From assembly GCF_006345805.1 (NCBI RefSeq), contig NC_043023.1, positions 14,260,001 through 14,324,000 on the forward strand: 64,000 bases of DNA. The letters are read 5' to 3'. This DNA is from Octopus sinensis. Lineage: Eukaryota. Below the pieces are notes generated by a model. That model had not been told where the DNA came from, made no database searches, and saw only the letters and a program-made list of their open reading frames with translations. The position numbers were made by a program, and so were the translations under genes. This document shows, piece after piece, positions 1 to 64,000 of this stretch (positions within the stretch are counted from its first letter, which is position 1; each line of letters starts with the position of its first letter).

Positions 1-100
1 ATTTTATTTACCGCCGACAAAAACTGCGCTTGGATTATAATGTAGAAGGAAAGGGAAACAAGCTGGATTGCCTCGTACTTATATGTTAAATCTACGCATA

Positions 101-169
101 CCTGCTGATGAAGACTTCACCTAGCAAATTATTTTATTTGCTAAAGAAAGTCTGAAACCATGGTCCAGG
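101..169 (+). ncRNA. Type-I hammerhead ribozyme motif, canonical core
   Basis: CCTG-CTGATGA-AGACTT...AAGTCT-GAAA-CCATGG-TC-CAGG. Stem I CCTG/CAGG; stem II extended by TAGCAAAT/ATTTGCTA; palindromic stem III ACCATGGT; GUC triplet at 163-165. Confidence 0.8.
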
Positions 170-983
170 AGATAGATAGTAAATATTTTTATTTTTCGTT
201 TTCTTCGAAGTTTATCCCTAATAGTAGTTTGGATTTTAACTGTTCCTTCTAGCATGCAAGGAATCCTATGACAGACACCTCTTATGTGTTTAAATGTAAA
301 CTGTATTTATATATATATAAACTATCTACAAGACATAAAACGTGACAATTTTAACTATTCCTCTGTAGATAGTAAAAGTGATGAACAGCCTTCATAGATT
401 TTCAGTCTTTAGTCTTTATCACACAATCAATCACAGAGAAAGACGCAGCCAATCTGTTTACATACACAACAAACTCAGTAGCTAAACAGAACTGGGGCAA
501 CTAATTTCCATAAAATATATATTTGACACTTCAATTAATATCTGTGGCATGTTAACCAAGATTCCAGTCAATACAGTGATCAAGGCATGATATATATATA
601 ACCTGGCAATAAAAATATATATGTATATATTTATACATAATACATATTATAAATGTGAATGTAATATGTGACAATTATTCGTTTTTATCAATATATATAT
701 ATATATATATATAGGTATGAACTCTCGGAGTGGTTGGCATTAGGAAGGGCATCCAGCCATAGAAAACCATTCCAAATCAGACTGGAGCCTGGTGCAGCCT
801 TCCAGCATGGATATATTACATATATCATCATATCATTTAACATCCGTTGTCCATGCGAGCATGGGTTGGACGGTTTGACCAGGCTGGCATGGTGGAAGGC
901 TGCACCAGACTCCAGTCTGATTTGGCATGGTTTTCTATAGCTGGATGCCCTTCCTAATGCCAACCACTCCAAGAGTTCATACC

Positions 984-1043
<60 letters not shown>

Positions 1044-1053
1044 TATATGCATG

Positions 1054-1108
<55 letters not shown>

Positions 1109-1540
1109 GCATATGTGTGTGTATATATATATATATATATGCATGTATATATATATTATACTTATATCGTGGTACTCCATTGGTTATGATGAGGGTTCCA
1201 GTTGATCCGATCAATGGAACAGCCTGCTCGTGAAATTAATGTACAAGTGGCTGAGTACTCCACAGACACGTGTACCCTTAATGTAGTTCTCGGGGAGATT
1301 CAGCATGACACAGAGTACGACAAGGCTGGCCCCTTTGAAATACAGATACAACAGAAAGAGTGAGAGAAAGTCGTAGTGAAAGAATACAGCAGGGGTCAGG
1401 TCACCATCGCCCCCTGCTGGAGTCTGATGGAGCTTTAAGCGTCTTCACTGAATAAACACAACGCCCAGTCTGGGAATTGAAACCGCAATCGTACAATTGC
1501 AAGTCCACTGCCCTTGCTACTGGATCATTGCGCCTCCACT

Positions 1541-2051
1541 TATATATACACATACGTGTATATACATACATATACACACACATATATACATACATATACA
1601 CACACATATATATATATACATATATACATACATATACACATACATATACACATATATACATACACATATATACATACATATACACATATATACATACACA
1701 TATATACATACACATATATACATACATATACATATATACATACATATACACATATAAAAACATACACACATATATATATACATACACATATATACATATA
1801 CATACACATATATACATATATATATACATACACATATATATACATACACATATATATATATACATACATACATATATATACATACATACATATATATACA
1901 TACATACATACATATACATACATACATACATATATATACATACATACATATATATACATACATACATATATATACATACATACATATATATACATACATA
2001 CATATATATACATACATACATATATATACATACATACATACATATATATAC

Positions 2052-2104
<53 letters not shown>

Positions 2105-2117
2105 CATATACATATAC

Positions 2118-2152
<35 letters not shown>

Positions 2153-2460
2153 CATATATATATACACATATACACATACATATATACATATATATATACA
2201 CATATACACATACATATATACATATATATATACACATATACACATACACATATACATATATATATACACATATACATATATATATATACACATATACATA
2301 TATATATATACACATATACATATATATATATACACATATACATATATATATACACATATACATATATATATACACATATACATATATATATACACATACA
2401 TATATACATACATATATACATATATATATGTATGTATATACGTGTGTGTGTGTGTGTATG
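1541..2460. repeat. Compound (TA)/(CA)/(TACA) microsatellite
   Basis: Directly visible; source of the long Y/I/H/T pseudo-ORFs. Confidence 0.98.
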
Positions 2461-3242
2461 ATTTCTATATAGCATACAAAAATATAAATATACACACATT
2501 TTATGCATATAACACAAGTGTACAAAACTGTATGAGCTGAGCATGTGTGCATGGTGTGTGCGCGTGTTCTGATGTATATGTAGGATGAGGCAGGAATAGG
2601 GGACGGGAGCAAACAAAAAACAAAAAAAAAAAAAAAACTGAAACCAAGCCAATGACACCCAAGTAGGATCCAAAGTTCCTCCTGGGACTGTTTCTGCAAC
2701 ATCCATGATACTTAGGATGCTGGTTGCCGGAGTGCTGTCGCCATGCTGGATTCTTGCTGTTGTCCACTTGAAAAAAAGAAACAGGTGAATTCCTCCATCT
2801 ACGTAAGAAACAGCCAGTTCTTACCAGCTTATACTTTCCACTATTATTACTATTGATATTATTACTATTATTATTATTATTATCTATGATGAGGATATGT
2901 GGTGTTCGTTTTCTCATTTCCAGTTTGTGTGTTTCTCTAATAAATCTCCGCACCTGGATGTGGCTCAGCTTCTGTCCAGGGTTCTGCCAGGATGCAGGCA
3001 TAAGAAAGGAAGAATGGAAGAGAGATGGATGGATGGATGGGATGAGAGATAGAAACACTGGCGGAGATGAAGCAACACTACCACACTGGAATGCATACAT
3101 ACACACACACACACACACATACAAGTATATACACAAACATCTACACACATTTGCATACAAACACATACATTCACACGAGTGTGTATATGTATACATGTCT
3201 ACACACATACACACACACATATATATACATATATATACACAA

Positions 3243-3273
<31 letters not shown>

Positions 3274-3439
3274 CATATATACACAAGTGTGTGTATATAT
3301 ATATATATATATATACACACACATACTCAGTTATACAAGCGTGTCTGTACATACACACAGGCATGCAAATAATTATGCGTATATGTATACATGTCTACAC
3401 ACATACACACACATGTATATACACAAGTGTATATGTATG

Positions 3440-3484
<45 letters not shown>

Positions 3485-3556
3485 ACACACAGGCATGCAA
3501 ATAATTATGTGTATATGTATACATGTCTACACACATATATATACATATATACACAA

Positions 3557-3610
<54 letters not shown>

Positions 3611-3611
<1 letters not shown>

Positions 3612-3860
3612 CAATTGCAGCGTGGAAGGTGTTTGTAAGCCATTTAAGAAACACACAAAAGCCGTTCGATTCATTTCAACATTTAAGTTTAATTTGTCAA
3701 AATATTTTCGTCGCTAAAATCCGCGACCTGTTCACTGACAAAAATCCGTGCTGCATCAATTTTAGCGACGAAAATAAATTAAACTGAAATGTTGAAGCGA
3801 GTCGAACGGCTTTTGTGTGTTTCTTAAATGGCTTACAAACACCTTCCACGCTGCAATTGT
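3611..3860. mobile_element. Foldback element carrying a hammerhead-like motif (probably Penelope-derived)
   Basis: acaattgcagcgtggaaggtg... / ...caccttccacgctgcaattgt, arms about 100 bp. Confidence 0.7.
3693..3742 (-). ncRNA. Type-I hammerhead-like motif, G3-C8 core variant
   Basis: TTTGTCA-GTGAACA-G-GTCGC-ggatttta-GCGAC-GAAA-ATAT-TT-TGACAAA: 7-bp stem I, 5-bp stem II, palindromic stem III. Confidence 0.55.
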
Positions 3861-3916
3861 TTTCGATTCAGCACACGGTCTCAGATCAAATTACTTGCTA
3901 TGCGAGTACATCTCCG

Positions 3917-3951
<35 letters not shown>

Positions 3952-4346
3952 AACACACAGTTATACAAGCGTGTCTGTACATACACACACAGGCATGCAA
4001 ATAATTACGTGTATATGTATACATGACTACACACATACACATATACACAAGTGTATGTATATATACACACACACAGACATACAAGCATGTCTGTACATAC
4101 ACACACAGGCATGCAAATAATTATGTCTCCATAACATACATGTGCAATGCAAATATATCTAAGCACAAACACACACAGATTTTCACAACCATGGATGATC
4201 CTAAAAATGAATGTAAAAGACCGTTTACAGATGGACAGGTGTGCTGTGGGTCAGGTAAATAGCATCCCAGCTGAACCACCCACATGACAGAAATCCCTAA
4301 TCATGCTATGGGATGGGAGCTCGATGACCTAGCCTAGTGGTTAGGG

Positions 4347-4899
4347 AAGCGTTTCTCAACCGGGGTTCTGCGAAAGAGTAAGATAAGCTAATACTAATTT
4401 CACGATCATAATATTACTATATATGCACAACATATTAATTGTAATATTGACATTGTCCTATCTAACCTATTATGTTATCAAAAAATATAACAACTATGTG
4501 TGTGTGTGTATGTATATATATATATATATACATATATAGGGTGGCGAATACTCGTTATAAATATCACCACCAGTGGCCTAGCATGTATAAAAAGTCAATA
4601 GACAACATATTCGTATTTCAAAATAGAAAATTACCCTTTAACGGGTAATTTTTCATGTGCTTCGAAATTTGCCATAAAATTGTGGTTTTTGGCTGCTATT
4701 TCTAGCATGTAAAAATTACCTGTTAAAGGGTAATTTTTTATTTTGAAATACGTATATATATATATATATATATATATATGGTCACGTGAAGTACGATGAA
4801 AAAAATATAGTATATCATTTTTTTTTTTTTGTGCAGGGGTTCCTTGAGGCATAATTTATTTTAAGAGTTATGCAAGGGTAAAAAGGTTGAGAAACACTG
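4347..4899. mobile_element. hAT-type MITE inserted in a SINE head
   Basis: TIRs aagcgtttctcaacc / ggttgagaaacactg with 8-bp TSD GGTTAGGG (4339-4346 and 4900-4907). The flanks rejoin into a tRNA-like SINE head. Confidence 0.8.
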
Positions 4900-7719
4900 G
4901 GTTAGGGTGTTACACTCATAAGTATAAGATAAGGGTTTCAATTTCCAGGTCAGGCAGTGCATTGAATTCTTGAGCAAGATACTTCATTTCATGCTGCTCC
5001 ACTTCACTTGGTCATAAATCAGTCCCCAGGAATAGCTGGAAAGTTAACCCTACAGACTGGCATTCAGTTCAAGGTCCAGTCCTTACTGCTGGGTGGTGGT
5101 TTGTGGGTCTCAATCACCCTGAGACCTATGCCGTTGGAGTGCATGCTCTGGCTAGGGCCTCCCATGCTGGATAGGTCAATGGACAGAGGCCAAAAAAAGG
5201 GCTTTGCATAGGACCAACGCCCATGCCTAGATATGAAAAAAGCTACATTACAGAAGCATTGATGATAATTCAAAACCAACACAATCTGGGATAAGAAGGC
5301 TTTTCTCCATTGGAACAGCCCCATGGGAACCCAAAATTGAGAATGGTGGTGAAAAGTCATCAATGGTCTATATGCTGTAAGAGGTAAAGGGCTTATCCCT
5401 TTAGTATTCAGATTACACTGTCAAATGTAAAGCTTATATTGTTTTATATTTAACCATGTAATATCCTGTAGCTTTGAGGTTCCAATAAGGAGAAGGTTTA
5501 ACTTTTGGAATAACATTGTGGGGTAGGTGTGAGAAGCCACATCTGGTTAGTTTTAACATAAAACAAGTAGAATAATTAGGCTGGATATGGACAGTTTAAA
5601 TGCGAAAGGGTCAAATCATTAGCATTTTACTGGCCACATCTGACCTCTCACACCTACCCTACTATGTTGTTCTAAAATTGAGCATTCACATCATCGAAAT
5701 TTCAAAGCTACAAGTTTCATCATCATCATTGTTTAGCGTCCTCTTTCCATGCTAGCATGGGTCGGACGGTTCAACTGGGGTCTGGGAAGCCAGCACCAGG
5801 CCCAGTCTGATCTGACAATGTTTCTACGGCTGGATGTCCTTCCTAACGCCAACCACTCCGCGAGTGTAGTGGGTGCTTTTTACATGCCACCAGCACAGGT
5901 GCCAGACAAGGTTGGCAAACGGCCACGATCAGATGGTGCTTTTTACGTGCCACCGGCATGGAGGCCAGTCGGGGCGGCGCTGGCAATGGCAATGTTTGGA
6001 TGGTTCTCTTACGTGCCACCGGCACTGGTATCACAGCTACAATTTCCATTGATGTTGATCGATTTCAATTTTGAGTTTAATTCAAAACTATGTGAATAAA
6101 TAAGCATAATATTTGACAGAGTAATCTGGATGCTGAAGGGTTAAATTGGCCATATCTGGCCTCTCCCACTTACCCCAGGATGTCATTCTAAAAATTAAAA
6201 ATTACGTCATCAAAATCTTGATGCTACAAGATAATGCATGGTTAATTCAAAATAGTATAAATAAATAGGTATTACATTTGACAGGGCAATCTGAATGCTA
6301 AAAGGTTTAACTGACTATATATTGACCCAAATATTCAACCTGATTAGATCTGTTATTTCACACCTACAATGTTCTAAAAATAAGCAATTACATCATTGAA
6401 GATAATGCGTAATTAATTCAAAACAATGTGAATAAATAAGCCATACATTTGACAGAGTAATCTCAATGTTAAAATGTTCTGCTTGTTTTAGGTTGAACTT
6501 GGCCAGATCCAGCCTCTCCCACTAATCCTACAATGTCGTTCCAAAAATAAACAATTACATGGTCGAAATCTTGTGGCTACGATATAGTGTATGCTTAATT
6601 CAAAACAATGTGAATAATAAACAAGCATAACAGTTGAGAGTAACCCGAATGTTAAAAGGGTTAAATCAACCCCTACTCCCTCCAACTATTAAGAGACTCC
6701 CACCTTCGGTCAAGACTGACCACGGGATTGCACGTAGAAAGTTACCCTCCCAGGCACAAGACCGGGTAAGGTTGTTTATAGAGGACCAGCAGTCACTCAT
6801 GCATACCGCCTCCGCGCCACCAGTGTTATCCAAGGGAAAGGCAAAGGTCCCGATACAGCTTGGCACCTGTGATGTCGCAACTCATTTCTACAGCTGAGTG
6901 AACAGGAGCAACGTGAAATAAAGTGTCTTGCTCAAGAACACAACACGCAGCCTGGTCCGGGATTTGAACTCACCACCTCATGATCATAAGCTCGATGCTC
7001 TAACCACTGAGCCATGCGCCTTCACATGCTACTGCCCTGCTATCCACTTACTAACCCCACAAGGAAGAAGAGTAAACCTGATCATGTTGGGGTTTGAACA
7101 GCTAAGAACTAATTATACGGAATATAATATTAACAGCAAGAATGTTGTCATGGAGAGGACATGGTTAAGTAAACTAACCCCAGCACCAAACGGACTTATT
7201 TCATCAACCACTTCCCCACCCTGGGAGAAGGAAAGGAAATGTTGACCTCAGTGGTATTTGAACATGGATATATAATTGTTTTTATTGGTCACCCACCACC
7301 ACCCCTTTTGTTTTAGTAAAAATTGGGGAGGCTGGAGCTAACTAGAATTGCCTCCAGCACAAACAGAAACTTCTTTTTATCATCTTCTTATTCATGCTGG
7401 AGGAATGAAAGGCTAAGTTGACCTCGGTGGGAATAGAACAGAGGTATATGATTGCTTTCATTGGTACTGGTCAGCCATTTTTGAGAGAAATGAGGTTAGG
7501 GTTAACTAAAATTGACCCCAACACCAAACAGGCACTTATTTTTATCAACTACCTGCCCACACTCGAAGAACGAAGGGCAAAGATGGCCTCAGTAAGAATA
7601 GAACATAGATATAAGATTGCTTTGATTGGTACTGGTCACTGGTTTTTGAGCAAAACGAGGAGGTTAGAGCTAGCTAAAATTGACCACAACACCAAACAGG
7701 CTTATTTTATCAACCCTCT

Positions 7720-7937
7720 TGTTTCTTTATGCCCACGAGGGGACAAACAAGGACAGACAAAGGGATTGAGTCGATTAGATCGGTCCCAGTGCGTCACTGG
7801 TACTTAATTTATCGACCCCGAAAGGATGAAAGTCAAAATCGACCTCAGCGGAATTTGAACTCAGAACGTAACAGCAGACGAAATACCGCTAAGCATTTCG
7901 CCCGGCGTACTAACGATTCTGCCAGCTCGCCACCTTT
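7720..7937 (-). mobile_element. tRNA-derived SINE with Nin/Deu-like domain (representative)
   Basis: Head ggcgagctggcagaatcgttag, B box gagttcaaattc, then tttcatcctttcggggtcgataaattaagtacc. Many copies at 9.2-11.6 kb, 36.7-36.85 kb and 59.7-63.7 kb. Confidence 0.82.
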
Positions 7938-10900
7938 TATCAACCCTCTACCCACCTGGAAGAATGAAAAGTGAAGTTAATCTCGGTGGGATATAAGCAA
8001 AGATATGCGATTATTTTCATTGGTACTGACTACCCCTTTTTAGAGCTAATTAAAACTGAACCCAGCAACAAAGTGGGACTTCTAGGATTCTATTTTACCA
8101 AGCATTTCCCTATTGGAAGAATGAAATGGAAAACCAACTTCAGTAGGATCTGAACAGGTAAGAACTAGAATCTTTAACATTGATAACAGGGCCACCTGTT
8201 TTCAAGTGAAGGGGGACAAGTTGACCCCTCTGGGGAGGGGATAGGCAAACCAGCCCTAGCATCAAGCATGGACTTATTGCTAACACTTCCTGGAAGAATA
8301 ACTGGCAAAGCTGACCTTAGGATTTGAACACTAAACCTACCCATTTTTTGATGGAAGGGAGAAGGATGTTAAATCTATCCTGATGCTTAACGGGGCCTTT
8401 TATTTTATAGACCACCTACACCTAGGAAGAATAGGAGGTGAAGTTGACCTCGACGGGCTTTCAACATGTGAGAATTACAATCCTGAATTCTAGCATTGGT
8501 ACAACAAAGCCACTCAGTTTCGGATGAAATTGGGGAAAGATCTAGTTGATTAAATCAGCCCTAGGTTTTGTATTTATATACCACTTCTCCCTTGGAAGAA
8601 TGGAAGGTAAAGCTGACCCCCGACGGGAGATGAACAAGGATATATGTATATATGTATGATATTACAAAAGCTTTATGGTTAATATCAGGAGATACATCTT
8701 GAAACAATAGACTCAAGTAAAAATGCAACATTTTATTTAATATAATGAAAACTTTCATTATACAACCAACAACAAAAAAATATGAAATAAAAATATACAA
8801 AAGATTTAAAGATTTTTTTTCAAATTGTGTTTTGATGTTGATATTTTTTGTTAATATTTTTTTTATAGTTTCGTAAAAAAATTTTTTAAATTTAAAAAAA
8901 ATACAATTTTGGTGTCATTATAACAAAAGACATACAAAACATATAAATATATAAAATAGTAAATCATTACATTTTTTTTTTGCTATTAAAAAAAATAGAA
9001 ATTTTGCTTAAATTTTTTTTTTTTTTTACAAATATATTTCCGTAAAATATTTTAGTGTAAAAAAAAAAATAAATAAAAAAATACATTGTAATTTCAGAGG
9101 TATCAAAAGACCTCCGATTCAATTGAGAAATTCAGGTACTTATATTTATAAAACCCTATAAATAATGGTTTTGAAATTGGGAACAGGACCAGTAATTTTT
9201 GAGGGGACAGGAAAGTCAATTACATCTCCCCATTACCTATTTTATCAATGCTGAAAGGATGACAGGCAAAGTCAACCTCGGCAGAATTTGAACTCAGAAT
9301 GTAAGGACAACGAAATGCCGCTAAACATTTTGTCCACTGTGCTAAGTCTACCAGCTCGCCACATTAAATCCCACAAATTTTGGTAAAGGTTAGCAATTAA
9401 GGGAGGAAGCACATTGATTATATCGACCCCCAATGCTCAGCTGGTATTTATTTTATCAACTCTGAAAGAATGAAAAGCAAAGTCGACATCGTCAGAATTT
9501 GAACTCTGAATGTAAAGACCAACACAATATTAAGCATTTTGTCTGGTGAGCTAACAATTCTGCCAGCTCACTGCCTTAAACCTTATAAATAAGATATATC
9601 TGACCCCAGACCATAAAAAAAATGGGGATGTAATACAGTAATAATTTTGTCCCCATCACCCTTATAAATTCTGCCAATCCTTGAGCCTATGAAATGTTTA
9701 ACCATTCTGAAACCAACCCAACCAAAACTGCCTTTGGTTCAACAATACACCTTTCCAGCCTATTATGCTATCAAAGGGGTTAAAGTGAACTAAATTAAAA
9801 TCTGCTCCCAAAGGTCCCGGTCACTAGTCATTGCCTCGGTGATGCCCAATGTTCGAAGGTTGTGCTTCACCACCTCAAATCCTTTCTACTATAGGCACAA
9901 GGCCTGAAATTTGGTGGGGGATGGAGTCAATCACATCGACCCCAGTACTTGACTGGTACTTAATTTATCAACCCCAAAAGGATGAAAAGCAAAGTCAACC
10001 CCATGTTGAAGTTATTTTACTAAATTATTTTAGAAATTAATTTGAACAAAGGCAGTGCATTTCAAAAGAAATGTAGTAACAAAAAGGTTAATATGTTGTT
10101 TTGATTAAACATTCCATGCCGAGCGCAAAGTTAATTTCTTTTAAATTTCTGGTGCAGCATGAAATAAAAAATAGAAATTTGAGACATACTGACCAAAGAC
10201 ATTGTCCAATTTGTCCTTCCTTTTTCTAAGACAGTGAGGCACATTTTAAAGATCTAGCTCCTGCTTCCAGCAGGTGGAGCAACCATAGAAGCTCTCTTGC
10301 TAGCACATACAAGTTATGTTACCTGGTTCTCACTTGTTTTAAAATAATACCAGCAATGGCCACACATTTTAAGGGAAGAAAATAATTAGATCAACGCCTT
10401 AAGAATCAGTGGAGGCACATGGCCTAGTGGTTACATCGTCACACCCCAATCACAAGATTTATGGTTTCAATTGCCAATGTGTTGCATTCTTGAGAAAAAC
10501 CCATTTCACATTGCTCCTGTCCACTTAGCAGTAAAGAAGTCCCATTCAAGGAAAATATGATGGTCTGATTATTTATGTCACAGATACTGAGTAATCGACC
10601 CTACAAGCCCCTAAAACACAACCCAGTAATGTCCAGGGTATTTTTTTCCTTTTTTTTTTTACCTAAATATAAAAGGACAAAATTCTCTAAGGTTTTCACT
10701 ACATTCTCAACCAATTCTGTTGATTCAGTACCCTTTTAATAATTCTTTATGCTACAGGCACAAGGCCTGAAATTCAGGGAAGAAGGGTACTTAATTTCAT
10801 CAACCCCAGTGCTTAACTATTATTCTATGGGCCCCTAAAGGATAAAAGACAAAGTCAGCCTTGGAAGAATTTGAACCCAAAACCATAAGACATGCCTCAA

Positions 10901-12445
10901 AGCATTTTGTCTGGTATGCTAATGATTCTACTAGCTCATCACCTTAATTATAATAATCCTTCTACTCTATTTTTCCAGTCATTGAATTTGATTTCACTTG
11001 CCTCAACAGGTCTTCACAAGCAGAGTTTAGTGTCCAATGAAGGAAAGGTATGCATAAGTGGGCTGGTTACACCCCTGGCATAGGCCATGGGTTAAGGTTT
11101 CACTTGGCTTGCCTGGTCTTCTCAAGCACAGCATATTTCCAAAGGTCCCAGTTACTAGTCATTACTTCTATGAGACCTAATGTTCAAAGGTCGTGCTTCA
11201 CCACCGCAAATCCTTTCTACTATAGGCACAAGGCCTGAAATTTGATGGGGGATGGAGTCAATCACATCGACCCCAATACTTGACTGGTACTTAATTTAAT
11301 CAACCCCAAAAGGATGAAAAGCAAAGTTAACCCCAATGGAATTTGCGCTCAGGACATGAAGACTAACGAAAAGCTAAGCATTTTGCCTAATCTGCTAAGG
11401 ATTCTGCCAGCACACTGCCTTAATAATAATAATAATAATCCTTTCTTTTCTAGGCCCAAGGCTTGAAATTTAGGGGAAGAGGCTTGTGTCTCTTGTCAAC
11501 CCCAGTCCTCAACTAGTACTTATTTTATCAACTCTGACAGGATGAACTTAGAACATGTCAGAAGAAATGCTCGATTCTGAAAGATTGCCGCTTTCTGAAA
11601 GGACCAGAGCAACATGAAATGAAGTGTTCACTCAAGAACATAATTCACCACTCCATTCAGGAATTGAAACTGCAATCTTGTAATCCGGCATGCACCACCC
11701 AAACCACTAAGCCACACACTTTCACAGTATCTTTAATTTCTTACATAGCAACTAGGCCACTATTTCGAAGGGTTGAGGGGTTAGTCAAATCTCTCAAAAT
11801 TTGATTGGTACTATATTTTATTGATCCCAGGAGGATGTAAGTCAAAAGTGACTTTGGCATGGTTTGAACTGGGAACATAAGCACTACCCCCAAAGTATTT
11901 ATCCACCGTTCTAATGAATCTGCTAATCCACTTTCCTGTGTAATATTAATAAAAATAGTAAAAAAACAAAAAACAAATATTTTAATATTTGCCAGAAATC
12001 TTATCTGGGAAATGGGGGGGGACAGTATAAAATATGTTTTCACAATAACACAAAAATCTGTAATAAACAATAATTTATAGGGGAGAGAAAAAAAAAGAGG
12101 TAGTAATACTTTTGCTACTATAACAATGGGAGAGATTAACTCATTCATGCAAACTCCTCACATTTCACCATTTAGCATTTAAACAGGCCAAACCTGGCTT
12201 AAATATTGTTATGTTCAAACTGGCCAAATTCAGCCTCTCACACCTTCCTGACTATGTTATTAAAGTAAGCTACCACATCAAAATTTCATAGCTACAAGAT
12301 AATGCATGATTAATTCAAAGCAATTTGAATAATTAGGCATTTCATTGAATATTCATTCACAGAATAATCTGAATACTAAAGGGTTAAATACAACCCTATT
12401 TAGATAAATACAGTCAGCAGAAAAAAAAAATTCTTGGTCTATTAA

Positions 12446-12666
12446 CCCTTTTGATACCAACCCGGCTGAAACCAGCTCTGGATCTGAGTATAAATGTCTT
12501 GTTTTCATAAGATCTGAATTAAAATCTTCCACCAAACCTTAGTCACAATTTATGTTCCTAACACTAGCTGAATGATAACTAAGTTATTTTACTAAATTCT
12601 TTGTTATATTTAAAATTAATTGAAAGAAACACAGAGCATCTCAAATTAAATACAGTAACGAAAGGG
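12446..12666. mobile_element. piggyBac-like MITE (representative copy)
   Basis: TTAA|CCCTTT...AAAGGG|TTAA. Related copies at about 13090-13313, 13330-13556, 61236-61462 and 61486-61714. Confidence 0.75.
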
Positions 12667-15434
12667 TTAAGGCAACCTGTCTAAGAAAATGGCTACTCAT
12701 GAAACCTAGAGGTAAACCAAAGAAATGTGTAAAAGCTGATACAGAGTAAAGAGTCTAGATTAGTTCTTCCATGTCTATCTAGTGCTGCTTGATAAATAAA
12801 ATGCACCCAGCCCATAGCAAAATACATGTTATGCTGAAACAGATACAGGCGGTTGTGCCAGGCTGGAAAAGCCAAACTGAAGAAAGAGGTCTAGTTTTTA
12901 TGCAGGATTTTTTTTTTTATTACTCCTGTAGTTTCAGCTCAGAACTGCGGCCATGCTGATGCACCGCTGTTGGGAAACTTTCTGATGCTAACCCCACAAT
13001 ATAAAATATTTTTTTAAATGTCCCTATACGAATTAGCCCTTTAATACCGACACAACTGAGATCTTAATTCTCTGATGCAAAACTTCCAGGGTTTCGTTAC
13101 CAACCCGACTGAAACCGCCTCTGGCTCTGTGGTACAAATGTCTTGTTTTCATAAGTTTTGAATTAAAATCTTCCACCAAACCTTAGTCACAATTTATGTT
13201 CCTAACACTAGCTGAATGATAACTAAGTTATTTTACTAAATTCTTTGTTATATTTAAAGTAAATGAAAGAAACACAGAGCATCTCAACAGAAATACAGTA
13301 ATGAAAGGGTTAAAGTCACTATGATATTTTTAGCCCTTTTAATATCAACCCAGCTGAAATGCCTCTGGCTCTGTAGTACAAATGCCTTGTTTTCAAAAGT
13401 TTTGAATTAAAATCTTCCACCAAACCTTAGCCACAATTTATGCTCCTAACACTAGCTGAATGATAACTGTTATTTTAGTAATTTCTTCATTATATTCAAA
13501 GTAATTCAAAGAAACACAGAGCTTCTCAAAATAAATACAGTAATGAAAGGGTTAAAGATATCCATGTCAAAACTTTCCATCAAAATTCAATAACTTATGT
13601 TCCAAACTCCAACTTAATAACAGAATTATTTAAACAAATTTTTCACTTTTTTGAAAATTGATTGAAACAAAGCAATGTATTTCAACAGAAATATGCTAAC
13701 AAAAAGGTCAAAGTGAGCTAAATTAAAACCATCCATTCAAAATTTCAAGATAACTTATGTTCCAAATGCCAGCTTGATAACGACAAAACTGTTTTACTAA
13801 ATTATTCATTTTCAAAATTCAATACACAAAGGCAGTGTACTCAATAGAAATATGGTAAAACTATAAATAAATAAAAGAGAAAATAAAGCGACCTAAACTA
13901 GAACCTTCCATTGAAATTTCAAGCTAATTTATGTTCCAAACAGTAAATAAATAATGATAAAGTTATTTTACTAAATCCTTCATTATTCTCTAAAATTAAT
14001 TGGAACAAAGTCAAGTGCATTTCAAAAGAAATATGGTAACAAAAGGGTTAAAGTGATCTAAAAACCTTCCATCAAAAATTTCATGTTATGTCCCAAACAC
14101 CAATTTAATGAAAAAGTTATTTTACTAAATTCATTAGTTTCAAATTGAAACAAAGATAGTACAGTTCAATAGAAATATGGTAACAAAAGGGTTAAAGTGA
14201 TCTGAATTGAAACCTGCAGTTTAATTTTGAAAAGAATGAATTTAGTAAAATTAATTTTTCGTTAAGACGTTTGTTAGAACAAATTAACTTGAAATTTTGA
14301 CAAGTTTTTAATCAGCACAACAGTAGGCACAGGAGTGACTGTGTGGTAAGTAGCTTGCTCGGTCCCGGGTTCAATCCCACTGCATGGCACCTTGGGCAAG
14401 CGTCTTCTACTATAGCCTCGGGCCCACCAAAGCCTTGTGAGTAGATATGGTAGACAGAAACTGAAAGAAGCCTGTCGTGTGTGTATATATGTTTGTGTGT
14501 CTGTGTTTGTCCCTCTAGCATCGCTTGACAACTGATGCTAGTGTGTTTACGTCCCCGTAACTTAGCAGTTCGGCAAAAGCGACCGATAGAATAAGAACTA
14601 GGCTTACAAAGAATAAGCTCTGGGGGCGATTTGCTCGACTATAAAGGCAGTGCTCCAGTATGGCTGCAGTCAAATGACTGAAACAAGTAAAAGAGTACAA
14701 CTAAGACAAAATTTTTATCACAGCCCCAGGTAGATTGGCATCAAAAAAGTTAAACTCTACATAAAGTAAGAAAACTAGATAGTCTAAGACAATTCAATTT
14801 ATGCTATAACACAACCCTTTTAATTCTAAAATCTAGTCCAGGCTATAAATCTACCATATAGACAAGCTGTTTACAGAGACAGAACCATCCTCAGAAAGAA
14901 GCTTAACCCAAATTGACATTAACCCTTTCGTTACTTTATTTATTTTGAGATGCTCTCTGTTTTTTTCAATTACTTTAAATATAACAAAGAATCTTTAAAT
15001 ATAACAAAGATAGAGTAATCTGAACGCTAACGGGTTAACCGATTTTCGAACCTTATTGACCTCTCATCAGGTGTCTACATCACTTATCCAACACCATAAG
15101 ATATAAGTAGCCAAGCTGTTCATATACACAACCAAATCCAGCAGCTACACAAAGCTGGAGTGACTGATTTGCATACCACAAGTATTTACTCTATCATTTG
15201 AGGCCTATCAATACAGATCCGAATTTAGACAGTACCAAGGTGTGATATGTGTATGTATAAACCTTTGCAGTAGACATACACACATACAAACCTCATGTAA
15301 CATAATTAAACACACAAAGGAGATAATATACCAAATTATATACGTATATCACCATATATAAATTACATATGGATATCAATATATATATGCATACACACAC
15401 ACACTCAATACATAATACATTACTAAATATGAAA

Positions 15435-15472
15435 ATAAATAAGCAAGACAACACAGAGCTTATATCTTTATT
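15435..15472 (-). terminator. Candidate polyadenylation site of the short RBBP6 isoform
   Basis: AATAAA on the minus strand (15467-15472), followed by tgtgttgtcttgcttatttattttc (GU/U-rich downstream element). Confidence 0.4.
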
Positions 15473-15764
15473 TAAAACAAATATATTTATATACAGAGTT
15501 CAGTATGATGAGGTTAGAATAGATATATATATATTTATATACACACAGTAGAAAAATAAAATATTTTCTCATACAAAACAAAGACGTTGGAAGAATAGGG
15601 GTAGTAGAGTAGAAATAAATAAAAAGGAATTGGCATGTAACTTAGAATAGAAAACACAATGCCAACCATGACAAGCGACCCTGTAACCAAGTGATGTTTG
15701 GTTCAATCCCCAACGGGAGGACCTGAAAGTGTTTACTCCAAAGCTGCTATATACTAAATACAGC

Positions 15765-15770
15765 AGAGAG

Positions 15771-15841
<71 letters not shown>

Positions 15842-15866
15842 TGTGTGAGTGTGTGTGTGTGTGTGT

Positions 15867-15915
<49 letters not shown>

Positions 15916-15980
15916 TGGTGTGTGTGTGTGTGTGTGTGTGGTGTTGTGTGTGGGTGTGTTGTGTGTGTGTTGTGTGGTGT

Positions 15981-16019
<39 letters not shown>

Positions 16020-16054
16020 TGTGTGTGTGTGTGTGGTGTGTGTGGTGTGTGTGT

Positions 16055-16125
<71 letters not shown>

Positions 16126-16132
16126 TGGTGTG

Positions 16133-16218
<86 letters not shown>
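15765..16218. repeat. (GA)n followed by long (GT)n microsatellite
   Basis: Directly visible. Confidence 0.98.
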
Positions 16219-16220
<2 letters not shown>

Positions 16221-17368
16221 TGGACACTGGACCTCACTGAAGAAATGACAAGGGAATGGGAGATGTGGCAATTTGCTACACTTGATAAGACATCAAGTGT
16301 AGCTAAGTAAAATCAGTCTTTCACACATACAGGCTTGTCTTTTCAGGCGTTGTTGGTGCCACACCACATAAAAACCACCCATGCAGTGCTGCATTAATGC
16401 ACCTGTGCTGATGGCATGTAAAAGGCACCCAGCACACACTGCTATGTGGTGGGCATTAGGAAGAGCATCCAGCCATACAGATCATGCCACAACAAATAGT
16501 TGGAGTTTGGACTGCTCCATGCCAGCATGGAGAGCAGATGTTAAATGATGATATATATACACACATGCATACTCATGGATGGTCTGTAAGGTATTGTGCT
16601 AAGCCTCATGGGACCTAAAATTTTAGGTTGTGCAATCACCAGTATGCCTAGTTGAATAGGAGGAGGGCATCATGTTGAGCATGGAAGCCAACTGTGGGTG
16701 CAAATAACCTCATACATGGGCACTACCAAACATTTTCTTTGTGCTATGGTCAGTGATGGTCATCCTCAGACACAAGCTGAGCACCTGCATGCATGCATGT
16801 ACATTTTTTTTTTTGTGGGTTAACCAGGCTACCATAGGTTTCATGTTGAGAGATTTCAACAATGGGCCAAGAGGAGCAGCAATATGCTACCCAATTAGTA
16901 CTGAAGTGTGTTGGTCATAACCAAAACACTAGCTTAGCCAACCAGATATAAAGAATTGAAAGAGTACCCAGTTAGCAGCAAAGTACCCAGTTAGCAGCAA
17001 AGTACCCAGCTGACCATAGCAATGGCTCCATCAACTAGATATAAACAAGTACAGTAGAGTAGAGCTGTAGTAATGCCAAAGAAAAACTATGGGGATCAGT
17101 GGGGCTGGCACAAGAGAAAAATATATGCACAGGGAGCCAATCTGTCCCAAATAAAAGTAAGAAAATCCTTCATGCAAAGACAGATGAAGGATTAGGTTGC
17201 CTCAGGTGGACACATGCATACATACACAGAAGAGATAGGAGTCATGTGAGGGCCAGCTAGCTCATTTACACACACAGAGAAAGCAATTCAACACACAGGT
17301 AAACCAACGAGGAAGGCTCTGTATGGTTTTGTGTGGCCTGTTACAAATAGTAGCTAAATCCACTTGGA

Positions 17369-17375
17369 CTACAGC
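17369..17375 (-). CDS. RBBP6: Coding start of a probable alternative last exon (ends ...RL*), giving a DWNN-only isoform
   Basis: T-rich tract ending ttaaattgcAG|GCTGTAG. The phase-2 join gives R-L-stop. A minus-strand AATAAA with a GU-rich element lies about 1.9 kb downstream. Confidence 0.5.
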
Positions 17376-18120
17376 CTGCAATTTAATAACACAAAAAAAA
17401 AAAAAAAAAAAAAAAAGGAAGTGTCTGGAAAAAAAAAAAGAGCTGAGGTGGTCATGGTTAGAGTGACCTTGACCACAGGTCTGCTTGATCAGGGTTGACT
17501 TGGCGGTAAACAACAACACACTTGAGGACATTGAGAGGGACATTGTGTGCATGGAAGACAGCTTCCATCTTTGCAAACAAGCCAATTCAAAGACATATTT
17601 ATATATAAATATATATATATTCACACACAAAAAAATTATAATTTAGGAGTACAATCATTGGCTGTCATTAAGACAGGTGTTAAAAAAAAATATAATTTTT
17701 TTTCTTTTATTATTAATCAAACTCTTACAATATTTCCTGCAAGAGACACAAAACACCCCCAAAAATAAATTTTAAAAATTAAGATAATACATCACCCCCT
17801 TCAATTTCCTGAATTCTCCCAAAATTAATTAGAATTTTAAAATTAACTAAAACACAGGCTTTTTGGGGGTTTATTACTAATTATTTGTAGAACAGTGTCT
17901 TGAGCAAATCCTGAGAGTGGGCCTCATGGTTATACTGGCCACACACAGAATACAGTAATTTAAATTTAGCAATCCTGGGTGGAATTCTGCTTCAAACACC
18001 CTATCTTTTGCATTTTGGAATTTTCAGAAAATTTTAGCAAATTTCTTTTTTACAGATGGGAATTCACAACTATGAAAAAAAATTTCAATTTTTTTCAATC
18101 TCTTAATTAAAAAAATTTTT

Positions 18121-18330
18121 TTAACCCTTTAGCATTTTATCCAGCCAAAAGTATTCTACCTGTTTTATGTTCAAACTGGTCTCTCACACCAGCCCTACAA
18201 TATCGTTTTAAAAATTAACAGCTACATCATCAAAATCTCATAACTACAAGACAATGCCTGATTAGTTCAAGGCAATGTGGATAAAAAAGGATTAATTTTG
18301 GCAGAATAATGTGAACACTAAAGGGTTAAA
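18121..18330. mobile_element. Second piggyBac-like MITE family (representative copy)
   Basis: TTAA|CCCTTTAGCAT...CTAAAGGG|TTAA. Related copies at about 5396-5613, 18918-19140 and 32955-33180, and as a decayed tandem run at 5615-6665. Confidence 0.7.
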
Positions 18331-18847
18331 CTCTTCGTAAAAATCTGGACAGTCCAAATTTTTGGCTTAAATCCCAATGGACCATTAAATGTGCTTATGG
18401 CAAGAAAGATATTGAAAAAATTCAAAACATCAAACTGACAGAGGACAGTATAAGATGGTCATGAGATGTGTTAAAAACAACAGCTCAATGTACCTTAATC
18501 ACAATTTTTTTGGGGGGGTTGTTGACTAATCATGTAAATTCCTGTATATAAAACACAAATTTGCAAGAAATTTCTGAAAAAAATTCCCAAACCAAAAAGT
18601 TACAAGGAGTTATAATAGGGGTCCTTAAAGCAAAATTCCACCCAGGAAAGGATGATCTCAGTGGGATTTGAACTCAAAACATAAAAGGGCTGTTTGTTCC
18701 TAAAAACTGCAACATGACATTCATCCTGTTGTTGGTTCTGCCACTTGCAGACTCCAACAATTAAGATGAAGACTGGGTATTTGAATTCACAAATTGCAGT
18801 CTGCTATTTTTTTTTTTGCCCCCCTTTTTTTTTTAATATTTCCTCAC

Positions 18848-18864
18848 CTCTGTTCTACCAGAAT
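18848..18864 (-). CDS. RBBP6: RBBP6 probable 17-nt microexon
   Basis: Branch-point-like ccCTAAT, acceptor tttgtcttcAG and donor GAG|GTGAGG. Reads ILVEQ plus AG in phase 0 after exon 3. Confidence 0.6.
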
Positions 18865-19422
18865 CTGAAGACAAAATTAGGGAGTGCTGATCATCCCAAT
18901 CAACCCTGGTCATTTCCTTAACCCTTTAGCATTTAAACCAACCATGTCCAGCCCAAACATTCAACCATTTCTATGATCGGGCCAACCAGATCAGGCCTCT
19001 CACACCTCCCCGACAATGCAGTTCTGAAACTAATCCTGCTGACATTTTTGAAGCTATCAAATAATGCAGGATTAATTCAAAACAATGAATGAATAAGCAT
19101 TACACACTCGGTAGAGAAATCTATATGCCAAAGGGTCAACAAACAACCCTTTCCTTGTTCCACCCCAACCTCATAAAAAAAAAAAAAAAACCTTCTGAAT
19201 CACAAATTAAAAAAATAAATATCCCCATCAGTGACATCACATATACAAAGGGTCAGAAATGTTGACCCTTGAAAACACAAATATTTAAACAAAAGCAAAT
19301 GATGTATGTATACATACATACACACACATACGTATACACATATGTATACACATATGTATACACATATGTATGTATGTATATATATACACACACATACGTA
19401 TACACATATGTATACATGTATG

Positions 19423-19453
<31 letters not shown>

Positions 19454-19754
19454 GCATATGTATACATATATATATATATATATGTATTGCATAAAGAGCA
19501 ATGATATAAAAATATTGCAGACGCGCGTGCACTCAAATCTCTCGTACACACAGAAACACACATGCGCACGCGCGCGCTTGCCATTTTAAAGGCTACATTT
19601 TTTCGACCAAATGACTTTTGATCATTGACTGAGGGGGGTTTTTTTTGCGATGTTGACCGCTAAGAAACGGGGCTAACAACACGCATCGATTAACCCCAAC
19701 TTATTTTTTTGGTTTGTTAACGGTGCAAAAATGGAAAAAAATCAAAATACATAC

Positions 19755-19785
19755 ACTTTTTCGGTAGTCATCACTTCGTGGTAGC
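19755..19785 (-). CDS. RBBP6: RBBP6 probable exon 3 (31 nt)
   Basis: Long polypyrimidine tract tcttcctctttttttcctcttctttccctAG and GTATGT donor. Open in the phase left by exon 2: (W)LPRSDDYRKS. Support is from splice signals and frame, not recognised homology. Confidence 0.72.
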
Positions 19786-19993
19786 CTAGGGAAAGAAGAG
19801 GAAAAAAAAGAGGAAGACTATGTAAAAAGAACAATCTGAGAACAAAATCTTTCTAGAATGTCGAAGGGTTCATAAATTTAATGTAGAAAGGGACTAACTA
19901 AACAAGCAGCAGGACTTGCTGTCACTACACGCCACTAACTGATACACAGAAAATGCAGGAAATCAAAAACACACAATTATGCAAAATTCTGTT

Positions 19994-20388
19994 CTATATT
20001 TAAGAGATGAGGAATTATGTACATTATTTACATTTGATGGATATTTGTCCTCATCTTGTTTCTTGTTAACACGTTTCGACTGATATACCCAGCAGCCTTC
20101 ATCAGGTGCCTTGGATAAATTTCGAACCTGGGTTCTCACTCCTAAGGTATTTTTTCAATGTAATTAACCATTACGTCATATGCCCGTGTGCATATGGTGT
20201 AGTGGTTAAGAGTGCAGGCTACTAAACCCAAGATTCCAAGTTTGATTCCAAGCAGTGACCTGAACAATAATAATAATATCGAAAAATACCTTAGGAATGA
20301 GAACTAGGTTCGTAATTTCCCCAAGACACCTGAAGAAACATGTTAACAACAAACAAGATGAGGACAAATATCTGTCGAATGTAAATAA
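19994..20388. mobile_element. Element with inverted Penelope-like terminal repeats around a tRNA-like head
   Basis: Arms at about 20023-20158 and 20278-20388. 16-bp flanking direct repeat TATGCAAAATTCTGTT. Decayed CTGATGA..GAAAC motif at 20071-20108 (minus). Confidence 0.7.
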
Positions 20389-21211
20389 TATGCAAAATTC
20401 TGTTGTACACAACAGACAAGGATTCTTGCAGAACAATCTCCATAGACAGGTTCTTTAGTGACCAAATGTTTTTGCCATATATTAGCTCATTCCTACCATC
20501 AAACTGACATTGCCTATATACCTCTCACTATCTATATGTATGTAAAATAGAAGCACCAGCCCTCACTAAACCACAACTGCCCACTACATAATGCCTTAAA
20601 TATATATCTCATGTTCTCACAATACAACCACCACAAACTTGCTATACTAAACCAAGTATCAGCCCTCATTACACCTCAACTACACAAATCCTCGCAATAC
20701 AAGGCTTTTATATATCCCTTGTCTTCTCAATACTATCACCACACAGGTCCTAAAGTTCACCAGTACACAAACCCATACTATATTGCCACAGGCACCAGCC
20801 CTCACTACACTGCAACCACAAAAACCTCGCCACACCCCTGCAACAGAATGCTCTTAAATATGTTCTCACAACACTAAAATTTTCATTCCAACACAAGCCC
20901 TTGGCATACCACTGCATAAGCCTTCACTTCACCACCACATAATAGCCAACTTCAACGCACAAGCCCTTGAAAAACCGCCACTACACAAAGCCCTCAAATG
21001 TATATATATATATATATATCCCATTTTCTTACAATACAATCCCACAAAGGTACTCACCCTCAACAATACAAACAAAACCTTCACAACACCACTACAACAA
21101 TGCCCTTAAATGTACACCCAATGTCCTCACAGCACTACAGTCCTCACTTTAACACCACAAACCCTTGGCATGCCACCACAACCACCAAACAATATTCTTA
21201 AATATACACAC

Positions 21212-21308
21212 CATGTTCTCATTTGTGACCGTTGTGGCTCGTTCACTGGAACTCTGGTAACAATGACAGACGCATTCTTCGGTATGAGATCATCATCACA
21301 AACGTAAC
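21212..21308 (-). CDS. RBBP6: RBBP6 coding exon 2 (C-terminal part of DWNN)
   Basis: Acceptor ttcgttttctttaacAG. In frame with exon 1 it reads (R)YVCDDDLIPKNASVIVTRVPVNEPQRSQMRT, versus human EYTDDNALIPKNSSVIVRRIP. Donor TG|GTGTGT at 21211; 97 nt, phase 2. Confidence 0.93.
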
Positions 21309-23239
21309 CTGTTAAAGAAAACGAAGACACAAATTAGTCCATTAGAAAGAACAAATTAAACTGGGTCTTAATTATTAACTATCAACTAGCCCAGCTTTTA
21401 ACCCTTGTGATATCAATCCGTCTGATGATGTCTCTGTTTATACATCACAAGCTATGTTTGACCCTTTACCATTTAAACCAGCCATATCCAGCCAAAATAT
21501 TCTACGGGTTCATTCCCACTGCGTGGCACCTTGGGCAAGTGTCTTCTATTATAGCCCCAGGCTGACCAAAGCCTTGTGAGTGAATTTGGTAGACGGAAAC
21601 TGAAAGAAGCCCATCGTATATATGTGTGTATGTGTGTGTGTGTATACGTTTGTGTTGTTTGTCCCCCAACCAATGGTGGTGTGTTTACGCCCCGTAACTT
21701 AGTGGTTCAGCAAAAGAACCAACAGAATAAGTACTAGGCTTACAAAGAATAAGTCCTGGGATCAATTTGCTCGACTAAAGGCGGTGCTCCAGCATGGCCG
21801 CAGTCAAATGACAAACAAGTAAAAAGATTATGCTTTATATTCAAACTACCCTCACACCTATTCTACAATGTTCTAAAAATTAGCAGTCATCTCATAAAAT
21901 TCTGAAAGCTATAGGACAATACATGATTAATTCAAAACAATGTGAATAGATAAGCATTACATTCAACAGAATAATCTGAACATTAAAGGTTAAAAGTGAT
22001 CTAAATAAAAATTTCAAAATTATTTGAGTAAATGTCATTATTAAGCTGGTATTTGGAACAAACTAAAATAAAATTTTGATGGAATGTTTAAATTTAGATC
22101 ACTTTAATCCCTTTGTTACCATATTTCTATTGAAATACACTGCCTTTCATCATCATCGTTTAACGTCCGCTTTCCATGCTAGCATGGGTTGGCCGATTTG
22201 ACTGAGATCTGGTGAACCAGATGGCTGCACCAGGCTCCAATCTGATCTGGCAGAGTTTCTACAGCTGGATGCCCTTCCTAACGCCAAACACACCGAAAGT
22301 GTAGTGGGTGCTTTTTACATGCCACCGGCACGAGGACCAGTCAGGCAGTACTGGCAGCGGCTACGCTCAAATGGTGTTCTTTACATAAAACCTGCACAGG
22401 AGCCAGTCCAGTGGCACTGGCAACGACTCGCTCGAATGTTGTTTTTCACGTGCCACCGGCACAAATGCTAGTAAAGCGACGCTGGTAAAGATCGTGCTTT
22501 ATTCTTTGTAAATCTAGTACTTATTCTATCGGTCTCTTTTGCCGAACTTTACAGGGACATAAACACACCAGCATCAGCTGTCAAGCAATGGTGGAGAGGA
22601 CAAACACACATATATATACGACAGGCTTCTTTCAGTTTCCGTCTACCAAATCCACTCACAAGGCTTTGGCCGGCCCAAGGCTATAGTAGAAGACACTTGC
22701 CCAAGGTGCCACACAGTGGGACTGAACCCGAAACCATGTGGCTGGTAAGCAAGCTATTTACCACACAGCCACTCCTACCTTCTTTATTCTCTAAAATTAA
22801 CTGAAACAAAGGCAGTGTATTTCAACAGAAACATGGTAACAAAAGGGTTAAAGTGATCTAGATTAAAACCTTCCATAAAAATTTCAATGAACAAATACAC
22901 AAATGTAAAATATACAGGGGTGAAAGGATCTCAATTTCTTTGAACTAAATTTAAACCCAGGCAGTATGGGCTCCCAAAGGGATAACCAAATAATTATGCC
23001 AGGGAATGCAGAAGTAACAATAGTCATAATTATGTCAGCATATGGAGACATACGTAGGATGTTATTACATACAGATGTACCACATGCTGTGTGTCTGTAT
23101 CTTATTAAATGCACACATGAACATGTATAATGGCATATATTTCGTGTTTGTATTACTAGGATAATGAACTTCTCAAGACACAATATACACAAACATCTCA
23201 AAAGTAAAGAGGCAACTCTTTATATACCCATGTGTGTGT

Positions 23240-24150
23240 GTATCATCATCATCGTTTAACGTCTGCTTTCCATGCTGGCATGGGTTGGATGGTTTGACTG
23301 AGGACTGGCGAGCCAGATGGCTGCACCAGGCTCCAGTCTTGATCTGGCAGAGTTTCTACAGCTGGATCCCTTCCTAACGCCAACCACTCCGAGGGTAACA
23401 ATCTATCATAATTATATATATATCATTATACATCATCATCGTTTAACATCTACTTTCCATGCTGGCATGGGTTGGATGGTTTGACTGAGGACTGGCGAGC
23501 CAGATGGCTGCACCAGGCTCCAATCTTGATCTGGCAGAGTTTCTACAGCTGGATCCCCTTCCTAACGCCAACCACTCCGAGGGTAACAATCTATCATAAT
23601 TATATATATATCATTATACATCATCATCGTTTAACATCTACTTTCCATGCTGGCATGGGTTGGATGGTTTGACTGAGGACTGGCGAGCCAGATGGCTGCA
23701 CCAGGCTCCAATCTTGATCTGGCAGAGTTTCTACAGCTGGATCCCCTTCCTAACGCCAACCACTCCGAGGGTAACAATCTATCATAATTATATATATATC
23801 ATTATACATCATCATCGTTTAACATCTACTTTCCATGCTGGCATGGGTTGGATGGTTTGACTGAGGACTGGCGAGCCAGATGGCTGCACCAGGCTCCAAT
23901 CTTGATCTGGCAGAGTTTCTACAGCTGGATCCCCTTCCTAACGCCAACCACTCCGAGGGTAACAATCTATCATAATTATATATATATCATTATACATCAT
24001 CATCGTTTAACATCTACTTTCCATGCTGGCATGGGTTGGACGGTTTGACTGAGGACTGGCAAACCAGATGGCTGCACCAGGCTCCAGTCTTGACCTGGCA
24101 GAGTTTCTACAGGTGGATGCCCTTCCTAACGCCAACCACTCCGAGAGTGT
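23240..24150. repeat. 188-bp tandem repeat (about 4.7 units) made from an RTE 3' end plus flank
   Basis: Near-identical units; pseudo-ORFs recur at 23472, 23660 and 23848. Confidence 0.95.
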
Positions 24151-25084
24151 AGTGGGTGCTTTTACGTGCCACCGGCACAAGGGCCAGTCAGGCGGTACTG
24201 GCAACAACCTCGCTTGAATGGTGTTCTTTACATGAAACCTGCACAGGAGCCAGTCCAGTGGCACTAGCAACGACCTCGCTCGAATGTTGTTTTTCACGTG
24301 CCACCGGCACAAATGCTAGCAAGGCGACGCTGGTAAAGATCGTACTTGAATAGTGCTTTTTACATGCCACCGGCACAGGGGCCAATCAGCGGCCCTGGCA
24401 GTATGTATGTGTGGGTGTACACACAAACACACATTATGCACGTATATATATATATTATATGCTTGTGTTTGTATAAGTGTGTAGGAATAAATATATATCA
24501 GAGGATGTATAAAAGTGTGTGTGTGTGCGTGTGTGTGTGTGTCAATGACCTCTGCATATTCAAAGTTGTTTATTTAAAACAAAACAAATTCAATGAATGT
24601 CTTAATGCTTTCTGTGAGAATAAATGACACAGACAAGCAACTGCAGCTGCTTATACTACTACTACCATCACCACTCCTATCATACTAATGGTATGTTCTC
24701 TTGGGCTTTCAATTTCAGTTTTGACTAAAAGATGAACTTTCATACATTCTCTATACATAAATATTCATGCACACAAACACACACATACATAAATATATAT
24801 ATGTATATATATATATAATAAACCTATACATAAATAAATAACATGAAATACACGAAGGGACGAACAAAAAGACAAATGGGTCATTCAAAGCCTTCATTCT
24901 TCAGTCTGAAACTGATCCCTCATCGCAGATTTCGGCTGTTTAATTCTGAGATCCGCTCTGAATCAGCTAGCCACAGAAGGAAAGAATGCAACGCAACAGA
25001 GACGAACATGAAACGAAAAATCTTTTTTGGAGACAATAACGGTTAAAAACATGGATGACACAGGCGCCATGCAGATAAGCATAT

Positions 25085-26220
25085 ACACACACGTATCTAT
25101 GTAGATAGATATATACACACACACACACATATCTATGTAGATAGATATATATATACACACACACGTATCTATGTAGATAGATATATATACACACACATAT
25201 CTATGTAGATAGATATATATACACACATATCTATGTAGATAGATATATATACACACACGTATCTATGTAGATAGATATATATACACACACATATCTATGT
25301 AGATAGATATATATATACACACATATCTATGTAGATAGATATATATACACACACGTATCTATGTAGATAGATATATATACACACACATATCTATGTAGAT
25401 AGATATATACACACACATCTATGTAGATAGATATATATACACACGTATCTATGTAGATAGATATATATACACACGTATCTATGTAGATAGATATATATAT
25501 ACACACACACACATATCTATGTAGATAGATATATATACACACACATATCTATGTAGATAGATATATATACACACACATATCTATGTAGATAGATATATAT
25601 ACACACACATATCTATGTAGATAGATATATATACACACACATATCTATGTAGATAGATATATATACACACACATATCTATGTAGATGATATATATATATA
25701 TACACACACATATCTATGTAGATAGATATATATACACACACATATCTATGTAGATAGATATATATACACACACATATCTATGTAGATAGATATATATATA
25801 TACATATACACATATCTATGTAGATAGATATATATATACATATACACACACATATCTATATAGATAGATATATATATATATATACATATACACACATATC
25901 TATATAGATAGATATATATATATACATACCTATACACTCACACACATATCTAGATAGATATATATATATACATATATACTCACACACATATCTAGATAGA
26001 TATATATATATATATATATACTCACACATATCTATGTAGATAGATATATATACATATACACACATTTATATAGATACATATATATATATACATACATATA
26101 CACACATATCTATATAGATATATATATACATACATATACACTCACAGACATATCTAGATAGATATATATATATATATATATATACATATACACACACACA
26201 CATATCTATGTAGATATATA
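25085..26220. repeat. Minisatellite of about 30-34 bp (ATCTATGTAGATAG-(AT)n-(AC)n)
   Basis: More than 25 consecutive units with variable dinucleotide runs. Confidence 0.95.
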
Positions 26221-26759
26221 CACACACATAAAACATGAACATATACAAATACACATGCATCTATGCAGACAAATATATACATGCACATATACAAACACAC
26301 ACACACACAGGGTGCAATAGGTAAACTGTCGCCATTTTATATTTTTAATTTTGTACATGTGCACTGTTTGGTTTTGATTTTACCGACTGCACAGTATAGT
26401 AGGATCAGTTGGGCACCATCTGTGAGAAAATCTGAGAAAATCAGCACCATCACGCAATTCATCCTGCCAGAAATTTGGAAACACACTGTACTGTACAAGT
26501 GTATGAAGGAGGTAGTGCTACCCTGGGTCAAGAGGGTGGTTGCCGAAAGACCAAATGCTAAAATGCTGATTTTTTACATGTCACCGGCACGGGTGATAGT
26601 CGGATGGCACTGGCATCAGTCATAACATTATATGTACTGTGTTTATTAAAACACAATACAGTAATACCTTGACATACAAGTTAATTCGTTCCCAGAGACC
26701 ACTTGTAAAGTGAAAACTCAAAGAACAGCAATAATTTCCTTTAGTTATGAAAGCCTGTT

Positions 26760-27430
26760 GGGGTTCGACAATGACGTCAGTGACGCTGGAGGTCAGAGCA
26801 GAACCCAAAGGCGGATGTGCAGATGCAGCCATATTTTGGGCACGTAAAAGCAGAAGTAGGGTTGGGGATCCTCTCTTTTCAGGCTGGTCGCTTCTGGTCC
26901 AGGCTCTTGAGGCGCTTTTCCTCGAACAGCCTAACACCCTTTTGGACAGTTGGACACCAGGCACCACAGTCAGAAGCAAGCAATTCCCAGCCACGGGCTG
27001 AAATTCCACAGGGAAGTTTTCATGCTGCCCTTGTATTGCCTCAGTGGCCATCCAGTGTTTCTTGCTCCAGAAGCCAGCTCAGAGAAGAAGATCATCTTTG
27101 GCAGATGCGCGTTGTCCATTCAGACTACATGTCTGACCCACCGGAGCTGGGCCTTCATGATGAGGACTTCGATCCTGGGCATTTCGGCTCTGCTTAGCAC
27201 CTCAGTGTTGGAGACTGTCCTCCCAGGAAATTCCCATGATTTGTCACAAGTAGCAGAGGTAGAACTGGTCAAGTACTCGCATTTGCCTCCTATACAGCGT
27301 CCATGTCCCACAGCCATAGAGCAGAGAGGTGATGATGACTGCCCTACAGACTACCAGCTTGGTGGAAAGTCTGTTGCCTCGTTTGGCCCACACACGTGTC
27401 CAATGCTTAGACCCCCATTGTCCAGGTGAT
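26760..27430 (-). mobile_element. Old degenerate RTE (BovB-like) LINE C-terminal fragment
   Basis: SNTEVLSRAEMPRIEVLIMKAQLRWVRHVV is a typical RTE C-terminal motif; the frame is interrupted. Confidence 0.75.
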
Positions 27431-29840
27431 GTTCAAAATGTTAATGATTGTGGCCCCACAGTGAAGTTATAGAATAATCTTCTAAAAAACCTTAGAAAGC
27501 ATTTTAGTTTTTTCCCCACCTTTTTATTTTGTCTCAACCATTAGACTGCAGTCATGTTGGGGTAGAGCCTTCAGGAATTTTTAGTCAAATGAATTACTCT
27601 CTTTACTCTTTTTTACTTGTTTCTCTCAATTGGCTGTGGCCATACTGGAGCACCACCTTTAGTCGAGCAAATCGACCCCAGGACAGTCTTTGTAAGCCTA
27701 ATATTTATTCTATCGGTCTCTTTTGCTGAACTGCTAAGTTACAGGGATGTAGACACACCAGCATCGGTTGTCAAGTGATGTTGGGGGAACAGACACAAAC
27801 ATACACACACACACACATTATATACACACACACACACAACCAGCTTCTTTCAGTTTCCGTCTACCAAATCCACTCACAAGGCTTTGGTCGGCCCGAGACT
27901 ATAGTACAAGATACTTGTCCAAAGTGCCATGCAGTGGGACTGAACCCTGAACCATGTGGTTCATAAGCAAGCTACTTACCACACAGCCACTCCTACGCCA
28001 ATTGACAATATTTTTCTTATGTCTGGGACTTATTCTATCAGTCTCTTTTGTACAACCACTAAGTTGAAACAGCAATTCCGGTCGTTGAGTGGTTGTAAGG
28101 GACAAACCGAAAGATATGCATGCGAACACACACAACTGGCCTGCTTTCATTTTCTGTCTATCGAATCCACTCGCAAGGCTTTGGCCAGACCAAAGCTATA
28201 GTAAAAGACACCTGTCCAAGTTTCCATGCAGTGGGGCTGAACCCAGAACCATGTGGCTGGGAAGCAAGCTTCTTACCACAGAGCTATGCCTCTGTGTGTG
28301 TGTGTGTGTGTGCGCGTGCGCCAATGGGCTTCTTTCGGTTCCATCTAACAAATTGACAAGACTTTGGTCAGCCCAAGACTATAGAAGACACTTGCCCAAG
28401 GATCCACACTATGGAATTGAACCCAGAAGTATGTGCCACAAGATTTCCAACATCTGAAGAGTATTTTGAAAATAGATAAAAAAATATTGGTATGTATGGT
28501 GCATGATTTATCTATTCTAAAAATATTTACTTACTCATTTAACTAATTATAGCTAATTTCTTTTTTAATTACATTTTCCTTAAAGACTTCACTGAAGCAA
28601 GTCAGTACATATCACACTCTTTTGCTTACCAACCACATGGTCCCAGGTTCAGTCCCACTGCATGGCACCTTGGGCAAGTGTTCAGTTTCCATCTCTCAAA
28701 TCATTTTAACAACTTTCCTTTGAGCCAACCAAAGCCCTGTGAATGGATTCGGTAGACGGAAACTGTCCTTGTTTGTCCCCTCTGTTTAGCCCCTTGTGAG
28801 CAATAAAGAAATAAGAAACCAAGCCAAATCAGAGTGGAATCTGGTGCAGCTCTCCAATCTGCCAGCTCTGGTCAAACTGTCCAACCCATGCCAGCATGGA
28901 AAACAAACGTTAAATGATGATAATGGTATGTGTTTGCATGTACCCTTGGCATGCTATGATGGTTGTACATAAACTGGGCTGTACAGTTCCAGTCTTCTGT
29001 GAAAAATGTGTTTGGCCTTGGGGGAAATATTATTACCTTGCTTGGAAACAGGCAAATGTTAGCAACTGGAAGAGCGTCTGGTTGTAAAAGACCTACCTCA
29101 GCAAATTCAGTCTGATGTTAAAGGATGATGATAATAATGTGTGTGTGTTGTGTGTACCCTTGCCTTAGCATTTTCAGTTCCATGCTTACATTGTAAGCAT
29201 GGAAAAGTGGTTGTTAAACAATGGTGAATGGGACAGACACTTTGTTTGTTTGAATCTCGACGAAAATTCACAACAGTGCCTCTTTCTGTGTGAGACATTG
29301 TTCTATGTAAATGATTGTCTTTATCATTGTTCATATCAACGCAATGAGATTACATTTGCGGGAACCTAACAGAAAAGACAGTGAAATTATATAAAATGTT
29401 TTACATCACATGTTCTAAACAATGTAGCTATAAAAAAAGCAGTGGTTTTATAAGTGACAAACTGTGAGCACATTTTATCATTTTTCTATTCTGCTTAGGA
29501 AATTTGTAAGTTTGATTTTTTTTTCTTTTCAAGTATCACCATTGTAGGTATTTTATACTGGTGAAACCAAATCAACTCGTAAATAAACGAAACCCTTGAA
29601 TCAATCACTGTGCATGCATGCGCGCACATACACACACATCTATGTTTGAAGATAATCAAACCGAATTTTCATCATTTTGAGCCATTCACCCGATGAGTAT
29701 TTCTACCAAATTTGATGAAAATCCATTCAGCCTGTTTCGAATAATTTTGTAAATACACAAAGACGAGCGACCACAATACCTCGCTTTTGCTTACGTGCGC
29801 AGAGTATTTACTGAAATTGCAAATAGCAGTTTTTTGCAAT

Positions 29841-30988
29841 GTGACTAAAGGCCTCTCACTCAGAGTAAAAGGCAGACTAGAAGTAGTTGATAGCTTTCGT
29901 TACCTAGGTGACCAAGTCAGTAGCAGGGGTGGGTGCTCTGAAAGTGTAGCTGCTAGAGTAAGAATAGCCTGGGCAAAGTTCAGAGAGCTCTTACCTCTGC
30001 TGGTGACAAAGGGCCTCTCGCTCAGAGTAAAAGGCAGATTGTATGATGCATGTGTATGAACAGCCATGCTACATGGCAGTGAAACATGGGCTGTGACTGC
30101 TGAGGACATGCGTAAGCTCATGAGGAATGAGGCCAGTATGCTCCGATGGATGTGTAATGTCAACACTCGACAGAGTGTAAGTACCTCGAGAGAAAAGTTG
30201 GACGTAAGAAGCATCAGCTGCGGTGTGCAAGAGAGACGATTGTGCTGATATGGTCATGTGGCGACAATGGATGAAGATAGGTGTGTGAAAAAGTGCCAAT
30301 CCCTAGCAGTTGAGGGAACCCGTGGAAGAGGCAGACCCAGGAAAACCTGGGACGAGGTGGTGAAGCACGACCTTCGAACTTTAGGCCTCACCGAGGCAAT
30401 GACTAGTGACCGAGACCATTGGAAATATGCTGTGCTTGAGAAGACCCGGCAGGACAAGTGAGTCCGTACCGTGTCCCTTGCCAGGGATGTAACCAGCCCA
30501 CTTATGCATGCCTTTCCTTCCTTGGACACACAAAGACCTGTTGAGGCAAGCGAAGTCGAAATCGAATTCGAAATTGAACCAATCCTATGACTGGCACCCG
30601 GCAGTTGCCAGGGTCGCTGGACTGACTCCTGTTCAGGTGGCAAGTGAAGAAACACCATTTTGACCCTGTGCTTGGGAAATCCATTGAGTCAACGACACCA
30701 ACATCAAAAATCAATGGAAACTGCAATTGTCTGTGCTGGTGGCACGTAAAAAACACCATCCGAACGTGGCCGATGCCAGCGCTGCCTTGACTGGCTTCCG
30801 TGCCAGTTGCCACGTAAAACGCACCCAATACACTCTTGGAGTGGTTGGCGTTAGGAAGGGCATCCAGCTGTAGAAACACTGTCAGATCAGACTGGAGCCT
30901 GGTGCAGCCTTCTGGCTTCCCAGATCCCCGGTCGAACCGTCCAACCCATGCTAGCATGGAAAATGGACATTAAACGATGATGATGATC
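29841..30988 (+). mobile_element. 3' fragment of the same RTE family
   Basis: VVDSFRYLGDQ...LVTKGLSLRVKGRLYDACV nearly identical to the 45 kb copy. Contains stops and frameshifts and ends in (GAT)n. Confidence 0.9.
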
Positions 30989-31565
30989 AGTAAATGTTTT
31001 ACTTGCTGGTTCCCTTATTGGTGGTGATGTATTCTAGTCCAAACATGAGGCTGGGAGGTAAGTATGCACCAAAGACAAGGTCCTAAAAAGCTGAACTGCA
31101 TCTGAGGCTCTAGCTGACCATTGCTGGGACAAATTTTTATCTCCCTCCAATATCAAGAAATGTTATCTTGGGACAAGTACTACAGTAACTGACCTATCGA
31201 CTATACATTACAGATGATACACAGATGGATAGATTATATATCTTGTATCTTTCATCTGTTTGTCATTGGACTGCAGACAGGTTTAGTCAAATCTTCTGCA
31301 ATATTTATATTTAAGAACTTTCACTAAACCAAGTTATGGGGATGTAAACAAACTAACACCAGTTGTCAAGTGGTGGTGAAGGACAAACACAAATACATGA
31401 TGGGCTTCTTTCAGTTTCCATCTATCAAATCTGCCCACAAGGCTTTGGTTGTCCCAGGGCTATAGAAGATACTTAGCCAAGGTGCCATGCAGTGGGACTG
31501 AACCCAGAACCATGTGGCTAACAAATACACTTCTTACTACACAGCCATAAACATTGCATATAAGA

Positions 31566-31596
<31 letters not shown>

Positions 31597-34500
31597 CACT
31601 ATATATATAGATAGATAGACAGATGGATAGTGTATATGAACACAGAAGGATAAAAGCTGAAAAGCTTAAATTTTTCTATAATTCATGTTTTAATTGTTCT
31701 GGACATCTGTCTCAAAGGAATAAAAACGTATTTAAAAATACATACTGGGCATAATTCTTTAGGAGAAACACAGGTGTGACACAGACACCCTAGTATTATT
31801 ACATAGCACCAGATGGCCCCATGCTGTCAAAAATGGCTGATTGTAGTATTTTATATATAAGGTACTTAATCATAGATACAAATATTCATATGCCTCCTTC
31901 GTACATGCAGAGTTGAAACGCTGTTTGATTTTTCTTTTCAGTGTTTAATGTTCACCATCCCACTTCCATTGCAATCATACACACACTCATGCAGAGTTGA
32001 AACGCTGTTTGATTTTTTTTCAATGTAGGCGTAGGAGTGGCTGTGTGGTAAGTAACTTGCTTACGAACTACATTGTTCCGAGTTCAGTCCCACTGCGTGG
32101 CACCTCAGGCAACTGTCTTCTACTATAGCCTCGGGCTGACCAAAGCCTTGTGAGTGGATTTGGCAGACGGAAACTGAAAGCAGCCTCGTATATATGTATA
32201 TGTGTGCATATGTTTGTGTGTCTGTGTTTTTCCCCCCAACATCGCTTGACAACCGATGCTGGCGTGTTTACGTCCCTGTGACTTAGCGGTTCAGCAAAAG
32301 AGACCGATAGAATAAGTTCTAGGCTTACAAAGAATAAGTCCTGGGGTCGATTTGCTCGACTAAAGGCAGTGCTCCAGCATGGCCACAGTCAAATGACTGA
32401 AACAAGTAAAAGAGTAGAACTTCCATCATCCCTTCCTTCCTTATTCATCCATCACCCCTTCCTTTCTCATGCTGGCAGGGGATGGATGGCTTGGCAGAAG
32501 ACTCGCAAGACAGGGAGCTGCACCAAACTCCCATCTGATCTGGTGAGGTTTCTACAGCTGGATGCCCTTCCTAACGCCAACCACTGAGAGTGTAGTGGGT
32601 GCTGTTTTTACTTGCCACCAGCATGGGAGCCTGTCAGGCGGCACTGACATCGACCATGCTCGAATGGTGCTTTTTATGTGCCACCTTTTGTCCTGAACTG
32701 CACTGCATTTGTTTCAAAACTTTGAAAATAAAGAATTTGGTAAAACATCTGTGGAGGGAACACCCAGGAAGATATGGAACAAGGTGGTGAAGAATGATCT
32801 TCAAACGTTGGACCTCATGGTGGCAATGACAAGTGATCGAGACATTTGGCCATTCCTTCGATATAGCTCAACAAGGTCGAAACATTTCACTTTGGGTAAT
32901 TCCGTGGGTTGTGGAGTATAGATATAACGAAATTATGCCAGCAATGCCTCATTTTAACCCTTTAGCATTTAAACTGATCATATCAGGCCCAAATCTTCTA
33001 CCTGTTTTATATTCAAATTGGCCAGATCTGGCATCTTGCACCTACCATACAATGTAATTCTGAAAATAAAGTCACACTATCAAAATTCCAAAGCTATGAG
33101 ATAATGCATGATTAATTCAAAACAATGTGAATACAAAAGCATTGCATTTGGCAAATTAATCTGAACACTAAAGGGTTAAACTTGAAGAAAAAGAAGCCTT
33201 GCACATTTGTTCTTGGCTGTTTCATGTGTGTATGAAAAATCTGTAAATTTCCAAGCAGAAAACAGAATCAAACTGTCATTTGCTTCCACGGAAATACCCG
33301 AAGCAAAGTGCTGCCAGCCTCGCCTGGCCCCCGTGCCGGTGACACGTAAAAGCACCATCCGTTTCATGGCCGTTTGCCAGCCTCGCCTGACCCCGTGCCG
33401 GTGACACATAAAAGCACCATCCGTTCGTGGCCGTTTGCCAGCTGCGGGTGGCACATAAAAAGCACCCACTACACTCACGGAGTGGTTGGCGTTAGGAAGG
33501 GCATCCAGCCGTAGATACACTGCCAGATCTGACTGGGCCTGATGAAGCCTTCCAGCTTCACAGACCCCAGTTGAACCATCCAACCCATGCTAGCATGGAG
33601 AACAGACGCTAAATGATGATGATGAGTTATATCAAAAGAATGCCGACATTTCATGATATGCCATGCTTGAGAAGACCTCTCAAGCCAAGTGAAATTGTTG
33701 TGGCAGGTGCCAGTGTTATGTAAAAAGCACCCATTACACTCTTAGAATGGTTGCCAATGCAAGAAGACACACACACACACCAACTCCACTCACAAAGCGT
33801 CGATCAGCCCAGGGCTATAGTAGAAAGCCCGTAACCCTTTTGTTACCATATTTCTGCTGGGACGCTCTGTGTTTTTCTCTCGGTTAATTTTAAATATAAC
33901 TCTCGCTCTCTCTTTTACTCTTTTACTTGTTTCAGTCATTTGACTGTGGCCATGCTGGAGCACCGCCTTTAGTCGAGCAAATCTCTTTTGCCAAACCGCT
34001 AAGTTATGGGGACGGAAACACACCAGCATCAGTTGTCAAGCGATGTTGGGAGGGCAAACACAGACACACAAACATATACACACACATACATACATATATA
34101 TATACGACGGGGCTTCTTTTAGTTTCCGTCTACCAAATCCACTCACAAGGCTTTGGTTGGCCCGAGGCTATAGTAGAAGACACTTGCCCAAGTGGTTGCA
34201 AAACATATGCCTAAAGCAAAATTTTTTCAGAGGCCCTTAAAATGGCAAAGGTAAAGAAATACGCACATCCAGTGTTTCGGGTTACGCCGAAAATGGGTGG
34301 GGTGCGTACTCTTTACTTCCACCTTAGCCCTCCCCCTAAAATACTCTCTCTTTTACTCTTTTGTTTCAGTCATTTGACTGCGGCCATGCTGGAGCACTCC
34401 CTTCAATCGAGCAACTCGACCCCGGGACTTATTCTTTTGAAAGCCCAGTACTTATTCTATCGGTCTCTTTTGCCGAACCGCTAAGTAACGGGGACATAAA

Positions 34501-35147
34501 CACACCAGCATCGGTTGTCAATCAATGCTAAGGGGACAAACACAGACACACAAACACGCATATATATACAACAGGCTTCTTTCAGTTTCCGTCAACCAAA
34601 TCCACCCACAAGGCTTTGGTTGGCCCAAAGCTATAGTAGAAGACACTTGCCCAAGTTCCATGCAGTGGGACTGAACCCGGAATCATGTGGTTGGTAAACA
34701 AGCTACTTACCACACAGCCACTCCTGCGCCTATTGTAGATCCTTAATTTACTATTTTGTCGCATGAACCCCAAAAAATCTGAGGTGAACTCTTGGGGGCC
34801 ACATGGACACTGATTGAGAACCACTGCTCTAGATTAATACCAAAGTAACGCCGGCGAAAGTAAAGAATACGTAGACCCGTTTCTAGGGTTCTCGACAAAA
34901 ATTTAAGGTGCTGCCTCAGCATGGCCACAGTCCAACGACTCGAACAAACACGAGAGACAAAAAAAAAAAAAACAGGAGTGGCTGTGTGGTAAGTAGCTTG
35001 CTAACCAACCACATGGTTCCAGGTTCAGTCCCACTGCGTGGCATCTTGGGCAAGTGTCTTCTGCCATAGCCCCGGGCCGACCAATGCCTTGTGAGTGGAT
35101 TTGGTAGACGGAAACTGAAAGAAGCCTGTCGTATATATGTATATATG

Positions 35148-35182
<35 letters not shown>

Positions 35183-36156
35183 TTGTCCCCCTAGCATTGC
35201 TTGACAACCGATGCTGGTGTGTTTACGTCCCCGTCACTTAGCAGTTCGGCAAAAGAGACCGATAGAATAAGTACTGGGCTTACAAAGAATAAGTCCCGGG
35301 GTCGATTTGCTCGACCAAAGGCGGTGCTCCAGCATGGCCGCAGTCAAATGACTGAAACAAGTAGAAGAGTAAAGAGTAAGAAGAAAGCATGAGCCTGGTA
35401 ATTTTATTTCCGTTTCAAATCCGACACTAAACTAGGACATAAGCCAACTAGGACATAAGCCAACAAGGAGTGGCCAGTCACGAGATTACAATGACAATAG
35501 CTGAAACCAATTTGATGTTACACAGGGACTTAATAAACAAGCCATCATCAATTGTCAAGAGATGGGAAACAAATACACACAACCATATATATATATATAG
35601 AGTCGATAAATTAAGTACCAGTTACGCACTGGGGTCGATGTAATCGACTTAATCCGTTTGTCTGTCCTTGTTTGTCCCTTCTGTGTTTAGCCCCTTGTGG
35701 GTAGTAAAGAAATACATATATATATATAGAGAGAGAGAGATACTACATACATATAGGTATATACACACACATGCGTAAATATACGTACATAATATATTTA
35801 CACTGAAACGAAAAGCATTTCGTTTCGCGCTCCCGTTTCGGGTTTTATATGTAATTCCATGCGAACCGTTTAGGCGTGTTAGAAAAATGAAAAAAAACCC
35901 AACGTGTTTTCCATTGTATTCCGCTATTCTGGTTTGTTCGTAATTTTTGAACAGTATCGTACAACGTATGTGGTCCCCAATGAGGGGATTGGGGCGAGGA
36001 TTAGAGTGGGGGGACATAAAATAAACGAAGTTCATTAGATCCTTTTTAAGACAAAAATTCAATCTTAATTGATAAATTACATGTCATGGCAATACAATAA
36101 TGCATACATTAACTGCTTAATTGAAAAACGTTTAAAGTCCATCTGTTGTATTAAAC

Positions 36157-36360
36157 GGTCCAGATGGGGGATAAAAACAACGAACCCTTACTTCCCTTAA
36201 TTTTTTTTTTATTATACACGGAAATTGAAATTTTGAAGTTGCGATTTTTGAAATTTTTTTTTCAGAATCGGAATCTCCATAGCCTAAAACGTGGGATTCC
36301 GTAAAAAAATTTAAAATTAGGTGGGTAAAGGGTTCCGTTTACATATCCTCTATCTGGACC
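36157..36360. mobile_element. Small MITE-like element with imperfect TIRs
   Basis: ggtccagatgggggata...gaaccctta / taaagggttcc...tatcctctatctggacc. Confidence 0.6.
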
Positions 36361-36861
36361 CGTTAGCGGGTTAGTTTTAGGGTTACGTAGATACGTCGAG
36401 ACCTCTGTATTTAAAAAGAGTACCTATATACATATAAACACATGTAATTTTTACACGTTGGGAACAGTACAGGAAAATACAAAGGTGGGGTTAGACAGGA
36501 GTGTAAAAAAATTATTTTTTTAAATTAGAAAAATAAAAATTTTAACAAAGAATAATTCCCCAATAATTATTTATTTTATTGGCCACACGGGCCCAAGACG
36601 AAGGGCAATATCAAAGAACGAATTTACAACGCACAAAACATATGGGGTTAACATCGATCAAAGTGACACAATAATAATAATTTCAAATTTTGCCACAAGT
36701 CCAGCAAAGTCGGGACACGAGATAAATCAATTACACTGACCCCAGCGTTAAACTGGTTACTTATTTCATCGACCCCCGAAACGACGAAGGGCAAAGTCGA
36801 CCTCGGCGGAATTTGAACTCAGAACGTTTAGACGGACGTAATAATAAATTGGTGTACTTAC

Positions 36862-37030
36862 GTTGGTTGCTTTGGGCGTTGGTGATCTGTAGATCGAACT
36901 CCACTGACTTGCCCAGCTTCTTCTGTTGGATAATGGCCTTCTTGAGATCGGCCAGGGATATGTGCAGCCCGTCAAAGGTGACGGTGTCATAATTGAGGCA
37001 GCTCTTGAATTTGTAGTGAACAGAAGACAT
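36862..37030 (-). CDS. RBBP6: RBBP6 coding exon 1 (N-terminal part of the DWNN ubiquitin-like domain)
   Basis: MSSVHYKFKSCLNYDTVTFDGLHISLADLKKAIIQQKKLGKSVEFDLQITNAQSNQ closely matches the RBBP6 N-terminus (human MSCVHYKFSSKLNYDTVTFDGLHISLCDLKK...DLQITNAQTKE). GTAAGT donor at 36861; 169 nt, phase 1. Confidence 0.96.
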
Positions 37031-38445
37031 GGCTCAGCTTAGCCTGGCTCTGTTCCAGGTATCGGCTGGTCGGCGGCTAGGGGCCACGTGTTACCCCTTA
37101 CCGGCACACACCAACCAATCAAACCAGGCCAAACCAAACCGATTGGCCACTTCTGTCCGTTTCTTTTTTCTTTTTTTTTTATCTTCCTTCTTCACTCAGG
37201 TGGTAGCGAGGACGACGAGTCGGTTATTTTTCCGTCAGGGATGAAGATGGGTTACAAAAGGGCCGACGAAGCAGGGGTAAGGGAGAAACGAAGAAGGGCT
37301 TTTATTTGCTCTTCCCTCGACCTTTGAACTTTCAATTCAGTTATAGTGGATGGTGTTACTACTGCTTCTGATGAACAAAACAATGGTTGGTCTGGATGTG
37401 GTTTGTATGGTGTATACCAAACAGGATTTTAGTTGTACTAACAGCAACAATAATAATAATAGTCCTTGCTGTTGAAGTTTATGGTGATCATCCGCAAGCT
37501 GGTTAATAAATATGCTCTGGAGAGGTAGTAGTAGTAGTAATAGTAGGAGCGATGGTGATGATGGTGGTGTTGCTTAAATACCTGCTTAACACAAAAAAAA
37601 ACCCAACCACTCGGGAGTGGTCAACATTAAGGCAAAGAGTGCTTTATTCCCCACCGAAAACAAAAACAGGTTGGTTGGTTGGTTGGTTTGGCGGCTCGGT
37701 CTTGGCCCTGGAGCAGCAACAGCTGTGATGGATGGTGAGGTAGGTAGGTAGGTAGGTCGGTCGGTGCTGTCACTAGGGTGGCGGAGAACCGTGTGACGTA
37801 GATCTATATATATATATATATCTTCTATCAGCTGACGAACGTGCTTAGCCTTGAAGCTGGTCCGATGCGATGTTGAAATGACTCTGCGGTGGTGGTCGTG
37901 GTGGTGTTGTCGCGTTACGCAATATCCGGTAGTGGAGGATCCGGGAAGCACAACGTAAAACAGCAGCAGCGATCTTTACAGTTGACAAAAGTGACACCCA
38001 CCACCGACAGTAGAGCGGACCGACGCTTGCAGTGAGTGGTATTGCTGTTGGACAAAACAGCGATCTTACTCCGTCCTCGGAGCAGCTGGCCGATGCTGCA
38101 GTGGTATTGCAGTTGAGAAGCAGCGTTGTACTCCCTCCTCGCAGCAGTAGTAGTAGGACCGAAGCTGCGAAGCTGAATTGTTTTAAAGCAGTTGGAACAA
38201 ACGGACGTCTGAGGCTCAACGAACGGTGCTTATAGCAGTAGAGAAACAGCAGAGCGGAAGTAGGGGGCAGCAGCAGGAAAGCAGTAGGAGTTACAAATCC
38301 ATGATTCTTTGTGTGAAGAAGGCGGGGGGGGGGGAGGAAAGACAGTTAGGTTTTCAAGTTTGAAGTAGATATAGGGAGAGTGGGGGGAGACCGTTAGGGT
38401 CGTTTATGAGATCTGGCCCTTGTAAAGGGCGTATATATTATATGT
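37031..38445 (-). promoter_or_regulatory. CpG-rich RBBP6 5' leader and proximal promoter region
   Basis: About 1.4 kb of unique, CpG-retaining sequence directly upstream of the ATG in an otherwise CpG-poor window. Weak TATA-like motif near 38431-38440. Confidence 0.6.
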
Positions 38446-38483
38446 AGGTGTATGTGTGTGCGTGTAAATGTCTATATATATTG

Positions 38484-38516
<33 letters not shown>

Positions 38517-38831
38517 ATATTAAATGTGTCTTAATTGTCTCAGTTTATGTATGTATGTGTGTGAGAAACACACACACAAGCGTGTGTCTGTATATTTGTA
38601 TGGGATATGTGTGTGTGTGTGAATGTGTAATGTATGCTGTGACCTTGTGTGAACGCTTGGGTTACAAGTTCGATCGCAAAGTTCGCCGAGTCTTAAGTCA
38701 CAAATTGTATCATTTTACACTACAATATCACGTGGAGTGCAATTCATATATATACATATATATATATATATGAAATTATGGTAGTTAGTGGTGTTGGGAT
38801 TTTTTTTTTTTAATTTTTCAAGGGGGTGAAA

Positions 38832-38877
<46 letters not shown>

Positions 38878-39039
38878 ATCCAGGCAGGGAAATCAAGACA
38901 TCAACCGGTGCTTTTAGTCAGCCTTTGTTTCCAGATGGTGGTGATCAGCAAAAACGGGAAATTTAAATATCCTTTAAATGGGTAATGGAGAAATCTGGAA
39001 AGAAAAAAATACAATACATTTATATACATATATAAATGT

Positions 39040-39407
39040 ATATAATACATATATACATGTATAAATATATATTGAACATGTATATTATATAAACATACGC
39101 AATGTTTTATATAGAAATGTAATATACATACATTTCCTATGCTATATATTTAAGACATAGTAATTAGTGTTAAATGTATATATATATTATTCAAAGGAAT
39201 TCCAACAATATATAAGTATATAATACATATATACATGTATAAATATATATTGAACATGTATATTATATAAACATACGTAATGTTTTATAAATAAATGTAA
39301 TATACATACATTGCCTATGCTATATATTTAAGACATAGTACTTAGTGTTAAATGTATGTATGTATATATATATATATATATTAATATTATTCAAAGGAAT
39401 TCCAACA
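39040..39407. repeat. Tandem duplication of an AT-rich unit of about 180 bp
   Basis: Two copies ending tattattcaaaggaattccaaca. A second duplication of about 85 bp follows at 39545-39695. Confidence 0.85.
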
Positions 39408-39693
39408 GTTTTTTGTTTTATTTATATTCTTTATAATATTAATGTAGAATCTAGAATATATAGTATAAATAGTATATATATGGTTAAATGAAATGAAATA
39501 TTGATTGCCTTATTCAATAGATGAAATATTGAATATCAAATATTAAGGGACTAATATACTTTCTTGCATTTAAGCAGTTTTCAAGGTCCCAGGTTGTGAC
39601 AGGAATGTTTCAATATATATATATATATATTAAGGGACTTGTATACTTCTTGCATTAAAGCAGTCTTCAAGGTCCCAGGTTGTGACAGGAATG

Positions 39694-39739
<46 letters not shown>

Positions 39740-40269
39740 TACAGTAATTGCAGGTATAAATTTATTATGTATATATATGTGTTGTGCGTGTGTAGGAATA
39801 TATCTATAAAGAAATCTGCTTATTAATTAGTATCAATGATAATGTAAAGTGTGTGTGTGTATGTGTGGTTTTATGGTTACACAATATATGCCTAGTTTTT
39901 TTCACAAACAGCAACAAATGTATAATGTATATACAATTTATGTGAAAATTATATACACAATATATTATTGTAATCAACCTACAAGAAATATAATACTTGT
40001 ATGTATATAATACTATAACTACACAGGTACAAAGTAATATATGCATGGATTGTATATACATATATATATACACACTATGTAATGAAGTAGGTATACATTA
40101 GCTTATATACACGTAGACACTGCCATAGAAATATATAATAGATTAGATATGGATTATATACACTGTGTATATAAACAGGTTAGGCATAACGAATAGAATA
40201 GAACAGTGTGTATACTTTAATGTGTGACCTATGTATATATACAGACTTTATATGTATAGGTACATAGAC

Positions 40270-40277
40270 TGTATGTA

Positions 40278-40337
<60 letters not shown>

Positions 40338-41045
40338 CACATACTTTTATATATTTAATTTATACATTTAACATATACATTATATACACACACACGTTTA
40401 TACATTTAATATATACATTTTTGTACATTTAACATATACACATACACTATATATATATATATATGCACATATGCATAAACATATTCCAATATAAATAAGC
40501 TCATACATGCATATATATATATATATACACACACATAAATAAATATACATACACAAACATATGTACACATATATATATATATACATACTACACACACATA
40601 TATACACATATATATATACATACATACTACACACACATATATACACATATATATATACATACACACATATATACATACACACATATACACATACACACAT
40701 ATACACACTACACATATATATATATACACACACACACATATACATATACACACAAATACATACATATACACACACACATACATACATATACACACACACA
40801 TACATACATATACACACACACATACATACATATACACACACACATACATATACACACATACATACATATACACACACACATATATACATACACACATATA
40901 TACATACACACATATATACATACACACATATATACATACACACACACACATATATACATACACACACACACATATATACATACACACACACACATACGTA
41001 TATATACACACACACATATATATACATATACATGTTCATACATAT
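40270..41045. repeat. Compound (GT)/(CA)/(TA) microsatellite
   Basis: Directly visible. Confidence 0.97.
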
Positions 41046-41569
41046 ATTATGAGACATATGTTTAAAAGAGACACCAGACACAGACACGGATACCAGACAG
41101 AGACAGAGAGAGAACAAGAAGAAGACAAAGACGGACTTTGATAGGCAAACTCTCCACCACCGACACAAAATATAGAAATCCTGTTTCGATGGACGACGAC
41201 GAACAATAAAGACTCAAAACCCAGCATTTTGTTAAAACCCCGACACAAAAACTTCAAATATATTAACAATGAGGGGTTATTACAGACGGATATTAACAGA
41301 AAATAATCGTAAAACACTCATAAATAGAAGCACAACAAGATGAAATATTACCCGGATATATTTGATAGTCAAAACAGCTTTTTTCTTTGAAGTGTGTATA
41401 TGGCCACCGAAAAGAGAGACAGGGTGAGGAGTATCTATAAAAATATATATTTTGTGGTGTTTTTAAAGGCAAGGGGATTGAAAATAAAGGTTAACACAGA
41501 TAAAGTAAAGGTTTCCGCTTGTAATGGTAATCCTTTGACGTGTTAAAGCTGCAGATTTAATGGTAGATG

Positions 41570-41725
41570 GCAGAGAGATTGGAATGACGGGCGCCAATGG
41601 CGCAGCTACATCTCCCCGACACTATCGCTTGTCTGCATACTTTGTTAGCGGAGCGGCGGCGGGCGCCGGCCTTTATATACGACTGCACCACGTGACGGAA
41701 ACGTCACGTCGACAGCAACGTTTTG
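41570..41725 (-). promoter_or_regulatory. TATA-containing, CpG-rich promoter-like element
   Basis: GTATATAAAG on the minus strand at 41671-41680, then a GC-rich segment. CACGTG at 41689-41694 and TGACGT half-sites near 41701-41710 lie upstream. Confidence 0.55.
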
Positions 41726-41995
41726 AGAACTTGCATCCTGAGGTTTGTCTCAGAAGTACGTTGTTCTTGGACTTCTACCAGAATAATTTCTGTTTCTTTT
41801 TTCCTTTTACCGTTTTACTTGCTTCAGGCATTAGGCTGCCGTCATGCTGGGGCACCGCCCTGAACATTCTTTTCTTTTAGTCAAACAAACGAATCAACTT
41901 GCAGTACACTTTTGTTAGTTGGCTTCCTTTGGCCGATTTGCTAAGGCCCGGGGACGTAAACAAACCAATGTCGGTTGTGGGGGTTAGACACAAAG

Positions 41996-42026
<31 letters not shown>

Positions 42027-42076
42027 CAGGGTGCACCAGAAAGGTTGCCTCGATTTCAAAGGTTAATAAAAAACAA

Positions 42077-42470
42077 AGGAGTGGCTGTGTGGTAAGTAGC
42101 TTGCTTACCAACCACATGGTTCTGGGTTCAGTCCCACTGAATGGCACCTTGGGCAGGTGTCTTCTACTATAACCTCGGGCAGACCAAAGCCTTATGAGTG
42201 GATTTGGTAGACGGAAACTAAAAGAAGCCTGTTGTATATATATATATATATATATGCGTGTGTGTGTCTGTGTTTGTCCTCCCAACATCGCTTGACAACG
42301 GATGCTGGTGTGTTTACGTCCCCCGTTACTTAGCGGTTCGGCAAAAGAGACCGATAGAATAAGTACTGGGCTTACAAAGAATAAGTCCTGGGGTCGATTT
42401 GCTCGACTAAAGGCGGTGCTCCAGCATGGCCGCAGTCAAATGACTGAAACAAGTAAAAGAGTAAAGAGTA
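42077..42470 (+). mobile_element. tRNA-derived SINE with CORE-like segment and CR1-like tail (representative)
   Basis: A box tggctgtgtggt, B box ggttcagtccc, caccttgggcag, internal (TA/TG)n. Other copies at about 14325-14698, 21505-21828, 32025-32415 and 34974-35380 (plus), and 22500-22780, 27605-28000, 34345-34732, 43255-43610 and 53615-53855 (minus). Confidence 0.88.
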
Positions 42471-42855
42471 CCTGAAGATACAAGCAAAAAAGATGCTCTC
42501 CACTCCAGGGTACTACCTCAAACAGGAAAAAAATTGGCACTTCATGACCTTCATAGAAATACAAAGTATTTTTATATGTTTGTTTTGGAAAGACTTCCGC
42601 CCGTCCCCCCACCCGTTTTCTCCCAAATTTGTTTATTTTTGTAAAAATTTTTTGCCAAAATTCCCCGTTTTTGGATAAGGAGGTTCTGGAAAATTACCCA
42701 AAATTGGCATTGTGAAATTCCCCCCTTCCCCCCCAACTTCTTCAATTTTGACTTTTTTCCCTAACACTAACCCTAAAAACCTAACCCTAACCCTAAAACT
42801 GTAACCCTAAACTTAAAAACCTAGTGAAATAAATCCACTAATTACAAAAATCGAT

Positions 42856-43230
42856 ATATTATATTTTTAAATATCTCAGAGAGATATAAGCAGTAGTGGT
42901 ATGATAGAATAGTTGTATACTGTCAACTTAATGAGACAGTCCCATGAAGGGAATCACACCACTGCTATTTAGCCCTAGGAAGCATCAACGCTTCCTGTCG
43001 GCCTTGACACATTTCCTGTGGTTTAGCTGGGTGGAAGTGTTTATCTCCCCCTTGTAAACATAAGGACACAGGAAATGTGTCAAGGCCGACAGGAAGCGTT
43101 GTTGCTTCCTAGGGCTAAATAGCAGTAGTATGATTCCCTTCATGGGACTGTAACATTAAGTTGACAGTATACAACTACTTTATCGTACCACTACTGCTCA
43201 TATCTCTCTGAGATATTTAGAAATGTAATA
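42856..43230. repeat. Long foldback inverted repeat (arms about 165 bp, spacer about 46 bp)
   Basis: aaatatctcagagagatat...acacatttcctgtg / cacaggaaatgtgt...atatctctctgagatattt. Confidence 0.9.
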
Positions 43231-43811
43231 CTTATATATATATATATCTTTTTCTTTTCTTTTTTATTTGTTTCAGTCATTTGACTGCGGCCATGCTGGA
43301 GCACCGCCTTTAATCGAGCAACTCGACCCCGGGACTTATTCTTTTGTAAGCCAAGTACTTATTCTATCGGCCTCTTTTGCTGAACTGCTTTGTAACGGGG
43401 ACATAAACACACCAGCATCGGTTGTCAAGCAATGCTAGGGGGACAGACACAAACACACACATGCATATATATATATATATATACATATATACGACGGGCT
43501 TCTTTTCAGTTTCCATCTACCAAATCCACTCACAAGGCTTTGGTCGGCCCGAGGCTATAGTAGAAGACACTTGCCCAAGGCGCCACGCAGTGGGACTGAA
43601 CCCGGAACCATATATTTCTGTGTGAGTTAGAGGTTGAGAAACCAACTAAGGGATAATACCTATCCAATATACTGCTGGTAGTAGTGTACCCATTTATTCA
43701 TATCCAAGTGCTAGTTATTGCATGGCAATCTCGTAATTGAGTATTATATATGGGCAGGGGTAAAAGAGCGATTTACCCATGATTTATACGGCAAGTAAGA
43801 AAAGGGTGAGA

Positions 43812-44167
43812 ATATAAAATCGACAGACATCAGCCGGTATACATTCATTTATGTCTATTTATTCAATTGTACTCAATGAATACACACTCATGCGTGAATG
43901 GTATAGATTAATGAGTGGGAAAAAAGCTGGTAATTGCATAGACAAGGTGTGAACACATACAAGTGTATAGAAATAAATGACCAAAAATTTAGATGGGTGA
44001 GCAGGTATTTTTGCTCATTGTATGTATTCACACCCTTGTCTATGCAGTTACCAGATTTTTCCCCTCGTTAATCTATATCGCTCATGCATGTGTGTGTATT
44101 TATCCAATACATTTGAATAAATAGACATAATTCAATACTTACTGGTTGATGTCTGTCAATTTTATAT
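43812..44167. repeat. Older foldback inverted repeat (arms about 150 bp)
   Basis: atataaaatcgacagacatcagcc... / ...ggttgatgtctgtcaattttatat, with many transition mismatches. Confidence 0.8.
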
Positions 44168-44532
44168 CCTCTCTGTTTTTTTACTTGCTGTACATATATG
44201 TGTGTGTGTGTAGAGGCGCAATGGCTCAGTAGTTAGGGCAGCGGACTCGCGGTTTCGATTCCCAGACCAGACGTTGTGTGTGTTTATTGAGCGAAAACAC
44301 CTAAGGCTCCACGCGGCTCCAGCAGGGGGTGGTAGCGACCCCTGTTGTACTCTTTCGCCCCAACTTTCTCTCGCTCTTTCTTCCTGTTTCTTGAGTAACG
44401 CTGCGATGGACTGGCATCCCGTCCAGCTGGGGATAACACATATGCCACAGAAACCAGGCACATGAGCCTGGTTAGGCTTGAAACGGGCGCATAAATAAGT
44501 AATATATATATAAATATGATATATATCATCAT

Positions 44533-46867
44533 TCTCATCATCATCGTTTAATGTCCGCTTTCCATGCTGGCATGGGTTGGACGGCTTGAATGTAGACTGG
44601 CGAGCCAGATGGCTGCACGAGGCTCCAATCTGATCTGGCAGAGTTTCTACAGCTGGTGCTTTTCTTAATGCCAACCACTCCGAGAGTGTAGTGGGTGCTT
44701 TTATGTGTCACCGGCAAGAGGGCCAGTCAGGTGGTCCTGGCAATGGCCATGCTCAAATGGTGTTTTTTATGTGCCACCTGCACAGGAGCCAGTCCAACGG
44801 CACTGGCAATGACCTTGCTCGAATGTTGCCTTTCACATGCCACTGGCTCAAGTGCCAGTAAGGCGACGCTGCTAATGATCACACTTGAGTGCTGCTTTTT
44901 ACATGCCACCAGCACAGGAGCCAGTCAACGACCCTGGCAATGATCACGCTTAGATGGTGCTCTTAGCACTCCACTAGCACAGATGCCAGTCAAGCGGTGC
45001 TGTCATTGAATTTGATTTCGATTTCACTTGCCTCAACAGGTCTTCGCAAGCAGAGTTTAGAGTACAATGAAGGAAAGGTATGCACAAATGGGCTGGTTAT
45101 ACCCCTGGCATAGGCCACGAGGTTATGGTCTTACTTGGCTTGCCGGGTCTTCTCAAGCACTGCATATTTCCAAAGGTCCCAGTCACTAGTCATTTCCTTG
45201 GTGAGGCCCAATGTTCGAAGGTCATGCTTCACCACCTCATCCCAGGTCTTCCTGGTTCTACTTCTTCCATAGGTTCCCTCAACCACTAGGGTGTGACACT
45301 TTTTCACACAGCTATCCTCATCCATTCTCGCTACATGTCCATATAAGCGCAGTCGTCTCTCTTGCCCACCATATCTGATGATTCTTAGGTCCAACTTTTC
45401 TCTCGAGATACTTACACTCTGTCGAGTATACACACTGACATTACACATCCATCGGAGCATACTGGCTTCATTCCTTGTAAATTTATGCATGTCCTCAGCA
45501 GTCACAGCCCATGTTTCACTGCCATGTAGCATGGCTGTTCGTACACATGCGTCATACAATCTGCCTTTTACTCTGAGTGAGAGGCCCTTTGTCACCAGCA
45601 GAGGTAAGAGCTCTCTGAACTTTGCCCAGGCTATTCTTACTCTAGCAGCTACACTTTCAGAGCACCCACCCCTGCTACTGACTTGGTCACCTAGGTAACG
45701 AAAGCTATCAACTACTTCTAGTTTTTCTCCCTGGAACATGGTAGAAGTTGGTCTCTGCATATTTTCAGAGTTTATTGCTCCTGAGCATCTGCCACATACA
45801 AAAACTATCTTCCCAGTTAGCTTTCCTTTGATATTGCTGCACTCCTTATGTGCCCATAGATTACACTGGGTACATCTTATAGAGTTTCTACCTACACCTT
45901 TTCTACAGATCGAGCAGGGCCATCTACCTGAAGGGATTTGTGGTTTGTCTGCCTTCCTACTTATTAGGACTTTGGTTTTAGCTAGGTTGACTCTAAGGCC
46001 CTTCAATTTTAATCTTTGCTTCCACACCTGAAAATTCTCTAGTTCTGATAGTGACTCAGCAATTAAAGCAAGGTCATCAGCATAGAGGAGCTCCCAGGGG
46101 TATCCTGTCTTGAATTCCTCCATTATTGCCTGGAGGACTATGATAAATAGGAGGGGGCTGAGGACTGAACCTTGGTGGACCCCTACCTCTACCCTGAATT
46201 CTTCACCGTACTCATTGCCAACCCTCACCTTTCTGACAGCGTCCATGTACATGGCTTGCACGGCTCTCACTAACCATTCATCTATCCCTAGTTTCCTCAT
46301 TGACCACCAGATAAGGGATCGGGGGCCCTGTCAAAGGCTTTCTCCATGTCAACAAAAGCCAGGTACAGGGGCTTATCTTTGGCTAGGTATTTCTCCTGCA
46401 GCTGTCTTACTAGAAATATAGCATCAGTGGTGGTTTTCCCTGGCACGAAACCGAACTGGGTCTCATCCAAACTGACTCTCTCCCTAATTAGTTGGGCTAT
46501 GACCCTCTCCATGATCTTCATTACCTGATCCAACAGCTTGATACCTCTGTAATTATTTGTATCTAAAGCATCACCTTTACCTTTGTAGCAGTAGACTATG
46601 GTGCTGCTACACCAGTCATTGGGTATGACTCCTTCGTGAATCACCTGGTTAACTATACGGGTGACTAGGCTATAGCTGACACTGCCAGATATTTTGAGCA
46701 TCTCTGCAGCAATTCCTGCAGGGGGCTTTTAATTGCTTTATCTACCAAGGTACTGTCAACTCGGATAGCTGGTCCCTCTGTTGGGTCGACATTTGGTAGA
46801 CTCTCTTTCTCCCATTAATTCTCTTTATTGAGCAACCTTTCATTGTGGTGTCTTCATGCAGCAACCT

Positions 46868-46870
<3 letters not shown>
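44533..46870 (-). mobile_element. 5'-truncated, frameshifted RTE-clade LINE with 3' UTR and (ATG)n tail
   Basis: ORFs 46297-46701 and 45131-46300 give RT motifs YKGKGD..NYRGIKLL, QFGF, AFVDMEKAFD, GVHQGSVLSPLLF, LLYADD and FRYLG, plus the RTE C-terminal HGSETW...RLRLYGHVARM. Confidence 0.93.
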
Positions 46871-46914
<44 letters not shown>

Positions 46915-46917
<3 letters not shown>

Positions 46918-47944
46918 ATAGTGGCCCTCTCAGATATGCCCTCAAATGCCCGGATAGCCACTCTGGTAAGTTATGCAGACGATACGAAAGTCTCGCAGAA
47001 AATACAGAACCCCAGCGATGTTGCACACCTGCAGCAGGAGTTGGACTCAATCTACAGATGGGCTGAGGATAATAATATGCAGTTTAATGCTGTAAAATTC
47101 CAGGCCCTGCGCTACCAGCATCCAAAACTGAATATTAAACTTACAGGATACACCAATCCACAGGGAATTTCAATCCCAGAGCCTAAGTCTGTGAGGGACC
47201 TGGGTATCGACATGAGTGATGATACCTCTTTCCAAGTGCACATTACCAGGATGGCGACAAAGTGCAGACGACTGCCTGGGTGGATCCTAAGAACATTCAG
47301 AACCAGAGATAAGGAAACCATGATGGTCCTCTGGCGGACATTCGTCCTCAGCCATCTAAATTACTGCTCACAGCTATGGTCACCCACCAGTGTGAAATTA
47401 ACAGCGGACCTTGAAGCAATCCAGAGAAGATTCACAAAGAAGATCGTCTCTTTGCAACAGCTCAGCTACTGGGAAAGGTTGAAACAGCTAAGACTCTACT
47501 CCCTGGAGAGAAGATGGGAGAGGTATGCAGTAATATATGTCTGGAAGATCCTAGAAGGAATTGTACCAAATTTTGGCATTGTAAGCTACACCAATGCTAG
47601 AACGGGACGACACTGCATAGTGCCAAAGATCCCAGCAATGCCATCACGCTTCAGGACCAGCTTCTGCAACAGCCTGGGTTTCAAGGGCCCACAGCTTTTA
47701 ATATTCTCCCAAAGAGTCTGAGGAACTTGCACAAAGTAGATGTAGCGGTTTTTAAATCAAAGCTGACCTCTTCCTGTCGAGAGTCCAGATGAACCTACCA
47801 CGGCAAGAGGTGCAAATGAGAGTAGCTGTATCAAACTCCATTCTTCACCAAGTGCCACATATTGGGGAAGTTCTTCGTAATAAATTGTAGCACAAAACGG
47901 TGGTGCATCAGCATGGCCGCAGCTCTGAGCTGAAACTAGAGAAA

Positions 47945-47953
<9 letters not shown>
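46915..47953 (+). mobile_element. 5'-truncated CR1/L2-group LINE
   Basis: YADDTK, WAEDNNMQFN, VRDLGI, LNYCSQLWSP and LSYWERLKQLRLYSLERR motifs, followed by a 3' stem-loop and A-rich tail. Confidence 0.9.
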
Positions 47954-47995
<42 letters not shown>

Positions 47996-48709
47996 GTGTG
48001 TCTTGTGTCTGTGTTTGTCTCTACCACTGCTTGACAAATGGTTTTGGTGTGTTTATGGTGACTCAGAGGATAAGTATCAGACTGAAAACAGAAAGTGCAG
48101 TGGGCATGAAATTTGTCTAACTAAAATTTTTCAAGGTAATGACCTAACATGCCCACATTGAAATGAAAGAAACCAGTAACAGAGAGAAAATTATAAAACT
48201 TAATAGCCATGTTAATCCACACACACACACACAAATATGTAAACAGTTTTTAAATATTCTGTGATGAAAAAGAAACACAGTACAGATTCTGATACGTTTA
48301 TTCATATGTAAGGTAAACAAGAAAATATAATGTGTACAACACTGGTGTTTACCTCAGTATTGTATGTTGGGTTACACTGTAGCCTCTGCGCTACAAATAA
48401 ACTGCAATTATTTATCACATTGCTTCAATGTTAAACAAAAGACTGAGCTTATTTCACTCTGCTGACATAGTACACAGTTCATTCTTAAGAAGTACAAATC
48501 AGACCATCTGCATACATGATGAATAGCAACTGATGTCACAGACTCCATAGTTACTTGTAAGCAAATTGAATATAATTTTAACGGTTTTAATAGTTCTTAG
48601 AAATTGTATTTTTTTTCATTCAATAATGTGTGCAATCAACCACAAGGCTGATTAAAGGAATGAAGTTGTGGTCTCCTATTATATTTACCTTACTATAAGT
48701 AAACATCAA

Positions 48710-48759
48710 AGATATATAAATATATATATATCTACAATATAATACATATATATATCCTA

Positions 48760-48796
<37 letters not shown>

Positions 48797-48936
48797 ATAT
48801 ATCTATATATATCTAATATATAGATACATATATATATATATATATAATATATATACACTATATATATATATATATATTATCTATATATATATATATATAT
48901 ATACATATATATTATATATATATATATATACATAAG

Positions 48937-48999
<63 letters not shown>

Positions 49000-49040
49000 A
49001 TATATATATATATACAGATATTATATATATATATATATAT

Positions 49041-49088
<48 letters not shown>

Positions 49089-49687
49089 GTAAATATATAT
49101 ATATACATATATATTATATATATGTATATATATAATATACATATATATATATATATGTATTATATATATATATTATGCACATAAATATATATAAATACAT
49201 ATATATGATGTGACTTACATATTATATATATATAGATGTAAAGGTTATACAAAAAATAGTACACATTATGTAAGTAAATAAATATATGTATACATATATA
49301 CATATATATATGCATAAATACATCTGTATGCATGCATATTGTATATATAGATATTATCTAATATATACGTATTTATATATTGTTATATATATATAAATAT
49401 ATATATATGCATATATATATAGATGTATATATATACACGTATATATATACATATATATATATATGTATATATGTATATATATATAGCATATATATATATA
49501 TATAATGTATATATATACAAAAGATAATATATATATATGTACATGTATATATATACATGTATATATATATATATATATGTGCGTACATGTAAATACAATG
49601 TGTATGTGTATATATATATACATGTTTATTATATATATATAATTTATATACATGTATATATATATGCATATATATATATATACCTAT

Positions 49688-49720
<33 letters not shown>

Positions 49721-50280
49721 TAATATATATAATATATATAATATATACACATGTATAATATATATATATATACATTTATATATTAATAGCATCTATATAG
49801 TATATATATATATATATATATTTTTTATTTATTATTATAAATATTATGTAATGCTAATTAACCAGTTGTGTTTACTCCAGGCATACAATGCATGCCTGGG
49901 ATATATAAATGTATAGAAATAAGAAATAAGATTTTTAATAATATAAATATTCAATCTTTATGATAGACACCAAGAAAGAAGGTACATACATGCTATATAT
50001 ACCCAGCTTCAATTTATATGGCTTTGATTTATAATATTGCATGCTCTGGTTGAAATTACCAGTAGACTTTCATGATATGTATGTTTATATAAATATATAT
50101 ATACATATATATAAATATGTATATTATTTATATAAATATGTATATTATATATATATATAATTTGTATATACAAGTGTATATATATATATATATTAATTTG
50201 TATATACAAGTGTATATAATATATATATATATATATATCGATATATATAATTTGTATATACAAGTGTATAATATATATAT

Positions 50281-50331
<51 letters not shown>

Positions 50332-50533
50332 GTACATATTATTTGTACATATATATATATAATATATATACATATATAATACATACTATAGAACATATAT
50401 ATATACACACATATAATATACATATATATGTACATATACATATATATACATATATATATACATATGTATGTATATATATATACATGTATATATGTATAAT
50501 TTATATATATATATACACATATATATAGGTACA

Positions 50534-50583
<50 letters not shown>

Positions 50584-50778
50584 TTGTACATATATATATG
50601 TGTATATTATATATATAAATTTATACATATATCTGTAGATGATATATATATAATATATATATATATATTACATATGTATATATATATATACATATGTACA
50701 TACATGCATATTAAATTTATATATGTATACACATACATGCATATAGATTTATATATATTAACACACATACATGCATAT

Positions 50779-50818
<40 letters not shown>

Positions 50819-51070
50819 CAACGCATACAAATTTATACATATTATTTTTATATACATATAAATATATATAGATATATAATATATTTTGATATATTTATAT
50901 AATATATAATATATATATATATTTATATTTAAATTTTATAAATATATATAAATATAGATAGATAGATAGATGGATAGGTAGATAGATAAATAGATAGTTA
51001 TAGAGTTATAGATATGTACATATATATACATGTATATACATATATATATGTACATATGTATAAGTGTGTG
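48710..51070. repeat. Degenerate (TA)n field with a short unique island at about 49840-50080
   Basis: Directly visible. Confidence 0.95.
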
Positions 51071-51980
51071 TATTTAGAAAAAGGATAAAAATATAATAAA
51101 AAAAAACAAGAGAGAAAGATTTTCATAAAAATATAAGACCAGTTTTACAATTATAATTATTTCATTTAGAAGTGAAAAATGAAAATCACCGATAAATTTG
51201 AAATAAAATTCGATTGCTTTTTTATTGATTGATTGGAGTAATTAATTGATTGGTTAATTATTTGCTTGGTTGGGCGGTCGGTGGGTTTAGAAATGGTAGT
51301 AGGCACAAGTTACGGCCCCTGATAATTTTTCCATTTTTTTTTTGTTTTTCTTTCTTTTTTCGTGATTGACCGAGGAGTGTGATACAGAACATTGCAAACG
51401 TTGAACGTATTCGCCATGCAAAAAGGAGGCGTGTAAAAGCAATGCCATGAAGAGAGAAAAGTGTACTGGTACCCCAAAGAAAAGAGTAATGGTACCCCCC
51501 AAGAAAAGCATTGGAAATGAGTTAGTGATTTCCCCCACCCCCAGCGGTATAACTCTTAACACCACATGCCAATGACCAAAAAATAAATTTTATTTTATTT
51601 ATTTTATTTTATCTAGTTTCAGCTCACGAGCTGTGGCCATGCTGGGGCACCGCCATAAATAAATAAATACATAAATAAATAAATACATAAATAAATAAAT
51701 AAATAAGCTTTAATAAACAGCAATTGTGGAGGTTCAATGGCCCAGTGGTTAGGGCAGTGGACTCGCGATTGGAGGATCGCAGTTTCAATTCCCAGAACGG
51801 GCGTTGCGTGTGTTTATTGAGCGTCCTTTATTTCTTTGATAGAAACCCTGTTTTACAACCATCAAAATTTATAACTTTTCTCCAAATTTCATGTTAATTT
51901 ATATTCAAAAACACAAGTTGAATAATAAAGTTCTTTTGTTGAGTCTTGGAAGGGTTATTAAAGGATAGAGAAATCATTGT

Positions 51981-52275
51981 AGAGGCGCAAATGGCCCAGT
52001 GGTTAGGGCAGCGGATTCGCAGTCGGAGGATCACGGTTTCGATTCCCAGACTAGGTGTTGTGTGTGTTTATTGAGCGAAAACACCTAAGCTCCACGAGGC
52101 TCTGGCAAGGGGTGGAGGTGACCCCTGTTGTACTCTTTCGCCACAACTTTCTTCCTGTTTCTTGAGTAACGCTGTGATGGACTGGCATCCCATCCAGCTG
52201 GGGGGGAACACATACGCCATAGAAACCGGGAAACCGGGCCCATGAGCCTGGCTCTGCTTTAAAAGGGCACATAAA
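51981..52275 (+). mobile_element. tRNA(Arg)-like SINE (representative of a third family)
   Basis: gaggcgcaaatggcccagtggttagggcagcggattcgc...ggtttcgattccc head. Related copies at 44212-44495 and 51728-51825 (plus) and about 1360-1540 (minus). Confidence 0.78.
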
Positions 52276-52765
52276 TAAAAAAGATAAACATCAATTAGAG
52301 TTCTCTTTGGTGTTTCACAAACTCTGAAGCAAAAATATAAATTTTCAAAAAAAAAAGTAATACAAATTGAAAAAAAAGCCAGAAGATAAAGCAATTTGTG
52401 CATTTGGATATGATTTAAAGGTATAAATTGCATCACAAATTGTACAACTTGTATGTTTTGACACATAGCATATTTTTGCAAGGAGGCCATCTTAACTTTG
52501 ATGGATGTACCTCTAATATTGACTAGAAAGTTTTTGAATTGAATATGAAAAAAAAAACAAAACAACCAGATCTTAGTATTGCCCTATACTTTACCAAGAT
52601 GGTTTTGTCTGTGGCCAAGTGGTAATTATATATATATGTGTGTGTGTAAATGAGCTTATATATATATGTATATAATATTAAATAATAATAACGAATAGAA
52701 TTCCAAACTTACAGGGAAAATTCAATTTAGAAAAACTAAGTCAAATTTTCACAAATAAATATTAT

Positions 52766-52825
<60 letters not shown>

Positions 52826-53873
52826 AATTAGAAAAAAATCACCTTTTATCAATTCAACAACGAATTCTATAGGACGTAATTTTTCTATATGTTATAATTA
52901 AATTTTTCCTTGTTGAATTGATAAAAAGTGGGTTTTTTTTCTAATTATATATATATATATATATATATAATAAATATTTATATATATATATATATATTAT
53001 GTATTTATACATATATGTATATAAATTATAATATGTATACACACACCACACACATATATATATGCATATATACACATATACACACACATAGTATATACAT
53101 TAGTTGGAGTGTGAAGGAAATTACAATATGCCAAGCATATTTGAACTAACCAAAAGTCTGTTTATAAATATAATATATAATATCATGTATGTGAGCTTGT
53201 GTGTATATATATATAATATATATATAATATATATATATTAGATATATTATATATATATATAATATATATAATATATATGTACAATATATAAATATATATA
53301 TGTGCATAACAAAATCCAATACCCGATCATTGGATGTTATACATCGCTGATCACAATGCCCCTCACATGGTTTTAGTTTTCGAAATATAGCGCCCCACAA
53401 GCTTAGGCAAACAGGCCAACTTTCCCCTTGATCAGAAGGCTATTTCATTACACAGTTACAGACTGGGACAACATGAAATGAAGTCTTTTGCTTAGGAACA
53501 CAATGCGCTACCTGATCTGGGAATCGAACTTACAATCCAGCAACCATGAGTGCAAAAGCTTAAGCACTAGAGCATATACATATATACACATTACATTCTC
53601 ATAAATTTTTCAGTTATATGGACATAAACACACCAACTTCGGTTGTCAAGCGCTGGTGGGGTGTGGGACAAACAAAGGCACACAAACACATACGACAGGC
53701 TTCTTTCAGTTTCCGTCTACCAAATTTACACACAAAGCTTTGGTCGTCCCGAAGCTATAGTAGAAGACACTTGCCGAAGGTGCTACATAGTGGGACTGAA
53801 CCTGGAACCATGTAGTTGGTAATCAACCTACTTAATGCACAGCCACTCCTGCACCTATACATTTATATACATA

Positions 53874-53904
<31 letters not shown>

Positions 53905-53913
<9 letters not shown>

Positions 53914-54301
53914 TATAAAGCTGAAGTTGTCTGTGTATGGCAGGTTTGGTAGCCTTCAACGAACACTATCTCCTCCGAGACCCTGCAACGCAAATTGACC
54001 AAAATTGAGAGTATGATAGAAGAAGGCTTGCTCTTCATTCCGTAGAAGAAAAAATTCAAATCAGACCATGTAAACACCAAAAATTATTTACATCAAAAAG
54101 GTGCTTTTCTCCTATGAAAATCCCTATTTTTTAACGATTTTGTGACTGCTGTGTCATCATTTTTCGGTGTATTTCAACCAGAAAAATGTTCAATTCAAAA
54201 AATTAACAAGCTACATAATGAAAAATTTTTACTTTTCAAAAATTCCAATTCTAAAGGGTCGAAAAGAAAAAAAAACGAGCAACCCTGGGCTATACTGCTA
54301 G
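53905..54301 (+). mobile_element. Non-autonomous Helitron-like element
   Basis: 5' ...tatataAAGCTGAAG followed by a gtctgtgt-type run. The 3' end has a GC-rich subterminal segment and CTAG|T. No TIR or TSD; it sits in a (TA)n tract. Confidence 0.6.
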
Positions 54302-54764
54302 TATATATATACTACCAGTATATCTATCTATCTATATATATATATACATTATATATATATACAAATATATATATATACAAATATATATATATACATATAT
54401 ATATATATACATATATATATATAACATATCTATATACATATATATAGTATACATATATATATAACATATATATATATACATATATATATATACATATATA
54501 TATATACATATATATATATACATATATATATAATACATATATATACATATATATATATATACAGATATATACATATATATATACATATATATACATATAT
54601 ATATACATATATATATATATACATATATATATACATATATAATATATACATATATATACATATATATATATACATATATATATATACATATATATATATA
54701 CATATAGTTACATATATATATAATATACATATATATATACATACATATTATACATATAACATAC

Positions 54765-54803
<39 letters not shown>

Positions 54804-54973
54804 CATATATATTACATTATATATATACACATATATATATACTACATACTAATATATACATATACATATATATATATACTATATATACATATATATATAT
54901 ACATATACATACATAATATATACATATATATACATATACATACATATACATACATATATATATATATATATAT
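54302..54973. repeat. (TA)n/(TACA) microsatellite
   Basis: Directly visible. Confidence 0.97.
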
Positions 54974-55416
54974 CAACATGTGGAACTGTTAATCCACATG
55001 TTTTTTTTTCTCTCTCTCGTATTATTTTCTCTCCTCATTCCTTTCTGAAGAGGAGCATCGGCTTGAAACATCAAAAATTCTTCCATTTTTCTCAGTCTTA
55101 AACTAATACACCCTATTTGTTGTTCCTTGACCTATCTCTGTCATTTGCTTTTTATACAATTTTGAACAGCAGGCACAGGAGTCACTGTGTGGTAAGAAGA
55201 TTGTTTCCCAACCACATGGTACTGGGTTCAGTCCCACTGCATGGCACCATGGGCTGACCATATTCTTGTGAGTGGATATGGTAGATGGAAACTGAACAAA
55301 GAAGATTGTGTATGTGTGTGTGTGTGTATGTATGTATATATATATATATATCACCTCAGACGTATCACCTCAGTGGTCAAGCTATTGTCACCCTGCTTGG
55401 TGGGTTTCCCCACACG

Positions 55417-56165
55417 ATACAGCTATGGGTCAGACCCGATTCTGATTGGTCAAAACATTGATGACGTCTCGTTCTGCTGGACTAGCCACCTAACTGGATG
55501 ATTGTTCAAAACATTGATGACGTCTCGTTCCGCTGGACTAGCCACCTAACAGGATACAGTCATGGGTCAGATCTAATACAGCTATGGGTCAGACCCAATT
55601 CTGATTGGTCAAAACATTGATGACGTCTCGTTCTGCTGGACTAGCCACCTAACTGGATGATTGCTCAAAACATTGATGACGTCTCGTTCCGCTGGACTAG
55701 CCACCTAACAGGATACTGTCATGGGTCAGATCTAATACAGCTATGGGTCAGACCCAATTCTGATTGGTCAAAACATTGATGACGTCTCGTTCTGCTGGAC
55801 TAGCCACCTAACAGGATGATTGTTCAAAACATTGATGACGTCTCGTTCCGCTGGACTAGCCACCTAACAGGAGACAGTCATGGGTCAGATCTAATACAGC
55901 TATGGGTCAGACCCGATTCTGATTGGTCAAAACATTGATGACGTCTCGTTCTGCTGGACTAGCCACCTAACAGGATGATTGGTCAAAACATTGATGACGT
56001 CTCGTTCTGCTGGACTAGCCACCTAACAGGATGATTGGTCAAAACATTGATGACGTCTCGTTCTGCTGGACTAGCCACCTAACAGGATGATTGGTCAAAA
56101 CATTGATGACGTCTTGTTCCGCTGGACTAGCCACCTAACAGGATACAGCCATGGGTCAGATCTAA
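55417..56165. repeat. Higher-order tandem array: 56-bp monomer x10 in a 159-bp superstructure
   Basis: Monomer TGATTGGTCAAAACATTGATGACGTCTCGTTCYGCTGGACTAGCCACCTAACAGGA, grouped 2-2-2-4 and separated by a 47-bp linker. Confidence 0.95.
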
Positions 56166-56555
56166 TTTTGATTCGCCAAAAAAATGATGACGTATTTCTT
56201 CCGTGGCCAAACTGTCGTTCCACTTGGTTGGTTTCCTAACAGGATATATTTGTTGAGACTGGGTTTTGATTGGTTTGGAACTATATGACGTCAGTGAAAA
56301 ATGCAAGTGACCACAGCTAAGCTGAGCTGATATAAACCCAACAATCACAAAATTCACCAAAATTATACGAACAGACACCAACCAAAAATCATTACTGTTG
56401 CTCCCATTGGAACACAAGGTAAAATCTAAAATGAACTCCTCGCTTTTTCAAGAACATGAATTTTTTATACTCTATTGAATGTATGTCACAATTATGAACT
56501 ACAACACCATACTCTTTAAAACATATAGCATGAACTCTCTTTATTATATATAATT

Positions 56556-56600
56556 TTTTTTGATAAGGTTCATCATTTCAAGAACCGAAACATGTTAAAA
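56556..56600 (+). ncRNA. Type-I hammerhead-like motif, U3-A8 core variant
   Basis: TTTT-TTGATAA-GGTTC-atcatttcaa-GAACC-GAAA-CATG-TT-AAAA: perfect stem II, palindromic stem III ACATGT, GUU triplet. Stem I is weak (A-U only). Confidence 0.55.
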
Positions 56601-56654
56601 AATAAAAATTAAAATTTGTCTAATATAGCAGCATTTTCAAACTTCATTTTTTAC

Positions 56655-57812
<1,158 letters not shown>

Positions 57813-57860
57813 TTGATAGATAGATAAGGCATGGCGCATGGTAAGAAGTTTGCTTCCCAA

Positions 57861-57931
<71 letters not shown>

Positions 57932-58259
57932 CACATATATATATGTAGGTATATATGTGTGTATTTGTGTGTCTGTGTTTGTCCCCTTTCCATCGCCTGA
58001 CAACCGATGTTGGCAAAAAAGGTCGATAAAATAAGTACTAGGATTTCAAAGAATAAGTCCTGGGACCGATTCATTTGACTGAATGTGGTGCTCCAGCATG
58101 ACCACAGTCAAATGACTGAAACAAGTAAAAGAGTGTATATATCTATCTATCTATATATATATATGTATATATATATGTGTATATATATATATGTGTGTGT
58201 GTGTATATATATACATATGTATGTATATCCGTATATATGTATACGTATATATGTATGTA

Positions 58260-58320
<61 letters not shown>

Positions 58321-58723
58321 ATAGATAAGGCATGGCTGCTTCCCAACTATATGGTACTGGGTTCAGTCCCACTGTGTGTCACCTTGGCCAAGTATCTTCT
58401 ACTATACCCTCGGACCACTCAAAGCCTTTTGAATGGATTTTGTAGATGGAAACTGAAAGAACCTCATCACATATATATATGTGTATGTGTGTGTGTGTGT
58501 GTGTGTGTATGTTCTGCACCATCACTTGACAATTGGTGATGGTGTATTTACATCCCTGTAACTTGAGAGTTTGACAAAAGTATCTGATGGAATAAGTACC
58601 AGGCCTTTTAAAAATCAGTATTGGGTCAACTCAATCAACTTTCTTCAATTCTAGTTAGTGCCCCCACCCCACCGCCAGCATTGGCTGCAGTCTAATGACT
58701 AAAGCAAGTAAAATATAAAAGAC

Positions 58724-58780
<57 letters not shown>

Positions 58781-58781
58781 C

Positions 58782-58814
<33 letters not shown>

Positions 58815-58925
58815 ACATATACATACATATAACATATACATACATATACATATACATGTACATATATATATATATATACGTGCATATACATATATATATA
58901 TATGTACATATACATGCATATACAT

Positions 58926-58984
<59 letters not shown>

Positions 58985-58995
58985 TATATGTACAT

Positions 58996-59029
<34 letters not shown>

Positions 59030-59973
59030 GTACATATACATATGTACATATACATATGTACATATATATATACATATACATACATATACATATATACATA
59101 CATATACATATATACATACATATACATATATATATATATATATACTGAACAATGACAGTGAGTGCTCAACACTGCAAAAGTGAGTAAAATTCTTTGTGTA
59201 TTCAGACTACCATCAGTTTCATGTTGAGGGGCACTTCAATGATTATTCAAGCCTGTCACATGGAAATGTTGGTGTTCATCTCCATACGAGAAAAGAAAAC
59301 TGATGCTTCCATGTGACAGGCTTGATAATTGTATAGGTATCTCCTAGCATGAAACCAATGGTAGCCTTAATATATATATATATATATATATAAACACACA
59401 CACACACACTTTTGGTCACTTATTGTCTGTAATTTTGTATTTTAATTCAACAGTACAGAAAAATGTACTTCTCAGGCTAAAATTGATTATTTACGAATAT
59501 GAAAAAAGGTAGCTTTTGTCTGCTAGAATGTAAAGTAAACTTTAGAGATGTGTTTTATGAAAAAATATAATAGTGTGCTTGATAGCGAGAAATATAGTAT
59601 TGCATTGTTGTCTCCCTTGGAGAAATCCCCACTGTCTTTAAAATAGGGATCACATGAGCCAGGAGGGAACGGCTTCTTTTGTAATCATATAACAATAGTA
59701 AAACATGTAATAATAATAATAATAACAAAATAATAATAATCCTTTCTACTAAAGGCACAAGGCCTCAGATTTTTGTGGAAGGGGACTAGATGATAACATC
59801 GACCCCAGTGCATAACTGGTACTTAATTTATTGACCCAAAAAGGATCAAAGGCAAAGTGGACCTTGGTGGAATTTGAACTCAGAACATGAAAGATAGACG
59901 AAATACTGCTTCGCATTTTGCCCAGTGTGCTAAACAATTCTGCCAGCTCACTGCCTTAATAATGATGATGATC

Positions 59974-60008
<35 letters not shown>

Positions 60009-60015
60009 CAATGCC

Positions 60016-60570
60016 CTGATGCAGTACCAGGCAGTGGCTCTCATGGCTTCTCATCTTAACTGCTTGGAAGTGTTATCATGTCCATTGTTTTGTCTTGGTA
60101 TAAAAGATGGGCTACAGCAAATATTCTGCCCAATACCACAGATTTGTTTGTCAGTTGTTTGACCTTAACCAGTTGACCTTGTCCTTTAGTGACTGACGGT
60201 ATGTGCATCTCTGATCACAAGCAGAAGTAGTGGGGGAGCATCATAGCCATGTGTTGAGAGGGATTCTTTAGGGTTTGAATAATTCACCTCTGGAAACATG
60301 GGTGTTTCATTCAACATCCTTAAACAATCCTTATTCAGGGACCTTTTGAGCAGGAGGATGGGCTTCTCAACCAGAAGAAAATACTAACTGGGCCCCACCT
60401 GCTAGGTCATGCGGTTTGTCTTGATATGAGATCACCATGTCTCACACATATGGTTGTGATGCATGTGCCTGGTTTACCTTTATCAGACGGGTAGCCATGA
60501 TGGGTATACTGGGCTTCGCATATTTTACCCTACTGTCATTTTGATGGCATGCACTGCTCTCTCACTCAAT
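60016..60570. mobile_element. Interspersed repeat flanked by (TAA)n; second, internally deleted copy at about 62916-63355
   Basis: gatgcagtaccaggcagtgg...ctgctctctcactcaat occurs twice. Class not determined. Confidence 0.7.
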
Positions 60571-60571
60571 C

Positions 60572-60610
<39 letters not shown>

Positions 60611-63352
60611 TCTGTATAGCTTCTGGAGGAGTTACCTCTGACCTATATAATCTTAACAAACTATGAAGTAGACCGACATGTAATTTTTGGACCCGTGGAA
60701 AGCACGCTAGATACCGAAATATCGTTCAACCAATTTCACATGATAACTATGGCACTCTTCTATTTTTTTATTTCTTAATAATAATAATAATAATAATAAT
60801 TCTTTCTACTAGAAGCACAAGGCCTCAAATTAGTTGATTACATCGACCCCAGTACTCAACTGGTACTTATTTAATCGATCCTGAAAGGATGAAAGGCAAA
60901 GTTGACCCTGGTGGAATTTGAACTCAGAACATAGCGGCAGATGAAATACCGCTAAGCAGTTTTACCCAGCATGCTAACAATTCTGCCAGCTCGCCACCTT
61001 AATAATAATCATGTTAATAATGGCTTCAAATTTTGGAATAAGGCTAGCAAGTTCAAGGGAGCGTGTAAGCCAGTTATATCAACCCCAGTGCTCAAGTGGT
61101 ACTTATTTTTATCAATCCCGAAAGGATGAAAGGCAAAGTTGACCTCGGCGGAATTTGAACTTAGAATGTGAAGACAGATGAAGTGGCCCAAGCATATTGC
61201 CCAGCATGCTAATAATTCTGCCAGTTTGCCACCTTTAACCCTTTCATTACCAACCTGGCTGAAACCACCTTTGGCTCTGAATACAAACATCTTGTTTTCA
61301 TAAGTTTTGAATTAAAATCTTCCACCAAATCTTAGTCACAATTTATATTCCTAACACTAACTTAATGATAACTAAGTTATTTTACTAAATTCTTTGTTTC
61401 ATTTAAAATTGATTGAAAGAAACACAGAGCATCTTGACAGAATATGGTAACAAAAGGCTTAAAATATACAATAGAGAAACAATTCTTAACCCTTTTGATA
61501 CCAACCCAGCTGAAGCTACCTCTGGCTTTGCAGTACAAATATCTTGTTTTCATAAGTTTTGAATTAAAATCTTCCACCAAACCTTAGTCACAATTTATGT
61601 TCCTAACACTAGCTGAATGATAACTAAGTTATTTTACTAAATTCTTAATTATATTTAAAATTAATTGAAAGAAACACAGAGCATCTCAAAATAAATACAG
61701 TAACGAAAGGGTTAATAACAATAATTTTGGCACAAGGCCAGTAATTTGGGGAGAAGGGGAGAGTAGATTACATCGACCCCAGTGCTCAACTGGTACTTAT
61801 TTTATCAACCCTGAAGGATGAAAGGCAAAGACAACCTCAGTGAAATTTGAACCCAGAACATGTTGATGGACAAAATGTCCCTAAGCATTTTATCTGGTGT
61901 GCTAACAATTCTGTCAGCAAGACACCCCAGCTTCAATTATTATTGGTTTCAAATTCTAACAGAAGACCAGTAATTTTAAGGGACGGGTTAAGTCAGTAAC
62001 ACAAAGCCCCAGTTTTGAAGTGGCATTTTATTTTATCAGCCCTGGAAGGACGATGGGCATAGTCAACCTCTGTAGCATTTGAACTTAGAATGTAAAGCTT
62101 TGGAAGAAATGCCAAAAAAAGCATTTACTTTGGTGCAGTAAGAACAGGTTCTAATATTCGCAGAGGGCCAAGGATTTTGGAAGGAACAAAGAGGAGAACC
62201 ATTGATTGTATGAAACTCAACACATGGCTAGCACCATATTTATTGAGCCCAGGGAGATGAAAGGCAAAGTTGACCTTGGCAGCGTTTTGAACATGGAACT
62301 TTAACAAATGTAACCTAATACTGCAAGGTATTTTGTGCGTCATTCTACAAATGCTACCAAATCCATTGACCTGACATCATCATCATCATCATTTAACGTC
62401 CACTTTCCATGCTGGCATGGGTTGGATGATTTGACTGAGGACTGGAGAACCAGAAGGCTGCACCAGGCTCCAGTCTGATTTGGCAGAGTTTCTACAGCTG
62501 GATGCTCTTCCTAACGCCAACCACTCCGAGAGTGTAGTGGGTGCTTTTACGTGCCACCGGCATGAGGGCCAGTCAGGTGGCACTGGCAATGGCCACGCCC
62601 AAATGGTGCTTTTTATGTGCCACCTACACAGGAGCCAGTCCAGTGGCATTGGCAACGACCTCACACAATGTTTCATGGGCCGCCAGGACAAGAGCTGGTA
62701 AGGCGACGCAGTAAGGATCACGCTCGAGTGGTATTCTTAATGTGCCATTGGCACAAAGGCCAGCTTGTTGCTCTGGCAACGATCTCACTCGTATGGTACT
62801 CTTAGCACTCCACTAGCAACGGATGCCAGTCACCGAATTTGATTTCGACTTCGATTTCACTTGCCTCAACTGGTCTTCGCAAGCAGAGTTGGTAATAATA
62901 ATAATAATAATAATAGATGCAGTACCAGGCAGTGGTTCACATGGCTTCTGATCTTAACTGATTGGAAGTGTTATCATGTACATTGTTTTGTCTTGGTATA
63001 AAAGATGGCCTACAGCAAATATTCTGCTCAATACCACAGATTTGCTTGTCAGTTGTTTGACCGTAACCAGTTGAGCATGTCCCTTAGGTGGTTCGTTCAA
63101 CATCCTTAAACAACCCTTATTCAGGGGCCTTTTGAGTGGGATGGGTTACTCGACCAGAAGAAAATTCTAACTGGACCCAACCTGCAAGGTCATGCGCTGT
63201 TTATCTTGATATGAGATCACCATGTCGCGCACATATGGTTGTGATGCATGTGCCTGGTGTACCCTTATCAGACGGGTAGTCATGATGGGTATACTGGGCT
63301 TTGTATATTTTACCCCAGTGTCACTTTGATGGCATGAACTGCTCTCTCACTC

Positions 63353-63383
<31 letters not shown>

Positions 63384-63709
63384 TTAATAATAATGATTTT
63401 AAATTTTGGCACAAGGCCTGCAATTCTGGTGGAGAGAGCACGAGAATTACATCGACCCCATTACTCCACTGGTTCTTATTTTATTGACCTCAAAAGGACA
63501 AAAGGTTAAGTTACCCTAGGTAGAGTTTGAACTCACAATGTAAAGACAAAGCTAATGATTCTGTCAGCTTTTCCCCTTAATAATCCTATTTACTTTAGGC
63601 ACAAGGCCTGAAATTTTGGGGAGGGGGACTAGTTGATTACATTGACCCCAGTGGTTCACTGGTACTTAATTTATCGACCCCCGGAAGTTGACCATGCCGT
63701 TTGCCTTCG

Positions 63710-63750
<41 letters not shown>

Positions 63751-63793
63751 TAATAATAATAATAATAATATTAATAATAATAATAATAATAAC

Positions 63794-63858
<65 letters not shown>
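63710..63858. repeat. (TAA)n microsatellite
   Basis: Directly visible; source of the poly-Leu/Ile pseudo-ORF. Confidence 0.98.
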
Positions 63859-63861
<3 letters not shown>

Positions 63862-64000
63862 TACTATGTAATCTCTGGGTTTAAAACAAACATAATTTTT
63901 GTTTTTTTTTTTTTGGACATTCACTGGTACAACAGCCCCCCCAAAAAAACAAATTTATGGCACACTAGGCATAACAACAACATAAACTTCCAACCTGTTG

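Follow-up and report, generated by a model that had tools for sequence, protein, structure and literature searches.

A Neptune-type Penelope-like pseudo-LTR in Octopus sinensis with a putative multiplied CCAAT/CRE promoter module

In this study, we analyzed a 1.3-kb noncoding stretch within a window of 64,000 nucleotides from the genome of Octopus sinensis (contig NC_043023.1, positions 14,260,001 to 14,324,000; all plain coordinates below are those of the window). We consider it probable that this stretch (55351..56657, plus strand) is the 5'-truncated 3' end, or pseudo-LTR, of an autonomous Neptune-type Penelope-like retrotransposon lying in a TA microsatellite, and that the tandem array inside it likely consists of multiplied copies of the upstream CCAAT/CRE module belonging to a TATA promoter, under whose control the downstream DNA would come. 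The analysis shows to which family the stretch belongs, that it is truncated, into what target it was inserted and where its fixed 3' end lies, that the motifs are conserved and the number of units varies between copies, and that the splice donor is used in sister copies. The class of element is known; what is of interest here is the anatomy of the promoter, its conservation and turnover, and two junctions to host exons.

Results

The segment 56170-56640 is a dispersed repeat, for which a genome search gave 1613 candidates, and all 40 that were scored matched. In longer copies, the array sits just behind a gene encoding a reverse transcriptase (RT) plus a GIY-YIG endonuclease (EN), and in 23 of 49 distinct copies the array directly follows the end of the endonuclease gene; full-length copies have the pseudo-LTR in front of ORF1 as well. 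The coding domains lie outside the window; in the parent copies (proteins P0001 and P0002), ORF2 matches RVT_1 and GIY-YIG above the Pfam cut-off. L036 and L037, which may represent a single locus present twice in the assembly, display the order pseudo-LTR, ORF1, ORF2, pseudo-LTR, as a direct repeat. The text of PMC8557442 gives as hallmarks of Penelope-like elements pseudo-LTRs formed by partial tandems, 5' truncation, inverted 5' arms, an optional tail of 30-40 nt and microsatellite targets, and we read the present element as Penelope-like because it has the tandem pseudo-LTRs, the tail and the inverted arms. Of the EN+ marks, a C-terminal GIY-YIG domain after the RT, partial-tandem pseudo-LTRs, inverted 5' arms, the optional tail and a hammerhead motif were found. 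The RT-EN linker of the parent ORF2 reads CX4CX2C (CGRSNCGIC or CGRPNCRIC), and in a by-eye comparison with rows of the PMC8557442 supplement, this linker and its spacing fit Neptune and not Nematis, which according to the text of that paper is without a ~20-aa insert in the region. The linker, its spacing and the microsatellite targets would accordingly place the parent in the Neptune clade.

The first-pass annotation recognized no described family, a statement that falls since the same sequence is the truncated end of an autonomous RT and GIY-YIG element of known class, and its alternative of a free-standing portable enhancer gives way to a pseudo-LTR of that element. It named as a refuting outcome that array and downstream segment never co-occur at other loci; they do co-occur, as 27 of the 30 loci retrieved with the array, the window included, have a hammerhead no more than 900 nt away.

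The window copy begins ~270 nt beyond the position of the endonuclease stop codon in full-length copies, and its 5' junction (55350..55373, plus strand) contains a 10-nt duplication in which ATCACCTCAG occurs twice; it is therefore a 5'-truncated insertion. Its target is represented by a (GT)n/(TA)n tract abutting the 5' junction (55310..55351) and a (TA)n-type tract downstream (56659..57956), with a further (TA)n-type tract in the upstream context (54319..54973), and such insertion into microsatellites is a Neptune criterion. The fixed 3' end, CTTCATTTTTTACA (56642..56657, plus strand), places the end of the element at 56655-56657, about 30 nt beyond the 56625 proposed initially; an optional tail of ~40 nt is missing from the window copy. 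The 81 distinct 3' ends fall into three groups: 35 border immediately on (TA)n or (CA)n, 26 have the tail and nothing more of the element, and 20 pass through the ~40-nt tail into ORF1. Copies are 5'-truncated at variable points, with no common fixed 5' boundary seen, and insertions with head-to-head inverted arms account for 4 of the first 30 loci.

Rather than the single ORF usually described for EN+ Penelope-like elements, the parent has two overlapping ones. ORF1 (465-466 aa, intact in 4 of 30 copies) has a conserved helical core common to its relatives; searches returned no Pfam family above the cut-off, a best Atlas score of 0.75 and five unnamed homologues, and a comparison with the N-terminal domain found in relatives that have one ORF gave no support for homology (hhalign probability of 0.95%). 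It overlaps ORF2 in the -1 frame at T TTT TTA, with the slippery heptamer in frame. The T6 run occurs in 44 of 47 distinct copies (six loci were unmatched) and the T6A site in seven of the eight family-2 copies that reach it, while among seven relatives with 44-55% identity, five of them from one record set, six have T6A and the seventh T6G, and their ORF2 has no upstream Met. An in-frame ATG located 29 nt downstream of the site in 46 of the 47 copies counts against frameshifting, and a search for a downstream stimulatory stem-loop or pseudoknot gave z > +1 and no pseudoknot for subfamilies A and B, with candidates only in family 2 and L133 (two of nine sequences). Judged by its conserved in-frame heptamer, though not by a stimulatory structure, the parent could thus carry a programmed -1 frameshift signal. 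We do not take a single ORF as defining because the legend to Fig. 1 of PMC8557442 states that ORF1 can be separated by a frameshift (the legend text names no clade) and because a killifish Neptune with two ORFs appears in the available text of PMC12602865; a description of Neptune frameshifting in this layout was not found in the literature searched, figures and subscription papers excepted. The fused 850-aa ORF of L039 was rejected as the form of the family, being a single T7 copy among 47. Two side observations concern these reading frames. ORF1 of the otherwise full-length L037 is interrupted (L037:1723-3023; G000:C27 near 17.16 Mb) by a DNA transposon with 39-bp inverted ends, which we take from its translation to be mariner-like. 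The ORF2 relatives P0037, P0042, P0057, P0076, P0082, P0099 and P0117 are filed under the names of bivalve bacterial symbionts and are probably host DNA inside symbiont assemblies.

The array (55417..56144, plus strand), likely an amplified promoter module, contains ten 56-bp monomers with cores at 55455-56100, each of which carries TGACGTC. These monomers are not contiguous: a 159-bp higher-order unit, composed of a 47-bp spacer and two monomers, occurs three times and is followed by a spacer and four monomers, and TRF reports the repeat at 55417-56032 with 97% matches. A diverged 11th CCAAT/CRE-like unit follows at 56170..56200, then a proximal GATTGG (56268..56293, with the perfect CRE palindrome TGACGTCA at 56286), found in all five aligned subfamily representatives, and a TATA-like box, GATATAAA, at 56329..56336, where subfamily B has TATAAA at the same place; all three lie on the plus strand. 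The first-pass annotation had described this anatomy correctly, monomer number, CRE sites, diverged copies and TATA-like box included, with the tally of reverse CCAAT boxes corrected from six to seven of ten (ATTGG). A count with a 25-nt core at up to six mismatches gives 11 units for the window copy and 1-7 for each of 48 other copies (L003 is undercounted in this way and has eight cores by another count, so that the range is 1-8), and a genome search with the array found none longer among the 40 scored of 631 candidates. Because no other examined copy is as long, slippage or unequal exchange at the window locus itself is the likely origin of the ten monomers.

Comparison between subfamilies supports the promoter-like motifs. 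Copies L033 and L056 are 93.8% identical at the endonuclease end and 92.5% from the hammerhead to the end, and only 70-72% identical in the promoter region, and still each of the five aligned subfamily sequences has kept GATTGG, TGACGTCA, a TATA-like box and AAGGTA. Among metagenome relatives with 37-50% endonuclease identity, five of eight have 3-5 TGACGT within 250 nt past the stop codon, against no more than 0.14 in shuffled sequence (one record set supplies three of the five, leaving three independent records), and none of seven more distant elements has such a cluster. Because the motifs persist across ~70%-identical spacers and CRE clusters recur in these five relatives, the array likely represents an amplified CCAAT/CRE/TATA promoter module that undergoes turnover. 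NF-Y and CREB/ATF-type factors would bind its units, transcription would start near 56360, and in a partial-tandem element the upstream pseudo-LTR would drive ORF1 and RT-EN; by its motifs, the promoter or enhancer may be cAMP responsive.

The array is not required for the clade, since subfamily C (L068 and L080; L068:790-1350) combines near-identical ORFs with a different pseudo-LTR that has no CCAAT/CRE units, and since a sister family, 65% identical and represented by 12 loci, is also without an array. Recombination between pseudo-LTR types is suggested by subfamily A, which has its array in common with B but the last 20 nt ahead of the splice donor in common with C. The sister family (family 2) is a second abundant Neptune family (L111-L130 and L280-L291; 1390 candidates) with a short 3' end of ~300 nt, (TA)n targets and the same T6A site, in which a descriptor search for hammerheads at the 3' end gave no match.

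The spread of subfamily C and family 2 without an array also favors a different account of the repeats, which we regard as unlikely, namely, that the pseudo-LTR is a Neptune one but the array is a neutral minisatellite expansion, the real promoter being internal and TATA-less and the motifs by-products. Such an internal, TATA-less promoter, along with a 5'-UTR intron, is described for the pseudo-LTR of Drosophila virilis Penelope in the available text of Schostak et al. (2008, PMC2377424), and the longest array sits in a truncated copy that is unable to transpose by itself. Against neutrality, the motifs are kept while the spacers diverge to ~70% identity, and CRE clusters recur at the same place in distant relatives.

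Farther downstream, the splice donor AAG/GTAAAA is present on the plus strand (56416..56424, cut between 56418 and 56419), as first reported, and is used by sister copies to join host exons. None of the sequencing runs with the element is recorded as RNA; 14 are guessed to be RNA, all in the form of contigs, and for junctions we aligned the contigs of four runs to window positions 56290-56560 and those of four runs to L055. One X3 contig departs from the window sequence at the donor and continues at a single genomic site (C1:102766221), behind a ttttgtttcag acceptor and with a GT donor 131 nt later. The sole same-strand donor within 120 kb upstream of this exon is that of copy L022, 110.9 kb away; with 148 exact copies of the window-type donor motif genome-wide, such proximity has, by arithmetic, a chance of ~0.3%. 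One X9 contig departs at the subfamily-B donor (on L055; subfamily B/AB donors number 467 exact copies) into an ATG-bearing C22 exon behind ttttccag. No donor-bearing copy was found in the 210 kb upstream of the C22 exon, a region with two assembly gaps, one of them 3.8 kb away, and a Pfam search of 20 kb downstream of both junction exons gave no hits. The X9 loose ends at 56424 and at L055:1090 (a mixed consensus of two contigs) have no exact genomic match, and the X12 loose end at 56422 was rejected as a splice, as it equals the genomic sequence of subfamily C. As an observation on the C22 host exon itself, it lies in L211 (G000:C22:15161514, minus strand) and encodes a 53-aa protein start without a Pfam hit, presumably resembling METTL27-type methyltransferases.

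The pseudo-LTR donor thus works in sister copies, joining host exons at canonical acceptors in what is probably RNA, and these contigs come from sister copies, none being specific to the window copy. They are evidence of splicing, and exonization inside a host transcript could give the same joints as initiation; given that this donor is linked to far-off host exons in contigs that are probably RNA, it may be that transcripts of host genes begin in copies of the sister type. Where a copy stands alone, as in the window, the donor would find host acceptors in place of its own.

This raises the question of whether a neighboring host gene has recruited the window copy, either as an enhancer that responds to cAMP or as an alternative promoter, with selection on the array for strength, which we consider improbable. 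Its array is the longest among 49 copies, sister copies splice over 111 kb, and ~41 kb downstream on the same strand lies a thioredoxin/phosducin-like gene whose whole coding exon is behind a canonical acceptor; however, no junction to this exon is among the loose ends listed (17 are left out), and a GPCR gene on the opposite strand lies in between. Regarding these neighbors, the thioredoxin/phosducin-like gene (L295:3310-3950, plus strand) has its whole coding sequence in one exon, with the acceptor at C27:14357310, and the GPCR gene (L292:2328-4238, minus strand, ~10 kb downstream of the element and beyond the window) is an intronless rhodopsin-family gene of 637 aa with long Thr/Ala and Gly/Ser/Pro tracts, one of them inside the 7TM region. 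About 18 kb upstream of the element, a DWNN-domain exon with a start codon, the first coding exon of an RBBP6-like gene, points away from it (36764-37033, minus strand). Elsewhere in the window, two LINE reverse-transcriptase fragments lie back to back (45134-46728, minus strand, with a PHD-like match inside the RT frame, and 46819-47718, plus strand), and a 188-bp tandem repeat (23244-24145; 4.8 copies, 98% matches) derives from the end of a common dispersed repeat.

The last part of the pseudo-LTR contains a minimal type I hammerhead (56554..56602, plus strand), with the U3-A8 core at 56560-56566, stem II at 56567-56586, a palindromic ACAUGU helix III, a weak A-U stem I and a predicted cut after 56596 (GUU). 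In agreement with the first-pass annotation, the U3-A8 hammerhead is there (56560-56596), and it is the only descriptor match on either strand of the window; six of 2000 shuffles of the 1.3 kb contain the motif by chance, and an Rfam scan of the window gave no match at the gathering score. Among 81 distinct ends, the TTGATAA core is present in 71 and GAAACATGTTA in 66, and subfamily B closes stem II with a G-U pair. The fold corresponds to the minimal U3-A8 variant of PMC4209133, in which helix III is likewise palindromic and for which dimer dependence and low activity are predicted, and the ribozyme here is likewise predicted to be dimer dependent and to cleave poorly. The AATAAA noted earlier at 56601 is confirmed; as AATAAA/ATTAAA (56601..56613, plus strand), it is a candidate poly(A) signal, found in one or the other form in all 72 ends scored. 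A candidate 3' splice acceptor of the element's own 5'-UTR intron, TAATATAG/CAG/ (56620..56631, plus strand), lies 30 nt beyond the hammerhead cut site as TAATAYAG/CAG; 75 of the 81 ends could be scored at position -3, and every one of them has T or C there, which is weak evidence because a single change between subfamilies accounts for it. If an intron ran from 56419 to about 56628/56631, the message would lose the hammerhead together with the poly(A) signal; the contigs of four runs aligned to L055 contain no such spliced joint, unspliced contigs cover the region, and one of them reads from there into ORF1.

The hammerhead near the end, the lack of an ORF in the window copy and the numerical excess of the 3' segment (~1600 candidate copies) over the start of ORF1 (81) had made a small nonautonomous retroelement or retrozyme of fixed structure, borrowing Penelope enzymes, conceivable, but it is very improbable, as 5' ends are variable, show no fixed boundary and reach the RT-EN gene in longer copies, and the element has a single hammerhead with none in the monomers. 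The earlier description "Penelope-terminal or retrozyme-like" thereby keeps its first part and loses both the second and the term small nonautonomous, given the autonomous parent. Animal non-LTR retrozymes (bioRxiv 10.64898/2026.07.22.740005) are, in the accessible part of that preprint, similarly noncoding, with a type I hammerhead related to that of Penelope-like pseudo-LTRs, but have one in each tandem unit, whereas the tandem units here have none; this class was rejected as it also requires that there be no coding parent.

Discussion

The Neptune pseudo-LTR described here shares with the clade, as presented in the text of PMC8557442, the RT, a CX2-5CxxC linker and C-terminal GIY-YIG domain, tandem pseudo-LTRs with a hammerhead, 5' truncation, inverted arms, the tail and microsatellite targets. 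It differs in that the text has one ORF, whereas ORF1 (466 aa) here overlaps ORF2 at T TTT TTA, and that text describes neither a CCAAT/CRE array nor a TATA promoter. Like the D. virilis Penelope of PMC2377424, as far as the available text goes, the pseudo-LTR would hold a promoter and a donor soon after the start; unlike it, CCAAT, CRE and TATA are of the upstream type and tandemly multiplied, and junctions to host exons occur in contigs. The hammerhead shows no substantial difference from those of PMC4209133, with which it shares the U3-A8 core, an extra base before stem II, a short palindromic helix III and a weak helix I, the GUU cut triplet and A-U-only stem I being its particulars. In the literature searched, figures and subscription papers excepted, we found no description of this anatomy, that is, of CRE/CREB in Penelope-like pseudo-LTRs or of chimeric Penelope-like transcripts, and it was not found in the available part of the Octopus vulgaris repeat paper (PMC13282606).

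The 5'-UTR of mouse L1 consists of tandem promoter monomers in variable number, and promoters were replaced between subfamilies with near-identical ORFs. The likeness to our element lies in the variable tandem units of the putative promoter and in its replacement with ORFs kept. L1 belongs to another class of retroelements, however, and its array is internal at the 5' end, whereas the array here is at the 3' end and would act only in tandem or on neighbors.

Taking these points further, we speculate that the pseudo-LTRs of the clade are TATA promoters driven by CREB/ATF and NF-Y, with strength set by unit number, and that hundreds of solo copies (at least 615 exact donor motifs) provide host genes more than 100 kb away with alternative first exons that respond to signals, the window copy being the strongest and perhaps driving the thioredoxin-like gene 41 kb downstream. 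We offer this as a tentative and, on balance, doubtful proposal.

To our knowledge, the dissection of Penelope-like promoters has so far been limited to one or two cases. The prediction in the available text of PMC2377424, that 3' pseudo-LTRs can drive downstream genes or exons, has found little direct support in the literature searched. The pseudo-LTR analyzed here offers a readable, putative modular promoter, natural alleles of 1-11 units, subfamilies that seem to have swapped promoters while keeping their ORFs and two donor-to-host-exon junctions, which opens the type of promoter, the effect of dosage and the consequences for the host to direct tests. Through its CRE clusters, expression of the element and of neighboring genes could be tied to cAMP or stress signaling.
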